IMG/VR virus record: IMGVR_UViG_3300032245_000624
DNA: 64,000 nucleotides
Strand: one strand, 5' to 3'
Origin: a virus
Lineage: Duplodnaviria > Heunggongvirae > Uroviricota > Caudoviricetes
Part shown: one piece after another, positions 1 to 64,000 of the stretch
How the letters are laid out: the number at the start of each line of letters is the position of its first letter
Numbering within the stretch: the stretch's first letter is position 1
Position numbers and translations under genes: made by a program
The notes under the pieces: generated by a model
Told to the model about the DNA's origin: nothing
Seen by the model: only the letters and a program-made list of their open reading frames with translations
Databases searched by the model: none

Positions 1-1598
1 ACCGCTGCCTACTCCAGTTGCAACTGCGGTAGAGTTACTGGCAATCATTCCAGCGGCGTTGATGTTTTTAGCAACACCTAACCCGCCACTAACAACAAAC
101 GAACCAACAGTTGGTGCAGTAGATTCTGCAACAGAAGTCAATCCCATTGAACCACCAACGTTCAAGTTACCGCCAATACCAAGTCCGCCGGCAACAACCA
201 TGGAACCAGTTGTGGACGAATTACTGTCACTGGCCAATGAAACAGTCAGTGCTTTGTTTATTACCAATCGTTGACCACCACCTAGTGTGCCAACAGGATC
301 AGTGTGGAAGTATTCAATGTTAGCGTTTACGTTGTCAATGCTGATACCACCACCATTGGCTAGTGTACCAGTGGTTGCGCCTTTTGCAACAACAATCTGT
401 TTGTCTACAATGTTTAATACACTGGACTCGATGATTGCTGTAGCACCCTTAACATCCAAATTACCAAAAATTGTAACACCTTGGCTGCTGTCAATGACCA
501 TGGCTGGCTGAAGACCAGCGATACCATCTCTCTTGGTAGCAATTACAACATTACCACCAAGACCTGCGGTTGTATTAGTTCCGTTTGCATAAAACTGTAC
601 AGAGCCAAGTTGTTGGAATGCGCTGATGCCAACACCGGCACCAGCAAAGCCCATGGCATTATAGTAACCAATCAAGTCGCCATTGGCCACTCGCTCGGTG
701 TCACCTAGGGTAACTGCTACACCAGCAGTTGGGTCTGTTACTCTTGAGCGAGAAACTGTGTAACCTGCGCTCTTGAGGTTGGCTGAATTATTGTCACCGT
801 CTTCACTGCTTAGGTACGAAGTAACGGCACCACGTATGCTTAATGTATCTAGTCCGCTCTTGATACCATCAATGGTGTCAGACACAGAAAATATGTTACC
901 CCAGCCTAGTTTTAAGCTAGGTGTTTCATAACCTGTTTCATGCCCAGTGCCTGAAAGACCAGCACCAATGTTGGTAAAATAAAAATTAGGATCACGGAAT
1001 ACTGGATTACCTTTTGTGAGCTCTCTTACGAATACTGTTTGTCCTGAATCAGTACTGGAGAATTCAAAAATATAATTCCCTGTTTCGCCAAATGTAATTT
1101 CGTAACTGCCGGACTTGTTGCGTAGACCGGGGATAGCACTCAAGTCGGTTACAATGCTACTTGGCAGTTGCATTTTGTGTGTCAATGATGATACAGTAAC
1201 GTATACCAATACCCTTGACCATTGTAAGCTGGTTGGCCAGTTTTTAATAACTGAGTTAATACTAATAGTGTCAGATGTATAAATCTTATGCACGTTACCA
1301 AGAGCTAGGTCCAGTACAATGTCGCCTGAAGTAATACCCCAGTCGTACAAGGTTTCTGAATAGTTCTTTAACTGTACATTTTTGATCTGACTGCCCAAAA
1401 AGTTGTTGTCTAAGCTCAGGCCTGTCAGGGCAGATTTTAGAACAGCTTTGGACTGTAAATCTTCAACTTCTGTTTTGATAAACGTAAAGTTGTTGCGAAT
1501 ATTGGTAAAATTGTCGCGAAAACCTTGACTGTCATTGTCTTGGCCCGCAATCGGGAAATTACCGTTAATGTTTGATGGATTGACTAAACTTGCCATTA
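1..1598 (-). CDS. Tail fibre-like structural protein, C-terminally truncated by the window edge (start ATG at 1598-1596)
   Basis: Open minus frame runs from the ATG at 1598 to position 1. It is Gly/Asn/Thr-rich. The N-terminus (MASLVNPSNINGNFPIAGQDNDSQGFRDNFTNIRNNF) shares a module with the fibre genes at 11738 and 18553. Confidence 0.55.
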
Positions 1599-4500
1599 TG
1601 AATAAACTCCGGTCTGTGGAAACTTCAAGTATTTATCATAAGCGTCCGTATCGCTTACGTAAGCATCTCGAGGACTGCTAAATCTTGTGCTATTTGTATC
1701 AAACACAGTTGATGTGGTGCTAGCATTTAACTGTGTGGTTAATTGTGTATAGGTTGGAACGGTTTTTCCTGCCTGAATTGTGGGATTATATACCAACTTA
1801 TTGCCTTCTTCGATTACTGTAACGATTTGAGTTAGCTGTATTTGACGTACAAAATTCAATGATACAATATTGTTCTCATCAATATTTACTTGCCAAATAC
1901 CAGCACGTTTATTTGATATTGAGCCGTCAAGTTGGTTCTCAGTGAATCCTGGAACCACAGTATAGTTATCAAATAATCCAGCATCAAAACTAGCTTGTAA
2001 TTCAGCGGCGCCAAATGGAGTGGTATACAAGTTCCAGCCTTCATTGCTAAATTCACTGCCTCGGAACTGCGATGAGTCAAATCCTTCTTGCTGGGCAAAA
2101 ATCAGCTCATCGCCTTCTTCTACACCGTACCCTAGAACTTTTAGATCAGCAAGAGTTCTGTTATTGAACAATTCAAATGTAATGCCTCTAATAGCCCAAC
2201 GCACCGTGAAGTTACTGCTTTGGACTAAAATTGTACCCTTTACACCGACTGCTACTGGTTTTGCAGGCTGATGATTGATTGCTAACAGTGCAGTCTTGGT
2301 GTTACTGTCTCGACGATACCATTCGGTACCACTTTCACTGTCTAATATTGTGCCATTGTTGCCTACAGCAACATACTGGTTGTTTACATAGGTAACATCA
2401 TTGAGTGTGTCTGTAACACCACTGTCATATGATATCCATTCATCCCTGTCAGTGCTTAACAGCACTGTGCCTTTTTGCCCAACAGCAATCCATTGGCCTC
2501 CGGTGTATCGAACAGCCTTTAGATCTAATGTGGTAGGGGAATTGATGCGAGTCCATGTATTTCCATCTTGGCTTTCAATTATAAAACCGTTGTCGCCAAC
2601 TGCTACAAAGTATCCATCGTGATAGTCAATACTCTGCAAAATACCGCGAGCAGGAGTACCAATTGGTGGAGACCAATCACGTAAATTAGTTGATCTTGTT
2701 GCAACCCCTTCGCTTCCCACAGCTACATAATATGCACCGCCTTTGACAACAGCATATAGGTCACCATATGGAGTAGCTGTGATTTGTGTCCAGTTACCTT
2801 GGTCGTCTCTAGATACAACTAGTCCTCGACCACCAACTGCGACCCAAACACCTGAAGCATAGGTAATCCCGTTGAGCTCATTGGTGGCTAGGCCAAATCG
2901 CACTGCATCATCAAAGCCAATTTTAAGATCAGTTTTTAACGGCGAGCTTAGTGTTACACTGGTTGCAGTCTTGCTGGTAACAATAGTGCCAGGATAAACC
3001 ACATCATCCAAACGCATGGTCAACGAAGCTGGTGTGAGCAAGTTGATTATATCGCCGGGGTTGACTGACTGAACTGCGGTGTTCAAGAATACTCTGTTGT
3101 TTGCATATTTTCCAATTACTTGCACTCGGTCATTGAGAACAATGTTAGCACTGGTTACACGGTCATTGAGATAAATTTTGTCAATGTCGCTTACTGTCAA
3201 GCTGGTTATCTGTGCAGAGGATGTTGCTGTATTACTCCAGATAATCTCTGAAGTGATTGCACTAACCGTTCTAATAGGATTACCATACTTGGCATTCTGT
3301 ATAGCAACACTATCACCGTCGCTTACAATGTTTACGTTACTGTCAATAACAGGTCCTACTAGAATTGAGTTATTGCCGGTGAACTTGGTAATCACAGTTG
3401 TTTTATAATCAATGCTAATATTAGATGCAGTGACATAATCATTGACATTAACATTGGTCAAACTATCCAATGCAATCAGCATGGTGTTAGCAGACCCAAT
3501 AATATAAGAGCTATCTCCGGCCGCAGTTTTGACTTCTTGTGTTACTCCAACTGATGCGAATGAAACTTGAATATGTGTATTTGATCCAATGGACTCCACA
3601 GTGGTTATAACACTGTCTTTAGGGAGACTATTTGCATTAACAGTCATGCCAACAAATGGCCTGATACCCACAATATCTGCACTTGGTACAGTGATGTTTG
3701 CACTAGTGCCGGGATAATAGATGTCATTCCAGGAAGCAGAATCCAAGCTCACTGTTTCTTTTGACTCGCCGTATACAACACTACCAATACCAATTCGTTC
3801 AGTACTACTGAAATTGATCACAGTATCGTTTATTAAACTATCAGCTGTGATAACATTCTTAAAGAAAACTTCAAGTCCTTGAGGGTACTGTGTAGGAATA
3901 GACTGATTTAAATTTACAACAGTGTATAAAGATTGTACTCTTGTGCCTACTGCAATGTTACTCAGTGTAACAGCCCATCCACTCTTTACATTTCCGTTAG
4001 AGGCAAATACCAATGAACTAGTCCCGGCATTTGCCACAGAAGTGGTTATCAATGATACCACATTACCTGATAGATCATCAAATGTTACGCTGGTGCCTGA
4101 AGGAATAGCATTGCTCAAGGGTTTGGTTAATGTAATGGTGTTCACACCAACTACAGATGTTGCACAAGCATTTGCTGTGTCAATGCCCTTGATCTGCATG
4201 GTGTAACCACGAGACAGTGTAGCAATGTTGGCAAAAACCATGTTAGAGTTTCCAGTAGTCACAGTCTGCGCCAATGGTAAACTAAATCTAGTGCCAGTGA
4301 ATGTAATGAATTCAATTTGTGTTCCAGCCGGAACAGTGCCAACAACAGCCTCACTAGGAGTTATATAATAGCCCACTGAAGTAATATAGGTTTCTGGAGT
4401 ATAACTGTATGCCACAGTATAAACATCGTGATCAACTAGTTTATCCCCTGCTGAAAAGTCAGTACCATATGGGAACACCAATGCAGTTGACAGAAAAGAT

Positions 4501-7079
4501 GCTGTGTTGGCTAATGCGGCTTTGTATGACAATTGAGCGTATTGCTTGGCGCGAGTCCATGTTTCTCCGCTGCCGCTGGTAATAATAACAGAATTTTGTC
4601 CCACAGCAATGTATTCGTTATTGCCATAATCAATTGAACTAATTTGTTCTGTTACGTCAACATCTTGCGCTACCCATGGCCCTCTATCAATTTTACCAAT
4701 GCTTGGAATACGATCAAATGAAGTTGTTCTAGCACGAGCAAATTTTTCAGTATCAACATTGTAGTTCAATGTCATTGAGCGATCTAGTCTATAACGATCT
4801 GCTATAAACGAATATTGATTGATCAGTGCGTTAACGCCAAAGCCTGAAGTTGTTTGATTGGTCACATATCTAAATGCCAGTTGCTTACCGTAGCCTGGCT
4901 TACAGTAGGCCAATACCACTGCACGAGTGAATCCCAATGCCTGGCCGGTGTCGGGTTGAACACTTTCCATCCACTCAGGCAAGGCACCCTGGAACTCGTA
5001 GCCGATGCCTTGAATAAGTTCTTCGGTCATGTTACCAAAACTGTTTGAGCCACTTAAACTGGTTCCAGTAGTCAATGATTCAACTACAGTTCCGTAATCT
5101 TCGGCTGTGGTAACAAGTTCTCCTAGTTCAATTAAATCAACTGCACTGGTAGCAACGTTTCCTACACTACCGCGTTCTTCATAGCGAGACAGTGTGGCTT
5201 GTTTGCGACCACTACCGGCTGTGTTTTTAGCAGTGTTGTTGTAGTCGTTTACTTCAAAATAAACTACTTCGTACTTGGGATTATAATTTTCATCCAGTGC
5301 CACTGCCCACTTTAGATCATTGAATGTGATTTCTTTGTCTTTGTGGAATAGCACCATGTTCTGAATATACTCAGCTGGTGTGTTTGGTCTAAGTCCTACC
5401 ATGGCCAGGAACTTAAAGTCTTTGGGAATTCCAAACCACGGGTCGTCTGAGCGATAGATAACTTCTGTACCATCACCAATGGTGCTCACGCTGGATAACG
5501 CTGTACGGAATGTATCTCGCAGACGCTGTGGTAAGAATGCAGGGATATATAGATTTTCAAATGGTTTCTTATTAACATTACGAACAGTTAGAGTAAACTG
5601 TTTGAAGCCGTATATGTAACCATCTTCTGTTTCTGCGGTAACAGTAAATGTATAGAATGAATCAAATGTGGTTTTACCTAGATCAGTGGTTACTAGTCTA
5701 GCTTGTCGATCCATACTGAAATAATCAAATGTAGTACGACCTGCAATGTGTCCGGTGCTGAGTAGACTCAAGCCCTGCGGTAAACGACTGTACTCTCCAG
5801 ACCTGATGCTGTACTTTAATGGCAAGTCAACAGGCATGCCAGCTTTTAACACATGTGCTCTTATGTCCAAGGTGCTGATTCGCCCGTTATCAATGATACC
5901 AAGATTGGCCGCGGTATCCCACTCAATCATATCATTGACACTGTCAAGTATGTTTAGTTTAAATTGTACCGGGCGACTTTCGCGCACACTAACAGCAGTG
6001 GCACTGATAGGAACTTCTATATAGGCCACAACCTGGAACGTATACACATTGTTTCGAGCAAGTACTTCACCGATGGTTCCCGTTAACCATCCTGTTTCTT
6101 TGTCTAGTACTAGTCCGTTTGGTAAATTAAGATCGTCTTGATCGTAGCCAACAGTGTCAAATGGGATACCCATTTGATCAAAAGTTTCTCCATTGGAGTA
6201 ACTGCCTGGGTATGTGCGCCACTTGACCTTGACATTGGGATTTGGGTAGTAGTAATTAAATTTAAATGCGTAGTTTCTATTAGAACGCACTGGTACAAGA
6301 TCTGTTGGATCAGTTATCACCACTGGGTAAGTATAACCGTCTTGGTCAACTGTGAATTCTGAATCTGCTGTGATAGCAGAATTGTCAATTAAGAAATAGC
6401 TCTTGGCTGTGATTGTGATCTGATATTGTTTGTCTGTGTATAATATACCATCAAACAAACGCACTCGGAACTGATAGCTACGAGTAAGAGTAGCACCTTC
6501 AAAGTCCCAAGAATAGATATCATAGTCACCTACATCCCATGCGGCTGAGCCAGCAGGGCCACCAACCGGGGGTGCAAGTGCATAGCCTTGTATGATACCT
6601 TCTTGTGTAAGCTCAAGGCCAGCTGGTAATTTACCCGAAGCAATGCTCCATACCAAGCTGGATCCAGCGTTGGTGTCTGCATACAGTAGTCGAATTTTAA
6701 CTAGATCACTGTCATAGTATGCGCCAAGATCTTCTACGCCAAGTAACTGCGGTGGAATAATACTGTTGATGCGAATTGTAAATGTTCTGTCGGCCAATTG
6801 TCCACGTGCGTTGCTTGCACGTATTGTAAATGTAAACGGTCGCGCTGTGTCGGTGCCAGCTTCAAGAACGTTGGGAATGCCGTAGAGTCTTCCGTCCTGA
6901 TATAGTTGCACACCAGGAGGGAGTTTTCCAGTAATAACACGGAATATTAAAGCACCAGTGGCTGGGTTATTAGCCTGTAGATTCAGACTGAACTCTAAAC
7001 CTTCAGCGTAAGTGCCTAGGTCACCAGCTGGTGTTACCCAGCTGATTTTTCCACTTATTGTTGTACCATTAGTTGCCAT
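1596..7079 (-). CDS. Large virion structural protein (1827 aa) with BNR/Asp-box (S-x-D-x-G-x-T-W) repeats, likely a fibre or receptor-binding propeller
   Basis: Long ORF with repeated motifs SGSGETWTR, SRDDQGNWTQ, SQDGNTWTR, STDRDEW and SESGTEWYR, typical of sialidase-like beta-propellers. Confidence 0.75.
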   Translation of the reverse strand: MATNGTTISGKISWVTPAGDLGTYAEGLEFSLNLQANNPATGALIFRVITGKLPPGVQLYQDGRLYGIPNVLEAGTDTARPFTFTIRASNARGQLADRTFTIRINSIIPPQLLGVEDLGAYYDSDLVKIRLLYADTNAGSSLVWSIASGKLPAGLELTQEGIIQGYALAPPVGGPAGSAAWDVGDYDIYSWDFEGATLTRSYQFRVRLFDGILYTDKQYQITITAKSYFLIDNSAITADSEFTVDQDGYTYPVVITDPTDLVPVRSNRNYAFKFNYYYPNPNVKVKWRTYPGSYSNGETFDQMGIPFDTVGYDQDDLNLPNGLVLDKETGWLTGTIGEVLARNNVYTFQVVAYIEVPISATAVSVRESRPVQFKLNILDSVNDMIEWDTAANLGIIDNGRISTLDIRAHVLKAGMPVDLPLKYSIRSGEYSRLPQGLSLLSTGHIAGRTTFDYFSMDRQARLVTTDLGKTTFDSFYTFTVTAETEDGYIYGFKQFTLTVRNVNKKPFENLYIPAFLPQRLRDTFRTALSSVSTIGDGTEVIYRSDDPWFGIPKDFKFLAMVGLRPNTPAEYIQNMVLFHKDKEITFNDLKWAVALDENYNPKYEVVYFEVNDYNNTAKNTAGSGRKQATLSRYEERGSVGNVATSAVDLIELGELVTTAEDYGTVVESLTTGTSLSGSNSFGNMTEELIQGIGYEFQGALPEWMESVQPDTGQALGFTRAVVLAYCKPGYGKQLAFRYVTNQTTSGFGVNALINQYSFIADRYRLDRSMTLNYNVDTEKFARARTTSFDRIPSIGKIDRGPWVAQDVDVTEQISSIDYGNNEYIAVGQNSVIITSGSGETWTRAKQYAQLSYKAALANTASFLSTALVFPYGTDFSAGDKLVDHDVYTVAYSYTPETYITSVGYYITPSEAVVGTVPAGTQIEFITFTGTRFSLPLAQTVTTGNSNMVFANIATLSRGYTMQIKGIDTANACATSVVGVNTITLTKPLSNAIPSGTSVTFDDLSGNVVSLITTSVANAGTSSLVFASNGNVKSGWAVTLSNIAVGTRVQSLYTVVNLNQSIPTQYPQGLEVFFKNVITADSLINDTVINFSSTERIGIGSVVYGESKETVSLDSASWNDIYYPGTSANITVPSADIVGIRPFVGMTVNANSLPKDSVITTVESIGSNTHIQVSFASVGVTQEVKTAAGDSSYIIGSANTMLIALDSLTNVNVNDYVTASNISIDYKTTVITKFTGNNSILVGPVIDSNVNIVSDGDSVAIQNAKYGNPIRTVSAITSEIIWSNTATSSAQITSLTVSDIDKIYLNDRVTSANIVLNDRVQVIGKYANNRVFLNTAVQSVNPGDIINLLTPASLTMRLDDVVYPGTIVTSKTATSVTLSSPLKTDLKIGFDDAVRFGLATNELNGITYASGVWVAVGGRGLVVSRDDQGNWTQITATPYGDLYAVVKGGAYYVAVGSEGVATRSTNLRDWSPPIGTPARGILQSIDYHDGYFVAVGDNGFIIESQDGNTWTRINSPTTLDLKAVRYTGGQWIAVGQKGTVLLSTDRDEWISYDSGVTDTLNDVTYVNNQYVAVGNNGTILDSESGTEWYRRDSNTKTALLAINHQPAKPVAVGVKGTILVQSSNFTVRWAIRGITFELFNNRTLADLKVLGYGVEEGDELIFAQQEGFDSSQFRGSEFSNEGWNLYTTPFGAAELQASFDAGLFDNYTVVPGFTENQLDGSISNKRAGIWQVNIDENNIVSLNFVRQIQLTQIVTVIEEGNKLVYNPTIQAGKTVPTYTQLTTQLNASTTSTVFDTNSTRFSSPRDAYVSDTDAYDKYLKFPQTGVYS

Positions 7080-7124
7080 TATTGATCCACTTTTATGTAT
7101 TTAGTGGAGTAGCAATAAACGGTT

Positions 7125-10100
7125 TTACGCTTGAGCTTCTGCCCAACGTAGAGTCACAACTGAATTGCCCAGGAACGTAGTGGCAGGAAACGCCACGTTT
7201 GGACTTAATCTTAGGTTGATATACAAAGTATCAGATCCATTAGGGAAAGTACCTGTACCACCAATAGCACTTTGAGTAAGTTCTTTTACACCAAGTAAAG
7301 ACAGTTTGCCTTCTTGCCCTGGGGTAACCACGAATTCAAACAGTTTTTCGCCGCCGCTTGCAAATTGTCCGCTAGTAATAGTACCAGCTGGAGATCCTGG
7401 AATTGCGTTACCATTGGTATCATACGCAACAGTAAATGTTGGAGCTACCGCAACCTGTGTGAAGCTTGGCTGGCTACCCAGTGCAACTTGGTTTAGTGCC
7501 TGCCATGTTTCGCCTGGATAATAGTTACCGGGGTTTAGAATACCTTGCACTAGCACATGAGTGTTGGCTAGTACACTGGTTGACCCAGTAGCTTGATATG
7601 GTAAATTCAGTGAGATGTCTTGCAAAAGAATCTGCGCTCTGTTTAGTAGATCACGGAAACCAAGATCACCAATAACACCATGACTCACACTTGGTGCTAG
7701 TCTAATACCAAAACACGCAGTGGTATTAGATGTAATACTTAGGTTGCCTGTGTAGTTAAAACTGTAACCACGGTCGAAGTCAAAACCACCGTCCATGATA
7801 TACGAACTACCCCAGTGACTAATGTTCACAGTAGAAGTACAACTGACTAATTCTACGCCGGCACCAATATTATGCACTGAGGCATTTGCTCCTTGGAATT
7901 GACGATATGAACCACCAATATACACATTAGCCACTGCTTGACGAGTACACCCAGTTAACAGTGCAGGTACGTTGGTAGTGTTGATTCCGCTGTATCTAAT
8001 AAGTTCATTGTCGATGTATACAAATCCTGAACTTGGAAAAAATGTTGAATCAGTAATAGCAATAGTAGTATCGCCTGGTTGTACCGCAGAACCCGCGGTA
8101 CTAACACTGGTTACACCATTGGCCGCTTCGTTGTTAACTTCATATCGCACCGGCAAGTTAGCAGAGCGCATGGATGCAGTTGGGTTTACGTTGTTTTGTT
8201 TTATACGATGCAGGATAATAAAGTTTGCATCTGGTCCACGTACCATAAAGTCCATAAAACCAGCACCGTACCAGCTGAACTGAATACCAACCATCTGCAT
8301 GTGGTTTGGATCCATTTTGTAACCGCTTGGATTGTTAATATCTCCGGAGCCGTCTACAGTATCCATGTTAAAGTCTTTTTGTTGTATGCGTAGTTCATCA
8401 ACACGCCACACATAGTTGTTGGAAATAGATACGTTACCACGGAAGTCTGGCGCTACAGAAATCTGAGAATCACTGTTAATAAATGTAACACGATGCACCA
8501 TGCCTTTGAGTACCAGCTTGTCACCAATCTTTAATTGTTGTGTGTAAAGGCTGTTGGTGCCGTTGACAAAGTTGCTGTTAGGCGAGAAGCCGTGTGTTCC
8601 AGCAATTTGGCTGGTTGAAGTACGCTTACACACATTAAAACTTAGCCCGTCATATTCAAAGAACATACCATTGGCATCATCGTGCGGGCCTGTACGTATA
8701 CAAGCACCGTGCCAGTTGGTTACAAATAATTTTGGCAATGAAGTTAGTGCGCCAGTAGCTGAAGCCATTCCAACTCCGTTGTTTTGTGCAATACGAATGG
8801 TAACATCATCTTCAACCGTTAACACAGTGAATGTGCCATCATAGCCTGCGGTAGCAACACCACGAACACGCACTGTTGCACCAATTTGTAAACCATGTGG
8901 AACTTGTGTTTGAATACGTATGATACCATTGGCGGTGGTATTACCGTCCTCGGCAGTGATAGAATAGATATCATAGTTAGGAGCAAACATCACACCAGTG
9001 GTGTATAACATGCCCTTACCAGACTGATATCGGAAGTATTTTTTACTCTGACGAATAGTTGTTGCTCCGTGGATTGGAGAACCAGTGCCAAAGATAACAC
9101 CGCCATCGCCTGGTCTGTGCATGGTAAATCCATCATTGCGAGCATAGACAGATATTAAACTTGTACTGGTAGTGTATATGTTGCCAATGTTAGCACCACC
9201 TGCACCCCATACGCTGGCACGGGAGGTCATTTCATAGGTTAGTCCAGTTGGTGTTCCTGCTGAGGTTGCCAGTGCTGAACCACCTATTGATGCTGAAATT
9301 GTGAAACTACAGATTCCGTACAAGGAATAAGTAAGACCAGTTGGTGTTCCTGCGGTTGTTGTAATTGCTGTCCCACCAAAACTTGCAGACAATGTAAACG
9401 TTGTTGAGCCATTGGTAGCAATAATATAATAGTCTTTGGGATTTGTGTAGCCTGTAATAGTACCAGTTCCTCCCAGTGTGCCTGAGATTGTTAAACGTTG
9501 TCCAATATATAGTATTGAGTTAGCTGGAGCGGCGCACGTGAATTGCCCTGCTACGCCAGCAATAACAACAGTTGATAATGTGGTTGGTGCATACAATTGA
9601 GTGACTGGAGTGCCAATCAAATAATAAGTAGTTCCTGCAATATAGCCACCAAACGTACCAGTGCCTGTGGGTGTACCACTAATTTTCAAAGGCATGCCAG
9701 CGTACAATGTGGTCTGAGGTGCTTCCGCTTGCAGTGTACCAGAACTACCAGTGATTATCAGTGATGTTAGGTTTGTACTTGAAACTGTTGGGTTGATCTG
9801 CCCTCGCGCTTGAATAGTAATACGATAAGGATCATTGATAACATTGGCAAAGTAAGATCCGGATAAGGTTTGAGTTGTTATGTTTCCACCCCAGTTTGGG
9901 TTGTTGTTGATAACCAGTGGAAACCCAGGAGTCATTCCGTGCGGGGTGGCAAAAGTCAATACTAATTTGCTTGGATTGCCTTTATCTGTGTCAACCCAGG
10001 TAATTGGCAATGATGCTCCAGAATATATACCAGCACGACGAACGCTGGTTCTTGGAGTATCAATACTGGTCACTGTGGATCCTACCTGTCCTTTAGCAAA

Positions 10101-10835
10101 ATATGTAAAGAAATTGGCGTTGGCGGAAAATACCAAAAAGGATCCTTGAGCACGACTATAGCCAGTGGTGTTAATATCCAACTGCTGAACTGTGACAGGA
10201 CTACCAGCATTAAAACCGTGTGCAACTGAAAATACTGTGATAAGACTGATTGCATTGCCTTGTGTGACCACGTTACCAATGATAAGGTCTGGTGCTACCA
10301 GTTCGTAAATGCTAGGAACTTTGTTTACCAGTTCGTAGCCTTGCCACTTGGTAGGTTGCAATCCGTATTCAAAGTCAGCGTCAATCAGTGCCTGAGGAGC
10401 GGCAATACGAGTACGTTCAATGGCATCTGTACCAAAGTCGTTCCATGGACGAACCATTTGATATTGCTCTTCAACTAGAATACTCAATGAATCGTCGGCT
10501 GAATGACCATCTGCAAGTGCTGACTGGAGTGTGAAGGTTGTTTCACCAATGCCAGAAACAGAAGATTGAATAAGTGCAGTGCCATCATTACCAAAAATAT
10601 CTTTACCGTAGGTAACAACAGTGGTGTCAGAGGCGTTGGTTGGAACGTATCCAGGTTTGAAACTAACAGTTACTGGAGTATTAGCAACGTCAGCAAAGTT
10701 AAAGTAAATAACACCTCTGGTTACGTTAACTACTAACAGAAGTTTTTCCAGGGTGTGTTTTCCTGGAACAACAATGTTTGCTACTCCTGCGCCACCGGGA
10801 GTAAAATAATATTTTTTAATTTGCTTTTTTGCCAT
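7125..10835 (-). CDS. Virion structural protein (1236 aa), tail or fibre associated
   Basis: Long ORF, Gly/Thr/Ser-rich, with an internal duplication (AGTPTGLTY occurs twice). It sits between fibre genes. Confidence 0.7.
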   Translation of the reverse strand: MAKKQIKKYYFTPGGAGVANIVVPGKHTLEKLLLVVNVTRGVIYFNFADVANTPVTVSFKPGYVPTNASDTTVVTYGKDIFGNDGTALIQSSVSGIGETTFTLQSALADGHSADDSLSILVEEQYQMVRPWNDFGTDAIERTRIAAPQALIDADFEYGLQPTKWQGYELVNKVPSIYELVAPDLIIGNVVTQGNAISLITVFSVAHGFNAGSPVTVQQLDINTTGYSRAQGSFLVFSANANFFTYFAKGQVGSTVTSIDTPRTSVRRAGIYSGASLPITWVDTDKGNPSKLVLTFATPHGMTPGFPLVINNNPNWGGNITTQTLSGSYFANVINDPYRITIQARGQINPTVSSTNLTSLIITGSSGTLQAEAPQTTLYAGMPLKISGTPTGTGTFGGYIAGTTYYLIGTPVTQLYAPTTLSTVVIAGVAGQFTCAAPANSILYIGQRLTISGTLGGTGTITGYTNPKDYYIIATNGSTTFTLSASFGGTAITTTAGTPTGLTYSLYGICSFTISASIGGSALATSAGTPTGLTYEMTSRASVWGAGGANIGNIYTTSTSLISVYARNDGFTMHRPGDGGVIFGTGSPIHGATTIRQSKKYFRYQSGKGMLYTTGVMFAPNYDIYSITAEDGNTTANGIIRIQTQVPHGLQIGATVRVRGVATAGYDGTFTVLTVEDDVTIRIAQNNGVGMASATGALTSLPKLFVTNWHGACIRTGPHDDANGMFFEYDGLSFNVCKRTSTSQIAGTHGFSPNSNFVNGTNSLYTQQLKIGDKLVLKGMVHRVTFINSDSQISVAPDFRGNVSISNNYVWRVDELRIQQKDFNMDTVDGSGDINNPSGYKMDPNHMQMVGIQFSWYGAGFMDFMVRGPDANFIILHRIKQNNVNPTASMRSANLPVRYEVNNEAANGVTSVSTAGSAVQPGDTTIAITDSTFFPSSGFVYIDNELIRYSGINTTNVPALLTGCTRQAVANVYIGGSYRQFQGANASVHNIGAGVELVSCTSTVNISHWGSSYIMDGGFDFDRGYSFNYTGNLSITSNTTACFGIRLAPSVSHGVIGDLGFRDLLNRAQILLQDISLNLPYQATGSTSVLANTHVLVQGILNPGNYYPGETWQALNQVALGSQPSFTQVAVAPTFTVAYDTNGNAIPGSPAGTITSGQFASGGEKLFEFVVTPGQEGKLSLLGVKELTQSAIGGTGTFPNGSDTLYINLRLSPNVAFPATTFLGNSVVTLRWAEAQA

Positions 10836-10847
10836 TTTTTAACCTTT

Positions 10848-11738
10848 TTATCCGCCTAGTGCCACTGCAAAAGCGGCAACAATACTATTTACGTAACCCT
10901 TGTTGGTCACATGAAAATTTGATGGTGATGAGCTCACTGTGATGTTTGCAAAATCACCAACCGCTGCTCTTATATTACCTGCAACAACATTGCCTGAATA
11001 AACAGCTTGTCCAGTGGATGAAATATTTCCTACATTCAAGTTAGCGGCAATCACGTTGCCTTGAGCTTCAATTGGCCCGGTGGTCAAACTGCCTGAGGAC
11101 ATTGCTCCGGTGACTGCTAGACTTACCAATGTTCCAACTTGTGTAATACGTGTCTGACTGGCAGTTCTAATAGAACCTACCAGATTCTGACCATTGAACC
11201 AACTTGCACCTACGTTTGCTGTTGCGCCAACACCAGCGGTGATATCACCCTGTGTTGAAGCTGTGCCGTTGATAGTTAACTGACCAGTGCTCACTGGACC
11301 ATTCAATGTTGCAGCCGGTGCATTTATAGATGCCGCACTTAAACTTTCAGATAGCGTTATGGTTTTTGCCCAAACATCTGATAGATATGAGTTTTTCTGT
11401 ACTGCAAGACCACCGGATATTATAACTGCACCAGTAGTGGTTGAAGAAGAACTATCCGGAAATGTAAATTCAGTTTTGCCGCTAACAATACCGCCACCAA
11501 AACTGGTTCCAACAGTTGCAATTTCCTTACCATTGAGCAAGAACAGACCAGTTAGTTGACTGGGTGTTGTGGAATTGATAGTGACATTACTAGTGACTAC
11601 CAGATTTGATGTTGTTAGATTCTGACGTGCCGCATCCAAAAACGCAAAGTTTAAATTGGTTTTATTAAAAGCATCGCGGATGGAATCACCTGTTCCATCA
11701 TTTGGAGAGCCACCAGTACCTATTGTTAAAATTGCCAT
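10848..11738 (-). CDS. Fibre protein (296 aa) carrying the conserved N-terminal fibre module
   Basis: N-terminus GTGDSIRDAFNKTNLNFAFL resembles the other fibre N-termini. The rest is Gly/Asn/Thr-rich. Confidence 0.6.
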   Translation of the reverse strand: MAILTIGTGGSPNDGTGDSIRDAFNKTNLNFAFLDAARQNLTTSNLVVTSNVTINSTTPSQLTGLFLLNGKEIATVGTSFGGGIVSGKTEFTFPDSSSSTTTGAVIISGGLAVQKNSYLSDVWAKTITLSESLSAASINAPAATLNGPVSTGQLTINGTASTQGDITAGVGATANVGASWFNGQNLVGSIRTASQTRITQVGTLVSLAVTGAMSSGSLTTGPIEAQGNVIAANLNVGNISSTGQAVYSGNVVAGNIRAAVGDFANITVSSSPSNFHVTNKGYVNSIVAAFAVALGG

Positions 11739-11773
11739 GTTCTATTCTCTTGTTTCATCTATTTATTGGGTTT

Positions 11774-12118
11774 TTAAAACCCCCAGATTATACTTGCGGT
11801 GTCAACGTAGCTTTTGGAAATTGCCGCGTTACCATCATAAGCATAGTAACTTGTGTTCAAATAAATGTTTCCGCCTGTCATGGTTATATTGCCTACCACA
11901 GTGGCACTGCCTGTTAAAGTAGCATTGCCAGTGTTTAGATTTGCTGTAGTGATATTTCCAATGATGCTGGCTGTGGTACTAACCAAATTACTACTGATCA
12001 AATTTGCTTCTACATTGATGTTACCAACAATCGCATAATCTGGATCTTGATATGCAAGGCCGCCCAGATCCGCATTAGTTGGGACTTGGTTGGGTAGATT
12101 TCCTATTAGGTTACTCAT
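11774..12118 (-). CDS. Small fibre-associated protein (114 aa)
   Basis: ORF rich in GN-I-T-x-N repeats, between two fibre genes. Confidence 0.45.
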   Translation of the reverse strand: MSNLIGNLPNQVPTNADLGGLAYQDPDYAIVGNINVEANLISSNLVSTTASIIGNITTANLNTGNATLTGSATVVGNITMTGGNIYLNTSYYAYDGNAAISKSYVDTASIIWGF

Positions 12119-12127
12119 TTTTTATCC

Positions 12128-15100
12128 TTACTGCCTTGACAGATTTTCAATTTCACTTGTGCTCACCACTGTTGGCCAATATTGTATTCTGCTAATAGTT
12201 CCGTTTAAGTAGTTAGCACCAGGACCAGAACCAATAACTAATCTTGTTACACCAGATGGAATGTTAGCTATGTTATCTGTTATTGCGGCATTGGCATTCA
12301 AACTAAATCCTAGATAATTTAAACTATAGAATGCAGAAACTCTGCCGCTGTCGCCTGTTGCTAGGTTACCAGGGTTACCAAGATTGGATTGGAATACGCC
12401 GCCGGTAATAACCTGCAGATTGGCCCCGCGTAACAAACTTGGTGCAGTTTTATTCTCAGCTACCAGCTGAACACGATTGTCAGCAGTGCCATCATCAAAG
12501 CTCACAATAACATTACGAGTGTTTTGTAACAATGCACTGTTTAGGCGATAACCAACTTCAGCATCTGCCAGGATGGTTCCTCTGGTGTTGTAAACTCCAT
12601 TAAAGTTACTACCAGTCATTGTTAGTATTTCATTGTCACGTGTTACTGTGCTAACAGTTGTTGGAATATAGCTAGTTGGGTGTGTACCTTGTTCTAACTG
12701 CATTCCATAAACAAACGCACCTTTTGCTCCATCTCCGGTATAGGTATAACTGCCGGCAGCGGCCAACGAAATTGTTACATTACCTGATGTATTGGTTTTG
12801 GTAACAGTACTTGAACAGCGATACCAGCTGTTGGCATAAAGCTCCATTGATGATTGATAGTTGGTTCCCGGGCTAGCAACATTGCCAGTGCCTAGGTCAA
12901 ATACGGATGCTGTGCCTTCTCCATCAAATACCATGGTGATCTGACTACGAGTTCCTGACTTGGCAAAAATACTAACAGTATATGATGAACCACTGGTTAT
13001 TGCAGTTGGTGTGGTCACTGCAAAACCATGCTGATTTAAGTTGCTGTCTTCTTGAATAAAATACACACCATTGTTGCTGCCTTCGGGACCACGAACAGTT
13101 GTGGTTGCTACTGTAGATCCAATTGGGCTCCATGCGGCATTGTCAAACGCACTGGAGTAGGTAAAAATATTAGTCCTGGATTCTTCAATTATCAATCCCA
13201 TTGGATTGCCATCGTAATCGTGTGTGAAGCGTGGCTGGTTAGCGGACATAACCACTAGGTTACCAGAACGATCAACACGAGTACCAATACTGTTTCTTGT
13301 AAAGGTCAATCGTGGATCTAACTTTTGCATGTATGCAAAATTAAAGTTAAGTTTTGTTTGACTGCGTGGTCGTAGTGCTGTGGTACCAAGTGTGGTAAAG
13401 TTTCCTGATGACGGAATTGCATTACCAACCGGAGTGTTATTCAAACTAGCCTGTTGAATTGTTGGAATGGTTAGTGTACCGTCAACAATCAATCCACCTT
13501 TGATGTATGTGTCTCCGCCAACGTTTAGATTCTTGGCAATACCTGCACCACCCCAAACACGCAATGCACCACTTGGTATGGTATTGAATGTGGTTGGTGA
13601 CAACGACTCAACGGTACTAGAAATGTTTGCGGCACTTAGAACGTTAAGGTTGCCCTGAATACCAATACCGCCACGGAGTTGTAATGCTCCAGAATATGCG
13701 TTAACACTGTTCACGCTGTTGTTGATTATCAACCAGCTGTTGGCATTTGTGCCGTAACCAACGTTGATGTTACCAGTTACACCAGCGCCACCAAGCACTT
13801 GCAACGCACCTGTTGTGGCACTGGTACTTTGTGCCCAGGTTGGATTGGTTACTGAACCAACTGCAATATTGCCAATGTTACTATAGGAAGCATTTAAGTT
13901 TGCGGTTGTGGTGGTGTAATCAACTTTTAGATTACCGCCCACGCCTGTTAAAGTTGTAGGATTACCCAGGTTACCATAGATGTTACCCACCACGTTTAGG
14001 GCATTGAACACAGTGGTATTACCGCTTAGGCTACCGATGTTAACAGTTTGTGCCGCTAAACCAATATTGAGTGTGGTTGTGGTTGTGGTAAACAGTGCAA
14101 TGCAGGCCTGTGTGCTTAGGAATTCATCGCTTTCAAATACCACATCACTCTTGATGTATGTACGTCCATTGGTTCCGCCAATGTTGGCATTGCCCATGGT
14201 AACATTACCAAGAACAACCATGGTTCCAGTGATATTTGCATTGCCCCCAATATTGGCAATACCACCAATATTGATGTTACCACCAATACCAGTCCCACCT
14301 ACAACTGTGAATGCTCCTGTTGTGGTGCTTGTACTTGGTGTTGTGCCAGAAATGTCTACGTTGGTAGCATGTAGATTACCATATACGTCTCCTGCAGTCA
14401 ACGAACCAGATCCTAGGTTTACCGCACCAGATCCGGTAATACTAATAGTGCTAGCAGACAATTGACCAACTGCAATATTACCTGCGGTTACGTTGCCTGT
14501 TACAGTTGCGTCCCCTGCTGTAACCAAATTGCCTGTGTTGGTAGTGCCAGTGGTACTTATGTTGCCAGCACTGGCATTTCCAGTAACACTCAGTGTAGTC
14601 AAAGTACCAACACTGATAATATTTGGTTGTGCAGTGGTTAGTAGTGTACCTTGAACATTTGTAAACACACCAGTTGCACCGCTGACGTTGCCTGCTGATA
14701 GGTTACCTGTTGCAGTGATATTGCCTGTGGAGTAAACATTGCCAGTTTTAACAATATTTGCAACCACTAGACTTGCGTCAATTTGAGTGCTGGCTAGATT
14801 GCCAGTGGCAATGTTACCTGTTACGTTCAAGTTGGCTGTTGTAGCAATGTTACCAGAAACATCTAAACTGGTCAGTGTACCAACACTGTTTATGTTTGGT
14901 TGTGCATTGGTTTTGAGTGTACCGGTAACTTCGGTAAATGTTGCACCACCAGATGCCAGTACCCAACTAACTCCAGTGATATTACCGGTCATGGTCAGAC
15001 CAACCAGTGTACCTACTGTGTTGATGTATGGCTGGTTGCCATCTAGTACCTGACCACGTACACCATTGGTAAAGTATCCTCGGCTGGCTTGAACATCTGC

Positions 15101-18100
15101 TGTGGTAGAAATATTAGCAGTGGAAATAATCTTGCCAACTTCCAGTTGTCCTGCAGTCTTCAGATTTCCTGCAGAAATGTTTCCTGTGAAAGATGCACTA
15201 GACGGTAGTGCTAGATCTGAGAATGAAGCGTACCCGCCAGTGATATTGCCAACAGTGAGTGTGTTGGTTACACTAGCATTTCCTGACATCAGTACGTTGC
15301 CGGTCAGTGTTGGGGCATCTGTATTTGCTTTGGTTAGTATTGCACTGTTTGCCGCAGTGATGTTAGCACGTAGATCATTGATTTCAGTGCTTTGTCCGGC
15401 TGCATTGCTTTGCAATCCGCTGATAGCTAAATTAGCCGCAGTTATATTGGCATTAACAGTGTCAATTGCTGTGGACTGAGTGGCTGCATTTGAAGTTAGT
15501 GTGCTGATTACAATATTAGCCGCAGTGATATTGGCACGTAGATTAGCAACTTCAACATTGGCCGCTGTGATGTTTCCACGCAGGTTATCAATTTCAACAT
15601 TGGCCGCTGTGATGTTTCCACGCAACCCACTGATTTCTGAAGACAGTATGCCAGCGTTGCCATACAAGTTTACAATGCTTGCATTGGCTGCTGAGACATT
15701 TGCATTGATTATGGTAATTGCGTTGGCATTGTTTACAATGGCCGCATTTGCCGCTGCCACGTTGGCATTGGTTTCAGCAAAGCTACCACCCTCTAGGCTT
15801 TCCAGCGCAGAGTTGGCTAAAAAGAATAAAGCCTCAATGTTGCCGGTGATTGCTGCCAGGTTGCTGGCCACTGCTACATTAGCTGATTCAAGTTGACGAC
15901 TACCGTCACCAAATATCAAAGCCTGGGCAACTGTAATGTTGCTATCAGTGCTGATACTTCCTTTGACTTTTAAACTGTTTGGAGTTAGCCAACCATTGTC
16001 ATTTTGGTTGTAAATTAAATTAGCGTAAGAACCAGCGTCACCAACAAACACACCTGCACCAGATGCCAGTGTGGCAGTTGAAGCATTGTTTGCAAGAATA
16101 ATGTTTTTCTCAGCTGTTACAATTTGTTCAGTGTTGACTGTGGTAGTGTTACCGCCCACATATAAATTACCAGTTACGTAGAAATTATCGCTGACAATAG
16201 CATTGCCAGTTACCGATAGTCTACCTGTAACGTTTAGATCGTTTAGTGTTCCAACGCTGGTGATGTTAGGTTGTGCCGCAGTAATAACTGTACCTTGCAC
16301 ATTTGTAAAGGTACCTTTGGTTCCACTTACATTGCCAGTGCTCACATTGCCAGTTACATTCAATGTGGCTAGAGTACCAATGGCGGTGATATTTGTTTGG
16401 CTAGCATCAAGCAATGCGCCGCGAATATTTGTAAACGTACCAGTGGATCCACTGACGTTGCCGGTGAATACATTTCCTGTTACTGCCAGTGTTGCCAGGG
16501 TGCCTACACTGGTGATGTTTGGTTGAGCACTGGTTTGTATTAGGCCAGTAATATTACCAATCACTGCATTAGTAGCTGTGAGTGTACCACGAACAGTGCT
16601 GTTACCGCTGGTAAGATTTCCTGTGACATTGGCCAGTGGTGCAACAATACTTCCCAACACATATGGCACAGTAATGTTTCCAGCAAACTGAGCAGTATTG
16701 GCAGTGATATTTTGAATCACTGTCACATAGTTAGCTGTGGTTAGGTTGGCATTGATTTTGGAACTGGTAAATGTAGCAGTTGGATTGCTGGCTACAAAGT
16801 TACCAGTGACTGTGAGATTGCCACCTACATTTAATTGTGTGAGTGTACCAACACTGGTGATGTTTGGTTGAGCCGCTGTGGCCAATGTTCCAATTAGGTC
16901 AGTGAATCGTCCAATTGGAGCAATCACATTTCCAGTAGTACTAACGTTTCCGGTTACTGCCAATCCCAATAAGTTACCAACACTGGTGATATTTGGCTGA
17001 CCAGATGTGCGAATGATACCATATACTTTTAATGCAACCGCAGTGTCGGCAGTTACGTTTCCGCTGACAGTGAGGTTACCCAATGTACCAACACTGGTGA
17101 TGTTTGGTTGTGCGCTGGTTTGTAAAGTTCCAAACACATTGGTAAAGCGTCCGTTTGTGGCCGCAACATTGCTAGCAGATACATTGCCAGACACTGTGAC
17201 ATTGCCAGCAGTCACGCTAGGTGCTGTGACTGTGCCAGTGAAGGTCGGGTTTGCAACAGGAGCTCTTAATGCAATAGCCGCATTGGCCGCTGTGACATTG
17301 GCATTGACCTGAGCAATAGCCGCATTGGCTGCTGTGACGTTGGCATTAACCGCAGCCAAACTACCAATGCCTACTGCATTGATAGCCGCATTTGCCGCCG
17401 CAATGTTTGCACGTAGGCCACTGATTTCAGTTTCTTGTGTGGCAGCATTGGCGTTGAGTGTGTTCAATGATACAGCCTGCGTAGCCGCATTTGACTGTAA
17501 TTGAGATAGGGTGATAGCCTGCGCCGAAGCGTTGGCTATCAGTGTGGCAACATTAGATGAGAGGGTGGATATAACTGCGTTGGCCGCAGTAATGTTGGCA
17601 CGTAAACTGGTAGTAGCAGATTCAAGACTTGAAACATTGCCTTGAAGAATTGTAATCTTGGCATTTGCCGCCGCAACGTTTGCATTAACTGAAGTTAAAC
17701 TAGCAGGGTTGAGGTTGGCAATGATTGCGTTGGCCGCTGTGATATTGGCACGTAAACTGTTTATCTGAGTCTGTTGTGATAACGCATTTGAAAACAGAGT
17801 TGATACATTGGCATTGAGTGCATTGATCGATGATGCCTGCACACCAGCATTGGCAATCAAGTTATTGATTTGAGTACCTTGTGTGCCTGCATTGCTTTGT
17901 AGCGCAGCCACATTGGATCCGATGCCACTTAGATCTGGACCACCACCTATTAAGGCATTTGCGGCCGCAATGTTTGCACGTAGGCCAGCAATTTCAATTG
18001 ACTGGCTAGCGGCATTGGACAATAGACCATTGACCTGTCCGTTAATGGTATTTGCAGAATATAGAACACTGTTGTCTGGGAAACGCAATGCTCCGGACAC

Positions 18101-18553
18101 TGTCAACACGCCGCCAATCACTGCATTCTGAGCGACAGATAATGAATTTGTGGTGGTTGCACCAGCAACAGCCAAGTTGGTTAGAGAAGCATAGCTGGTA
18201 CCATAAATTTGTACATTTTGTATGGTACCACCGGTAATATCAGGATTGTTTGGATCAAATGAAACTGCTAGTATCGCAGAGTCTGTATAGTCTCGATCCG
18301 CGGCAGAGTTTGCTGCCATTGCCTGGCGAATCAAAGTTATTTCACCTTCGCCTACCGCGCCTAGTACGTCTTGAACTGCAATCTCTACATTGCCAACTCG
18401 TCCTGCTACACTATAAACAGCGATATTAGCGGCCAGCACGTTGCCGCTGTAGATCTCAGTGAAATTCTGATTTGTTTTATCGAATGCTGTGCGTAGGTCA
18501 TCACCATTGCCTGCGCCCGCGTCTGTGCCGATGTTAATTATTTGCTGAGACAT
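12128..18553 (-). CDS. Giant tail fibre protein (2141 aa) with tandem about 33 aa repeats and coiled-coil heptad arrays
   Basis: Nine copies of AQPNITSVGTLxxLxVTGN. Long runs of LRANITAANAxI. N-terminus GDDLRTAFDKTNQNFTEI. Confidence 0.75.
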   Translation of the reverse strand: MSQQIINIGTDAGAGNGDDLRTAFDKTNQNFTEIYSGNVLAANIAVYSVAGRVGNVEIAVQDVLGAVGEGEITLIRQAMAANSAADRDYTDSAILAVSFDPNNPDITGGTIQNVQIYGTSYASLTNLAVAGATTTNSLSVAQNAVIGGVLTVSGALRFPDNSVLYSANTINGQVNGLLSNAASQSIEIAGLRANIAAANALIGGGPDLSGIGSNVAALQSNAGTQGTQINNLIANAGVQASSINALNANVSTLFSNALSQQTQINSLRANITAANAIIANLNPASLTSVNANVAAANAKITILQGNVSSLESATTSLRANITAANAVISTLSSNVATLIANASAQAITLSQLQSNAATQAVSLNTLNANAATQETEISGLRANIAAANAAINAVGIGSLAAVNANVTAANAAIAQVNANVTAANAAIALRAPVANPTFTGTVTAPSVTAGNVTVSGNVSASNVAATNGRFTNVFGTLQTSAQPNITSVGTLGNLTVSGNVTADTAVALKVYGIIRTSGQPNITSVGNLLGLAVTGNVSTTGNVIAPIGRFTDLIGTLATAAQPNITSVGTLTQLNVGGNLTVTGNFVASNPTATFTSSKINANLTTANYVTVIQNITANTAQFAGNITVPYVLGSIVAPLANVTGNLTSGNSTVRGTLTATNAVIGNITGLIQTSAQPNITSVGTLATLAVTGNVFTGNVSGSTGTFTNIRGALLDASQTNITAIGTLATLNVTGNVSTGNVSGTKGTFTNVQGTVITAAQPNITSVGTLNDLNVTGRLSVTGNAIVSDNFYVTGNLYVGGNTTTVNTEQIVTAEKNIILANNASTATLASGAGVFVGDAGSYANLIYNQNDNGWLTPNSLKVKGSISTDSNITVAQALIFGDGSRQLESANVAVASNLAAITGNIEALFFLANSALESLEGGSFAETNANVAAANAAIVNNANAITIINANVSAANASIVNLYGNAGILSSEISGLRGNITAANVEIDNLRGNITAANVEVANLRANITAANIVISTLTSNAATQSTAIDTVNANITAANLAISGLQSNAAGQSTEINDLRANITAANSAILTKANTDAPTLTGNVLMSGNASVTNTLTVGNITGGYASFSDLALPSSASFTGNISAGNLKTAGQLEVGKIISTANISTTADVQASRGYFTNGVRGQVLDGNQPYINTVGTLVGLTMTGNITGVSWVLASGGATFTEVTGTLKTNAQPNINSVGTLTSLDVSGNIATTANLNVTGNIATGNLASTQIDASLVVANIVKTGNVYSTGNITATGNLSAGNVSGATGVFTNVQGTLLTTAQPNIISVGTLTTLSVTGNASAGNISTTGTTNTGNLVTAGDATVTGNVTAGNIAVGQLSASTISITGSGAVNLGSGSLTAGDVYGNLHATNVDISGTTPSTSTTTGAFTVVGGTGIGGNINIGGIANIGGNANITGTMVVLGNVTMGNANIGGTNGRTYIKSDVVFESDEFLSTQACIALFTTTTTTLNIGLAAQTVNIGSLSGNTTVFNALNVVGNIYGNLGNPTTLTGVGGNLKVDYTTTTANLNASYSNIGNIAVGSVTNPTWAQSTSATTGALQVLGGAGVTGNINVGYGTNANSWLIINNSVNSVNAYSGALQLRGGIGIQGNLNVLSAANISSTVESLSPTTFNTIPSGALRVWGGAGIAKNLNVGGDTYIKGGLIVDGTLTIPTIQQASLNNTPVGNAIPSSGNFTTLGTTALRPRSQTKLNFNFAYMQKLDPRLTFTRNSIGTRVDRSGNLVVMSANQPRFTHDYDGNPMGLIIEESRTNIFTYSSAFDNAAWSPIGSTVATTTVRGPEGSNNGVYFIQEDSNLNQHGFAVTTPTAITSGSSYTVSIFAKSGTRSQITMVFDGEGTASVFDLGTGNVASPGTNYQSSMELYANSWYRCSSTVTKTNTSGNVTISLAAAGSYTYTGDGAKGAFVYGMQLEQGTHPTSYIPTTVSTVTRDNEILTMTGSNFNGVYNTRGTILADAEVGYRLNSALLQNTRNVIVSFDDGTADNRVQLVAENKTAPSLLRGANLQVITGGVFQSNLGNPGNLATGDSGRVSAFYSLNYLGFSLNANAAITDNIANIPSGVTRLVIGSGPGANYLNGTISRIQYWPTVVSTSEIENLSRQ
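15560..15640 (-). repeat. Near-exact tandem DNA repeats inside the giant fibre gene (aacattggccgctgtgatgtttccacgca occurs twice). Many more degenerate repeats lie at 13.4-17.9 kb
   Basis: Direct repeat seen in the sequence. It corresponds to the coiled-coil ANITAANA protein repeats. Confidence 0.6.
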
Positions 18554-18631
18554 TATCCACCCTCATATTTGATATTTATGCGGACTGGATCATTAGCGAG
18601 TTTTGGATTTTTAATGTATGTAGTTAACGAG

Positions 18632-19189
18632 TCAACGTCCGGAGTAGATTCGACGATTTACGACTTCCCAATCAATGATTTTCCAGTGATTTTTGAGATA
18701 AGATTGCTTGTTCCATTTGTAGTCTAGTGCCCAGGCATGCTCCCACCAATCAATCAACAATGCAATGTCTTTTTTGATTGCGTGATTCTTGATTGTTTTG
18801 ATATCCCCTGATCGAGACAGATAAGCCCAACCTGAGCCCTGGATCTTCATGGCTTCTTCTTCAAATGCTTGCTGAAAATTTATATACGAACCAAACTTGC
18901 GATTGATCAAGTCTAAACTGGCACCATGCGGTGTATTTCCGCCAGCTGGTTTTTGTAATTGTGTGAAGTATATGTTATGCAAAAAAGCACCTGCTTCGTT
19001 GAAGTCGGGGTCGCCTTCGCCTGAATTAAAACGCTCTACATAGGTTTTATAAAGATGTCCGTAGTGATAGTCTACAGCATCTTTACTCAAACTAGGGGAC
19101 AGATCATCACGAGCATAGGGCAGTTTGGCCTGCTCAAGATTGTTTTTTGCTTTGCTTTCTACTAGATCAACTAGCTGTCGGAATTCCAT
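18632..19189 (-). CDS. Fe/Mn superoxide dismutase
   Basis: Motifs AVDYHYGHLYKTYV and DWWEHAWALDYK, and a length of about 185 aa, match Fe/Mn SODs. Confidence 0.85.
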   Translation of the reverse strand: MEFRQLVDLVESKAKNNLEQAKLPYARDDLSPSLSKDAVDYHYGHLYKTYVERFNSGEGDPDFNEAGAFLHNIYFTQLQKPAGGNTPHGASLDLINRKFGSYINFQQAFEEEAMKIQGSGWAYLSRSGDIKTIKNHAIKKDIALLIDWWEHAWALDYKWNKQSYLKNHWKIIDWEVVNRRIYSGR

Positions 19190-19193
19190 ACAG

Positions 19194-19415
19194 CTATTTA
19201 TTACGATATGTAATTCTGCCGCGGCTTAGATCATATGGGCTCATTTCCAACTCAACTGAGTCGCCCAACAAAACTTTGATGTTGTTCTGGCGCAGTTTGC
19301 CACCTAGATATGCTATTATTTTGTGCTCTGTTTCGTCGAGCACCACACGAAATGTGGCATTGGGTAGAACTTCTTCCACAACACCTTTCATTGTAATAAA
19401 ACCTTCTTTAGCCAC
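19194..19415 (-). CDS. infA: Translation initiation factor IF-1 homologue
   Basis: 73 aa. [28 protein letters not shown]...[21 protein letters not shown] aligns along its whole length with bacterial IF-1 (S1/OB fold). Confidence 0.85.
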
Positions 19416-19444
19416 AGTGGCATTTGTCCTTAAAAGTTATCCGT

Positions 19445-19825
19445 TTATCCACGGCGCATTTTACTTATGTCTTCAGCTTCTTGATTGCTGAACACAGGCA
19501 CCATGTTTGACTTGTGCATGGTGGCAATACCAACAATCTTGTCGCCGGTATAGACTTTGGGTGCAGACTTAGTGGCATTGCCTAGTCCACTGTCGCGACT
19601 GGGTATGTTGCGACTATTACGGTCTGCAGGAATGGATAATTGATAATCTAGCTTTTGCTTTCGAGGTGCAGGTGCAACTTTAGAAGGTCCGTACTTGGAC
19701 ATTAGAGCTTTCCAGCTTTCATCTAGCTCACGTGCTTTGGCCGCATGAGCTGCCGATGCAAACTTCTTCTTACCACGCTTTTTGCCAGTCAGACTTAAAC
19801 TAGGGTGTGCCAGGTGCATTGTCAT
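19445..19825 (-). CDS. Hypothetical basic protein (126 aa)
   Basis: ORF in the gene chain with a Lys/Arg-rich N-terminus. Confidence 0.45.
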   Translation of the reverse strand: MTMHLAHPSLSLTGKKRGKKKFASAAHAAKARELDESWKALMSKYGPSKVAPAPRKQKLDYQLSIPADRNSRNIPSRDSGLGNATKSAPKVYTGDKIVGIATMHKSNMVPVFSNQEAEDISKMRRG

Positions 19826-20019
19826 TGCTTGGGTCCTTTATGCCATTCATCTCGTGCTAGTTTAGCTTCTTCTATGATTTTTGTCAAGATCTTATAAAAG
19901 GGTATGAACAGCCAACCAACCAAAAACCCACACACAAACCAATCAAATTTAGACCATTCCATTAGTGCATACCTTGTTCTTCGTTGTAGATCATCCAGCG
20001 ACCTTCTTCGTGATTCCAA
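19822..20019 (-). CDS. Hypothetical small membrane protein (65 aa)
   Basis: ATGA-type overlap with its neighbour. One predicted TM helix (FVCGFLVGWLFIPFY). Confidence 0.4.
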   Translation of the reverse strand: MESRRRSLDDLQRRTRYALMEWSKFDWFVCGFLVGWLFIPFYKILTKIIEEAKLARDEWHKGPKQ

Positions 20020-20255
20020 TGACGATTGTCATAGATCTGCAAGGATACACTGTAACCAAATAATGCCAGCTCTAGATTAAGTCCAGCATGGCTCTGTCTT
20101 GTGGTGAATCTAAATTCAAAACCAATCAATTGACGAGTTTGTAGCAGTTCAACTTCCCAATGCTTGTGCTTGAATGGTGTATCGCCTGCCCGGTTCCATA
20201 GATTGGCAAACGGGCGGCCCCAGGGATTGCTCAACCCAAAGCTGATGTGAATCAT
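19962..20255 (-). CDS. Hypothetical protein (97 aa)
   Basis: ORF in the chain. The true start may be internal because it overlaps the downstream gene. Confidence 0.35.
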   Translation of the reverse strand: MIHISFGLSNPWGRPFANLWNRAGDTPFKHKHWEVELLQTRQLIGFEFRFTTRQSHAGLNLELALFGYSVSLQIYDNRHWNHEEGRWMIYNEEQGMH

Positions 20256-20656
20256 ATGCAGTCTTGTGTATCGTTGGCCAGCTTGCTAGCCACTTTGTTT
20301 GTCTTTGCAATGGTACGCTTGTTGCGAAATGCTTGTACATCCTTGCTGGCACTTTTCAGTACTTCGGAATAGTTGAGTGCGGTCTGTGGAGTCATGATGA
20401 TGGAGGCTTCATATTTGACATAGCCTTTTGTAAGTAGTCCCCAAATGACTTGCCATCGGTTTTTGCTCCACCAATTGGTTTTTTGTGTGGTGTATGTGGT
20501 GACTGTGATCCCTGTTTCATCTGCTTCGATGCAGACGTCGTGGGCGCAATCGGAGTTACAGCAGTCACACGGGACCGTATAGAATCGGGCATCTCCAAAA
20601 TCCTTGTGCAATAGAATCCCTTCAGCGGGCGTTTGAGCTTGTAATTTTGTTTGCAA
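20252..20656 (-). CDS. Hypothetical Cys-rich protein (134 aa)
   Basis: CDCCNSDCAHDVC cluster. Coupled to its neighbours. Confidence 0.45.
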   Translation of the reverse strand: MQTKLQAQTPAEGILLHKDFGDARFYTVPCDCCNSDCAHDVCIEADETGITVTTYTTQKTNWWSKNRWQVIWGLLTKGYVKYEASIIMTPQTALNYSEVLKSASKDVQAFRNKRTIAKTNKVASKLANDTQDCI

Positions 20657-20969
20657 GTTTAACCTCTATGTTTCCTTGAATTCCAGAAAATATGTTGTCT
20701 TTGAGTACAAACACTTTCTCTGGGAATCTTTCGATTATGCGTTTTTTAACTTCTTCTTCTGTAACACCCTGCCCTAGAAATTCATTGTTTTCTTTGTCAA
20801 ATGCAAGTATGGTTCCGGAGTCCAAAGATTCCAGTGCAACCACACGTATCATTTTGTCAGCATGTTCACGTAGCTTTTGTACGTTTTGGGTGTGTTCTTG
20901 CGCTCGCAAAAATATCCGTAGCATGAAAAACAAAGCCCACACAATTCCAATAACTGCAAATATGTCCAT
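20622..20969 (-). CDS. Hypothetical membrane-anchored protein (115 aa)
   Basis: N-terminal TM helix. Preceded by a consensus promoter at 20999-21027. Confidence 0.5.
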   Translation of the reverse strand: MDIFAVIGIVWALFFMLRIFLRAQEHTQNVQKLREHADKMIRVVALESLDSGTILAFDKENNEFLGQGVTEEEVKKRIIERFPEKVFVLKDNIFSGIQGNIEVKLANKITSSNAR

Positions 20970-20998
20970 TTTTATAATCTCTGGTTGTTACAGTAGTT

Positions 20999-21027
20999 AT
21001 TATATTACGGAAAAAACTTATAGTCAA
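20999..21027 (-). promoter_or_regulatory. Sigma70-type promoter TTGACT-17-TATAAT (minus sense)
   Basis: Plus agtcaa at 21022-21027 and attata at 20999-21004, with a 17 nt spacer. Confidence 0.55.
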
Positions 21028-21037
21028 CCGGCTCTAA

Positions 21038-21880
21038 TTAGGTCCAAAGCCCGTGACGCACTTTGATCAACCGAATCATCATGGCTTCGTCTTCTTTTTC
21101 AAAACCACGTTCCATGCTGTTGATCATTTTGTGAGCCTTGTCCATACGTTTACGCATGGAAGGATTTCTGTTGCCCAGCATGCCTATGCTTAGTTTGCCA
21201 CCAGCGGCCGCACGTTCTTCTTCGCAGAGCGCACTCCAACCCGAAACTTCGTAAGGGTCTGGACGATTTGGATAGATCTGAGTCCACCAGTTGTACAGGT
21301 CCAGAATTTCTTGTGCTTTTACTGCCTGTGGTGTTGGATCGTCGGCACGTTCTGGGTCAGTGCTCCAGCCTTCGTCACCTACTTTGAGACGACGTTGCCA
21401 TTCCAAGCTGTCCAGGCCTGCTTCTGCACAACGCCAGGTACGCCAACGGAACCATCCTTTAGCCCAGAACGGTGCGTTATACTTTGCAGTTTCTTCTTTG
21501 TCGCTCCAGGCAATGTGATGCCAGGCCAGTTCAATTTCCACAAAGTCTACCAGTTCATTGAACAAACATGGGAGAAAGCGATTACCAACGTCCATCCAAG
21601 TGCCAGGCTTGATATCACGAGGATGAGCAGTAAGCGCATGGGTGCGAGTGACCCAGCGATTATTAACATAGTACTTGATGGCATAGAGTTTGTCCACAGG
21701 CCAGTGAATAAAGTTTTGCAGTGCATCCAGTGCTTCTTCTGCAATCCAGTAGCGGATAGGATGTGCTCGTTGTGCTTCGTCGTTCCAGTCATTCCAACCT
21801 TGTGACGTGGCCGCAGACGGCTTGGCCATGCCTCGAACCCACTCAGCAAATTTTGTGTTACTCCAATAGAATGATCTCAT
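21038..21880 (-). CDS. Hypothetical Trp-rich protein (280 aa)
   Basis: Long ORF in the chain. Confidence 0.55.
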   Translation of the reverse strand: MRSFYWSNTKFAEWVRGMAKPSAATSQGWNDWNDEAQRAHPIRYWIAEEALDALQNFIHWPVDKLYAIKYYVNNRWVTRTHALTAHPRDIKPGTWMDVGNRFLPCLFNELVDFVEIELAWHHIAWSDKEETAKYNAPFWAKGWFRWRTWRCAEAGLDSLEWQRRLKVGDEGWSTDPERADDPTPQAVKAQEILDLYNWWTQIYPNRPDPYEVSGWSALCEEERAAAGGKLSIGMLGNRNPSMRKRMDKAHKMINSMERGFEKEDEAMMIRLIKVRHGLWT

Positions 21881-21881
21881 G

Positions 21882-22154
21882 TTAGTTATACTTCATCAAA
21901 AAATATGTTCGGGCGACTTCTGTGTAGAAATCAATGTGGATCACTGTTTCACCCCAATGGCCGCCATCCATTTTTGGAACCCATGGGCGATGCTCACGCG
22001 GCAGAAATCCCAGTTCGTCACGCATCTTGCTTCGTAGCATGACCATACTGGGTCCATGCTCTGCTCGAATCTGTTCGCGGATCTTGTTCCATTCTGCGTG
22101 AGTTAATTCCCAGTGTTTGATTGGATTTTCCATACTAGCACCATTTGAGTACAA
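21882..22154 (-). CDS. Small protein, distant member of the F-x-LKW paralogue family (ends ARTYFLMKYN)
   Basis: C-terminal similarity to the downstream paralogue array. Confidence 0.5.
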   Translation of the reverse strand: MYSNGASMENPIKHWELTHAEWNKIREQIRAEHGPSMVMLRSKMRDELGFLPREHRPWVPKMDGGHWGETVIHIDFYTEVARTYFLMKYN

Positions 22155-22350
22155 AGGCGGTTAGCTCTGCTTCTGTTTGGAATTTCCAAAGTTGAAAAGC
22201 CATCCGGACTCCAATTTGATTGTTCATTGTCCACTGCATTATAGCATCCGCTTCATCATCTGTCAATGATGATCCATCCAAATGATTTACTTCTATCCAA
22301 ATTGCACTTGGATATTTTTGGACATGAATACGTTTGTAGGCTATAGCCAT
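22135..22350 (-). CDS. Paralogue family small protein 1 (ends AFVLKWC)
   Basis: Shared motifs W-x-x-N-x-G near the N-terminus and F-x-LKW at the C-terminus. 10 nt overlap with the next gene. Confidence 0.55.
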   Translation of the reverse strand: MAIAYKRIHVQKYPSAIWIEVNHLDGSSLTDDEADAIMQWTMNNQIGVRMAFQLWKFQTEAELTAFVLKWC

Positions 22351-22658
22351 TTTAGGGTAAACATCATGGCATCTTCGCTGTTTTTGAACAAGAACAGCAT
22401 GTAGTCTTCTTTGGGATGGGTCATGTACTTGTCGCCGGGCAGTCCAAAGTTCTCCACAGCCCAGGCACAGGCTTCATTCCAAAAGTATGAAGTGTCTTTG
22501 CCTTTTTCCCATTTTAGTTCTACCAAATGCCAGTCTGGATTAGTTTCCATGATAATTTGCCATCCTATATCTTCTAGTATTTCGCGGTCAATTTGTTCAG
22601 CCAGTGCCCGGCCAGCCTGGTCCAGAAAGTCGTCTTGGATACTCTTGTTCACATCCAT
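22341..22658 (-). CDS. Paralogue family small protein 2 (ends MMFTLKWL)
   Basis: Family motifs AWAVENFG and FTLKWL. Confidence 0.55.
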   Translation of the reverse strand: MDVNKSIQDDFLDQAGRALAEQIDREILEDIGWQIIMETNPDWHLVELKWEKGKDTSYFWNEACAWAVENFGLPGDKYMTHPKEDYMLFLFKNSEDAMMFTLKWL

Positions 22659-22906
22659 TTTAGTGTAAACAACACTGCATCTGCATCTTCTGCAAAACAG
22701 AATTTATACAGTTCATACGCATCTTGACCGGCCCAAACGCAGGTCCATGCTCCATCACGATTGACAAATATGTCCCAACGTTTACCAATTTGACTGTTAC
22801 ACCATTGCATGGCATCCAAGTGCTTGGTCTTGTGAATAAACACGCTATGCTCTAGTTTCCGTAGACCGCGGCGTAGTTTGCGTTGTTGTGCTGAGTTCAT
22901 GACCAC
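22649..22906 (-). CDS. Paralogue family small protein 3 (ends AVLFTLKWM)
   Basis: Family motifs MQWCNSQIG and FTLKWM. Confidence 0.55.
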   Translation of the reverse strand: MVMNSAQQRKLRRGLRKLEHSVFIHKTKHLDAMQWCNSQIGKRWDIFVNRDGAWTCVWAGQDAYELYKFCFAEDADAVLFTLKWM

Positions 22907-23148
22907 CTCAATAAAAATACCAACAGATCTTTTTCTTCACGAAACCAAAACTTTGCATTGTTAACATACCAACGCTGACTAGGAGTAAACACGCCATCGC
23001 CACTGGTAGGACCAAATGTTTCAATCATCCAACCAATCATGTCATCCCACTTTTTATGATGTCCGTAGACCCAGTCATCTTCTAGTACAGGATGCACAGT
23101 CCAGTACCGGGCGCCAAATACTCGTCCTTCGGATCGTTCTATAACCAT
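22897..23148 (-). CDS. Paralogue family small protein 4 (ends LLVFLLRWS)
   Basis: C-terminal family motif. Confidence 0.55.
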   Translation of the reverse strand: MVIERSEGRVFGARYWTVHPVLEDDWVYGHHKKWDDMIGWMIETFGPTSGDGVFTPSQRWYVNNAKFWFREEKDLLVFLLRWS

Positions 23149-23321
23149 TTTAACTTAAACACCACAGCATCCTGCTCGTCTTCAAAGTAGTAGGCAACAT
23201 AAGCGCCGTCAATTTTAAATGTGCCAAATATTGTGCAAGACAAATAGCTTGCACAGTTATCTGCCGCCCAGTCTCTGGCTTCCCAGCTGTGCTCGTGTGG
23301 TAATGTTACAGTGTATCTCAT
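23139..23321 (-). CDS. Paralogue family small protein 5 (ends AVVFKLKWL). Likely starts at the internal ATG 23321, which is coupled as ATGA to the upstream stop
   Basis: tcat at 23318-23321 gives a stop/start overlap. The longer ORF 23139..23378 would overlap its neighbour by 61 nt. Confidence 0.5.
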   Translation of the reverse strand: MRYTVTLPHEHSWEARDWAADNCASYLSCTIFGTFKIDGAYVAYYFEDEQDAVVFKLKWL

Positions 23322-23536
23322 GACCAACGTAGTGCAAATAATGTTGCTTCTGCTTCGTCCCCAAAATATAAACCACAAGCTTCTTGTTCGCCTAGTGCAG
23401 TGGGATTACTTTTGATGTACACTTGATATGCACCGTACTCCGCTTCGAGCCAATCCCAAAAGTCATCATCGCAGTGATGTTGTTTATGATACTCTTGTAG
23501 CTTGTCCCAGAAAGGTTCAATGGGTATTGTTTTCAT
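23318..23536 (-). CDS. Paralogue family small protein 6 (ends ATLFALRWS)
   Basis: C-terminal family motif. Confidence 0.55.
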   Translation of the reverse strand: MKTIPIEPFWDKLQEYHKQHHCDDDFWDWLEAEYGAYQVYIKSNPTALGEQEACGLYFGDEAEATLFALRWS

Positions 23537-23748
23537 AGTTCTTTCATGGTCAGCATGGTGGCCCAGGCTTCTGAATCCCCATTGAACATGAATTGCAGTT
23601 CACGTTTGTTTTGATCCACACGCCAGGTGTAGTCTCGGCCCATAACAATACCCTGTTCCTTGAGCCAGCGTGAGATTGTCACACCGCGGTGTGTTTCTTG
23701 TTCTGATGTTCCTTCACGGAATGGTAGAGTAACAGTTTTCATGCCCAT
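23533..23748 (-). CDS. Paralogue family small protein 7 (divergent, ends ATMLTMKEL)
   Basis: Position and size within the array. Weaker motif. Confidence 0.45.
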   Translation of the reverse strand: MGMKTVTLPFREGTSEQETHRGVTISRWLKEQGIVMGRDYTWRVDQNKRELQFMFNGDSEAWATMLTMKEL

Positions 23749-23951
23749 TTTAATTTAAACAACATAGCATGTTTGTCTTCCCGGAATTTAAACCAGGTGT
23801 TCCCAAACATACTATACACGCACCACACACCTTCCACATCGTCGATGGTGTGTTCCCACCCGCCGGGTCCTATATTCTCCCGACACCATTTAATCATTTC
23901 ATCTTGTTGATGATACTGACGTTTGTCAAATCCTACTTCTGTTCTTGCCAT
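23739..23951 (-). CDS. Paralogue family small protein 8 (ends AMLFKLKWA)
   Basis: Motifs IKWCRENIGPGGW and FKLKWA. Confidence 0.55.
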   Translation of the reverse strand: MARTEVGFDKRQYHQQDEMIKWCRENIGPGGWEHTIDDVEGVWCVYSMFGNTWFKFREDKHAMLFKLKWA

Positions 23952-24402
23952 TTTCTTCTCTATCGTGCATGGTTATTCCATCCAGGTGATCCAACTCATG
24001 TTGGTAACACACAGCGGCCATACCTTCTAGTTCTTCCTCGCGCCACTCGCCTTCGATTGTTTGATAACGTGCCCAGATTTTTCTTGGACGGTGTGTTTGC
24101 ACATATTCATCCGGAAAGCTCAAACAACCTTCTTGACACTCAAACAGTTGATCTGTGGTGGCATCGGAGAACTCTGGATTAAAACAAGTTCTAGCAATAC
24201 CATCTACATTTATCACAAACACTCGGCGACTGATTCCCACTTGTGGCGCAGCCAGCCCGATTGCACCTGCACGATCCATGAATTCGTGCATCATAGTGCT
24301 CAGGCGCATGAGTGGGCGAGCATCTTCAAACGTAACCAGCTTGGCTACATTTTTCAGCACTCGATGAGTGAGCTTGAGTTTATTAGGAATGATCATAGCC
24401 AT
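23926..24402 (-). CDS. def: Peptide deformylase
   Basis: Three PDF motifs are present: GIGLAAPQVG, EGCLSFP and HELDHL. Confidence 0.85.
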   Translation of the reverse strand: MAMIIPNKLKLTHRVLKNVAKLVTFEDARPLMRLSTMMHEFMDRAGAIGLAAPQVGISRRVFVINVDGIARTCFNPEFSDATTDQLFECQEGCLSFPDEYVQTHRPRKIWARYQTIEGEWREEELEGMAAVCYQHELDHLDGITMHDREENGKNRSRI

Positions 24403-24581
24403 TTTAATGAAAATAACACAGCGTCTTTGCTTCGGGTGAATATGAATTCATAGCGTGGGGTTTTACTGAACAGTGCCTCGGGCGGAACATTCAAGGTCCA
24501 GTACTTGTAGCCAATGTTTTTCACAGCCCAGGCGCCGGCCTCGGTTGCACGTTCTGGATCAGTTAGGGTTATGGTTTGCAT
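24393..24581 (-). CDS. Paralogue family small protein 9 (ends AVLFSLKWL)
   Basis: Motifs AWAVKNIG and FSLKWL. Confidence 0.55.
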   Translation of the reverse strand: MQTITLTDPERATEAGAWAVKNIGYKYWTLNVPPEALFSKTPRYEFIFTRSKDAVLFSLKWL

Positions 24582-24612
24582 AACTTATTATAGCATAATA
24601 TAACAATTTATG

Positions 24613-24813
24613 TCAATCGTTCCATTTTAGAACAAACCAAGCCGCATGGGATTCGCGGTGGAATATAAAGCAGGTGCTGCCGATAGTATTGTCCAATTCG
24701 CCCCAGTGCCCAGCCCAGATACTCCAGCACCATTCCAATCTTTCGGCAATTTGGTCACGTGTTATTCTTCCACAATTCACGTGCCATTTGTCATTTTTTC
24801 TTATCAGTTTCAT
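24613..24813 (-). CDS. Paralogue family small protein 10 (ends AAWFVLKWND)
   Basis: C-terminal family motif. Confidence 0.5.
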   Translation of the reverse strand: MKLIRKNDKWHVNCGRITRDQIAERLEWCWSIWAGHWGELDNTIGSTCFIFHRESHAAWFVLKWND

Positions 24814-25273
24814 CTATGCACAGGGCTTCTAGTACTTTGTAGTGTTCGTATGCTTGTTTAAGTGCTTCGTATTTTTCCAAACGGGCAGGATCGGGTACCA
24901 GGATAGCTAGACGGTCTTGGATCTTGGCCAACAGGTCAGTTATGTTTACTCCACCCACTTTTAGGGTACCTTCTACCTCAGCATCGCCTGAAACCTTCAA
25001 TGCCGAGTTAGATGTAGCGCCAACGGTTACCATTGGGCTGGTTGCAGTGGTCCAAGTAGGACCACTGCCATTGCTGGTATAGTAGGATCCTGATCCACCT
25101 GTGCCAGTCAAAGTGCTATACGTGTAACAGCCAGTGGCACTGGTGGTTAATGTGATGTTCCCTGTTGGAGCTACGTTTGCGGTTGGGTAAAGATTGCCAA
25201 CTGAAATATTATATGCCATATTGTTGTCCAAAGATTCTGGCAGGTAAGGAGCAAAGCTGAGTAAGCTGGACAA
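24791..25273 (-). CDS. Hypothetical protein (160 aa), Gly/Thr-rich with a C-terminal coiled coil
   Basis: ORF. The start may be the internal MAYNIS. Confidence 0.45.
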   Translation of the reverse strand: MSSLLSFAPYLPESLDNNMAYNISVGNLYPTANVAPTGNITLTTSATGCYTYSTLTGTGGSGSYYTSNGSGPTWTTATSPMVTVGATSNSALKVSGDAEVEGTLKVGGVNITDLLAKIQDRLAILVPDPARLEKYEALKQAYEHYKVLEALCIDETDKKK

Positions 25274-25490
25274 TTGACATCAGACAATTATCAACATACA
25301 AATTACAGAGGACCTAATATTGCCTGGGAACAATAGACAAAGTTTTTGCCCAGGAGCACTAGATCACGAGGCGTTAGCCATTAAGTTCGGTGTCTTTTAT
25401 GAAGACTCCTGTGTGCTTATCATGCTTCCTCTTCTTACCATCACGCCAAGGACAGGCAAGCCTGCCCCACTAAGGGACCAGCCCTTAGAT

Positions 25491-26069
25491 TTATAGCAGT
25501 GCCTCGCGGACGAGAACTGCTTCAACATCTGGAGTTAACTGGATCTCGGTACGAATATTGAGTTCCAGGATTTCGTCGTTGAGTCTTTGCTTCTGCTTCT
25601 TGAGATCACGGATCACACTACGGATGCCGTCAATCTGTTCACTGGACAAAACACCAGTGCTGATTTCATCGCTGTAACCATATAGGTGACCGCGAGCATC
25701 AGCTGGCCGATTGCGAATTTTATCTAACTTACCAGATACAATCGTGATCTCGGTGATTAGATTATCTGCAACAGCCATTGCTTCCAGTTGAGCAATGCGC
25801 TTGTCAACATAGGCAGCGTGACTGAGTTTGTCAGCAATGCCAGACTGTGCATTGCCCTGGCCCACAAGACTACGCAGGCTATAGATGCTCATCAACAGAT
25901 CATTTCTGCGACTATCGTTGGCCAACAAACGACTGTTGGCAGTGGCAATGGCTTCAGCAGGATCTTGAAACTCTGACAGTGCCAGAGTGCATTTAACATC
26001 AATTGATGCCATTAAATCTTGTAGAGATTTTTGCAGGGCAGAAGCTTTGCGAAGTGTAATTTGTGCCAT
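25491..26069 (-). CDS. Hypothetical protein (192 aa), predicted alpha-helical/coiled coil
   Basis: ORF with a consensus promoter directly upstream (26103-26131). Confidence 0.55.
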   Translation of the reverse strand: MAQITLRKASALQKSLQDLMASIDVKCTLALSEFQDPAEAIATANSRLLANDSRRNDLLMSIYSLRSLVGQGNAQSGIADKLSHAAYVDKRIAQLEAMAVADNLITEITIVSGKLDKIRNRPADARGHLYGYSDEISTGVLSSEQIDGIRSVIRDLKKQKQRLNDEILELNIRTEIQLTPDVEAVLVREALL

Positions 26070-26102
26070 GATATATTTCCTTTGTAAGTGAATATTATAA
26101 AA

Positions 26103-26139
26103 TACACAAGGCTGTTTTGCAACCTTGTGTTTTACCGTT
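26103..26139 (-). terminator. Intrinsic terminator hairpin ACACAAGG...CCTTGTGT plus a U-tract. It embraces the -35 of the next promoter (TTGCAA-17-TATAAT)
   Basis: 8 bp inverted repeat at 26113-26139 followed (minus sense) by AUUUUAUAAU. -35 plus ttgcaa at 26126-26131. -10 plus attata at 26103-26108. Confidence 0.55.
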
Positions 26140-26963
26140 TAGATATCGAATCCAATACGAGGATCAAAATCTTTGGCCTGTTGCTCGTATCCGTAGTAGC
26201 CACGTGGGTTGGCAATAACATTGCATTCACCAATCATGTAGTTGCTAGGGTCGTGCATGTGACCATGTGTCCAGAACTTGATCTGTGGACGATCTAAGAT
26301 GAACTCGCTGAGGTCTGACGCATAGCCGCCATTCATGTGATGATCATGTTTGTAATGCTCATGCACACTCATGAAGCTGGGTGCGTGATGTGTACACACC
26401 ACAACATCCTTGCCTGGATGTTTGTCAATTTCATTGCTGAAAAACTCCTTGGTACGCATATGAGTTTCCATAGTGTCTTGTGGAATCAGCTTGCGATACA
26501 CACCATTCTTCATGTGTGTGATAGCACGATAGTCGTTCATGCCATGCTTCAAGGTCTGAATAGTCAGCGGATCGCCTTTGTTGCAGTCAGTCCACAGCGT
26601 GGCACCCAGGAACAGTACATTGTCAATAACCAGGCTTTGATCTTCAAGAACCTCTACATTATCAGGCATTTCCGCACAGATTTCGTGCCAGGTCTTGCTG
26701 TATTTTGTATGATAGTGCTCGTGGTTGCCCATCACATAGATAACCTGACGATACTTGGTACATTCTTCAATGAAGAAACGGATAGCACGATCCAGGCGCT
26801 TGCCTTCGTTGCCGTTGTCACCTAACAGGTTGTTTGGATCATACTTGTACTTGCGTAGGGTACGACTCTCACACGCATCGCCGGAGATCACTAGAACATC
26901 GCCACCTGGTAGATAAAGGTCGCGGAATTCAAGGTGAAGATCAGAGATTACGTTTACACGCAT
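26139..26963 (-). CDS. Calcineurin-like metallophosphoesterase
   Basis: N-terminal MRVNVISDLHLE plus GNHE/GHxH-type motifs. Confidence 0.75.
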   Translation of the reverse strand: MRVNVISDLHLEFRDLYLPGGDVLVISGDACESRTLRKYKYDPNNLLGDNGNEGKRLDRAIRFFIEECTKYRQVIYVMGNHEHYHTKYSKTWHEICAEMPDNVEVLEDQSLVIDNVLFLGATLWTDCNKGDPLTIQTLKHGMNDYRAITHMKNGVYRKLIPQDTMETHMRTKEFFSNEIDKHPGKDVVVCTHHAPSFMSVHEHYKHDHHMNGGYASDLSEFILDRPQIKFWTHGHMHDPSNYMIGECNVIANPRGYYGYEQQAKDFDPRIGFDI

Positions 26964-26992
26964 AATATATCCATTTCAAGGTTGAGCTAGTA

Positions 26993-27385
26993 TTATAGCA
27001 GAGGTTTTGTGTTTTGGTCGACCAGTATCCAGCCTAGTTTTTCCAAATCTTTTTCAATGATAGGAACTACAAAACTTTCAGGCACAAAGTCTGGGTTGAG
27101 CAGTTGTACTCCAGAGCAGTACCAGGTGTCTAACTGGTCTTCGCGTATTTCTGCTACAATATTGGCTGCATAGCGCCAGGTGCAATCCCAAGTTACATTT
27201 TTGAGTATGGCCCACACATCGTATGGTCCGTAGGTGTTATTACACAGGGCGGCATAGAAATTTTGAGCATACACCTGATCATGCCGGATGCGATCCATCA
27301 TCCACCAGGTTTTTTTGACATCCCGTTCAAGATTAAAAACAGGATTGAACAATTCATAATCCATACTAGTATTTAATATGGACAA
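26993..27385 (-). CDS. Hypothetical protein (130 aa)
   Basis: ORF in the chain. Confidence 0.5.
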   Translation of the reverse strand: MSILNTSMDYELFNPVFNLERDVKKTWWMMDRIRHDQVYAQNFYAALCNNTYGPYDVWAILKNVTWDCTWRYAANIVAEIREDQLDTWYCSGVQLLNPDFVPESFVVPIIEKDLEKLGWILVDQNTKPLL

Positions 27386-27410
27386 AAGAAAAGGCGCCCG
27401 AAAGCGCCTT
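27381..27410 (-). terminator. Rho-independent terminator (GGCGCUUUCGGGCGCC plus UUUUCUUUUG)
   Basis: GC hairpin at 27391-27410 with a U-tract at 27381-27391, downstream of gene 27429..27725. Confidence 0.65.
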
Positions 27411-27428
27411 TGTTTAATTCAAATTGAA

Positions 27429-27725
27429 TTAAACTGTGATGCCCAGGCTCTGTGCTTTGTATGCCAAAGCAACCATCTTGCGACTTGCTTCGCCATGACG
27501 GTATTCTGTTACTGTAACGCCATTGCCAGCTTTACGGGTGTTTGCGTAGATCGCATAACCACGTTGGCGAATGTTGCTGATAGTAGCAGTTGGGTTTTTA
27601 ACGCCAAAACGCTTGCTGATTTCAGCGGCGCTCATTGTTTCGCCTTTGCGGACGATTGCGTTGAAGACCTTACCAGTTTTGGTTTCTAGGTCAAAGTTAC
27701 GAATTGATTTCGTTGCATGTGTCAT
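27429..27725 (-). CDS. Putative small DNA-binding protein (98 aa), a candidate autoregulated transcription factor
   Basis: HTH-like segment MSAAEISKRFGVKNPTATISNIRQRGYAI. A perfect palindrome overlaps its own promoter. Confidence 0.45.
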   Translation of the reverse strand: MTHATKSIRNFDLETKTGKVFNAIVRKGETMSAAEISKRFGVKNPTATISNIRQRGYAIYANTRKAGNGVTVTEYRHGEASRKMVALAYKAQSLGITV

Positions 27726-27770
27726 TTTTAAGTTTCCTCTATAAAGTAGCTGTAATCACAGCATGGTCTA

Positions 27771-27821
27771 AGTATAGCTGAAACTTAGTACACAAGCAAG
27801 ACTATTTGGTAATCTTGCTTG
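27771..27821 (-). promoter_or_regulatory. Promoter (-10 TATACT) whose -35 region is overlapped by the perfect palindrome CAAGCAAGA-N11-TCTTGCTTG (27793-27821)
   Basis: Plus agtata at 27771-27776. The inverted repeat has 9 bp arms. The same arm sequence recurs at 29866-29887. Confidence 0.5.
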
Positions 27822-27835
27822 CGGTTTATTAACCG

Positions 27836-28063
27836 TTATGCTTGGTCAACAAACTTCTTCAGTTCCTCGGCCTTGGCCACAATATCCGTACTGGTTGGAA
27901 AGTCTGGCATGGTTGGATAAGGAAGGGTTCCACGGTTAGCATCGGTCAGCTTGGAATGATATTCATCATTGAGGCATACTCGCTTTTGGTGGATTGGCGT
28001 CACAAGAATTTCGTTAGCCATTTTCAAGAGTTCGAGACGGATCTCGTAAGGTGTTTTGCTCAT
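27836..28063 (-). CDS. Hypothetical protein (75 aa)
   Basis: ORF. Confidence 0.45.
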   Translation of the reverse strand: MSKTPYEIRLELLKMANEILVTPIHQKRVCLNDEYHSKLTDANRGTLPYPTMPDFPTSTDIVAKAEELKKFVDQA

Positions 28064-28149
28064 ATTTTTCTCCTTTGTGTGTATGTGTGTTAAACACGAG
28101 CTGTAGCTGTTGCTACAAAAATATTTATAAAGCCTACGGTAGTGGTAGA

Positions 28150-29160
28150 TTATTTTTGTTCAAGATATCTTGCCGAATTCAGTTGCTCTGCTAGTCTTCT
28201 TATAGCATCAGTTCTAGTTAGACGAGTTCGAGCAAGCTCTTGTGCATTGTTGATGATATAGGATTCCAGGGCCGGATCGTTTTTAATCATGTCCACATAA
28301 TCCACAAGATCCGACAAATCTGATTTGATAGGCACATAGTGTACCCAAGGCTTGAGCCATTGGTAAAAATCTTCTTGGTAGGTTCTTGGTTCCATGAAAA
28401 GAACTCTGGGTGCATGTAGTAGAATTTTTGTACGACCAGAATATCCCCAGCCTTCTAGGTCTATTAGGAATCTCCAACGCAACACCTGATCCTTGATACT
28501 GAGCCAGTCAGCTGGAGATTCTACAATTTTGCAATCGTAATCGTGCTGAGCAGACAGAGTACAGAGATCTTTTCTACGTTGAATGATATTGGAGCCACGC
28601 CAGCCCAGAGTGTCATGCAATGCAGGAGTATCCAGTTGCTGGAGCCAATTGGTCAGTTCATCAAAGCTGTCAATATGAGCGCCACCCCATGAATCATAAA
28701 CAAAATCAGGAATACACTCATTCCATTTACTTGATCGGGTTGATGCGGAAAACACTGGGTATTTGATGTCACGAACTGAGTTGTCCGTGACTAGATTGCA
28801 TTCAGGATCCTGATATATGCCAGTACTGGCCACATCATTGGTGTAGGATCGCCAGTCTTGATCATCGTAGCAGATCATTATCCAGGAAAAGTCTGGCACT
28901 AGATATATTTTCACAGCCTGTTCAATCATGAGCTTCATGCTGTCTATACGAGATAGGATAGTAGTATCTCTAGGCACAGGCACATGATACTCCAATTGGT
29001 CATTGATCTTTCTCACGCTGAAAAAGCAACTAGCATTAGGAATAACATGCGGCGGAAGGTCTGGGTCTGGTGTTTGTAGATATAAAAAATTATCTGGCGT
29101 GCCTGCCATTGCTTCTAGATTTTTATATCCTTGTTTAGTATCGGAATGCCATTTGAACAT
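28150..29160 (-). CDS. CAP10/GT90-family glycosyltransferase-like protein
   Basis: Segment WRFLIDLEGWGYSGRTKILLHAPRVLFMEP...HYVPIKSDLSDL resembles the Glyco_transf_90 (CAP10) core. Confidence 0.6.
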   Translation of the reverse strand: MFKWHSDTKQGYKNLEAMAGTPDNFLYLQTPDPDLPPHVIPNASCFFSVRKINDQLEYHVPVPRDTTILSRIDSMKLMIEQAVKIYLVPDFSWIMICYDDQDWRSYTNDVASTGIYQDPECNLVTDNSVRDIKYPVFSASTRSSKWNECIPDFVYDSWGGAHIDSFDELTNWLQQLDTPALHDTLGWRGSNIIQRRKDLCTLSAQHDYDCKIVESPADWLSIKDQVLRWRFLIDLEGWGYSGRTKILLHAPRVLFMEPRTYQEDFYQWLKPWVHYVPIKSDLSDLVDYVDMIKNDPALESYIINNAQELARTRLTRTDAIRRLAEQLNSARYLEQK

Positions 29161-29169
29161 GCGAGTACT

Positions 29170-29194
29170 TATAACAAAGCCCCTTACGGGGCTA
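29170..29194 (-). terminator. Hairpin AGCCCCGUAAGGGGCU plus UUGUUAU (weak terminator or attenuator)
   Basis: Inverted repeat at 29177-29194. Confidence 0.4.
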
Positions 29195-29199
29195 AGTTT

Positions 29200-29394
29200 T
29201 TATTTCTTTTTAGTGTCTTTTTTTGGTTCAGGGTCCGTTGGGTTACCAGTGGTAACTTTATCTGCTTTTTTGTGAACCTTGATAGTTTTGCAAACCTGCT
29301 TGCCGTCTTTTTCGTGGCAAACTTTTTTCATTTCTGCTTCTGCGTTTGCGCCTAATGCAAACATCATGGCAATAACTGCAACTAGATATTTCAT
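29200..29394 (-). CDS. Small secreted Lys-rich protein (64 aa) with a Sec signal peptide
   Basis: Signal peptide MKYLVAVIAMMFALGANA. RBS AGGAGA 6 nt upstream. Confidence 0.55.
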   Translation of the reverse strand: MKYLVAVIAMMFALGANAEAEMKKVCHEKDGKQVCKTIKVHKKADKVTTGNPTDPEPKKDTKKK

Positions 29395-29589
29395 GGTAAT
29401 TCTCCTGGAAAGATTATGTACTAGTATTTACACCAATAAGAAAAATGGAGCTTGTTAGCCCCATTTCTCGTCGTACTTTCTAAGTGCAAGTTGCCTTGCT
29501 AACCACAATCTAAACTTCACATGGTCTGATAGTTCAGGATCTTGATCTACTATCTTACCAAATTCGCTAGCTTTTCGATTACGGCCAAA

Positions 29590-29617
29590 TGTGACCTCAT
29601 CGTCTATTATGAGGTCA
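29590..29617 (-). other. Perfect 10 bp inverted repeat GTGACCTCAT-N8-ATGAGGTCAC, just downstream of gene 29636..29851
   Basis: Seen in the sequence. Candidate RNA stem-loop, terminator or binding site. Confidence 0.45.
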
Positions 29618-29635
29618 CTGTCGTCTAGCCCAAAA

Positions 29636-29851
29636 TTACTTCGCTGGGGTAGTAGCGGCTTTTGCGTCTGCTTTAGGTGCGTCTTTCTTTGCAGACTCAC
29701 TTTTTGCAGGCTTCTTCTCGTCTTTTTTAACCTCTGCTTTAGCAGGTGCGGCTGACGCAGCCGGTGCTGGAGTTGCAGGTGCCTTGGCTGGCTCTGCGGC
29801 AAAAGCGGATAGTGCAAATGTTGTAGCAATCAATGCGATAAGTTGTTTCAT
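29636..29851 (-). CDS. Small secreted Ala/Lys/Pro-rich low-complexity protein (71 aa)
   Basis: Signal peptide MKQLIALIATTFALSAFA. RBS GGAGA. The overlapping ORF 29455..29829 in another frame is judged spurious. Confidence 0.6.
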   Translation of the reverse strand: MKQLIALIATTFALSAFAAEPAKAPATPAPAASAAPAKAEVKKDEKKPAKSESAKKDAPKADAKAATTPAK

Positions 29852-29865
29852 GTTAATCTCCTATG

Positions 29866-29887
29866 TTAGATTTGAAACTCAAGCAAG
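29866..29887 (-). promoter_or_regulatory. Second copy of the CAAGCAAG/CTTGCTTG inverted repeat (6 nt spacer), in the 5' region of the secreted-protein gene
   Basis: caagcaagaacttacttgcttg lies adjacent to a TATATA -10-like element. Confidence 0.45.
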
Positions 29888-29917
29888 AACTTACTTGCTT
29901 GTATATACAACGCCTTA

Positions 29918-30100
29918 CTACGTTCCTGCGTTGACTTGTTTGGATAAACTGATTTCGCCTGCGCCATCAATCTTCCATGTTAGTGTATCGCCGATAACCC
30001 AGCCTAGATCTTTGAGCATTTCTGGGGGTAATGGCATCATTAAATCTCCAGTGTCTGGATCTTCTTCTAATTCCACAATCCAATGCGTTTGTTTTGTCAT
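29918..30100 (-). CDS. Hypothetical protein (60 aa)
   Basis: ORF in the coupled chain. Confidence 0.4.
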   Translation of the reverse strand: MTKQTHWIVELEEDPDTGDLMMPLPPEMLKDLGWVIGDTLTWKIDGAGEISLSKQVNAGT

Positions 30101-30426
30101 TCCACTACCTTTAATTTTGGCTTGCCTTTTTTAGGTTCCGGGGGAGCAGTGTCAAGTGGAATAGATCTTTCCAACAAGGTAATTGGAAAAACAAAACTGT
30201 TTTCATTAGAGTCATCCTCAACACCAAAGTAACGCTCAAGAATTCGCCGACCAAACCATTTGTGATTGCGTATTGGCACCACTACCATGCGACTCAAAAG
30301 GTCATTTGTAGTGGCCTCATTGAGATAACCATGACGAAATAACCAATAAATGGTTTGATGCGTTTGCTCAGTTAACTGGCCCGCATGTTCGTCAATGCTA
30401 AATCGAAATGATTCAATCTTTGTCAT
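30097..30426 (-). CDS. Hypothetical protein (109 aa)
   Basis: ORF with ATGA coupling. Confidence 0.5.
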   Translation of the reverse strand: MTKIESFRFSIDEHAGQLTEQTHQTIYWLFRHGYLNEATTNDLLSRMVVVPIRNHKWFGRRILERYFGVEDDSNENSFVFPITLLERSIPLDTAPPEPKKGKPKLKVVE

Positions 30427-30849
30427 TTACTTTGTTTTTTCATAGGTTTGATTGAAGATATCTATCTTAACCACACCATAGTCGCTAGGACCGTGTCGTA
30501 CAAGAACGTCTTCTCCACTGCGGTAGTATAGCGTTTCTCCCCAACTGGTGTCAACTGATCCATCGTGGTCAGCAATCTTGGCCAACTTCACAATCTTTTT
30601 AGGATAGCACACACCCTTGCCAGCATCGTCTTTGAGTTCACGAAATTTGTTAGGGGGGATTGGATATTGTTCGCCTTTGGGTCCTGTTAGGATATAAAAG
30701 CCTTTGCGGTAGTTGACCGGACCTTCTAGAGTGTTAATAGTACCGTCTTGTTGTGCTATTTCATAGTGTTCGGGATTGGGCTTCTTGTATGCTTTGAAAC
30801 CATTACGAAACCAATCGTCATCGATTGCCGCGATCTCGTTTATTCTCAT
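30427..30849 (-). CDS. Hypothetical protein (140 aa)
   Basis: ORF. Confidence 0.5.
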   Translation of the reverse strand: MRINEIAAIDDDWFRNGFKAYKKPNPEHYEIAQQDGTINTLEGPVNYRKGFYILTGPKGEQYPIPPNKFRELKDDAGKGVCYPKKIVKLAKIADHDGSVDTSWGETLYYRSGEDVLVRHGPSDYGVVKIDIFNQTYEKTK

Positions 30850-30862
30850 AATCTTGTTACCT

Positions 30863-31153
30863 TCACTCCTGTTTTAAAACATACAATGTTACCAAGTGCG
30901 GGTCCACTGCAACCATGTCCATTGGATACTTGAGATATCCGTCACCGCGATATTTAGGACGTACTGGTTGCACCCGCAACATCTTAGGGTTTATCTTTGT
31001 TATCTGGCAGATCTGCATTCCGTGATGGCTCACTGCTACAGTCGTCCCGATCTCCAAAGGGTTTCCTAGCACATCGAAGTGTAGAGGTATCTCTTTTGTC
31101 TTGCTCATTCTTCTTTGCCTTCTTTTCAATTGGATCAGGGAAATGTGGCTCAA
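30863..31153 (-). CDS. Hypothetical protein (96 aa). Alternative to the overlapping ORF 30984..31223, and only one of the two is likely real
   Basis: Two ORFs in different frames overlap by 170 nt. Confidence 0.3.
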   Translation of the reverse strand: MSHISLIQLKRRQRRMSKTKEIPLHFDVLGNPLEIGTTVAVSHHGMQICQITKINPKMLRVQPVRPKYRGDGYLKYPMDMVAVDPHLVTLYVLKQE

Positions 31154-31223
31154 TCACATAATGATTAGCACTCCACCATCCAAACGCACTTATGAATCCA
31201 TATAAAAATATCTCAGCTACCAC
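30984..31223 (-). CDS. Hypothetical membrane protein (79 aa). Alternative to 30863..31153
   Basis: N-terminal TM helix. An 11 nt overlap with the upstream gene fits the coupling pattern of this operon. Confidence 0.35.
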   Translation of the reverse strand: MVAEIFLYGFISAFGWWSANHYVIEPHFPDPIEKKAKKNEQDKRDTSTLRCARKPFGDRDDCSSEPSRNADLPDNKDKP

Positions 31224-31413
31224 AATCCATCCTCCATGGGCATTGGCTCAACATAATTGTACTACAATCATCCTCACCAAAGCAATGAGGTTGGGAAAAT
31301 TCACTGCGCTTCAACCGGATAATGGTGTGCAGTTCTGCTCGTTCTTTTGAGTCGCCACGCCCTGTGTTAGAGAGCATGGCTTCCTCGTTAAGTAGACTCT
31401 GAATCTCTGTCAT
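31213..31413 (-). CDS. Hypothetical protein (66 aa)
   Basis: ORF. Confidence 0.4.
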   Translation of the reverse strand: MTEIQSLLNEEAMLSNTGRGDSKERAELHTIIRLKRSEFSQPHCFGEDDCSTIMLSQCPWRMDCGS

Positions 31414-31591
31414 CTTCTAGTGATTCATCAATACTAGTTGGTGGAACTTCGCTTGCCGGTGGTCTACCTGCTTTACGAGGAGCACCCCAGGGAGTAAATG
31501 ACCCACCTTCCGGTATGCCGCTTACTCCTGGTTTGATTTGCTGTATAACTCCACCATTGGCTAGAAACTCTTTAATTGCTTCATCTGTCAT
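31388..31591 (-). CDS. Hypothetical protein (67 aa)
   Basis: ORF. Confidence 0.4.
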   Translation of the reverse strand: MTDEAIKEFLANGGVIQQIKPGVSGIPEGGSFTPWGAPRKAGRPPASEVPPTSIDESLEDDRDSEST

Positions 31592-31594
31592 ATA

Positions 31595-32395
31595 TTATTT
31601 GCCATTTGTAGTCACAGTAGGAGTAACCACACCATTGATCACCAAGGTCTGCCCTTTGAACTCTGCAATAGCACGGGGCAATGCACGAACAGCGTCTGCT
31701 TCAGCTTCTGCTTTGAGCAAAGGAATTGCCATTGGGTTGGCCTGCATTGACTCATTGCGCTTCTTGGCAGTGGCCACTTTAACTTCTTCGGTCTTGAATT
31801 CGTTTTTAGCCTTAACCAATTCGTTAGCACTTTGCACAACACTGTCAGCCGGTTCAATGTTACGAATCAACACTTGGCTGATAATGATGGTGCCGTCTAG
31901 TTTTTCTTCTGCTAGTGTTTTGATCACTTGCTCTTTGATTTCAGTTTCCATGGCTTGACGAGCATCGCCCATTTCCAATGCTTCAAACTTACGTGCTGAC
32001 TTGTAGATAGCATTACGTGTGGCATTGAACACATAGTTGTACATCAAGTACACATCGCCATCATGTTTGGCGTGAAAACTCTTGTTCTTGGTGTTATAGA
32101 TCTCAGCCACTTGTGCCTGATTGATGTTGTAGGTAATCAAGGCATCAAAGTCTTTCATGGTGCTGTTGTCTTTGGCCAGCGGCGTCATGTTTTCAACTTT
32201 AACAGAGATCTCTTTGGTTGGGAATGTGATAACATCACCAATGATAGTTTGATTAAAACTACCAGGTAGCAGTTCATCGGTTTTGACCTGCTTGTCAAAG
32301 CCCACACGAAGTCCAACCTCACCTGTTTCAATACGAGTACAACCTGTAGCTAGAACAGCGGCGGCGAGAATAGACAGAGTAAAAATACGTTTCAT
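31595..32395 (-). CDS. SPFH/band-7 (prohibitin-like) domain lipoprotein
   Basis: Lipobox LATGC after the signal peptide. The GEVGLRVGF...SPFH-like region. Confidence 0.65.
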   Translation of the reverse strand: MKRIFTLSILAAAVLATGCTRIETGEVGLRVGFDKQVKTDELLPGSFNQTIIGDVITFPTKEISVKVENMTPLAKDNSTMKDFDALITYNINQAQVAEIYNTKNKSFHAKHDGDVYLMYNYVFNATRNAIYKSARKFEALEMGDARQAMETEIKEQVIKTLAEEKLDGTIIISQVLIRNIEPADSVVQSANELVKAKNEFKTEEVKVATAKKRNESMQANPMAIPLLKAEAEADAVRALPRAIAEFKGQTLVINGVVTPTVTTNGK

Positions 32396-32404
32396 TTGTG
32401 TTCC

Positions 32405-32581
32405 TTAAAATAAAATTACAAGAATGGTCATTACCAGCAGAGCCAGCAACGAAACAAGTATACTATACGCAATGGATTTTGTCAAGGTCCATCGTTCCTT
32501 GCCTTCCAACTTTCTCCAGGTTGTGATGCCTAAATGTATCAACACAGCCAATATGGCGAACACTAGCCAAAGTCTAATCAT
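32405..32581 (-). CDS. Unlisted small membrane protein (58 aa, MIRLWLVFAILAVLIHLGITTW...)
   Basis: TAATG overlap with the upstream stop. Two hydrophobic helices. Below the ORF-track size cutoff. Confidence 0.45.
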   Translation of the reverse strand: MIRLWLVFAILAVLIHLGITTWRKLEGKERWTLTKSIAYSILVSLLALLVMTILVILF

Positions 32582-32844
32582 TAGTAATTCCTTGTTAATG
32601 CGTGATAGGTTAAAAACTCTTTAAAAGCATTATAAACGATTTCTGCTTCTCGGTCATCCTGTTTCACAGGAATCCCACGAACATAAAATCCCGTTTTGGT
32701 AATCTTGAGCATTTCGCTTTTTTCAAGGTCGGGGCCAGCATGGAACACAATATTACCAGCTTCGGGCTCGTTTCCTCGCAGTACATACTTGGTATCCGGA
32801 AAGCTAGGATCGCGACTGGCACTGAGCAGTTTCTTTTTGTTCAT
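32581..32844 (-). CDS. Hypothetical protein (87 aa)
   Basis: ORF. Confidence 0.5.
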   Translation of the reverse strand: MNKKKLLSASRDPSFPDTKYVLRGNEPEAGNIVFHAGPDLEKSEMLKITKTGFYVRGIPVKQDDREAEIVYNAFKEFLTYHALTRNY

Positions 32845-33002
32845 TTGGCCATGATCCTGGCTAGAACTTCGTTGGCTTCTTTGAAGTCCTTGTAGTCTAG
32901 CACACGCTCTACAAGATCTTCTTTGAGCTGTTCCATTTGTTTAATAATAAGATTTCCGTCCCACATTGTATAGGGCTGTGTCCATTTGATCTTGTAGTTC
33001 AT
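32841..33002 (-). CDS. Unlisted small protein (53 aa, MNYKIKWTQPYTMWDGNLIIKQ...)
   Basis: ATGA overlaps at both ends (32841-32844 and 32999-33002). Confidence 0.45.
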   Translation of the reverse strand: MNYKIKWTQPYTMWDGNLIIKQMEQLKEDLVERVLDYKDFKEANEVLARIMAK

Positions 33003-33199
33003 ACTGCATCCTCAATTCCAAAGTGAATATCGTGTAGACACTGTGCCGCATCATCGTATCCATTGCTACGGAGTGTACGGATACATTGTTGGATCAATAA
33101 CTCTGCAAAACGCTGTTCAGCCTTATAACTAAAAAAGCCAAGACCAGCATCAGTTTCTTTTCGTGCCTGTAGTAATAGTTCTCTAAATTGTTCGTTCAT
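32999..33199 (-). CDS. Hypothetical protein (66 aa)
   Basis: ORF. Confidence 0.45.
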   Translation of the reverse strand: MNEQFRELLLQARKETDAGLGFFSYKAEQRFAELLIQQCIRTLRSNGYDDAAQCLHDIHFGIEDAV

Positions 33200-33444
33200 T
33201 CTTCAACTCCAAACTTGTGTTTGATTTCTGCCACACAATCCCTGCGAAAAGCATCTTCAATTTGATCACGATAATCCTTGTATCCTGGCTCTATGCCTTC
33301 TACGATGGTTACACACCGTTGCACAATCAACTTGGCAAACTTTTCATGATCAAAGTTGCTGTAGGGATTATAGCACTCTAAGGCTAGTTCTTTAATTTGT
33401 TGGTTCATCAGTTGTCCTCTGTGGATAATAGTAGGTGCAGTCAC
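33196..33444 (-). CDS. Hypothetical protein (82 aa)
   Basis: ORF. Confidence 0.45.
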   Translation of the reverse strand: MTAPTIIHRGQLMNQQIKELALECYNPYSNFDHEKFAKLIVQRCVTIVEGIEPGYKDYRDQIEDAFRRDCVAEIKHKFGVEE

Positions 33445-33613
33445 TACGGCGTATGTCCCAACTGCTGCCTAGGCCGCCCAGATGTTGTAGGCACCATCTA
33501 GCACGGTCATGTGCTTGCGGCACAGCCATGGGCCAAGGCGTGTTGTTGCGGCACTGTATGTACTGCTTGAGATAAACATAACTTTGTTCACGAGCCCACA
33601 TGATCAACTTCAT
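33392..33613 (-). CDS. Hypothetical protein (73 aa), uncertain
   Basis: Overlaps both neighbours. Confidence 0.3.
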   Translation of the reverse strand: MKLIMWAREQSYVYLKQYIQCRNNTPWPMAVPQAHDRARWCLQHLGGLGSSWDIRRSDCTYYYPQRTTDEPTN

Positions 33614-33875
33614 CTATGGGTTGATCAGGGATATTCTCAGTGTCTCCGTCCTGTGCCAACACAAAGCCCAGGTGCAACATGTCTCGCATCTGAGCCACGG
33701 TGATGCTACCACGGAAAACAAACAGTCGGCAGGTGAGATTGTCCTGGCTGTAGTAGACTCTATAGCTCACACGCTCAACACCCAGCAGGTCAGCGACCTC
33801 TTGTAGTGTAACACCGTCAGGCCAGTCTTCGGTCACGCTGTGTCGTGTTTTCTCGTAGTAGAAATCCTGCATCAT
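33588..33875 (-). CDS. Hypothetical protein (95 aa)
   Basis: ORF. Confidence 0.45.
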   Translation of the reverse strand: MMQDFYYEKTRHSVTEDWPDGVTLQEVADLLGVERVSYRVYYSQDNLTCRLFVFRGSITVAQMRDMLHLGFVLAQDGDTENIPDQPIDEVDHVGS

Positions 33876-34090
33876 AGTTCAACTCCTAACAGCCTGGCAC
33901 GATTGGTTTCGTAGATCTCGTTGAACACAATCCTAGCACTGGCGTGACTGATGGTGCCATCTTCCACTCGCTGAATTATCGTGGCCAACTCTGCAGGCGG
34001 CACCAACAAGGTCATCAACTGCCAACGCTGTGTGTCGTTCATTGTGTACGCACAATCCGTGTTACATTGGCTACACGGAAACTGCGCCAT
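33872..34090 (-). CDS. Hypothetical protein (72 aa)
   Basis: ORF. Confidence 0.45.
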   Translation of the reverse strand: MAQFPCSQCNTDCAYTMNDTQRWQLMTLLVPPAELATIIQRVEDGTISHASARIVFNEIYETNRARLLGVEL

Positions 34091-34341
34091 TCCATTTTGT
34101 CCATGCAGAACACACTTAGCGTCTCGGGCTTGTACACACGGGTTTCATGAAACTCTTTGAGTGGCTGTGGTGGTAGCAGTGTGCTATCCAGTGTACAGGG
34201 CATGGTGCGAACTTCTCCATTTACTTTAGTAAAGGTTACCTCACACACGCCGTGGTGTAACATGCTACGGATCTCACGGTTGCGACTGTCCACATCCAGA
34301 TCATCTGGTGCTTGGTTATATACAATTTCCATGCTACTCAT
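34039..34341 (-). CDS. Hypothetical protein (100 aa)
   Basis: ORF. Confidence 0.45.
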   Translation of the reverse strand: MSSMEIVYNQAPDDLDVDSRNREIRSMLHHGVCEVTFTKVNGEVRTMPCTLDSTLLPPQPLKEFHETRVYKPETLSVFCMDKMEWRSFRVANVTRIVRTQ

Positions 34342-34579
34342 TTTCTAATTCCTTTTCTACTTTTCGTATCCACACACTTACATCTTCCATGATTTCAATT
34401 ATTTCATGGCTGTCGTATTCTGCGGCATTATCAAATTCTTCGCAAGCCTCAATAAACGCATGAGCCGCTTGTTGCATCTTTTCAAATGCCCGACTAGGGT
34501 TTTTCATATTATCTCCAGATCCTGTGTTTTTCCGCAACCCACTCAGCGCCATCATACTCATCAATTTCCCAATCAACAT
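34334..34579 (-). CDS. Hypothetical protein (81 aa, likely starting at an internal Met near 34507)
   Basis: ORF. Confidence 0.4.
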   Translation of the reverse strand: MLIGKLMSMMALSGLRKNTGSGDNMKNPSRAFEKMQQAAHAFIEACEEFDNAAEYDSHEIIEIMEDVSVWIRKVEKELENE

Positions 34580-35000
34580 TGGCAGGGATTTCTACAACCT
34601 TGAGTTCTGCGTGACGTCCGTTTGCCGCATTGCCCAGTTCTTCGACCACTGCCACAAGATACGGATCGTCACGTGCTAGATCGCGATCAGTGAACACGGT
34701 GCGGCTGTATGCCGCATTCCATGCTTGACGCTGTGCTAGGCTCATGCTGTGCCAATCCTCTGGGTCGCCTTTGATCTGTTCTTCTGGTGGTACCAAGTAG
34801 TAGATAAATGGAATTAGTCCGGCAAACTTGTCATTGGCTTCGGTCCACACTGGTGTGCCACACTTGTCAAGATATGCCAAGATACCTTCGTGACTGAGTC
34901 CAAAGCCACCGTGGCAGTTGTTGATCACAACCTTACGGATACCTTTAAGATGTGCAATAGTGCGATCGTATTCTTTTAGTACTACATCATTCATACTCAA
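34509..35000 (-). CDS. Hypothetical protein (163 aa)
   Basis: ORF. Confidence 0.5.
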   Translation of the reverse strand: MSMNDVVLKEYDRTIAHLKGIRKVVINNCHGGFGLSHEGILAYLDKCGTPVWTEANDKFAGLIPFIYYLVPPEEQIKGDPEDWHSMSLAQRQAWNAAYSRTVFTDRDLARDDPYLVAVVEELGNAANGRHAELKVVEIPANVDWEIDEYDGAEWVAEKHRIWR

Positions 35001-35188
35001 TCTCCAAAATGGCCACGAATTGCTTTAACAGCGTCTTCCATTGTAGCATCTTTTGGTAGCATGTCAATCACATACAATGTTTCATCTACCACAAGATCAC
35101 CAAAGCTCTGTTGCAGTTTAGAATTAACATTTGGGTAGAGACTACCGCCAGCCATTAGACTGAGTCGTTGTTGTATTTCAGTTTTCAT
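34997..35188 (-). CDS. Hypothetical protein (63 aa)
   Basis: ORF. Confidence 0.45.
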   Translation of the reverse strand: MKTEIQQRLSLMAGGSLYPNVNSKLQQSFGDLVVDETLYVIDMLPKDATMEDAVKAIRGHFGD

Positions 35189-35190
35189 GC

Positions 35191-35466
35191 TTACACCTCA
35201 AAAATATTAGACCAGGTTTTCAATTTCTCACGTTTGGCTTCTGCGGCTTTTTCAATGTTGGTCCAGCTCACAATATCCAATTCCTGCAGGATATCAATCA
35301 TGGCATACAAGTCACCCAGTTCTTCTTCCAGGTGCTCACGGTTGGTCTTGGGCTTGCCGGGCTTGACGTTGTCAATACCAAAGCGCCGAATCTTGCTCAC
35401 TGCTTGGATCACTTCTGCACACTCTTCTTGTAGAATGTCCATCACTTCACTTGTTGTTTTGTTCAT
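35191..35466 (-). CDS. MazG-like nucleotide pyrophosphohydrolase
   Basis: EECAEVIQA...EELGDLYAMIDIL matches the all-alpha NTP-PPase (MazG) fold. Confidence 0.65.
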   Translation of the reverse strand: MNKTTSEVMDILQEECAEVIQAVSKIRRFGIDNVKPGKPKTNREHLEEELGDLYAMIDILQELDIVSWTNIEKAAEAKREKLKTWSNIFEV

Positions 35467-35671
35467 GTTCGTCCTCTAGTTCATCTTCATAGCATTTCAC
35501 AGTACCATTGCAACAATGGAAACAGGTGTAGGGCCGGCCACTTTCGTCCAGGTCCATAAACCAGCCACCACCGCATCGAGGGCAGTCTATTTCTGTGCGT
35601 TCAGCTGTCACAATTTTTCTCCAGGTGCAAATCCACGGAAGCCTTTGAATCGGGGGAAACGCAGGCTCCAT
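35447..35671 (-). CDS. Small zinc-ribbon protein (74 aa)
   Basis: CPRCGGGW...CFHCCNG. Confidence 0.45.
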   Translation of the reverse strand: MEPAFPPIQRLPWICTWRKIVTAERTEIDCPRCGGGWFMDLDESGRPYTCFHCCNGTVKCYEDELEDEHEQNNK

Positions 35672-36936
35672 TCGCCTTCACTGTCTTGATTCTGTGTAGC
35701 GGCATCTGCTCGCACTTCCACTACCTGCCCAATCACAGCCGCCTGGTCTGCCCAAATAGCATCACGCTGTGCATCAGTTAGACCCGAGCCTACGTTGGTG
35801 CGAATAGTTTTACCGTCATCCACACCTTCTACAATCAAGGCACCTAGACGTCCTGCATTTTTGCCTGTGCCTTCTTCCAAGCCTACCACAGTAAGCGATA
35901 CTTCAATAAAGGGCTTTTGCTTGAGCCAGGCCACTGTGCGTTTGGTTTCGTACTTGGCTTCTGGATCCTTGATCATAATGCCTTCATAGCCACGCTTGAT
36001 TGCAGTTTTGTTGATGTCTGCAAACAGCGCACGGCCTTCAGGCTCGTCTAAATCGACCAATTGACGTCCTACCACAGCCACATTAGGCATGTGATCTTTG
36101 ATAGCCGCATACCATACGTCCAGTGTGTGACTGCGATCCAGCTGGCGATGCTCACCACGGCCTGCTTGGAACTCACGCAGAGTCAATATGTCAAACAAGT
36201 GCAACACCGCATCACTGGCAGATACATCACTTTTACGATGCACCTGCTTCATCAAGTCTTGGAATGTGGCACTCATGATCTCGCCATCCAGTACAGTGGG
36301 TTCTGCAAAGAACACGGCATGCTTGGCAATTTGTTTTGCAATGTGATCAAAGTTTGCCAGTACCTTGCCATTGCGACTGTACATTTCAACAGAGTTGGTA
36401 GCAGGATATATCACTGTGATCACACGCACACCATCTAGTTTTACTTCAACTAGTTTTTGTCCAGTGACCTTGCTCTCGTGGTTGGCACCATCGTGTGCCA
36501 GCTGACAGCTAAACACAGGAACCGCAAAATCAGGATGTGACTTGGATACCACACTGTTTACAGTTTTTTCACTCACACCACAGCGCAGGTCCTTGATTAG
36601 AATACGTCGATACCAGTTGTTCCATTCTGTTTCTGTTGCATTAGAACGCAGAGTGTTGATAGTAAACAGAGCTTGATTACCCGTTAGTTTGCGTTCTGCC
36701 AGTTCTTGTGCAATACGCCAGAATGTTTCTGCTTTGATTCCTTTGCCGTCACCAGTCTTGGGTTCCACTTGTTTGACACCAAATGTGATCATTGAATCCA
36801 GTGCGGCACGACAGCCACGAAAGAATTCCGTGTTGCCTGCTTCCGCTTCGTTGCGGATAATCATTTCTTTTGCCAGGCGACTGTTATCTGCTTCTAGTTG
36901 AGCAATAATGTCCCATGGATCATTTAGCTTGTTCAT
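35608..36936 (-). CDS. ATP-dependent DNA ligase
   Basis: Motif I KLDGVR, motif IV EGIMIKD and motif V LKQKPF. Confidence 0.8.
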   Translation of the reverse strand: MNKLNDPWDIIAQLEADNSRLAKEMIIRNEAEAGNTEFFRGCRAALDSMITFGVKQVEPKTGDGKGIKAETFWRIAQELAERKLTGNQALFTINTLRSNATETEWNNWYRRILIKDLRCGVSEKTVNSVVSKSHPDFAVPVFSCQLAHDGANHESKVTGQKLVEVKLDGVRVITVIYPATNSVEMYSRNGKVLANFDHIAKQIAKHAVFFAEPTVLDGEIMSATFQDLMKQVHRKSDVSASDAVLHLFDILTLREFQAGRGEHRQLDRSHTLDVWYAAIKDHMPNVAVVGRQLVDLDEPEGRALFADINKTAIKRGYEGIMIKDPEAKYETKRTVAWLKQKPFIEVSLTVVGLEEGTGKNAGRLGALIVEGVDDGKTIRTNVGSGLTDAQRDAIWADQAAVIGQVVEVRADAATQNQDSEGEWSLRFPRFKGFRGFAPGEKL

Positions 36937-37324
36937 TTTCTACCTCAGTTACATGACGGCATGCGCCACGAAATTTGAATCCAGCACATGTACAATTATA
37001 CACGGAACCATCTTTTTCTACAACATATTTGGCGCCTTTGCTACCCGCAATGATCCAGGTAGTTTCGGCCACTGCTTGTTCTGGGTCAATCCAGTCGTAG
37101 ATGTCATTGCGTACTTCTTCAAACTTTCGGCCACGTGCATCAATTGAAATGGGCTTGCTGAATGTTTGGGTATCTTTGGGATTGCCAAAACGAGCATACG
37201 CATACATCTTGTTTTTGGCATCGTCCATCCAGTACACATGATTGCAGTTGAACTGGGTGTCCGCCCACTCAGTGGTTTCCAAAAATGCTTTCATTACTTG
37301 ACCAATGCGTAGTTCTTGTTCCAC
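36920..37324 (-). CDS. SWIM zinc-finger protein (134 aa)
   Basis: CTCAGFKFRGACRH matches CxCxnCxH. Confidence 0.5.
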   Translation of the reverse strand: MEQELRIGQVMKAFLETTEWADTQFNCNHVYWMDDAKNKMYAYARFGNPKDTQTFSKPISIDARGRKFEEVRNDIYDWIDPEQAVAETTWIIAGSKGAKYVVEKDGSVYNCTCAGFKFRGACRHVTEVENEQAK

Positions 37325-37677
37325 GCACCAATGCTGAGGTGAGTGTAGAAGGCAGTGTGGAAGTAGTCAGTCATTGCGTCTGACTCATCAAAGTAAACAC
37401 GACCGCCTGCACGACCCGGAGCATTGTGCATGATCTCATTGATCTTGATCAGTGCTTCGCAAGCCACAGCATCTTTCCAGTGATCCTTGATCCAGTACTG
37501 GTTTACCTGACAGTAGCCATTGTGCAGATTTTCGCTGAAGTCTGCATCACCTTGCAGGATAGTAACATCAACTGACAAGGAGCCAGCACCTTTGCGAACG
37601 CCAAACTTCCAATTTGGAAAAGCGGCTTTGAGTTCGGTGCGGATTGCTTTAACGTCTTCTGCGGAAATGTATGCCAT
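37294..37677 (-). CDS. Hypothetical protein (127 aa)
   Basis: ORF directly downstream of promoter cassette copy A. Confidence 0.5.
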   Translation of the reverse strand: MAYISAEDVKAIRTELKAAFPNWKFGVRKGAGSLSVDVTILQGDADFSENLHNGYCQVNQYWIKDHWKDAVACEALIKINEIMHNAPGRAGGRVYFDESDAMTDYFHTAFYTHLSIGAWNKNYALVK

Positions 37678-37708
37678 TTGCTTGCTCCTTTTGTTTAACT
37701 TAGCCTAT

Positions 37709-37737
37709 AGTATAGCAAAATGGGTAGATTTGGTCAA
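37709..37737 (-). promoter_or_regulatory. Phage promoter cassette copy A: TTGACC-17-TATACT followed by the conserved leader ATAGGCTAAGTTAAACAAAAGGAG
   Basis: Plus ggtcaa at 37732-37737 and agtata at 37709-37714. The cassette is repeated near-identically at 46.06, 50.82, 53.65 and 53.98 kb. Confidence 0.7.
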
Positions 37738-37751
37738 CCGTTTTTTCCATA

Positions 37752-37780
37752 AAAAAACCCTTGATTTACAAGGGTTTTTT
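37752..37780 (-). terminator. Rho-independent terminator (AACCCUUGUAAAUCAAGGGUU plus UUUUUUA)
   Basis: Hairpin plus U-tract immediately upstream of promoter A. Confidence 0.65.
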
Positions 37781-37800
37781 GTAGTACTTTTGTTAACAGA

Positions 37801-37875
37801 TTAACGATTTGCAATGTACATGGTGATTTCAAAACCATAACGCATTTCTGTTGCACTTGGTGTGGTCCATTTCAT
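37801..37875 (-). CDS. pqqA: PqqA-like peptide (24 aa: MKWTTPSATEMRYGFEITMYIANR)
   Basis: RBS AAGGAG 7 nt upstream of the ATG. Matches the PqqA signature W-x-x-P...R-x-G-F-E-[VI]-T-x-Y, including the Glu and Tyr that form PQQ. Close to Pseudomonas-type PqqA. Confidence 0.5.
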   Translation of the reverse strand: MKWTTPSATEMRYGFEITMYIANR

Positions 37876-37984
37876 AATTTTCTCCTTGAATGATTAAATG
37901 ACATACTTAGGTGATGTCCTAGTATGTATCTCTATTGTACAGGCAAAAATGGTCAAATCATATCCAGGAAATCATGATTGTTGG

Positions 37985-38001
37985 CTAGTGAAATTCACTA
38001 G
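37985..38001 (-). promoter_or_regulatory. Perfect palindrome CTAGTGAA-A-TTCACTAG, upstream of a TTGACC -35-like box (37951-37956) ahead of the pqqA-like ORF
   Basis: 17 nt palindrome seen in the sequence. The loop is too small for an RNA hairpin, so it looks like an operator. Confidence 0.4.
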
Positions 38002-38003
38002 GC

Positions 38004-38201
38004 CTATTGTTCAGATCTGCCACTGGTGCAACTGTCGTTCCAAAGGCCCTGGGCTTGCTTCTTGTACTCGTAGAGCTCAAGTTCATTCTTGTACTCGTCT
38101 TCGGTCAGGCCATGCCATCCACAGCAGTAGCCTGTGGGACTGCGACCACAACCACATCGTCCAATGTCACTGGAGTTTTCTTTTACTCGCACCTGCATCA
38201 T
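38004..38201 (-). CDS. Small Cys-rich protein (65 aa, GRCGCGRSPTGYCCGWHG)
   Basis: ATGA overlap with the upstream gene at 38198-38201. Confidence 0.45.
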   Translation of the reverse strand: MMQVRVKENSSDIGRCGCGRSPTGYCCGWHGLTEDEYKNELELYEYKKQAQGLWNDSCTSGRSEQ

Positions 38202-38599
38202 TTTCCTTTCGTGTCTTGGGCTATTTTTTTATAGCCCGACCAGCTGGGATGAACCTTGTCTGGTTGTAATCCAGTAATGGGTACCACGGTGTCATTGTGC
38301 TGTTCAGCAACTATCTTGACCATGTTTTGAATGTCGGGCTTGATAGCTGGCATGATCCAGTACACTCGATCTGCTTGTACACGAGCTCGTAGTTGTTGCA
38401 ACTCCCATATGGTTCGTACACCAGCATGATCGTTTGATCCAAGGCTAATGATAACTGTTTGACCAGTTAGTTCTTTATTGGCATATCGTTGATTCCAATC
38501 GCGACTGTTGATACCGCCTTTGCTATAACTCACACACTCAGGACGAACCTGTGCTGTGCCTACTGCTATTGAATCTCCAAGTATCAAACAATCTAACAT
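38198..38599 (-). CDS. SGNH/GDSL-family hydrolase
   Basis: Blocks LGDSIAVG, GSND and DKVHPS. Confidence 0.55.
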   Translation of the reverse strand: MLDCLILGDSIAVGTAQVRPECVSYSKGGINSRDWNQRYANKELTGQTVIISLGSNDHAGVRTIWELQQLRARVQADRVYWIMPAIKPDIQNMVKIVAEQHNDTVVPITGLQPDKVHPSWSGYKKIAQDTKGK

Positions 38600-38610
38600 T
38601 TTGTCTCCGA

Positions 38611-39117
38611 TTAACTGTTAAGAACTTTGGCAACACTATTCATAACACTGGCAATGCGGCCAATGTCACGAAGCTGTTCCACAGTGTAGCCTTCTGTCTT
38701 CAATGTTTCGTAATGTGCTTTCACACAGAAGTGACATTTGCCCACAATACTTGCGGCAAGACTAAAAGCTTCAAAGTTTGACTTTGTAGTTCCGCCATGA
38801 CTTGCGATTGCGTTCATACGCAGACCTGCTGGCAGGCCTTTAAGAGCAGGATCATCAGCCATTTCAACATAAGGATACCATACATTGTTTTGGGCCATGA
38901 TCGAGGCCGCTGTCATTGCTGACTCTGCATGTACAGGTGCGTCTGCTAGTATGACTGATAGGATTTTACCGTTGCCAGTTGCAGCCAATGACGCTACAGC
39001 ACAACCCATAGCAACATCAGCATCCAATGTACTACGCAAAAGAACAGCATCAAGATTTAACTTGGTATCTTTTGCGTAGTCTGGCAACGCTGATTTAACT
39101 GCGTCGATGAATGCCAT
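38611..39117 (-). CDS. ahpD: AhpD-like carboxymuconolactone decarboxylase-family protein (alkylhydroperoxidase)
   Basis: CHFCVKAH CxxC-H signature. Adjacent to ahpC. Confidence 0.65.
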   Translation of the reverse strand: MAFIDAVKSALPDYAKDTKLNLDAVLLRSTLDADVAMGCAVASLAATGNGKILSVILADAPVHAESAMTAASIMAQNNVWYPYVEMADDPALKGLPAGLRMNAIASHGGTTKSNFEAFSLAASIVGKCHFCVKAHYETLKTEGYTVEQLRDIGRIASVMNSVAKVLNS

Positions 39118-39656
39118 TACAATGTCTCCCCGCCTACTGTACGGTTACAAGCACATAGTTCGCCAGTTTGTAGCGCATCCAACACACGAAGTGTTTCTTC
39201 TGGGCTACGACCAACGTTCAAGTTGTTCACAGTTACGTGCTGGATAACGTTGTCTGGATCAACGATGAATGTTGCGCGAAGTGCCGCACCTGCTGGAGCA
39301 TAGAATACGCCCAACTGTTCAATCAAACTCAACTCACCACGCTGTGTGTCAGCAAACTGGTTGTGTGTGATCTTCTTCAAGTCAGCGTGGGCATTTTGCC
39401 AGCTAACCTTACAGAACTCATTGTCAGTGCTACCTGTGAGCAATACTGCGTCACGGTCGGCAAAGTCGCCTGTTAGTTTGTCGTAGGCTACAATTTCTGT
39501 AGGGCAAACAAATGTAAAGTCCTTTGGATAGTAAACAATTACTTTCCATTTACCAGCAAAGCTCTCATCTGTGATTTCAAAGAAAGCATCTTCTGGTTGT
39601 CCAGGCTTGACACCTGTGACTGCGAATTTTTCTAATTTGTGTCCAACGGTTTTCAT
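39117..39656 (-). CDS. ahpC: Peroxiredoxin (AhpC/TSA family)
   Basis: Peroxidatic motif FTFVCPTEI. 179 aa. Confidence 0.85.
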   Translation of the reverse strand: MKTVGHKLEKFAVTGVKPGQPEDAFFEITDESFAGKWKVIVYYPKDFTFVCPTEIVAYDKLTGDFADRDAVLLTGSTDNEFCKVSWQNAHADLKKITHNQFADTQRGELSLIEQLGVFYAPAGAALRATFIVDPDNVIQHVTVNNLNVGRSPEETLRVLDALQTGELCACNRTVGGETL

Positions 39657-39689
39657 ATGATTCTCCTTAAAGTAAAAAATTTATTGTAA

Positions 39690-39719
39690 ATTATAACGCA
39701 AACGCACTGATATAATCAA
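39690..39719 (-). promoter_or_regulatory. Putative promoter TTGATT-18-TATAAT for ahpC-ahpD
   Basis: Plus aatcaa at 39714-39719 and attata at 39690-39695. Confidence 0.45.
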
Positions 39720-39734
39720 ATGTTTTGGTTAAAT

Positions 39735-39830
39735 AAGTTTGTCGGGTGATTAACTGGTATGGAAGGATGCTGATCTTAACGGTTTTACCAGTTTCTCGTT
39801 AAGCCCGTCGAAAGCCAAATTCCCACCCGA
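39735..39830 (-). other. Structured intergenic RNA element with nested helices GUCGGGUG/CACCCGAC and CUUAACG/CGUUAAG, plus loop-to-downstream pairing ACUGGUA/UACCAGU (pseudoknot-like)
   Basis: Three independent inverted repeats arranged as a nested/pseudoknot topology between gene 39833 and the ahpC promoter. Confidence 0.4.
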
Positions 39831-39832
39831 CA

Positions 39833-40477
39833 TCAACGTTTCATTAGGTCATTAACAAAGTCTAGCAACAACTGATGGTGATAGCCGTTGTGATAATAAG
39901 GCTTCATGTAGTTGTGCATGTCATACCACCACTGTTCACTCTCAGGATGGCACCCCATAATTCCAATACGGTCTTGGAATATGGCCATTGGGTCACCGTT
40001 TGCATAACGGGCAACAGTGTCAAACTTACTCTCATCACCTGCTAGAGCACAGCCATCGTAGAAGTACATACGCATGTCTTCCCCCTGCCAGTTCACTGTA
40101 CAGGCCTTGGCATGTGGACGGCGTGTGTCTGTGTTTGGTTGTGTGATATACTGTACAGCATCCACACCGTCTAGAATATCAAAATAGTGCGACCCTGCCC
40201 AATAGGCACCCATGCAAATGCCTAGATAGCGGCCGCCGTCTGATATGAAGTTTTTGATTCTTTGTTCGTGATGCTTCATTAGAAAATGATAGCTTTCGCT
40301 GTCCCCATCGCCACCAGGGAAAGCCACAATGTCCACATCGTCAAAGAAATTCTTTTCCATTTCCTGCTTGGTAAAGATTTTGAATTTGTAGTACTCGCTC
40401 AGTGCCTGCATCATTCCGTTTCCACACTGTACACTTGCACGAGGCTGATAGAAAAACAAAGCAATGGTAGGTTTCAT
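39833..40477 (-). CDS. Class I glutamine-amidotransferase-like (BPL_N-like) domain protein
   Basis: VAFPGGDG...GGRYLGICMGAYWAG. Confidence 0.45.
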   Translation of the reverse strand: MKPTIALFFYQPRASVQCGNGMMQALSEYYKFKIFTKQEMEKNFFDDVDIVAFPGGDGDSESYHFLMKHHEQRIKNFISDGGRYLGICMGAYWAGSHYFDILDGVDAVQYITQPNTDTRRPHAKACTVNWQGEDMRMYFYDGCALAGDESKFDTVARYANGDPMAIFQDRIGIMGCHPESEQWWYDMHNYMKPYYHNGYHHQLLLDFVNDLMKR

Positions 40478-40485
40478 AACAGTAT

Positions 40486-40782
40486 TTACTCAGCTCTGAT
40501 TTCGCGCTTTTTTAGTTTCATTCCTGCATAGGTTCCGCAGAATGCTCCTATCACAGCAGGTATAACCAACCAGTGATTTGTGGTGTAGCTGATAACTGCC
40601 ACACTGCCCAAGATATAACAAGCCACGCTCCAAAAACTGGCACCCAGCACGTTGTCATTTGCAACACATCGCAGATAGTAGGTGTACACTATGTCCAGCA
40701 AAAATATAGATAAAAACGTTACTAGGTAGTCCATATTGGTTTTCCTTGTATAAAGAAAGGCCCCGGGGGGCCTTTGTACCAA
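40486..40782 (-). CDS. Small polytopic membrane protein (GtrA-like size; likely starts at MDYLV)
   Basis: 3-4 predicted TM helices. Confidence 0.4.
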   Translation of the reverse strand: MVQRPPGAFLYTRKTNMDYLVTFLSIFLLDIVYTYYLRCVANDNVLGASFWSVACYILGSVAVISYTTNHWLVIPAVIGAFCGTYAGMKLKKREIRAE

Positions 40783-40793
40783 TCATATTATGA

Positions 40794-41348
40794 TTAGAAG
40801 CGGTGAATATAACCAACCTTGGTGATGTTCTGCTCGCTATCGCCACGTTGACGATCGTAACCTAGGTACACAGTACTGGTCTTGTTGATATCGTAACCAA
40901 TCTTGGCACGCCAGGTACGTGTGGTATCGTTTTGACTATCTTTGAAAGCGTCTTGGAAACGATAGCCTAGTCCTGCGCTAAAGCCTAGACCCAGTCCAGC
41001 TGTAACACCTGGCTCAACTGAGTAGTAGCTATAACCTGCGCTACCACTAGAGTAATTCTCGCCGACTGCTACACGAGTGTAAACGCCAACTGGTCCAACT
41101 GGCACTGCGCCAGTAACACCTGCTTCATAGCGAGTTGCTAATGCGTTGGTGCCTTCTGTGCGATAGTTCTTGACCACGATATCGCCAGCAAAGCTGTTGT
41201 TGATTGCTTGCTTGACGCCTAGCTCGTAAACACGTTGATCAGCGGTACCATTAACGCCATTGGCGTTTTGACCTTCTAATCGTACTTCAGCGGCTGACAC
41301 GCCCAATGCGGCCATGGCTAGTAGAGTTGCTAATGCAAATTTTTTCAT
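40794..41348 (-). CDS. Outer-membrane beta-barrel protein (Ail/Lom/OmpX-like)
   Basis: Signal peptide. Alternating amphipathic strands. C-terminal YIHRF ends in Phe. Confidence 0.6.
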   Translation of the reverse strand: MKKFALATLLAMAALGVSAAEVRLEGQNANGVNGTADQRVYELGVKQAINNSFAGDIVVKNYRTEGTNALATRYEAGVTGAVPVGPVGVYTRVAVGENYSSGSAGYSYYSVEPGVTAGLGLGFSAGLGYRFQDAFKDSQNDTTRTWRAKIGYDINKTSTVYLGYDRQRGDSEQNITKVGYIHRF

Positions 41349-41370
41349 TTAATTTCCTTTATTGAAAAAC

Positions 41371-41422
41371 AGTGATTGAGATCACTAGAGCAAGTATATA
41401 TGTTGTGCCCTAGTAAAGTCAA
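41371..41422 (-). promoter_or_regulatory. Promoter TTGACT-18-TATACT with the palindrome AGTGAT-TGAG-ATCACT (41371-41386) between -10 and the RBS
   Basis: Plus agtcaa at 41417-41422 and agtata at 41393-41398. Perfect 6 bp arms. Confidence 0.5.
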
Positions 41423-41424
41423 AA

Positions 41425-41452
41425 GAAAGACAACCGAAGTTGTCTTGCCTGC
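41425..41452 (-). terminator. Rho-independent terminator (AAGACAACUUCGGUUGUCUU plus UCUUUUG)
   Basis: Hairpin plus U-tract downstream of the GT1 gene. Confidence 0.65.
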
Positions 41453-41526
41453 TGGTTACGAGTTCCAGCGCCACTCCATCTTTGTGGTCGATTAAAATTA
41501 TTTATCTTTAAGTGGGTAGTTAATTG

Positions 41527-42531
41527 TTACGACTTTGTTACAAGATTGTCTCGGAAGATTTCCCAGGCCCGTTCCCAACTCCATCTGGCACTGCCTTCCC
41601 AAACACGTTGTCGGTCCAGCATGAGTGCATCTTTCACAGCCTGCTTTAGGTCATCATTCAAACAGCCAGTAACACCTTCGTCCACAACATCCAGCGGCCC
41701 CTGTACAGGAAAAGCCGCTACTGGTGTACCGCATGCCATGGCTTCGACCATCACAAGGCCAAATGTTTCCCATTGGCTAGGAAACACAAATACTTCTGCA
41801 TTGGCATAGTAACGTGCTAGGTCCACACCTGTTTTATAGCCGGTGAAATGCACATCAGGGTATTGCTTGCGATAGGTCTCGAGCATAGGGCCATCGCCTA
41901 CCATGACTTTGAGATATCCAGGGTAGTCTAATTCAAAGAACTTTTCAAGATTCTTTTCTTTGCTCACACGACTCACGCACAGCAGATATCTGCTCACAGT
42001 TTCTACTCTGTGGGTAGGATTAAAAATGTCACGGTCAACACCACGAGTCCACGGAATCACTTCGCCGTCGAATCCATGTGCTTGTAATTCATCAACCATG
42101 GAGTCAGTGGTGGTCAACACCTTGCCCGAGTGCTTGTGGAACCAGCGCACTAGAGGCCAAGTAAGAGCCTCAGGTATTCCAAACAGCTTTCTAATTCCTT
42201 CTGGAAACTTAGTATGATAAGCAGTGTTGTAGCGATAACCGTGTTGGTCAAGATATTGTCTAGCACACAGACCCAAAGGACCTTCTGTGGCGATATGGAT
42301 ATGATCCGGATTGATCTCCTCAAATATCTTGCCCACCGTGCGTTTCCTGGTAAGGGTAATCTTGACTTCGTTGTAGCGAGGGCAATCAACATAGCGGAAC
42401 CGCCCGGGATCAAGATATACAACACGATAGTTGTCGCGAATCGCAAGCGCCTCAATATTTTTGTAGGTCGTAACCACACCATTGATCTGATCCTTTAGGT
42501 TATCTGTTACGATTAAGATTGTTTTTGACAT
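41527..42531 (-). CDS. Group 1 (GT4-like) glycosyltransferase
   Basis: EAMACGTPVAAFPVQGPLDVVDEGVTGCL matches E-x7-E. Confidence 0.75.
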   Translation of the reverse strand: MSKTILIVTDNLKDQINGVVTTYKNIEALAIRDNYRVVYLDPGRFRYVDCPRYNEVKITLTRKRTVGKIFEEINPDHIHIATEGPLGLCARQYLDQHGYRYNTAYHTKFPEGIRKLFGIPEALTWPLVRWFHKHSGKVLTTTDSMVDELQAHGFDGEVIPWTRGVDRDIFNPTHRVETVSRYLLCVSRVSKEKNLEKFFELDYPGYLKVMVGDGPMLETYRKQYPDVHFTGYKTGVDLARYYANAEVFVFPSQWETFGLVMVEAMACGTPVAAFPVQGPLDVVDEGVTGCLNDDLKQAVKDALMLDRQRVWEGSARWSWERAWEIFRDNLVTKS

Positions 42532-42731
42532 TTTGATACTACCTTGAATGATTCAAATTTTAACCAGTATTTTAGACTGCTACGAGCTTGTTCGCAAGCC
42601 TGCTGGCTTTCAAACTCCAGAGTCACTTGTCCTGGATTGTCCTTTGGATCGTTTACGTGTACTGCTAGGATTATCAATAACCACATTGTCACTCTCCTTG
42701 GTCCAGGTAACGATCTCCCAACGACCGTCAT
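42513..42731 (-). CDS. Hypothetical small exported protein (72 aa), uncertain
   Basis: Overlaps the LpxH-like gene in another frame. Confidence 0.3.
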   Translation of the reverse strand: MTVVGRSLPGPRRVTMWLLIILAVHVNDPKDNPGQVTLEFESQQACEQARSSLKYWLKFESFKVVSKCQKQS

Positions 42732-43440
42732 GATGTTCTACCAGTGCTGTGCATGATTCAACCCAGTCGCCGTCATTCATGTACACAATACCGTCTATGA
42801 GTTTTATTTCTGCGTGGTGTATATGACCGCAGACCACGCCATCAAATCCTCGCTTTTTGCAATAGGCTGCGAGGTTCCGTTCAAATTGGAAAATAAAGTC
42901 AACTGCTTTTTTGACCCTACCTTTAAGATACTGGCTAAGACTCCAATAACCAAAACCCATACGATGGCGGATCCAATTAAATTTATTATTAAGTGATAGG
43001 ATAAAATCATACGCTTTGTCTCCCAAAAAGCTGAGCCAAGGTGCTAGTCTGGTAATGCCGTCAAACATGTCACCGTGCGTGACCAGATAGTGCTTGCCGT
43101 CTGCGCCTATGTGCTCGCATTGATTACACACTTCAATCAGACCAAAGCCAATGCCCAGGGGTATAAGCGGTCTTAGGAATTCATCATGGTTGCCTGCAAC
43201 ATAAACCACACGGGTGCCGCGCTTGGCATGACCCATGACTCTGCGTACCACATTGGTATGTGATTGTTTCCATCGCCATTTGTTTTGTTGTATGCGCCAT
43301 GCGTCAATTATATCCCCTACCATGTAGAGTGTTTCGCATGTGTTGTGTTTGAGAAAGTTGTTGAGTTGTTCCGCCTTGCAGTCTCTAGTGCCAAGGTGGA
43401 CATCACTGATAAAGATTGAGCGGTAAGTTTTAGCTGTCAT
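42610..43440 (-). CDS. LpxH-like (UDP-2,3-diacylglucosamine hydrolase-like) metallophosphoesterase
   Basis: IFISDVHLG...GNHDE. Confidence 0.7.
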   Translation of the reverse strand: MTAKTYRSIFISDVHLGTRDCKAEQLNNFLKHNTCETLYMVGDIIDAWRIQQNKWRWKQSHTNVVRRVMGHAKRGTRVVYVAGNHDEFLRPLIPLGIGFGLIEVCNQCEHIGADGKHYLVTHGDMFDGITRLAPWLSFLGDKAYDFILSLNNKFNWIRHRMGFGYWSLSQYLKGRVKKAVDFIFQFERNLAAYCKKRGFDGVVCGHIHHAEIKLIDGIVYMNDGDWVESCTALVEHHDGRWEIVTWTKESDNVVIDNPSSTRKRSKGQSRTSDSGV

Positions 43441-43485
43441 TCTAATATTTACCGCCCAATCCGTTAAAAAAGTGTTACAGTTACG

Positions 43486-43644
43486 TTACACTCTGACAAG
43501 AATCCACTTGGCTGTAAATGGTTTACCTTCGGCCTTATGTTTCAGTATCTTAGAGAACTCTTTTTTACGGAGCTCAGAAATTGTTTCTGTATCATGGTCG
43601 ACGCAAGCCCTGTACAGTTTAGCGAGTAGCTTTTTCTGTTTCAT
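43486..43644 (-). CDS. Unlisted small protein (52 aa, MKQKKLLAKLYRACVDHDTE...)
   Basis: Strong RBS AAGGAGG. Confidence 0.45.
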   Translation of the reverse strand: MKQKKLLAKLYRACVDHDTETISELRKKEFSKILKHKAEGKPFTAKWILVRV

Positions 43645-43668
43645 GGTTGTGTCCTCCTTGACAAATAT

Positions 43669-44253
43669 TTACCAGATTTTTTTGATTCTTTCAAGAATTA
43701 GTTCTACCACACGATTACTAATTACCACTTCGTAGTGATTGAGTTCTAGTTCTACTAGCTCAAAGTCTAGCCTAGCTCTCATGCTTTCCAGTGTGACTAC
43801 TCCATCATTGGGTTCGTGAATCCATGGACTGCCGCCGCGGGTAGTCACAACATTGGTCCAGTTTGGCGGTGCTGATAGTCGTTTGGCTTCTGCCATGGGC
43901 TTGGCCTGCGGACCAATGTCCTTCATCAATTGATTAAATGGTAGAAAGTATTTGGCAAAGTCTGCTTGTCTACTTCCACCGTAGGGTGTGCTAAGACTTA
44001 TACCACCCACTGTGCGATCTTTGTAATAGTTTGCCAAATGCAATGCGTAGATGCCACCCAGGCTGTGACTGATAAAGAACAGTTGTTCTGCGTCATCCAG
44101 TTGTCCTTTCATCTCAGCTAGGTTATAATCAAACCCATCCGCACTGTTGTACTCAAATGCAATGTCTGGAACTTCCACATGATCTCTTACAAACTGTCGA
44201 ATGTGTGTGAAACTTTCTGATGTGGCGCTGGCACCATGTATGTAGACTATCAT
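43669..44253 (-). CDS. Alpha/beta-hydrolase (esterase/lipase-like)
   Basis: Nucleophile elbow ISHSLGG (GxSxG). Confidence 0.6.
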   Translation of the reverse strand: MIVYIHGASATSESFTHIRQFVRDHVEVPDIAFEYNSADGFDYNLAEMKGQLDDAEQLFFISHSLGGIYALHLANYYKDRTVGGISLSTPYGGSRQADFAKYFLPFNQLMKDIGPQAKPMAEAKRLSAPPNWTNVVTTRGGSPWIHEPNDGVVTLESMRARLDFELVELELNHYEVVISNRVVELILERIKKIW

Positions 44254-44265
44254 GCCAATATTTAG

Positions 44266-44294
44266 TGCAAAAAGAAACCCGCCGAAGCGGGTTC
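44266..44294 (-). terminator. Rho-independent terminator ending the tmRNA precursor (CCCGCUUCGGCGGG plus UUUCUUUUUG)
   Basis: GC hairpin plus U-tract. Confidence 0.65.
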
Positions 44295-44547
44295 TGGTTG
44301 TTTAGGTTACAAGGTAAGTCCTACCCCGTGGTGTTCGGTTTTTAAGCGAACGCTGCCTCAGTTGCAGCCACTTTGCTTCCGCCGAAACGGAAACCTTTAG
44401 CGACTGTTACTTTGACACCAGTTTGTGTATTTGCTTTTGCATTTACGTTTTTTGCGTCTACGGCCGGGAATCCCCAACCCTACGGTTTCTGCCTTACCGT
44501 GCTGTCCACTTATCTACTCTTTGCCCTGTCGAAACCAGGTCACCCCC
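44270..44547 (-). ncRNA. ssrA: tmRNA coding piece (5' acceptor strand GGGGGUG, ACCUGGUUUCGACAGGG, tag reading frame)
   Basis: RNA GGGGGUGACCUGGUUUCGACAGGGC resembles the E. coli tmRNA 5' end GGGGCUGAUUCUGGAUUCGACGGG. The tag ORF starts GUAGAC-GCA and ends AAFA-UAA. Confidence 0.7.
44345..44455 (-). other. Putative tmRNA tag reading frame (resume codon GCA at 44455-44453, stop UAA at 44344-44342). It encodes AKNVNAKANTQTGVKVTVAKGFRFGGSKVAATEAAFA
   Basis: Frame chosen by alignment to the E. coli resume context UAGUC-GCA. It is unusually long (37 aa), so the end point is uncertain. Confidence 0.4.
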
Positions 44548-44628
44548 ATCATAAGAAGACATGTATACATATTACAGTTATTAGTGATACTATACAAATA
44601 AACTCATATGCTTTCATAATATCTCCTT

Positions 44629-44694
<66 letters not shown>

Positions 44695-44700
44695 ACTTAC

Positions 44701-44729
44701 AGTATATATTTATTGGCTATCGTCGTCAA
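44701..44729 (-). promoter_or_regulatory. Promoter TTGACG-17-TATACT for the tmRNA precursor
   Basis: Plus cgtcaa at 44724-44729 and agtata at 44701-44706. Confidence 0.5.
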
Positions 44730-44942
44730 GTCTAGGGAAGCCCAAAGTAAATTTTGTCAATGGATCCACCTTCTTCAACATCACAGCGCCTGACGTGGTT
44801 TTGCACACTTGCAAAAGATCACCTTCCTCAAACCGGATCTTCTCTAACGGAAGCTCTTCGTCTAAGATAATGTACTGTCCGTATTCAATGTCAATGATGT
44901 AGTCGAAGTGTTTCATGCAAGTATTTACACACTTGCAAAATT

Positions 44943-44975
44943 TGGTCAAAAGAAAGCCCGCATGTAAGCGGGCTT
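44943..44975 (-). terminator. Rho-independent terminator (GCCCGCUUACAUGCGGGC plus UUUCUUUUG)
   Basis: Hairpin plus U-tract after gene 44996..45325. Confidence 0.65.
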
Positions 44976-44995
44976 TCAGTTGCGTATGTAAACGC

Positions 44996-45325
44996 TTAGG
45001 CAGTTGCTTTGGCCTTGGTAGTAACAGCAGGCTTAGCAGGCGCCTTAACCTTAACACCGGCAACCTTAACAGTTGCGGAACCGTTGTACTTCTCGTCAGC
45101 GGCATCAATTGCCTGCTTGAACTCTGCACGGTTGTAGAGCTCAGAAGTTTTTAAGAACGTAACCAGCTCAGGCTTGGTCATTGCTTGTGGCAGGTCCATG
45201 AGTTCAATCTCAGTGTGACCAGTTTTAGCCAGCACCTTAACACGGGTCATATCATTCGCAAAGCGAACTTTGTATGAACCGGCAAGTTTAGAAACACCAG
45301 CAATTTTAAAAGTTTTATCAGACAT
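44996..45325 (-). CDS. Small protein with a Lys/Ala-rich C-terminal tail (histone H1-like; possible DNA-binding protein)
   Basis: The C-terminus VKAPAKPAVTTKAKATA is low complexity and basic. Confidence 0.5.
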   Translation of the reverse strand: MSDKTFKIAGVSKLAGSYKVRFANDMTRVKVLAKTGHTEIELMDLPQAMTKPELVTFLKTSELYNRAEFKQAIDAADEKYNGSATVKVAGVKVKAPAKPAVTTKAKATA

Positions 45326-45353
45326 ACTAACTCCTGTTTAGATTTAAAAAGTA

Positions 45354-45406
45354 CGGTACACCGTGTACCATACCATTAGTGTACTGCCTTTTTGGAATGG
45401 AGTCAA
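45354..45406 (-). promoter_or_regulatory. Promoter TTGACT-17-TACACT with the perfect palindrome GGTACAC-C-GTGTACC (45354-45368) over the predicted transcription start
   Basis: Plus agtcaa at 45401-45406 and agtgta at 45378-45383. Dyad at +3 to +17. Confidence 0.5.
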
Positions 45407-45437
45407 CCATTATTTGGCGGCAGTTTTACCAAATCTT

Positions 45438-45575
45438 TTACTTGGACGGCTCAGCGTTCAAACGGATAGCTTCCTGTTTGACGAAGTTGACGCCATGGTC
45501 TACATACCGAGCCACGCCAGCCACACCAATTGTTGAAATCACAATACCTGTAATCACACCAGTTAAGAAGTTCAT
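45438..45575 (-). CDS. Unlisted small membrane protein (45 aa, MNFLTGVITGIVISTIGVAGVARYV...)
   Basis: RBS GGAGG. One TM helix. Confidence 0.4.
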   Translation of the reverse strand: MNFLTGVITGIVISTIGVAGVARYVDHGVNFVKQEAIRLNAEPSK

Positions 45576-45576
45576 T

Positions 45577-46026
45577 TTAAGCCTCCACAGTTTCAGTTTC
45601 AAGTGCTTCACTCAACAGTACCAAACGGTTCTTGAATATACCGCTTGTGCTACCACAGTACCATTGACCATTTTCCATCACATAGTAGTACTCGCCGAAG
45701 CAGTTTTCTACACGATCCAGAAATTCTTCAAAGGAGTGGTCCACTTGCCATTCAGTGCCTTCTTCATCACGGTCACGGCCGTAAAAGCGACACTGGGTAG
45801 CAATGTCATCCTCGTCATAAGTGAGACGCTCGTTGAAGTCAATCTTCTCGCCAATGTCTTTGCCAACCATGGAGCAGTCGCCCTGTGCAATCAAAAAGTT
45901 GGCTTTGGTGCTGTCGTAGTAACGGTTGAGCACTTTTCCCAGATAGCCTAAATAACCATCGGAATGCACATAAATTGATTTGCAAACATTACCGTGCATT
46001 ACTGCAACACGAGAACGAGTAGACAT
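45577..46026 (-). CDS. Hypothetical protein (149 aa)
   Basis: ORF downstream of promoter cassette copy B. Confidence 0.5.
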   Translation of the reverse strand: MSTRSRVAVMHGNVCKSIYVHSDGYLGYLGKVLNRYYDSTKANFLIAQGDCSMVGKDIGEKIDFNERLTYDEDDIATQCRFYGRDRDEEGTEWQVDHSFEEFLDRVENCFGEYYYVMENGQWYCGSTSGIFKNRLVLLSEALETETVEA

Positions 46027-46058
46027 TGTTGAGCTCCTGTTTGTTTAACTTAGCCTAT

Positions 46059-46087
46059 AGTATAGCAAAATGGGCCATAATGGTCAA
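46059..46087 (-). promoter_or_regulatory. Phage promoter cassette copy B (TTGACC-17-TATACT plus conserved leader)
   Basis: Plus ggtcaa at 46082-46087 and agtata at 46059-46064. Confidence 0.7.
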
Positions 46088-46099
46088 CCGTTTTTTGTC

Positions 46100-46145
46100 A
46101 GAAAAAACCCCTGCAAAACTGTTGATTTTACAAGGGTTTTTTGTT
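46100..46145 (-). terminator. Terminator-like hairpin(s) with a U-tract upstream of promoter B
   Basis: aaaaacccctgcaaaactgttgattttacaagggtttttt. Confidence 0.5.
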
Positions 46146-46174
46146 GCTTTTTTACAACAGTTGCTAAACTGCTG

Positions 46175-47251
46175 TTAAAAGGCGTAGTAGTTGAAGGGTT
46201 TTTCCTTGTCACGTACCAACACCAGCTGATCGCCTTTAGCGTTGACAAACACAAACTTGCCTTCAGCTGGATCAACCTTCTTCAAGTCGCGCTGGTTGAA
46301 GCGCATGTCGTACCACTCACCGTCGGCGTTATCTGGCTCAGGGTCGTAACCGTAGGTCCAGTTGCGTTCAGTCATTGGATTGCCTTTCCACTGCATACTG
46401 CCTTCCAACTGACGCTCAGACAGTGGTGCGGTTTGACCAACAGGCACCACAGTGACCTTGTACAAGCTACCATCGTCAAACTCAGGCTTGGCGTTGAGCA
46501 TCTGCATGGCTTCTTGTGCAGACTCGTTGTAGCGGTTCATTTCTTCAACTAGAGCTTTGAGCATGTCAAAGTTGAACTCAGCAAACAATGAGCCCACAGT
46601 GCAAACACCATCGATGTTTTTCAAGCTGGCATCTTTGAGATTGTCCATGCAGTACTCGCGGATGAACTCTTGGTCCAGGCCCTTGAAGTCCAGCAGATAG
46701 AAGATACGACCCGGACGATTACGCATGTGAGTGTTCACACGCCACTTGTCATTACAGGTGATCAAGAACAGCTTCTTGCTAGGGAACACACCGTCCAACA
46801 AGGTCAGCATTTCTTCCTGCTCGTCACTGCCGTAGACTTTTTCGAACTCATCAAACAAGATCATGCAGGGCTGGCTGATGTCTTGTAGCAGGCTGTTGAA
46901 GGCCTCGCCGCGCCATGGAGCATTGATCAGCAGGGTTGGAATACCTGCTTCTGCACACTTGACGCTCAAGCTCTTGGCCAGCATGGTTTTACCTGAACCC
47001 TTCTCTCCTGTGAGCATGACGCCTGTACTGACATCGCGATCTTCAAAGGTGCTGAAGATACGATCACGATGGCGTAGTGCATCACCGTAGACCTTGCCCT
47101 TAATCTCAAAAGAATCCACAACCTCCAAGAAGAAGTTACCAAATTGATCCTGTTTCACAATGTAGTTGCCCACTGGCAAACGATCCTGGATATCCAATGC
47201 GTCCTTGTCAGCAACCTTGAATGTGTTGCCAGATTTAATAAAGTAAGACAT
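46175..47251 (-). CDS. AAA+ ATPase
   Basis: Walker A GEKGSGKT and Walker B ILFDEFE. Confidence 0.75.
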   Translation of the reverse strand: MSYFIKSGNTFKVADKDALDIQDRLPVGNYIVKQDQFGNFFLEVVDSFEIKGKVYGDALRHRDRIFSTFEDRDVSTGVMLTGEKGSGKTMLAKSLSVKCAEAGIPTLLINAPWRGEAFNSLLQDISQPCMILFDEFEKVYGSDEQEEMLTLLDGVFPSKKLFLITCNDKWRVNTHMRNRPGRIFYLLDFKGLDQEFIREYCMDNLKDASLKNIDGVCTVGSLFAEFNFDMLKALVEEMNRYNESAQEAMQMLNAKPEFDDGSLYKVTVVPVGQTAPLSERQLEGSMQWKGNPMTERNWTYGYDPEPDNADGEWYDMRFNQRDLKKVDPAEGKFVFVNAKGDQLVLVRDKEKPFNYYAF

Positions 47252-47308
47252 TTTACAACTTTCTGGGACTTCGTAGTCCCTTGCGGGGGCAATGCCCCCT
47301 GGATTTAA
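47252..47308 (-). other. Twin GC hairpins (GGGGGCAUUGCCCCC and GGGACUACGAAGUCCC) between rIIB and the AAA ATPase gene
   Basis: Two adjacent perfect inverted repeats with no U-tract. Possible processing or regulatory structure. Confidence 0.4.
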
Positions 47309-48154
47309 TTACTTGTTGTCAGCTTGTGCGGCCAATGCTGCCTTTACTGCGGCTTCCACAGCAACACGGATCAAGTCAGCAGTTGCGGTATCAGTTGCGG
47401 CTTCTACTTGCACAGGTGCAATAAAAGCCTCGTCCGGATGCACACCCAATTCACCAATAACTTCGTATCGGCAAGTGCGACCCTTCGTTGCGTTGTAGTC
47501 TGCAGGAATGCTTACAACATCTTTAGGATTGATCTTAAGGATCACTGTGCGGCTATCATGCCCACCAAAGTGATTCAAGTACTCCTTGGAGCAGAAGTGC
47601 AGGCCTGTGGAACATGTGTTATTCATGTTGTCATCCACTGCATTGCGTTCCATTTCCACCACAGTGCCAGGAGCATTGCTCATGGTACCTGAGTGGATAT
47701 CCAAGAAGTCAGCACGTACTTTCTTGTAGGCCAAAAAGTGACCATCTGGAGTCAAGGGCAGGTTGCCCTTTTCCAAGAAGCCGTAGAGTTCTTCAACTGC
47801 TCGCTTGGAGGGGTTCTGCATCAAGTTCTCCATGAACAAGATCAGTGGCTCAACTGGAAAGCCTTCTTGGTACATGTCAATCAAGCGAGCAGTGAGCACA
47901 CCTGACATTTCACGTTCTTTGTAGAACACCTTGGAGCCTTGCACAGCCACATGGCCTGCACCATAGCCGAGGATCTCTTTAGCAGGATCCACAACCTGTT
48001 TAACAGTATCCCAGTCATTGTCCTTGATAGCTTGTTTCAGCTTCTCATATCCAATGTGAGTGGATGTTACAGTATAGGGCTGGTTGTCAATGATAACAAC
48101 AATGTTCTTGCCCTGAATCAAATATGGAAATGCCATTTTAAGCCTCTTTGTCAA
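47309..48154 (-). CDS. rIIB: rIIB-like protein
   Basis: C-terminal half (NPSKRAV...TCSTGLHFCSKEY...KDVVSIPADYNATKGRTCRYEV) aligns with T4 rIIB. Confidence 0.85.
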   Translation of the reverse strand: MTKRLKMAFPYLIQGKNIVVIIDNQPYTVTSTHIGYEKLKQAIKDNDWDTVKQVVDPAKEILGYGAGHVAVQGSKVFYKEREMSGVLTARLIDMYQEGFPVEPLILFMENLMQNPSKRAVEELYGFLEKGNLPLTPDGHFLAYKKVRADFLDIHSGTMSNAPGTVVEMERNAVDDNMNNTCSTGLHFCSKEYLNHFGGHDSRTVILKINPKDVVSIPADYNATKGRTCRYEVIGELGVHPDEAFIAPVQVEAATDTATADLIRVAVEAAVKAALAAQADNK

Positions 48155-50315
48155 TCAAGTTGATGTACTGTGCTACTGCCAACGCATTGATGTCGTAGTC
48201 ACGCAAACTGCTCAAGAGTGGATAACGATTACGGATGGCAGTCATTTCACCTGTAATGTTTTGGACAACCGAGTCTACGTCAACTGGTGTTGCATAGTCA
48301 CGGCACAAACGTTCTAAACTGTGTTTCTCAACTTTGACATTTTCGATGCCTCTGAACTGAGTCAAAAACTTCGAGAATGGGCTGTTGCTGTCTACAAGTT
48401 TTACAATATCGCTATTGTAGCGGAAAACTTTATTCACGTCAAGCTGTTTCAGCGCACAATTACGCACAACGGACACATCCAATTTTGCCAAAACTGTGCG
48501 AATGTGATCTTGTACATTGATCCAGTTCTTCTGTGTCTTGATAAACTCGATATCCGATTTACGCACACCGTAGATTGTGATACCATGCAAACCAGGAATG
48601 CCTGACTCAGTAACCATGTCGCTGAACTGACGCAGGTTGTGAATTGAAACGCTGTCAGTGATAACTTCAAAACCTTTGAGTGGCAGGTAGTAGTAGGTTT
48701 CAGTGTCGTCAAAGCTGTCGGCCTTGCCTGCGTCCTTCCACACCAGCTCACGCTCTTTGTGATAGCCACCGTAACCACGACGTTGCAAGCTCATGATACT
48801 AACATTAGCACCCATACCAGTACCGGTGTTCTTGCGTTCTTTTTCAATCAAGTCGCTGGCCAACATGCGTTGGGCCGCAGGCGGTTCACGTAGTTCTGCA
48901 AAGAAGCCCAGCGTGTCCATAGCATGGCCCTTGGTAGCAGGACTTATCACATACACTGTGGTGCTATAACCTGCACCAGGCAATTTGCTACCTTTGCTTT
49001 CTGCATTGCGCCAGTGGTACTTGGCACGGCTCAATGCACCAACTCGGGTATTGTTGGTAATAAAAACATTCTGACCATTGATGTTGAATTCCCACACTTG
49101 TTCAAAGTTGGTGTGAGTCTTGTCGTACACACGGCCGGGCTTGACTTCTGAGCAGGTGGCCGCACTACGACCTTTGTTGAAGGCCAGGATCTCAATGTTA
49201 TAGCGAGAGGCCAAGTCTTTGAGATTGATCTTAAACGGCACTGAGTGCATGTAATTGCCGCGGCTGTTAGGGTCAATCAAATCAAAGCCAGTGTCTTTCA
49301 CATACTTGTGAGCGGCCTGATTCCACAGCATCTCATTGGCTTTCTTCTGCAGGAACTCTACCTTTTCCCAGTCATTGGTGATAGCGCCTGCTTCCATGCC
49401 CAGGTGTACTGCCAACTGTGCATTCAATGCCTCTAGCTTGGCACGAATGGCATTCACAGTCTGTGGAATATAGCTCAAGCCCTCGCGACTTGCTTGGAAG
49501 TCCAACTCGCCAATGTCAAAGTGCATCTCCAAGCCACAGCTCAACAAGTTGGCAAGTTCACCAATTTGGTCTTGGTTAGGCAAGTCAATTGGGTATGCAA
49601 TATTACCCATCACAGCACGACTAGAACGACCACCAGTGTAATGCACACCTGGAATGATGTTCTTGTCCTTGTACTCAACATCACGGAACTTGAACTCACC
49701 GTCACCGCCTGATACCACAGGACGCAGGGCAAAGTAGGTGTACACATGTCGAGCTTCTTCTTCAAACTTGTAGAAGTCGCCACGGCTGTCTACTGCAAAC
49801 TTGACTTCAACACCTGCGGGTTGATCAGTGGGTTCTGAGTGCATGAGCACAATGCTAGGCACGCCTTCGCCGTTGATGAAAGCAGAGTACACTCCACGCA
49901 CACCATCACGGATGGCAGTCACAGTAAAATTGTCTGTGTAACTGAAAGGTGACTTGGAACCCAAGCCCAGGGCACCAATGAACGCATTGGATTCTGTCTT
50001 GGTAGATTCAAAGTAAGTGGTGTAGATGCTTTGCACCTGTTCGTGAGTAAGGCCAGTGCCATAGTCACGGATGCTGAATGTAGGATCAATAGTGTTAGGC
50101 AAGTGTACATCAAACGGTGTTGCCTGCTTGCCTGCGGCAGTATGGCTGTCAACTGCATTGCAAGAAAGCTCGCGGATGATAGCGCGGATCTTGTTTGCGT
50201 ACAAGCCTGAGGAAAGAATGTTAAAGGCCTTAGCAGAATTGCGAATACGGAACTCGCCAATTTCGCCTACGTTAGACAGAACAGCTTCGTGGGCTGGTGC
50301 ATTGTTGATGATCAA
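48138..50315 (-). CDS. rIIA: rIIA-like protein with an N-terminal GHKL ATPase domain
   Basis: 725 aa. YANKIRAIIRELSCNAVDSH...GLGSKSPFSYTD matches the T4 rIIA N-terminus. Confidence 0.85.
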   Translation of the reverse strand: MIINNAPAHEAVLSNVGEIGEFRIRNSAKAFNILSSGLYANKIRAIIRELSCNAVDSHTAAGKQATPFDVHLPNTIDPTFSIRDYGTGLTHEQVQSIYTTYFESTKTESNAFIGALGLGSKSPFSYTDNFTVTAIRDGVRGVYSAFINGEGVPSIVLMHSEPTDQPAGVEVKFAVDSRGDFYKFEEEARHVYTYFALRPVVSGGDGEFKFRDVEYKDKNIIPGVHYTGGRSSRAVMGNIAYPIDLPNQDQIGELANLLSCGLEMHFDIGELDFQASREGLSYIPQTVNAIRAKLEALNAQLAVHLGMEAGAITNDWEKVEFLQKKANEMLWNQAAHKYVKDTGFDLIDPNSRGNYMHSVPFKINLKDLASRYNIEILAFNKGRSAATCSEVKPGRVYDKTHTNFEQVWEFNINGQNVFITNNTRVGALSRAKYHWRNAESKGSKLPGAGYSTTVYVISPATKGHAMDTLGFFAELREPPAAQRMLASDLIEKERKNTGTGMGANVSIMSLQRRGYGGYHKERELVWKDAGKADSFDDTETYYYLPLKGFEVITDSVSIHNLRQFSDMVTESGIPGLHGITIYGVRKSDIEFIKTQKNWINVQDHIRTVLAKLDVSVVRNCALKQLDVNKVFRYNSDIVKLVDSNSPFSKFLTQFRGIENVKVEKHSLERLCRDYATPVDVDSVVQNITGEMTAIRNRYPLLSSLRDYDINALAVAQYINLIDKEA

Positions 50316-50347
50316 TTCTAGCTCCTGTTTTTACTTACTAAGCCACT

Positions 50348-50376
50348 ATTATAGCGGTGTTGAACAAAACGGTCAA
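50348..50376 (-). promoter_or_regulatory. Promoter TTGACC-17-TATAAT for rIIA-rIIB, with AAAACGG/CCGTTTT arms directly flanking the -35
   Basis: Plus ggtcaa at 50371-50376 and attata at 50348-50353. Confidence 0.65.
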
Positions 50377-50382
50377 CCGTTT

Positions 50383-50784
50383 TTACACTTCCTGATTGTA
50401 TTCTTTACGCAACACTTCCAGGCATTGCTCTTTGGTACGTTTGGTCACAACAACCTTGCCGCCAAAGAAGCCCACGTACAGATTGCGGTGCTCCACAAAT
50501 TTTACTTCGCCATCAGCACCGGTATGCTTTTGACGCATAGGAGCCTTAACAACCACTTTTTTGGCCACTGTCTTTTTAACAGCAGGCTTGATGCCCAGCG
50601 GAGTCATACCTGCCAGTGCAGGCACTTGAGGTGTTGCAGGCTTTGCAGGAGGATTGTTGAAGCTGTGCTTCTTGTCGTATTTTGCAATCTGCTCTGGAGT
50701 GAAACCCCAAGTAGCAATCAGTCGCTTGGTTTCAGTGCCAGTGAGTGAATTCCAGTTGATGCAAGAGTCTGTCCAGTTTTTCAT
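50383..50784 (-). CDS. Hypothetical protein (133 aa)
   Basis: ORF after cassette copy C. Confidence 0.5.
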   Translation of the reverse strand: MKNWTDSCINWNSLTGTETKRLIATWGFTPEQIAKYDKKHSFNNPPAKPATPQVPALAGMTPLGIKPAVKKTVAKKVVVKAPMRQKHTGADGEVKFVEHRNLYVGFFGGKVVVTKRTKEQCLEVLRKEYNQEV

Positions 50785-50815
50785 TGCGAGCTCCTTTTTG
50801 TTTAACTTAGCCTAT

Positions 50816-50844
50816 AGTATAGCAAAAACGGGTATTTGGGTCAA
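50816..50844 (-). promoter_or_regulatory. Phage promoter cassette copy C
   Basis: Plus ggtcaa at 50839-50844 and agtata at 50816-50821, with conserved leader and RBS. Confidence 0.7.
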
Positions 50845-50861
50845 CCGTTTTTTTGTTGCTT

Positions 50862-51150
50862 TTATGCAACATTTTGAGCTTGCAAAAACTTTAATACTTT
50901 GGGTTGTATTTTTACAGCAACAGATTGGCTGTTATTTTGCACACGAAATTGCTCAATTTTTGCTTGCACTAGTGCTAGAGTAGTGCTTGGGTGGCAAGGA
51001 AGCTCCGAATAATACAGGGCTTTGTTTACAGGGCACGATTCAAAATTATGGGCACTTATGCGAATAGCAACGGGCGCATTTGAATAGGGAGTTGTTTTAA
51101 TACTAACATTTGCAAAGAGGCGATTGCTTGCTTTTGTAGTAAAATGCACG
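50862..51150 (-). CDS. Hypothetical protein (about 96 aa), probably starting at GTG 51150 rather than the listed ATG 51188, which lies inside the promoter
   Basis: The listed start overlaps the -10 of cassette F. GGAGC lies 5 nt upstream of the GTG. Confidence 0.4.
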
Positions 51151-51178
51151 TTGAGCTCCTTTTTGTTATTGAGCTCAT

Positions 51179-51207
51179 AGTATAGCAAAACGGGTGTTTT
51201 CGGTCAA
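51179..51207 (-). promoter_or_regulatory. Phage promoter cassette copy F (divergent leader)
   Basis: Plus ggtcaa at 51202-51207 and agtata at 51179-51184. Confidence 0.6.
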
Positions 51208-51210
51208 CCG

Positions 51211-51456
51211 TTAGAGATACCCGCGGTCGAAATTTGCGTGGATAGCATACCACTGGAAAAATATGGGTTCATATTCTGCCCAATTGCATACCGCCCATTC
51301 TTCTTCGCGTTCTACTTCCCACGGCCTGAGGCTGTTGCTCAGCAGGGCCATCACGAGCTTTTTGTTGTGCCGTGTGGCCTGGCCCTTGGCCGAGCTCTCC
51401 TTGCCATACATGCCAATCAATTGGCCTGATCCTTTTTTATAAACTACAAATCTCAT
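51211..51456 (-). CDS. Hypothetical protein (81 aa)
   Basis: ORF. Confidence 0.45.
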   Translation of the reverse strand: MRFVVYKKGSGQLIGMYGKESSAKGQATRHNKKLVMALLSNSLRPWEVEREEEWAVCNWAEYEPIFFQWYAIHANFDRGYL

Positions 51457-51852
51457 CTACCAACTCGAATTATAAAACACTTTCATGCCTTGTGTGAGCT
51501 CAGAGCGAGCCTGTTTAATAAAATCCAGATCCTGGGTCCGGTAATGGTCGTCTGAATCATTGCCAAAGAAAAAGCCTGTGGTTCCGGGCAGTTCCTTGCG
51601 CTTGACCACGTACTCTAGTCTATCCAGATCTTCAAAGGTCAACTCCAGCTCATCGCCATTAAAGTCACCAGTATGACCACGTTCATTCCAGAGCTTGTGC
51701 ATCCAGCCATGCAGGTTAGGATGCTTGCGCCAGTAGGCGATTTCACGAGGTTTTTCTACAGGACCCGAATCTGTTTTGTAGTCATAGCTTTCGTAGTAGT
51801 CTCTCATTTGGCCTTCTTTAGCGGCCACGTAAGCATACATGTCTAGTCCCAT
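51457..51852 (-). CDS. Hypothetical protein (131 aa)
   Basis: ORF. Confidence 0.5.
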   Translation of the reverse strand: MGLDMYAYVAAKEGQMRDYYESYDYKTDSGPVEKPREIAYWRKHPNLHGWMHKLWNERGHTGDFNGDELELTFEDLDRLEYVVKRKELPGTTGFFFGNDSDDHYRTQDLDFIKQARSELTQGMKVFYNSSW

Positions 51853-51854
51853 GT

Positions 51855-52139
51855 TTAATCTCCTGAATCAATTTGATAACTATCACCACAATGCACACAC
51901 TTGTAGTTGGTAAGACATCTACCAGCGTTGCTACTTTCATACACATGAACACAGGGCATACCACTGTAGTCTATGTTCACCACACCCTTAGGGCGACCGT
52001 ACATGTACTGGCCACCGCAGTTGCGGCATTCCAGTGTATCGGTATTTGCATCATATCCTGCCAGCACATTCTTGTACTGATTATCTCCAGCAGGCACACG
52101 CCCACTGCCACTGCATACAGGACACGTTCCTTTTTCCAT
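51855..52139 (-). CDS. Cys-rich zinc-ribbon protein (94 aa)
   Basis: CPVCSG...CRNCGG...CVHCG. Confidence 0.5.
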   Translation of the reverse strand: MEKGTCPVCSGSGRVPAGDNQYKNVLAGYDANTDTLECRNCGGQYMYGRPKGVVNIDYSGMPCVHVYESSNAGRCLTNYKCVHCGDSYQIDSGD

Positions 52140-52140
52140 C

Positions 52141-52356
52141 TTAACTCCTTACAACCAATCCAACAATATAAATCAACAAGAGCCCTGCATTGATTGTGAC
52201 CAGGCTCCATTCACGAATACGCACACTCCAAATCAAATACAACAGAGCACCACCATTCAACAACCAGATGTTCAGTGGATCAATCTGCAGGCTTGTACAA
52301 AGTGCGCCACTCAGCGTCACAGCACAGGCTATCCATTTCAGTATTGTATCAGTCAA
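52141..52356 (-). CDS. Small membrane protein (71 aa, 2 TM)
   Basis: Hydrophobic ORF. Confidence 0.45.
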   Translation of the reverse strand: MTDTILKWIACAVTLSGALCTSLQIDPLNIWLLNGGALLYLIWSVRIREWSLVTINAGLLLIYIVGLVVRS

Positions 52357-52439
52357 GGTGTACTCCTGACATCGGGCGTTTGCCCAGCCAGTGGTCTTTG
52401 GTGATACAAACCGATTGTGGAATCAGGTGCTCCTGTTTT

Positions 52440-52763
52440 CTAATTTCTCTTTTTGCGGCCACGCACACTGACTCGCTTGGCATCGGGACTGCTATTTTGT
52501 CCACGAACTGTCCTCTGCTTGTGGTGAGCATGATCAATAGTATCCAATCCATTATTAACTCCAAATTCTCGTTCTACATAAAATTTAACTAGACTACGCT
52601 GAATCATTGTAATCAAGTCACCGTGATCGTCTGCAACAACAAATCTCACAGGACAATGGCCCCAGGTCCGTGAATGCACAAACTCTGCATACCAACGTCT
52701 ATGGTCTTTGTTTCGTGGGTCAAATACCACCCACGGCCGGGCCAAGAATTCCAGTTGTGACAT
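52440..52763 (-). CDS. Hypothetical protein (107 aa) with a basic C-terminus
   Basis: ORF. The overlapping ORF 52349..52564 in another frame is judged less likely. Confidence 0.45.
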   Translation of the reverse strand: MSQLEFLARPWVVFDPRNKDHRRWYAEFVHSRTWGHCPVRFVVADDHGDLITMIQRSLVKFYVEREFGVNNGLDTIDHAHHKQRTVRGQNSSPDAKRVSVRGRKKRN

Positions 52764-52765
52764 AA

Positions 52766-52886
52766 TCTATACGATCTCCCAGGTAATTGCAGTAGGGTGC
52801 ATTGCCTTGCGATTCTGCCAGTAAGGCAATGCCCAGGTTAAATCGGTTTCAACCACAATCAGTCGCTTGTTGAAGTAGACTTTCAT
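52766..52886 (-). CDS. Unlisted small ORF (39 aa, MKVYFNKRLIVVETDLTWALPYWQNRK...)
   Basis: ATGA overlap with the upstream stop at 52883-52886. Confidence 0.3.
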
Positions 52887-53077
52887 GACAACTCCAATTC
52901 CAGTTCTTTGTCAAGTTCACCCAACATGTCATGTAGGCTTTCTACAAATTGTGGCAAGTTGACATCGGTAGGTTCGTAGAATGTACGGAACTTGAGAATT
53001 TCTTTTTCCAGTGCCAGCGCCGCGGACACCAGCTGATTGTATTGTGCATCAATCATTTCTTGCTTCTCTTTCATCAT
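52883..53077 (-). CDS. Hypothetical protein (64 aa)
   Basis: ORF. Confidence 0.45.
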   Translation of the reverse strand: MMKEKQEMIDAQYNQLVSAALALEKEILKFRTFYEPTDVNLPQFVESLHDMLGELDKELELELS

Positions 53078-53334
53078 ACTGCCTCCGCTGTTTTAGGAAA
53101 ACGACTGGTTGCTTCACTGTACCCATCACAAGAGAACTTGCTAGAACCAAATTGGTTGATCACATGCACAAGAATGTCATCATAAGCGGCCCACTCAATG
53201 CACTCTTTGCGAGCTGTTTGAAAGTTGTTGGTAGTCAACAACACTTGTCGACCCAAGAAGTCAACATCTGCATCTTCCTTGGAAGACACCTCAGTGACCA
53301 CTCGGTATTTGTAAGGCATGTTACCGTATCTCAT
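53074..53334 (-). CDS. Hypothetical protein (86 aa)
   Basis: ORF. Confidence 0.45.
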   Translation of the reverse strand: MRYGNMPYKYRVVTEVSSKEDADVDFLGRQVLLTTNNFQTARKECIEWAAYDDILVHVINQFGSSKFSCDGYSEATSRFPKTAEAV

Positions 53335-53615
53335 TATGCAGACTCCAACATGTTAGCAGGCACCTTCCACAGACCCTGCTGAGTGGCCACTGTGACATAC
53401 TTGATAGCAACCTTGCTCACGGTACCAGTCATTGTCACACCACGCTTGGTGCTGTGGAACTTGACCGCATCACCTTTGGTGAACGCACGGATCTTGGTTG
53501 CACGAAGCTGGGCACGAGCATAGTTCACGGCATCGCTGATGCTATTCAGTTGCTCGTTGGTAAAGTTGCTGAACATGATTGAAGTGTTAACTTCTTGAAT
53601 GGTTGCGTATGACAT
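53334..53615 (-). CDS. Hypothetical protein (93 aa)
   Basis: ORF after cassette copy D. Confidence 0.5.
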   Translation of the reverse strand: MSYATIQEVNTSIMFSNFTNEQLNSISDAVNYARAQLRATKIRAFTKGDAVKFHSTKRGVTMTGTVSKVAIKYVTVATQQGLWKVPANMLESA

Positions 53616-53645
53616 GATGTGCTCCTTTTGTTTAACTTAGCCTAT

Positions 53646-53674
53646 AGTATAGCAAAACGGGAATTTCTGGTCAA
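53646..53674 (-). promoter_or_regulatory. Phage promoter cassette copy D
   Basis: Plus ggtcaa at 53669-53674 and agtata at 53646-53651. Confidence 0.7.
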
Positions 53675-53680
53675 CCGTTT

Positions 53681-53947
53681 TTATTCGGAAAATTCGTACA
53701 TGAATTGGACCGTGCTAGGATCCAACTTGATCAGATCACGGGCGGCGCCAGTCAGCGCACGATAGCGAGCTTGTACTTGACTACGAGGCAATTCACCATC
53801 ACAGCTCAAGTTCTCTGGGCTGAGTGCGGCATCAATGCTCTGTGCCACACGTTTGCGACCCTGGGCAGTTTTAACTTCAAACTGCTCGCCCTTGAAGATT
53901 GCGTTCCATTTGTTCTGTTGTTCAATGTATGCTTGAAGTGCTTTCAT
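53681..53947 (-). CDS. Hypothetical protein (88 aa)
   Basis: ORF after cassette copy E. Confidence 0.5.
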   Translation of the reverse strand: MKALQAYIEQQNKWNAIFKGEQFEVKTAQGRKRVAQSIDAALSPENLSCDGELPRSQVQARYRALTGAARDLIKLDPSTVQFMYEFSE

Positions 53948-53977
53948 TGCTGGCTCCTTTTGTTTAACTTAGCCTCT

Positions 53978-54006
53978 AGTATAGCAAAACGGGTAGATTT
54001 GGTCAA
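53978..54006 (-). promoter_or_regulatory. Phage promoter cassette copy E
   Basis: Plus ggtcaa at 54001-54006 and agtata at 53978-53983. Confidence 0.7.
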
Positions 54007-54032
54007 CCGTTTTGTTTGTTGCGAAAAACCCA

Positions 54033-54065
54033 CAAAAAACCCCTGTAAAAACAAGGGTTTAAAAG
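54033..54065 (-). terminator. Rho-independent terminator upstream of promoter E
   Basis: aaaaacccctgtaaaaacaagggttt hairpin plus U-tract. Confidence 0.55.
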
Positions 54066-54088
54066 TAGTACTTTTGTTAACAAAAATG

Positions 54089-55531
54089 CTATTTTTTAGA
54101 TCTGCCGGATTTCATGTTAGCACACCAGTGGTACATTTTTGCCCGTTCTCCACTGGCACGTTTGGCCTTGGCTCTGAGTGATGTTACGGATCCGTCACAG
54201 CTGGCGCCTGCACGGCTTACTCTGCCCGGACGACTCTTGCCTTTGACCTTGCCGTCATGGAAGTTTTCCCACACACGCTCTTCTTCACCGCGGTGCTTGT
54301 CCCAGAAGCCTTTGCCTGCATCTGTTTGATCCCAACTACGATGTATCTCATAGCCCAGTTTCTTAACAAAGTCGTACATGGTACGAGCAATGCCTTGCCC
54401 TTGGTACTTGTCATCCACACGCAGATCCTGTGGGTCTAGTTCTTTACCATCACCGATGTTGAATTCAACGTAGCCTAGTACTTTGTTACCCCAGTCGTTT
54501 AGTGCTTCAACCTTGAGCTTGTATGATTCTTTGCTTACTCGTATGTTCAGCCCTTCAAACTCAACCATCTTGGATTCTGCCAAGCCTCGTCCTAGTCTGC
54601 TTAGTTCGTATATAACTATGTCACCATTGTCGGCACGGAAGGCTCGATATCCCCAAGCACGAGCATAACGCTGTACCAGTCTGTCGTACAGTTTAGCACG
54701 GCTTTCTGGATTGAAGTGTTCAACATTGTCTGCGTCCATGTCCACTTGTTTGCTGGCCGAGAAACTTAGTCGTTGTGGTTTGTATTTTTTGATGTATTTT
54801 TGTATAGCATCTAGTACTGTAGCAAAAATACGCTGTGCATCGCCCTCGCCTGTGACTTCTTGACTGTTGTTTCTATGGAACTCAACTTGCGTGACTTCTT
54901 CGCCTTCGTCACCATACTCCTGATTAAACATGATGTTGAGGTATGTGCCGTCTGGTAATTTTGCGTTTACATCAACGTCACCGTAGTCTGATTTTTCCCA
55001 CTTGCCCTTGTAAGGGTTGTCAAAGGCTTCTGCTAGTTCTTCATCATCTAAAAATGTATCTGCAAATGATTTGCACAGATCACGTATGCTACCATTTTCA
55101 GTTTCCATGATGTTGAAGTCACGATGTTCTTCTTCTTGAGTAGGATCAATATAACCACAGTAGACTTTCTTTACGCCCACTTGGTCAATTAGTTCTGTAC
55201 AGTCAATACCAAAACGTTCGCTCATGTGTTCACTGCATGGACTACATGTTGTGATAATAATACTGCCCTCAGGTATATCGCCATGTGCCTCTTGGTACTT
55301 TTCAATAGCCACACGCTCGGCATGCTTGCGAGTGTCTGTGGCATCATCAAATGTGTTTAGTCCTGCTATAATGCGATTGTCAGGGTCTACCACTGCCGCG
55401 GCCACCATGCCATAAAGTCCTTCACGAGGATCTTTCATGCCTTGCACAACCATGTGACACAACCGAACTAGAATTCGATCTAGTTTTTTATAGTTGTGTA
55501 TCTCTGTGTTGCTGATGTCGCTGTAGCGCAT
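54089..55531 (-). CDS. Fusion protein: N-terminal cytidine/dCMP-deaminase-like zinc domain and C-terminal GNAT acetyltransferase-like domain
   Basis: HAERVAIEKY...TTCSPCSEHM (H-A-E ... PCxxC). C-terminal DKYQGQGIARTMYDFVKKLGY (GNAT motif A). Confidence 0.65.
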   Translation of the reverse strand: MRYSDISNTEIHNYKKLDRILVRLCHMVVQGMKDPREGLYGMVAAAVVDPDNRIIAGLNTFDDATDTRKHAERVAIEKYQEAHGDIPEGSIIITTCSPCSEHMSERFGIDCTELIDQVGVKKVYCGYIDPTQEEEHRDFNIMETENGSIRDLCKSFADTFLDDEELAEAFDNPYKGKWEKSDYGDVDVNAKLPDGTYLNIMFNQEYGDEGEEVTQVEFHRNNSQEVTGEGDAQRIFATVLDAIQKYIKKYKPQRLSFSASKQVDMDADNVEHFNPESRAKLYDRLVQRYARAWGYRAFRADNGDIVIYELSRLGRGLAESKMVEFEGLNIRVSKESYKLKVEALNDWGNKVLGYVEFNIGDGKELDPQDLRVDDKYQGQGIARTMYDFVKKLGYEIHRSWDQTDAGKGFWDKHRGEEERVWENFHDGKVKGKSRPGRVSRAGASCDGSVTSLRAKAKRASGERAKMYHWCANMKSGRSKK

Positions 55532-55532
55532 A

Positions 55533-57458
55533 TTAGTGGAACATTAAAAACTGTCTGCTCACGTCCAAGCGACTTGCGCCTAGATCGCCGTGGCCTGCAG
55601 GGAACACTACCACGTTCCACTTGGGCTTAGGACCTTCTGGAATACGCAACATCTGATCATAAGTGATAATAGTGTCTGGATCAATCTTGTATGCAGAAGC
55701 CAACTTTTGCTTGAACTGATTCCAGTCGTCTTCGCTCTTGACCTGTGTGCGACCTTTTTCATCTTTTACATACTTGCCTTTGGCATCTGTAACAAACAAT
55801 TCACGGAACATGTCTTTAGGCAATGTAACTGCATCTTTAACATGCTTGCCAGCACCACGTTGGAATTCAACTTTTTTGACTTCGCGGTTCTGAGAACCAC
55901 TGGAGAACTGTCCAACTACATTAGGCGGAGCACCTGCATCGGCAGCAAGGTCACCCATCTTGGTATAGAAGTAGAACTTGGCGCCTGGGTTGTTGCGAGC
56001 AACATTCATGGCTAGGTCATAATAGTCCTTGCTGAAGAAATCGCCTGCATCGTGAATACGAACTAGTAGTTTAATGCCTGCTTTGTCTGTGCGTTTTTGT
56101 GCTGCCTTGACCTCACGATCAAACATTGCCATATAGCCTTCTGGATCATTGACCAAGAAGTTCAGTGCCTGTGCCGCGCTCATTGAGCTGGCAGGGAACA
56201 TACGATATCCGCCCTTGCGAGCATAACAGAATATTTGGCATTCGCCTGCGCCCGGGCAGGTCTTGATTTCCACAAAGTCGCCTGTTTCTTCATCCACCAC
56301 AATGCCTGAAAGTGCTGGTAGCGTTAAATCGTACGTCATCGCACCTTCTTCTTTGCTCTTGGCCATTTTAGCGTTGGTGCCAAGAATTTGACTAGGGCGA
56401 GTTGTGATCTGTCTTGCTAGGTCATCCAGGTCCCACTTGTTGTTTGGGTCGTCGCTTTGTATGATTGCCTTGACGTTACTACCATGGATAATAGGCTTGA
56501 ATTTGTCTGATTTGGTCTTTGTGTCTGTTTGGATACGGTCAACATAGCTGTGTAGTTCGTCACGGCTCCACTTCTGTTGTGGTGCATCAAGTTTTAATGC
56601 TTCATCAACTTCTAGGCTTTCATTGGGCACACAGTTACGTACCTGTCCGCCATTCTTGCCCTTTTTAGTGCCTTCTGCGTGTTTGCCTGGCCAGCACTTG
56701 GTATAACCGTTGCTGTCCTTTTGTCCTTTTTTGATTTCATTGAGATTGCCGTGTGATTGGCACATGCCACAATCCGGGCAAGTCATTTCCATCTCAATGC
56801 TTTTGTTGTGTTTTTTCTTGCCAGCACAATGTGCCTTTTGTGAGAATCCTTTTGGATGTGAGCAGTTGATACTTTTCTTGTACTTCTGACTCCACTCTTC
56901 TGCTATTGGCTCGTCATCCACTGTGCCAATATAGTGATGGTCATGTACTTTGTAACCCTTGCGGCGATAGTGTGCAATGGCTTGGTTAATGGCTGCTTCA
57001 CGATTAGAAACGTTTTGTGTGATACGAATTGATTTCTGAATAGTTTCTTTGCGCTTGCTGACCATTGGGTGGTTTGGATCTGTTACTGTCACACCAATGC
57101 GGTGTGTAACCGGCCCCACAGACTCGTCGACACCAACTCCAAATGCTTCTGGTGGGTTTTCCTTTAGCATACGTTCCACTTGGTTAACCCATCCACTAAC
57201 ATCGCTGGAGCCAATTTCTTCTACATCGCCAACCCAGTCAGCAACATCATCAATTGCGGCCATAACTGCTTCTGGACCATACTTGAGTAGGTCATGACGC
57301 TGGCCCATGATGCGACGAGTAATAGCACTGGCTACTGGACTGGGTTCTCCAAATCCTTCAGCAACAGGATCTTTGCTTCCAGACTGTTCAATATCTAGAG
57401 GCTGGACTGCAAATCCGCCTAGCGTCTTGCCTTCTTTAATTAGTTCGGTGTATCTCAT
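55533..57458 (-). CDS. Large hypothetical protein (641 aa) with Cys/His clusters
   Basis: Long ORF with no family recognised by eye. Confidence 0.55.
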   Translation of the reverse strand: MRYTELIKEGKTLGGFAVQPLDIEQSGSKDPVAEGFGEPSPVASAITRRIMGQRHDLLKYGPEAVMAAIDDVADWVGDVEEIGSSDVSGWVNQVERMLKENPPEAFGVGVDESVGPVTHRIGVTVTDPNHPMVSKRKETIQKSIRITQNVSNREAAINQAIAHYRRKGYKVHDHHYIGTVDDEPIAEEWSQKYKKSINCSHPKGFSQKAHCAGKKKHNKSIEMEMTCPDCGMCQSHGNLNEIKKGQKDSNGYTKCWPGKHAEGTKKGKNGGQVRNCVPNESLEVDEALKLDAPQQKWSRDELHSYVDRIQTDTKTKSDKFKPIIHGSNVKAIIQSDDPNNKWDLDDLARQITTRPSQILGTNAKMAKSKEEGAMTYDLTLPALSGIVVDEETGDFVEIKTCPGAGECQIFCYARKGGYRMFPASSMSAAQALNFLVNDPEGYMAMFDREVKAAQKRTDKAGIKLLVRIHDAGDFFSKDYYDLAMNVARNNPGAKFYFYTKMGDLAADAGAPPNVVGQFSSGSQNREVKKVEFQRGAGKHVKDAVTLPKDMFRELFVTDAKGKYVKDEKGRTQVKSEDDWNQFKQKLASAYKIDPDTIITYDQMLRIPEGPKPKWNVVVFPAGHGDLGASRLDVSRQFLMFH

Positions 57459-57835
57459 TCTATAATCTCCGGGTATTCTTTTCCATATAGTTTCATTAGG
57501 TAACCTGCTTCTGCATCTGCTTCACGTTCTAGTTTACTGCCAGGAGGACTATGTCCATGAATGCGACCTTGGGTGCCTTGCTTGACGTGCTTTAGTTCAT
57601 GCGCCACTGTGCGTAGTATATCAATTAGATTTCTATTGCCAGTGTACACATACATGGTATTCTCTTGATGATTGAACCAACCAGTATGGTGCATGTCTTC
57701 TGTTTCTTTTTCAGAACTAAAAGTGATTGTGGGCAACGGACCACGAATGTTTTCTTTTTGGTATACCCATTCAATGAAATGAGCTATCCTGTCTTCGTGG
57801 TTGTTGGGGGCATTGATAATTTCTTCTATTAACAT
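57455..57835 (-). CDS. Hypothetical protein with an HExxH motif (possible small metallopeptidase)
   Basis: TVAHELKHVKQG. Confidence 0.4.
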   Translation of the reverse strand: MLIEEIINAPNNHEDRIAHFIEWVYQKENIRGPLPTITFSSEKETEDMHHTGWFNHQENTMYVYTGNRNLIDILRTVAHELKHVKQGTQGRIHGHSPPGSKLEREADAEAGYLMKLYGKEYPEIIE

Positions 57836-59124
57836 TATTGCCCCTGTTGATTTTGTGAAAGCTGTTTTAGTGCATCTCTAAGACCATCTATTACCACATT
57901 CAAACTGTCTTCATCTGCTTGGTATTTAATGCCAATGCCGCCTTTGGATCTCCAGCTCACAATGTTGGTTCCACGATCGTCAATCAGGATGTTTGGAGTA
58001 CCGTCAGGCTGAGTGGCGTGTTTTTCTTTTCGTGACGTAATGATAATGTCGCGTGGTTGAATACTGAGATTCTGTTGCAACCAGATACGTTTGTGTTCTT
58101 CGCTGTTTGCATGATCACCACGCAGTGGACTTGAGCAGATATTGTAGTGACCAAATAATTTTGTCACTGTGCTTACCAGTGCATCTGTGGTGGGAAACTT
58201 TGGCAAGCGAGAAAAGAAATCTGTTCCTATCATACGATTCAATGTAGGATCAGTCTTGGCAGAAGGAATATTTCTATAATTGTAGCGGCCACTACCATCT
58301 GGTGGAACACCTGCTAGCTTGGCGTACTCTGAGAAGAAGTCGCACAGCACACCGTCCATGTCTAAAAAGATTTCTGGTTTGCTTTTGTTTTCTGGAGGTG
58401 ATGGTAAGCCAGGAGTGTCATCATCTTCGTCTATGCTGAGGTCTCTGTCAGTTAACCCTGTTAGGTGTATACGAATCTTGTCAAGATAACCTTGGGCACG
58501 TAGCAGTTTAAATGCTAGATTCTCAGGACTAAATTCGCCTGCTGTTTCTAGCCCTGTTTTACGCATGGCCTTGACATCGCTCCACACAGCAGTTGCACGA
58601 TCAAGATCTTGACTTATGATTGCTTGATCAATTCTATGCTTCATGTTACTGTACTTTTCACGCACATCCATGTCATCAATGTCTGCACGTTGGCGCTTGG
58701 GCTTGCTTACCCAACGGTCTTCTTTGACACTGTAGATACCCATGCTGTGATGTGCTTGCTCAACGTCCTGGACATAAAGCTCAACATCAAAACCACGCAC
58801 CTTGATATCATGTGTGTCATTGTACTGATACTTTTTGGCATCAAACAGCTGACGTAATTCATCCTCGTGTGCATCAGGAATCATAACCACAAGATGTAGA
58901 TCAATGTCACTGCTGGGTGTATAAGTGTAAGCGGCATTGCTACCCGAAATAGTAATATCCACTAGATCGTAGTTGTCAATGCCCAGAAATTCTTTGAAGT
59001 GATCTGCAATACGCAACAATGCGCGGCGCACTTCTGTTTGCAGACGCTCGTTTTTCCAAAGAGCTGGGTTTAGCTCATCGTGAAACTGTACCGCCTGACT
59101 TAGTTCAAATTCGTTTAATCGCAT
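57835..59124 (-). CDS. Fusion protein: Pol-beta-like nucleotidyltransferase domain plus HAD-family 5'(3')-deoxyribonucleotidase/phosphatase domain
   Basis: GSNAAYTYTPSSDIDLHLVV (NTase G-S...D-x-D) and IFLDMDGVLCDF (HAD DxDGxL). Confidence 0.6.
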   Translation of the reverse strand: MRLNEFELSQAVQFHDELNPALWKNERLQTEVRRALLRIADHFKEFLGIDNYDLVDITISGSNAAYTYTPSSDIDLHLVVMIPDAHEDELRQLFDAKKYQYNDTHDIKVRGFDVELYVQDVEQAHHSMGIYSVKEDRWVSKPKRQRADIDDMDVREKYSNMKHRIDQAIISQDLDRATAVWSDVKAMRKTGLETAGEFSPENLAFKLLRAQGYLDKIRIHLTGLTDRDLSIDEDDDTPGLPSPPENKSKPEIFLDMDGVLCDFFSEYAKLAGVPPDGSGRYNYRNIPSAKTDPTLNRMIGTDFFSRLPKFPTTDALVSTVTKLFGHYNICSSPLRGDHANSEEHKRIWLQQNLSIQPRDIIITSRKEKHATQPDGTPNILIDDRGTNIVSWRSKGGIGIKYQADEDSLNVVIDGLRDALKQLSQNQQGQ

Positions 59125-59224
59125 GTCTGCATCCTGATCAAGTATTTATTGCAAGGTGCAAATGCGGGTACAGTTAGAGATTGCCGGGCTATGAACCCGG
59201 CAATTCCATTGATATCAATGCTGA

Positions 59225-59815
59225 TCAGCGTTTGTCAACCACTGAATCTGCTAGACCGTACGCCACTGCTTCTTGTGCGCTCATGAAAAAGTCGCGTTCC
59301 ATGTCTGGTGCAATTTCATCAAAGGTACGACCCACACTGTTGTGTTTAACATAAACATCTGTTAGATTGCGCTTCATTTTAAGGATTTCACGCACCTGGA
59401 TTTCCATGTCTGTGGCTTGGCCACCAGCACCGCCTGATGGTTGGTGAATCATATGTCGTGCATTGGGTAATATTAGCCGTTTACCCGGTGCACCTGCTTG
59501 TGCTAGTAAACTGCCCATGGAGCAGGCTTGACCCATAACAATGGTACTTACATCAGGTTTAATAAACTGCATGGTATCGTAGATTGCCATTCCAGCGGTA
59601 ACAACACCGCCAGGAGAATTGATGTAGAACAGGATGTCTGCATCTGGGTTTTCGCTTTCTAAAAATAGCAGTTGCGCTACCACAAGGCTGGCACTATGCT
59701 CGTTGACGTCTGTGTCTAAAAGTACAATACGATCTTTGAGCAAGCGGCTATAGATATCATAGGCTCGCTCGCCGTGTGAAGTTTTTTCTAGTACTGTGGG
59801 TACAAAATTTGGCAT
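59225..59815 (-). CDS. clpP: ATP-dependent Clp protease proteolytic subunit
   Basis: Full-length similarity. [10 protein letters not shown] (Ser nucleophile) and MIHQP (His). Confidence 0.9.
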
Positions 59816-59841
59816 ATATGCTCCTAGTTAATCTATAGTCA

Positions 59842-59870
59842 ATTATAGACAACTATAGAGCATTTGTCAA
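59842..59870 (-). promoter_or_regulatory. Consensus sigma70 promoter TTGACA-17-TATAAT upstream of clpP
   Basis: Plus tgtcaa at 59865-59870 and attata at 59842-59847. Confidence 0.65.
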
Positions 59871-60406
59871 CATTTAAATAGATCTTGATGGCGGAACCAG
59901 CGTTTCTGTCCGTGAGCAATTTTTAGGCTAATTCCCCATTCAGCCATGTCAGGGCGCCAATGGTGGAAACTAGGGCCGTGGGCACCTGAATCCCAGTACA
60001 TCTCTCTTCCAAATTCTCTTATGTGGTCCCAGCGATAAATGTCCCATTGCCACTGGTGTACCATCTCGTGTGCTAGTGTGGTACAAAACCACTGTGGGCA
60101 AAACCATTTGTCGTATAGCTCTATTCTACAGTAGGTGCCAGGTTGACCGCGTTTTTGTTTGGTTTCAAGCCAGTTACAACGACCCCAGCATTTTTTTAGT
60201 GTGCCCAGAATAATATCAGGCTGTGTTAGAGCATTGTTGAATATGTGCTTGTTGAGAGCACGGTACAGTGCGTCAACTTCTTCTGGGTGCGGGCGGAATG
60301 GAAGCCGTTTTTGGGTACTGATGTTGGGCAACTCAGCGTTCATGTACTGTGTTATCAAGTGTGGTCTGGCCATAAGAAAACCCTCCGCTAGCGTATTTAC
60401 ATACAC
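59867..60406 (-). CDS. SprT-like zinc metalloprotease domain protein
   Basis: TLAHEMVHQWQW (HExxH inside a SprT-like context). Confidence 0.55.
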   Translation of the reverse strand: MYVNTLAEGFLMARPHLITQYMNAELPNISTQKRLPFRPHPEEVDALYRALNKHIFNNALTQPDIILGTLKKCWGRCNWLETKQKRGQPGTYCRIELYDKWFCPQWFCTTLAHEMVHQWQWDIYRWDHIREFGREMYWDSGAHGPSFHHWRPDMAEWGISLKIAHGQKRWFRHQDLFKC

Positions 60407-60430
60407 TAGGGAGGGCTTAAACTGTAGCGA

Positions 60431-61183
60431 TTATTGCACAGTTGTTTGCCCGATTACAGCACCGGGCTTTTGAAGGGCGGCATCCCGCCGAGCCTTGTAT
60501 TCTTCGTTATCAACGGGCATCAGTGTAATACCTTCTACCTTGCTAACGGGTTTTACTTCTGTAACGCTCTTGCCCTTGTTCATTTCACGATCAAGTTCAT
60601 TCATGCCTGCATCAATAGCATCTTCTTTGAGTTGACGCTCACGTTGCAGTTTGTCTTTGAGCATACGATTAGCATCGCCCATTGGGTAGCGCACCAGCAC
60701 AAAGGTACGATAGCCACGATTTTCGGCTAGCACACGGGTATCTTCCAAGTGCATGCCTGTAACAGCGGTGTCAACAATCACCTTTTTAACGATCAACTGT
60801 GTGCGGTCTGTGCCCACAGTGCCTGCATCATCCTTGCGGTTTTGCTTGACTAGTGCGTTGATAACACCGTTAATCTTGTCCGCTAACTGTACTTGTGCAT
60901 CCAACAGTGCCTTTTGACGGCTCATTGCTAGATCGCTGGACACAGCGGTTCCTGCAATATACACATAGTCTTCGGTGCTAGCAGGTGCCTTGATGTACCA
61001 AGCGGGTAGATCAATTGTTGCGGCATTTTCCACACGACCTTGTGCGGCTAAAGTTTGATCTTTAGTAACAGCAGGCGTTGGGCTGGGCAGTGGTGCCTCG
61101 GCCTTTTTCTGTGACATGCTAGAACAGCCGGTTAAGGCAGTTAAGATACTTGCAGTGATAATCAGACGTTTCATTTTTTTCAT
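60431..61183 (-). CDS. Lipoprotein (likely start MKKMKRLIITASILTALTGCSS)
   Basis: Lipobox LTGC. The listed longer ORF (to 61408) has no signal peptide at its N-terminus. Confidence 0.5.
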   Translation of the reverse strand: MKKMKRLIITASILTALTGCSSMSQKKAEAPLPSPTPAVTKDQTLAAQGRVENAATIDLPAWYIKAPASTEDYVYIAGTAVSSDLAMSRQKALLDAQVQLADKINGVINALVKQNRKDDAGTVGTDRTQLIVKKVIVDTAVTGMHLEDTRVLAENRGYRTFVLVRYPMGDANRMLKDKLQRERQLKEDAIDAGMNELDREMNKGKSVTEVKPVSKVEGITLMPVDNEEYKARRDAALQKPGAVIGQTTVQ

Positions 61184-61223
61184 CCTTTTAAAGGTTACGA
61201 CAGTTGTTATAGTAGCAGTTAAT

Positions 61224-61787
61224 TTAGAATTTGTCAACCACTTGCCACTCTTGATTTCGAACCAAACAAGCGATACCTTGCCATTGGTACAATTGAGTGC
61301 CTTGTGCATCCGTTTCAATAAACCAGCGACATGTGGTATTTTTATAACGGAATGGCTCCGGGTGCTGTGGGTCAATTTGGACTTCACTTTCTTTAATGAT
61401 GTCACCAATTTTCACAGCGGCTCGAACTTTTGGAATGGGTTGATCAGTACACACCATGCTTTGGTCCATGGTAATTTTGGATCCACCCACTGAATCTAGT
61501 AAGTGTGCTTTACCGGCATCCATTGCGCCTGCACAGATCTGTTCTTCACCTAGGCCTCTATCACCTTCATTTACCGCTTCTCCGGTATGCCATTGGTTTT
61601 TGATCTGAGCACGGAATGTTACCACGCACCTTAGTTGATTTCTGGGTAGAGGAACAACACTGCGCTCTACGTCAACAATGCGTTGAATTTTAACAGGCAG
61701 TTGTTTGATTGCCGCACTGCGGCTATAACATTCTGCATGAGCAGAACCAACAGCAAACAGTGCCAGTAAGAGAGCAGTTTTTTTCAT
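61224..61787 (-). CDS. Periplasmic or secreted protein (187 aa) with a signal peptide
   Basis: MKKTALLLALFAVGSAHA. Confidence 0.55.
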   Translation of the reverse strand: MKKTALLLALFAVGSAHAECYSRSAAIKQLPVKIQRIVDVERSVVPLPRNQLRCVVTFRAQIKNQWHTGEAVNEGDRGLGEEQICAGAMDAGKAHLLDSVGGSKITMDQSMVCTDQPIPKVRAAVKIGDIIKESEVQIDPQHPEPFRYKNTTCRWFIETDAQGTQLYQWQGIACLVRNQEWQVVDKF

Positions 61788-62104
61788 CGACAGTACTTGA
61801 GTAGATAATCAATTTTGCCACGGATTATCGCAGTGTTCACACCACGATAGCTTTTGTAACGTTCTGCATAGGTACCATCTGCCATGGTAAGCAAGGTACC
61901 ACTAACACCTGTCATCGCCAGTGCATTGGTCCAGCGGTCCTGTCTGTCAGGCAGTTGCATTTGTAAAAATTCAACCTGTTCCCACTTGCGGTTGCAATCC
62001 AACTTGTAGTTGTCTAGCTCTTCCACTGTGAGATGATTGGTTGTACCCCAGGCCATTGCTAGACCTGGAACTATCAACGATAGACTTGCAATGTAGGATC
62101 GCAT
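61784..62104 (-). CDS. Exported protein (start at the internal Met, MRSYIASLSLIVPGLAMA)
   Basis: Signal peptide begins at residue 7 of the listed ORF 61784..62122. Confidence 0.45.
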   Translation of the reverse strand: MRSYIASLSLIVPGLAMAWGTTNHLTVEELDNYKLDCNRKWEQVEFLQMQLPDRQDRWTNALAMTGVSGTLLTMADGTYAERYKSYRGVNTAIIRGKIDYLLKYCR

Positions 62105-62334
62105 TGTGACCTCAATGTCCAAATTAGATTTTTAGCACGAGCTTGATATTCACGATCGCCGTCGTTGCCGGGCAATCGCATTTGTCTTTCTAAGTATGCA
62201 ATCTGCAATCTTGCATTGCCGCAGTCAGGGCGCATACGTGAAAGATCCTGCATGGGCAAACGTGATTCTGTTGCACAGCCTACTAGTGTAACCAACAGGC
62301 CTGCGAGAGCAAAGACTTTCATGTCAGTCCTCAA
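62074..62334 (-). CDS. Small lipoprotein (86 aa)
   Basis: Lipobox LVGCAT. Confidence 0.5.
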   Translation of the reverse strand: MRTDMKVFALAGLLVTLVGCATESRLPMQDLSRMRPDCGNARLQIAYLERQMRLPGNDGDREYQARAKNLIWTLRSQCDPTLQVYR

Positions 62335-62488
62335 GTTTGTTAGGATGTTTGGGTTTACGCACGTAGGTGCCTCGTTTGTTCTTTACCGTTTTTGGACGAA
62401 ATGGTGAATTTTCGGCAAACAGCACAAAGTGAGCACGAGTACGAGCACGTGGTACTTCAAATCGAATTGTAGTGTTCTTATTCATCAT
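62324..62488 (-). CDS. Small highly basic protein (about 54 aa, MMNKNTTIRFEV...KNKRGTYVRKPKHPNK), probably leaderless
   Basis: The listed start at 62524 lies inside the -35 of the promoter. The first ATG after the -10 is at about 62488, about 7 nt downstream. Confidence 0.4.
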   Translation of the reverse strand: MMNKNTTIRFEVPRARTRAHFVLFAENSPFRPKTVKNKRGTYVRKPKHPNKLED

Positions 62489-62495
62489 AGTCCAA

Positions 62496-62524
62496 ATTAT
62501 ACATGTAAATGGATTATTGGTCAA
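62496..62524 (-). promoter_or_regulatory. Promoter TTGACC-17-TATAAT
   Basis: Plus ggtcaa at 62519-62524 and attata at 62496-62501. Confidence 0.6.
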
Positions 62525-62715
62525 CCGTGTTTGTTTACAGTGACGTTGCTTTTAAACAAACCACCAATCACAACCACTGCCGCCCAGGTTTCCCAAGTGT
62601 AAGGAATAGCCAAGGTTGGGAACAGAGTGTTCATGGACCAAATGGTCAACAACGGGCCTAAAACAATCAGCGCCAATACAAATACCGCAACAGAAACAAT
62701 CTTAATCATTACCAA
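62521..62715 (-). CDS. Small membrane protein (64 aa)
   Basis: Two hydrophobic helices. Confidence 0.45.
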   Translation of the reverse strand: MVMIKIVSVAVFVLALIVLGPLLTIWSMNTLFPTLAIPYTWETWAAVVVIGGLFKSNVTVNKHG

Positions 62716-62912
62716 CTCCTATAAGTTCTTGGGTGGCCGTACAAATTAGGGTTCACCCCATTGTTGTTTTTGTACGACTGGTTGAAACAAACTTCACCGC
62801 CTTGGTCAGCATAGCAACTGCGAGTGCCTGCTAGATCCTGGCTCACTAGAGCCGGGCGTTGACTGGCGCACCCAGTGAGTGCAACCAGCACGAGAACAAT
62901 TAAACTTTTCAT
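62709..62912 (-). CDS. Small lipoprotein (internal start MKSLIVLVLVALTGCAS)
   Basis: Lipobox. The listed longer ORF to 63047 uses a GTG start and overlaps the upstream gene. Confidence 0.45.
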   Translation of the reverse strand: MKSLIVLVLVALTGCASQRPALVSQDLAGTRSCYADQGGEVCFNQSYKNNNGVNPNLYGHPRTYRSW

Positions 62913-63328
62913 TACCAGCGCCTCAATCCACCACCATGATAGGTAGGATGGCTGGGTTGCTGATAAATTATCACTGGCGGAGGTGGTGCATACACTATCT
63001 GTGGCACGGCTTGATAGCAACCTGTACAACAAACAGTATTCCCCCACTGGTCAATGTAACACCCACGTGGTTGGGGCTGTACATACACCTCACGACGTTG
63101 TTCATATGTGTAGCCAAAAGGACGACGAGCTTCTGCTTGACGCTCACCCATCTCATATCCGATCACTGCACCAATTGCAGTGGTTGCGGCTTTACCGTTA
63201 CCTTGTCCAAACTGATTACCAATTGCGGCACCAATCACCGCACCCATCACTGGTTCTATCTCCACAGCCTGAGCAACAGGCGCGGTTAATGCGACCAGCA
63301 TTGACAGGGCTAACAGTTTACGTTTCAT
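62912..63328 (-). CDS. Glycine-zipper (GxxxG array) exported protein
   Basis: Signal peptide plus GAVIGAAIGNQFGQGNG...IGAVIGY. RBS AAAGGAG. Confidence 0.55.
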   Translation of the reverse strand: MKRKLLALSMLVALTAPVAQAVEIEPVMGAVIGAAIGNQFGQGNGKAATTAIGAVIGYEMGERQAEARRPFGYTYEQRREVYVQPQPRGCYIDQWGNTVCCTGCYQAVPQIVYAPPPPVIIYQQPSHPTYHGGGLRRW

Positions 63329-63381
63329 TTTGCACTCCTTTAAGGCAATTTACAGTTCTATTTACTTAACTGTTACCCACA

Positions 63382-63410
63382 GTATATACAAAACGGGCAT
63401 TTGTGTCAAC
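63382..63410 (-). promoter_or_regulatory. Promoter TTGACA-17-TATACT
   Basis: Plus tgtcaa at 63405-63410 and agtata at 63382-63387. Confidence 0.6.
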
Positions 63411-63412
63411 CG

Positions 63413-63442
63413 TAAAAAACGGGCAAAAAGTGCCCGTTTTTC
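63413..63442 (-). terminator. Rho-independent terminator (ACGGGCACUUUUUGCCCGU plus UUUUUUA)
   Basis: Hairpin plus U-tract. Confidence 0.65.
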
Positions 63443-63463
63443 AAGAGGTTAGCAGTTACTAAC

Positions 63464-63622
63464 TTAGTAAGAATCGCGAAATTGCTTATAAGTCCACTGC
63501 TTGTACAGGTGCTCCAAATCCACTGCATTTTGTGGGTTATGGCTTATAACCCAACTTTCAAAGTCAGATGGTTGGCGGAACATTTCCTGTACTCGCTCCC
63601 ACATTTCTTTTACTGTGATCAT
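63464..63622 (-). CDS. Unlisted small protein (52 aa, MITVKEMWERVQEMFRQPSDFESW...)
   Basis: ATGA overlap with the upstream small ORF. Confidence 0.35.
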   Translation of the reverse strand: MITVKEMWERVQEMFRQPSDFESWVISHNPQNAVDLEHLYKQWTYKQFRDSY

Positions 63623-63735
63623 TTGTACAACTCCCGGGCACCCTTGACGTTGCCAGTACGAGCCATGTAAGCCGCGGCTCTAGCGGTACCCCAGGATTCG
63701 CACAGCGACCATATGGTTGCCAAAAATTGTTTCAT
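63619..63735 (-). CDS. Unlisted small ORF (38 aa)
   Basis: Sits between the partial gene and the 52 aa ORF, coupled to both. Confidence 0.25.
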   Translation of the reverse strand: MKQFLATIWSLCESWGTARAAAYMARTGNVKGARELYK

Positions 63736-63737
63736 GA

Positions 63738-64000
63738 TTACTTGGCCTTTGCTGTGGTAGCTGGCTTGAATGCTTCTTTCCAGAAATTGGTGTAGTATTC
63801 TGTAGCCTGGGTAATGTAGTCAGCTTTGGCAGCTTCTTGAGCGGCTTTGGCCACTTCTTTGCCAATTGTGGTTGCTGTGTCAGTTGACACCTTCACTGCA
63901 TCCTTGGCGATTGTTGTTTCTGTATCAACCCAATTTGTCAGGCTTTCGGCGATTGCCTCATGCTTGATAAAAGTCTTGATTGCTTGCTTCTTTGCGGTTT
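63738..64000 (-). CDS. Partial CDS (C-terminal part only; the start is beyond the window), Ala/Lys-rich helical protein
   Basis: Open minus frame to the window end. It ends in KPATTAKAK and a stop at 63738-63740. Confidence 0.4.
   Translation of the reverse strand, partial: TAKKQAIKTFIKHEAIAESLTNWVDTETTIAKDAVKVSTDTATTIGKEVAKAAQEAAKADYITQATEYYTNFWKEAFKPATTAKAK

Follow-up and report, generated by a model that had tools for sequence, protein, structure and literature searches.

Shuffled enzyme modules behind T4-type leader peptides in an operon of a T4-like phage: candidate capsid-targeted effectors

Introduction

In phage T4, the internal proteins (IPI, IPII, IPIII) and the enzyme Alt carry at the N-terminus a capsid-targeting sequence (CTS) that reads MKTYQEFIAE (PMC8442874). 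Its determinants are positions 4 and 7 for targeting and positions 8 and 10, an I/L-x-E motif, for processing (PMC9026906), and the prohead protease gp21 cuts at IAE-10, ITE-6 and LTE-619. The T4 internal-protein genes are highly diverse among related phages and have the CTS alone in common (PMC3012670; PMC9026906). A different solution is found in the giant phages phiKZ and SPN3US, where cleavable propeptides target many of the head-internal (ejection) proteins and a protease related to gp21 makes the cut after x-E (PMC5694885).

Phages also encode a repertoire of polyvalent proteins, with a zincin-like MPTase as its hub (PMC5512222). These combine at least two unrelated catalytic domains, mostly two or three domains in all, and are predicted to be delivered together with the DNA. 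The T4 cd dCMP deaminase and the phage NT5C nucleotidases, by comparison, are stand-alone enzymes, the former encoded in an early-gene region.

Here, we relate these systems to a locus in a stretch of 64,000 nucleotides of phage DNA (the window), for which a preliminary description had noted two unusual fusion enzymes, a deaminase-GNAT and a nucleotidyltransferase (NTase)-HAD protein.

Results

On sequence grounds the phage is T4-like, with its nearest cultured relatives in the Kyanoviridae: the best matches of the virion protein are to T4-like cyanophages (43% identity), rIIA and rIIB lie in the window, a late-promoter motif of T4 type is present, and the modules described below also occur in T4-like phages. 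Four neighboring ORFs, in the order ORF4-ORF3-ORF2-ORF1, run from 59124 to 54089, just where the preliminary description had placed them; they and all features located below are on the minus strand. The genes are linked by overlapping or adjacent stop and start codons (ATGA/TAATG). A T4-type late-promoter-like motif, AATAAATA, is found at 59143-59150, 26 nt upstream of the ORF4 start. The late-promoter consensus, NATAAATA (PMC1524935), has eight matches on the coding (minus) strand of the window and none on the other (P = 6e-6). Five of the eight sit 13-41 nt upstream of gene starts, four before virion or tail genes at 1.6-19 kb and one before ORF4, and (A/G)TAAATA occupies the equivalent place in relatives. 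ORF1 is followed by an intrinsic terminator (54033-54057; CCCTTGT-TTTT-ACAGGGG, then TTTTTTG), read directly from the sequence, beyond which lies a sigma70-type promoter (54006-53978).

The operon adjoins a sigma70-driven ClpP gene, and the surroundings are otherwise full of early-type promoters. ClpP (Pfam E 5.9e-79) and a SprT-like zincin stand directly upstream of the locus in the window and in two related loci, L002 and L010, where the same SprT-ClpP anchor is followed by differing runs of leader-bearing genes, making this a hyperplastic locus. Neither the window nor roughly 10 kb on each side yielded genes for a prohead protease or a scaffold, and no head, portal or MuF genes are adjacent to the operon.

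Catalytic motifs are kept in every module of the four ORFs. The domain assignments of both fusions were right, as judged by Pfam, PHROG, AlphaFold/Foldseek and conservation among homologues, and domain searches indicate that the motifs are no chance matches. ORF1 (54089-55531, 480 aa) opens with the leader MRYSDISNTE and a RibD-like zinc deaminase (residues 1-165; 55037-55531), recognized by Pfam dCMP_cyt_deam_1 over residues 38-126 (E 2.1e-12; 47.3 bits, cut-off 25). The deaminase fold and the HAE motif of the preliminary description are borne out, H70-A-E72 and P98-C99...C111 being kept in 38 homologues; the zinc ligands, however, are C99 and C111 and not the proposed PCSEH, and have the long RibD-like spacing (alignment to RibD 2hxv, E 3.7e-5). 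On ORF1, the NCBIfam models for RibD and for anti-phage dCTP deaminase remain far under their cut-offs, and its nearest enzymes are RibD and guanine deaminases, whose substrates are free nucleotides or bases. H(C)AE, two Cys ligands and a profile above threshold place the domain in the CDA superfamily, with deaminase as its predicted activity.

An L-A-E|A junction leads into the second domain, Mid (residues 166-316; 54584-55036), which is GNAT-fold and DUF6934-like. Its AlphaFold model (about residues 169-316; pLDDT 81) matches the acetyl-CoA-binding domain of M. tuberculosis ICL2/Rv1916 with a Foldseek probability of 1.0, with further matches to PatZ, AAC(6') and Naa50; hhalign detected no sequence-profile similarity between Mid and GNAT. 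Mid may be a CoA-binding, non-catalytic copy of GNAT. After an L-A-E|S junction follows the GNAT acetyltransferase (residues 317-430; 54242-54583; Pfam Acetyltransf_1/7), which alone is borderline (Acetyltransf_1, 21.9 bits against a cut-off of 20.7) and in homologues reaches 1.8e-11. Its acetyl-CoA loop (QGQGIA) is kept, as YQGQGIA, in 68 homologues; this beta4-alpha3 pyrophosphate loop (Q/R-x-x-G-x-G/A), together with the profile match, identifies the domain as a predicted GNAT. The protein ends in a conserved basic tail of 48 aa (residues 433-480; 54089-54235; pI 11.4) that forms the C-terminus of many architectures, in which S-V..LR..AK..SGE...M.HW.ANMK.GR.K is conserved and the cysteines are not.

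ORF4 (57835-59124, 429 aa) begins with the leader MRLNEFE, followed by a Pol-beta-type NTase with a helical domain (residues 1-232; 58429-59124; phrog_36119, E 6e-48). By sequence alone the NTase stays below threshold (Pfam NTP_transf_2, E 0.028; PDB profile search, E 0.59 to DrrA). The model of the N-terminus (pLDDT 89.7) finds only Pol-beta NTases in Foldseek, namely CdnE (5e-5), AadA/ANT(9), ANT(4'), MNT and FAM46, and the motif SGSNAA...SDIDLH is invariant in 123 homologues. The G-S motif, the DxD metal carboxylates on the next strand and the modeled alpha/beta NTase fold agree in assigning the domain to the Pol-beta superfamily. An I-D-E (residues 231-233) marks the junction preceding the second domain, a HAD-superfamily NT5C-type 5'(3')-(deoxy)nucleotidase (residues 245-429; 57835-58392). 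It is supported by phrog_2643, "5'-3' deoxyribonucleotidase" (E 7.5e-20), and by Pfam NT5C (E 4.2e-5; 23.9 bits, just below the cut-off of 24.8), and LDMDGVL and IDDR are kept in 47 homologues. Motif I, DxDx(V/T), motif IV, DD, and the profile match place the domain in the HAD/NT5C family. The same module occurs alone in HTVC008M and in Rhizobium and Xanthomonas phages, where it is annotated as a deoxyribonucleotidase.

Between the two fusions the preliminary description had seen an HExxH protein and a 641-aa Cys/His-rich protein, which proved to be a zincin and a GP88 protein with a Cys-rich insert. The zincin, ORF3 (57455-57835, 126 aa; HELKH...E; phrog_87 metallo-protease, E 4.7e-5), is severed from ORF4 by a TAATG stop/start overlap, and in 31 relatives the same zincin is the C-terminal domain of the NTase-HAD protein. 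In 51 relatives it follows NTase-HAD, HAD or NTase as a C-terminal fusion, and it is the commonest fusion partner of HAD and NTase. Family profiles match it weakly; HELKH...LEREAD, comprising HExxH, the downstream E and AD, is kept among homologues, and this HExxH with a downstream Glu ligand, fused in multi-domain phage proteins, marks it as a zincin-like MPTase of the polyvalent-protein type. ORF2 starts with the leader MRYTELIKE (57432-57458). A variable insert (residues 10-286; 56601-57431; phrog_9737) with a Cys-rich mini-module, WSQKYKKSINCSHPKGFSQKAHCAGKKK, ends in V-D-E|A; it is missing from standalone GP88 proteins, and pieces of it are common to other relatives. The remainder is the conserved, enzyme-like GP88 module (residues 287-641; 55533-56600; Pfam GP88, E 1e-30), which retains 70-90% identity in 117 homologues, with TCPGAGxCxxxCYARKGGY and HDAGDFFSK invariant, and for which no match was found among solved structures.

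A leader of the form M-R/K-x-x-E-F/L/I-I/V-x-E opens 91% of homologues, regardless of which module comes first. The pattern ^Mxxx[DE][FLIVMY] is found in 321 of 354 homologues, compared with 0 of 86 plus-strand ORFs in the window, and in 82 of 138 representatives at the 50% identity level. What is conserved is the peptide and not the DNA, the Arg codon being CGC in some cases and AGA in others. A PSSM built from 229 family N-termini was scored on 1,095 ATG starts in 135 kb of T4, where it ranked IPIII first, IPII second, IPI fourth and Alt eleventh; certain homologue leaders share seven consecutive identical residues, QEFIAEA, with T4. With the window's own sequences excluded from the profile, ORF2, ORF4 and ORF1 ranked first, second and fourth of 535 starts in the window. 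The ORF2 leader has counterparts of T4 CTS positions 4, 7, 8 and 10 (Y, L, I, E) and can be regarded as a predicted T4-type CTS. Those of ORF1 and ORF4 match the profile and are imperfect at the processing positions: MRYSDISNTE has no I/L at -3, and ORF4 has LNE-5 only. The cultured T4-like homologues S-CRM01 g125 and nt-1 ORF252 have no obvious leader.

Sites of the prohead-protease type, [LIV]-x-E, are enriched 7.5-fold at module junctions, with a density of 0.057/aa in the 14 residues preceding module cores versus 0.0076/aa within modules. Such a site is present at 206 of 279 junctions and in 9.6% of control windows; Mid is preceded by [LIVM]-x-E-[AG] in 66 of 67 cases, and GNAT by the junction motif in 33 of 34. 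In the window, both junctions of ORF1 have such sites (LAE|A and LAE|S), and ORF2 has IKE|G and VDE|A. Since junction [LIV]xE may partly reflect conserved N-terminal structure of the modules, these observations of enrichment are not fully independent. The common leader, the late-type promoter and the HExxH ORF as part of the NTase-HAD protein had all been overlooked in the preliminary description.

More than 50 architectures, in which the modules take any order, arise by recombination among the homologues, in the set of 354 as in that of 240. Clusters with Mid number 1,068 in the representative library; their proteins span 183-1,759 aa and have it in up to four copies. Fusion partners include ADPrib_exo_Tox (ART), GH19 lysozyme with LysM, NUDIX, Polbeta and other NTases, Zeta_toxin kinase, CTP_transf_like and GGACT, a set which by sequence is the polyvalent repertoire. 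With at least two biochemically disparate domains per polypeptide, a phage or conjugative-element setting and a shared domain network, proteins of the ORF1 and ORF4 type fall, on predicted domains, within the polyvalent definition (PMC5512222). Modules found in so many other combinations and orders are typical of shuffled effector cassettes and not of a fixed pathway. The nucleotide or nucleic-acid pathway suggested by the preliminary description therefore survives only in part: nucleotides or molecules resembling them are plausible substrates of the RibD-like deaminase, the NT5C-type nucleotidase and the Pol-beta NTase, but no dedicated pathway emerges and the fusions are not constant, Deam-Mid-GNAT-tail being the arrangement of only 4 of 240 homologues. 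The suggested connection to a tmRNA did not hold up. The tmRNA itself is genuine (Rfam RF04321, 44273-44743); it is located 9.4 kb downstream, however, past a terminator, at least six sigma70-type promoters and rIIA/rIIB.

Discussion

The leaders match the T4 head-loading signal so closely that the enzymes are probably injected with the DNA. The explanation we favor, and judge somewhat likelier to be right than wrong, is that the four ORFs, from ORF4 to ORF1, are transcribed late as a single unit in a T4-like phage and that their products, an analogue of T4 IP/Alt on a larger scale, are effector enzymes targeted to the capsid, processed by protease and injected. Packaging, cleavage, injection and targets are what we infer here. 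The operon would be transcribed late from the NATAAATA promoter, and the leader would dock each protein on the prohead scaffolding core before the prohead protease cuts it off. The same protease would probably also cleave [LIV]-x-E between modules, perhaps with help from the zincin. The freed enzyme modules would then remain in the DNA-filled head, enter the host with the genome and act ahead of phage gene expression, modifying host proteins or nucleotide-type molecules or countering defence. Counting against packaged effectors are the protease and scaffold genes that were not found, the imperfect leaders of ORF1 and ORF4, the large acidic proteins, the leaderless cultured homologues, junction sites that are not fully independent observations and a locus outside the head genes, beside ClpP and amid early-type promoters.

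In common with IPI, IPII, IPIII and Alt, the operon proteins begin with about ten leader residues in which the key positions agree, and they have processing-type [LI]xE sites; the expression signal is late-type, the background T4-like and the locus hypervariable, with the leader alone common to its members. In Alt there is precedent for a large enzyme packaged via a CTS. Unlike the internal proteins, which are small, highly basic and DNA-associated, they are multi-domain enzymes, here 126-641 aa long and in relatives as long as 1,759 aa, and mostly acidic, with pI 4.7-5.7 outside the basic 48-aa tail and GP88 (pI 8.7) and pI 5.4-8.1 for the proteins of 126-641 aa. They also differ from IPs and Alt in having putative sites between domains, as in a polyprotein, and in belonging to more than 1,000 clusters of shuffled architectures, and packaging here is a prediction. 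Partners shared with polyvalent proteins are GNAT (there neighboring ART), Pol-beta NTase, lysozyme and NUDIX. In contrast, the polyvalent work (PMC5512222) describes no CTS-type leader or [LIV]xE-delimited modules (the term "targeting sequence" is absent from its text), most of its Pol-beta NTases come from conjugative elements of firmicutes, and deaminase, NT5C/HAD, GP88 and DUF6934 are not prominent there. Among the marks of polyvalent genes is a genomic association with packaging or late genes; our operon shares a late-type motif with virion genes, but has no portal, MuF or head genes adjacent. The phiKZ/SPN3US proteins belong to another lineage, with a protease (gp175/gp245) that cuts at a different motif, S/A/G-x-E, i.e. 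A/S/G and not L/I/V at -3, and have no common leader.

The same superfamilies as in T4 cd and the phage NT5C nucleotidases (CDA zinc deaminase; HAD NT5C) recur in the operon, here fused, leader-tagged, behind a late-type promoter and with RibD-like zinc-ligand spacing. In a reading of the kind suggested by the preliminary description, deaminase, 5'(3')-deoxyribonucleotidase and NTase could, like T4 cd and cyanophage or pelagiphage NT5C, serve cytoplasmic auxiliary metabolism that remodels the dNTP pool or modifies nucleotides or DNA in replication. Family names (dCMP_cyt_deam_1; phrog_174, "dCMP deaminase"; phrog_2643), the standalone deoxyribonucleotidase annotations and the substrates of the closest deaminases all point this way. 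Nevertheless, we consider it distinctly unlikely, as the promoter is late-type and neither early nor middle, and partners are inconstant (ART, lysozyme, NUDIX, kinases, zincins) across more than 50 architectures; it would give the CTS-like leader no role and leave the zincin, the basic tail and both GNAT-fold domains unaccounted for. The proteins could instead be intracellular effectors or anti-defence factors that are never packaged, with the N-terminal and junction motifs as scars or handles of cassette recombination or as a preference in translation initiation. Recombination at gene boundaries clearly occurs, given the ATGA/TAATG overlaps of abutting genes and the variable locus content among relatives, and both the leaderless cultured-phage homologues and the early promoters abundant nearby would fit. 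We still think this fairly improbable: the leader is kept as a peptide despite synonymous codon differences, persists among the 50% identity representatives and, unlike any recombination scar, yields a profile that, among 1,095 starts, specifically singles out those T4 proteins that have a CTS, and the late-type promoter motif is common to virion genes.

The adjacent proteases offer another source of processing, in which leader and [LIV]xE would be signals for phage ClpP or the zincin, for cytoplasmic proteolytic activation or turnover and not capsid targeting. ClpP and the SprT-like zincin are directly upstream in all three loci, and zincin tops the fusion partners of HAD and NTase. Yet ClpP is served by a perfect sigma70 promoter of its own and set apart from the operon by a hairpin, and a more distant relative (L008) has the modules with no adjacent ClpP. 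ClpP degrades processively and in an unfoldase-dependent manner, with no defined cut sites, while [LIV]xE fits gp21 specificity, so that we give this possibility very little weight.

Returning to packaged effectors, a wider proposal, which we advance tentatively and rate a little short of even, is that of a widespread delivery system in T4-like and huge environmental phages. Leader and prohead-protease sites would be universal "connectors" by which any cassette could enter the head within a polyprotein, be cut into modules and be injected, giving each phage a rapidly reshuffled set of weapons for the moment the DNA enters, with nucleotide-based immunity as one possible target. Cassettes observed include deaminase, nucleotidase, NTases, GNATs, ART, NUDIX, kinases, lysozyme and GP88. 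If true, capsid targeting of the T4 kind, known for Alt and a handful of small internal proteins, would also cover multi-domain enzymes from uncultured T4-like and huge phages, in over 1,000 clusters, and the delivery signal missing from the polyvalent protein concept would be supplied. Leader and [LIV]xE junctions together would be a sequence rule for predicting injected effectors from metagenomes, and "auxiliary metabolic" fusion genes may merit re-annotation as possible first-strike effectors rather than replication-phase enzymes. The leader also suggests a natural portable tag for packaging cargo in T4-type capsids. In one relative, the GH19 lysozyme bears it too.

Gene organization and domain content

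In this fragment of a phage genome, the genes of interest all lie on the minus strand, and the four ORFs of the operon are as the preliminary description had them: ORF4 (57835-59124, 429 aa), ORF3 (57455-57835, 126 aa), ORF2 (55533-57458, 641 aa) and ORF1 (54089-55531, 480 aa). The genes follow one another in tandem with almost no space between them: ORF4 and ORF3 overlap at TAATG, ORF3 and ORF2 at ATGA, and 1 nt separates ORF2 from ORF1.

Residues 38-126 of ORF1 are a deaminase domain (dCMP_cyt_deam_1, E = 2.1e-12, with a score that exceeds the gathering cut-off) that aligns with the deaminase domain of RibD (2hxv, E = 3.7e-5) and keeps H70-A-E72, C99 and C111 across 38 homologues, while residues ~342-395 are a GNAT domain with a conserved QGQGIA loop. 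The 150 residues between them, termed Mid, match DUF6934 weakly; their model (pLDDT 81) has GNAT topology, with the acetyl-CoA-binding regulatory domain of M. tuberculosis ICL2/Rv1916 as the top structural match, followed by PatZ, AAC(6') and Naa50. Comparison of Mid with GNAT, deaminase, NTase and zincin profiles by hhalign gave no sequence relationship; its GNAT-like nature emerged from the fold search. On these matches and the Mid model, ORF1 consists of a deaminase, a GNAT-like domain, a GNAT and a conserved basic tail of 48 residues. A zinc knuckle in this tail was ruled out, as its cysteines are not conserved.

The first 232 residues of ORF4, modelled with a pLDDT of 89.7, have structural matches only among Pol-beta nucleotidyltransferases (NTases), namely CdnE, AadA/ANT(9), ANT(4'), MNT, FAM46, DrrA and GlnE, and their SGSNAA...SDIDLH motif is invariant. 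An NT5C-type HAD phosphatase (phrog_2643, E = 7.5e-20) with conserved DMDGV and DD motifs occupies residues 245-429. ORF3 is a zincin, having HELKH and a downstream Glu, and ORF2 residues 287-641 are a strongly conserved GP88 module (E = 1e-30), 70-90% identical to 117 homologues, with the invariant motifs TCPGAGxCxxxCYARKGGY and HDAGDFFSK. PDB sequence searches returned no significant match for ORF4 or ORF2 or for profiles of the NTase and GP88, no solved-structure relative of GP88 was detected, and a literature search on PF17338/GP88 and DUF6934 found no paper. ORF2 also contains, at residues 189-215 (56858-56938), a short basic Cys mini-module, WSQKYKKSINCSxPKGFSQxAHCAGxKK, which in relatives stands directly after the N-terminal leader (P0410, L002 17153) or internally (L008 13917).

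Module shuffling at a variable locus

These modules are extensively shuffled. In a BLAST census of 240 homologues we counted more than 50 architectures, including NTase alone (55), NTase-HAD-zincin (31), HAD-zincin (15), NTase-GP88 (7), NTase-deaminase-Mid (>13) and ORF1-like (only 4); Mid-GNAT and GNAT-Mid orders both occur, as does zincin-deaminase-GNAT. Other partners are ADP-ribosyltransferase, GH19 lysozyme with LysM, NUDIX, a second Pol-beta NTase family, Zeta-toxin and AAA_33 kinases, cytidylyltransferase-like and GGACT domains, and several DUFs. An exhaustive search placed Mid in 1,068 clusters (50% identity level), in proteins of 183-1,759 aa, at any position and in up to four copies per protein. 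Both this behaviour and the domain repertoire match those of polyvalent proteins, the multi-domain phage enzymes built around a zincin MPTase hub, with GNAT, ART, Pol-beta NTase and lysozyme as recurring domains (PMC5512222). A shuffled repertoire of this type argues against a pathway defined by the deaminase-GNAT or NTase-HAD pairs, which the preliminary description had proposed; the fusions are not fixed.

The NTase-HAD protein of 31 close relatives has 555-580 aa, the ORF3 zincin being its C-terminal domain; in the window the gene is split at the ORF4/ORF3 boundary (57835), with loss of a linker of ~45 residues and a TAATG stop/start overlap. The same split is found in an independent Logan assembly, and the detached zincin has gained a leader-like N-terminus of its own, MLIEEII (rank 7 of 535).

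The SprT-ClpP anchor stays the same among relatives but the genes behind it change: in L002, a contig of 355 kb, they encode NTase-HAD-zincin and five large proteins that bear the leader, and in L010 NTase-GP88 and other leader-bearing proteins. This resembles the T4 internal-protein genes, which are reported to differ widely from one related phage to the next and to have only the capsid-targeting sequence (CTS) in common (PMC3012670; PMC9026906). The large proteins with the leader that these relatives encode downstream of the NTase gene (L002 11665-21668; L010 13264-15003) contain an acidic motif, [DE]3-5-(L/M)-F-[GSA], repeated between modules of ~100-150 aa. The operon cluster lacks this motif, and a search of the window for the acidic DDDELFG linker of relatives did not find it.

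N-terminal leader and junction sites

Whichever module comes first, 321 of 354 homologues begin with ^Mxxx[DE][FLIVMY], as in MRAQEFVTEA/FDQPY (Mid), MRANEFITEA/KLVDYEG (GNAT), MQSKEFLKGKSE/VFLDMDG (HAD) and MRASEFVIE/NFADGKK (tail); the GH19 lysozyme of a more distant relative (L008) bears it too. Among 535 ATG starts in the window, scored with a profile that excluded the window's own sequences, ORF2 (MRYTELIKEG) ranked 1st, ORF4 (MRLNEFELSQ) 2nd and ORF1 (MRYSDISNTE) 4th. The leader is conserved as a peptide, since its Arg codons differ (CGC vs AGA).

In the T4 CTS, positions 4 and 7 determine targeting and positions 8 and 10 processing, and the cleavage sites of Alt are ITE-6 and LTE-619 (PMC8442874, PMC9026906, PMC5694885). 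The family leader is specific for this sequence: a position-specific profile built solely from 229 unique family N-termini, when scanned against 1,095 ATG ORF starts of T4 (nt 1-135,000), ranked the internal head proteins IPIII 1st, IPII 2nd and IPI 4th, and Alt 11th, and some leaders have up to seven consecutive residues (QEFIAEA) in common with T4. The third rank fell to gp61.1 (NC_000866, 18966-19130, minus strand), a hypothetical protein of 54 aa starting MKTFKEFIKE, which may be an unrecognised CTS-bearing protein. Outside the operon, a 140-aa ORF of the window (30427-30849, minus strand) starts MRINEIAAIDDDWF, scores 3rd of 535 and has an acidic-aromatic motif resembling the DDDELFG linkers of relatives; it may be another capsid-targeted protein.

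Protease-type sites of the form [LIV]-x-E, with fixed flanking residues and a freely variable middle one, are enriched at module junctions. Their density is 0.057 per residue in the 14 residues before module cores vs 0.0076 inside modules (7.5-fold), and they occur at 206 of 279 junctions vs 9.6% of control windows, figures in which some residues may be conserved module N-termini and the homologues are not independent. By module, the site precedes Mid in 66/67 cases, GNAT in 33/34, NTase in 45/55, GP88 in 26/31 and deaminase in 20/23. Both interdomain linkers of ORF1 contain one (L-A-E/A, 166-169; L-A-E/S, 317-320), and ORF2 has I-K-E/G after the leader and V-D-E/A just before the GP88 core.

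Transcription signals and phage affinity

The T4 late-promoter consensus is TATAAATA, its first T being poorly conserved among T4-like phages (PMC1524935). The T4-type late motif NATAAATA occurs eight times on the coding strand of the window and never on the other; five of the eight precede gene starts by 13-41 nt, those of four virion/tail genes and of ORF4 (26 nt; P about 6e-6), and relatives have (A/G)TAAATA at the position equivalent to the ORF4 motif. A GC-rich hairpin of 9 bp that lacks a T-run (59181-59203) separates this motif from ClpP (59225-59815), which has a perfect TTGACA-17-TATAAT promoter (59842-59870), and a canonical terminator follows ORF1. Given the late motif, the ClpP-side hairpin and the terminator, the four ORFs look like one late transcription unit. 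A different signal, an intergenic repeat of 48-67 nt comprising a sigma70 promoter and ribosome-binding site (TTGACC-17-TATACT...AAGGAG), precedes small genes and reads on the minus strand at 37678-37745, 46028-46095, 50337-50384, 50785-50852, 51148-51215, 53615-53682, 53947-54014 and 62485-62532. This placement is typical of early genes, and the early promoter cassette resembles the mobile regulatory cassettes found in T4-type phages.

The phage is T4-like in affinity. A DNA-level search of 50,697 phage records found no relative, and a 1,236-aa virion protein has its best protein matches in the T4-like cyanophages S-CAM3/S-CAM1 (about 43% identity). Giant virion/tail proteins are encoded at 1.6-19 kb, and the window also carries rIIA, rIIB, an ATP-dependent DNA ligase, glycosyltransferases, a permuted tmRNA, ClpP and a SprT-like protein.

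Interpretation

The best-supported reading, which we hold with modest confidence, is that the operon proteins would be capsid-targeted, protease-processed and injected effector enzymes, an IP/Alt system like that of T4 but made up of polyvalent proteins. The data show the domain identities and their shuffling, the leader with its specificity for the T4 CTS, the enrichment of sites at junctions, the layout of promoter and terminator and the T4-like affinity; from these we infer packaging, cleavage, injection and targets. Several observations count against it: the processing positions are imperfect in the ORF1 and ORF4 leaders; no head genes neighbour the operon, and a walk off both window ends found no head, protease or scaffold genes within ~10 kb; the leader is absent from cultured-phage homologues, not being evident in those of T4-like phages (S-CRM01 g125, nt-1 ORF252); and the cargo, unlike the T4 IPs, is large and acidic. 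T4 itself packages the large enzyme Alt (PMC5694885) and IPIII-beta-galactosidase fusions (PMC9026906). A search turned up no usable virion proteomics data on cultured homologues (KVP40-type vibriophages). NCBIfam and PADLOC gave nothing above threshold, so the proteins fall into no known defence/anti-defence family.

The shared leader could be read, together with the junction motifs, as a recombination scar on effectors that are not packaged; we regard this as doubtful, because it fits the ranking of T4 internal proteins by the leader profile and the late motif less well than capsid targeting does. On those two grounds a role in cytoplasmic nucleotide metabolism, to which the deaminase and NT5C-type domains might be assigned, is unlikely, and processing directed by ClpP, encoded just upstream, highly unlikely.

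Neither packaging through a CTS nor the existence of polyvalent proteins is new in itself. The account of polyvalent proteins (PMC5512222) does not mention a targeting sequence, and joining the two appears to be a new link, one that takes in an extensive family of enzyme cassettes from the environment, the deaminase, NT5C, NTase and GP88 modules among them, and that can be tested directly.

Surrounding genes

The tmRNA (44273-44743, minus strand) is of the permuted, two-piece type (ARAGORN; Rfam RF04321, 112 bits). The connection once suggested between it and the fusion enzymes was not borne out: it is positionally unrelated to the operon, a link being ruled out by distance and by the promoters and terminator lying between. 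Beyond the window, flanking sequence of the same phage (L007 15280-18724; an ENA contig) encodes MazG, a histone-like protein of the Hc1 type and a clamp loader to the left, and CHASE2-guanylate cyclase, Peptidase_S11 (D-Ala-D-Ala carboxypeptidase) and UvdE to the right; the distant relative L008 encodes the chaperones ClpB and DnaJ. Upstream of SprT/ClpP, a cluster of predicted lipoprotein and small secreted protein genes (60431-63328, minus strand) includes an LPP20-like protein with a lipobox and a Rick_17kDa_Anti-like glycine-zipper protein, and is also kept in L002 and L010.
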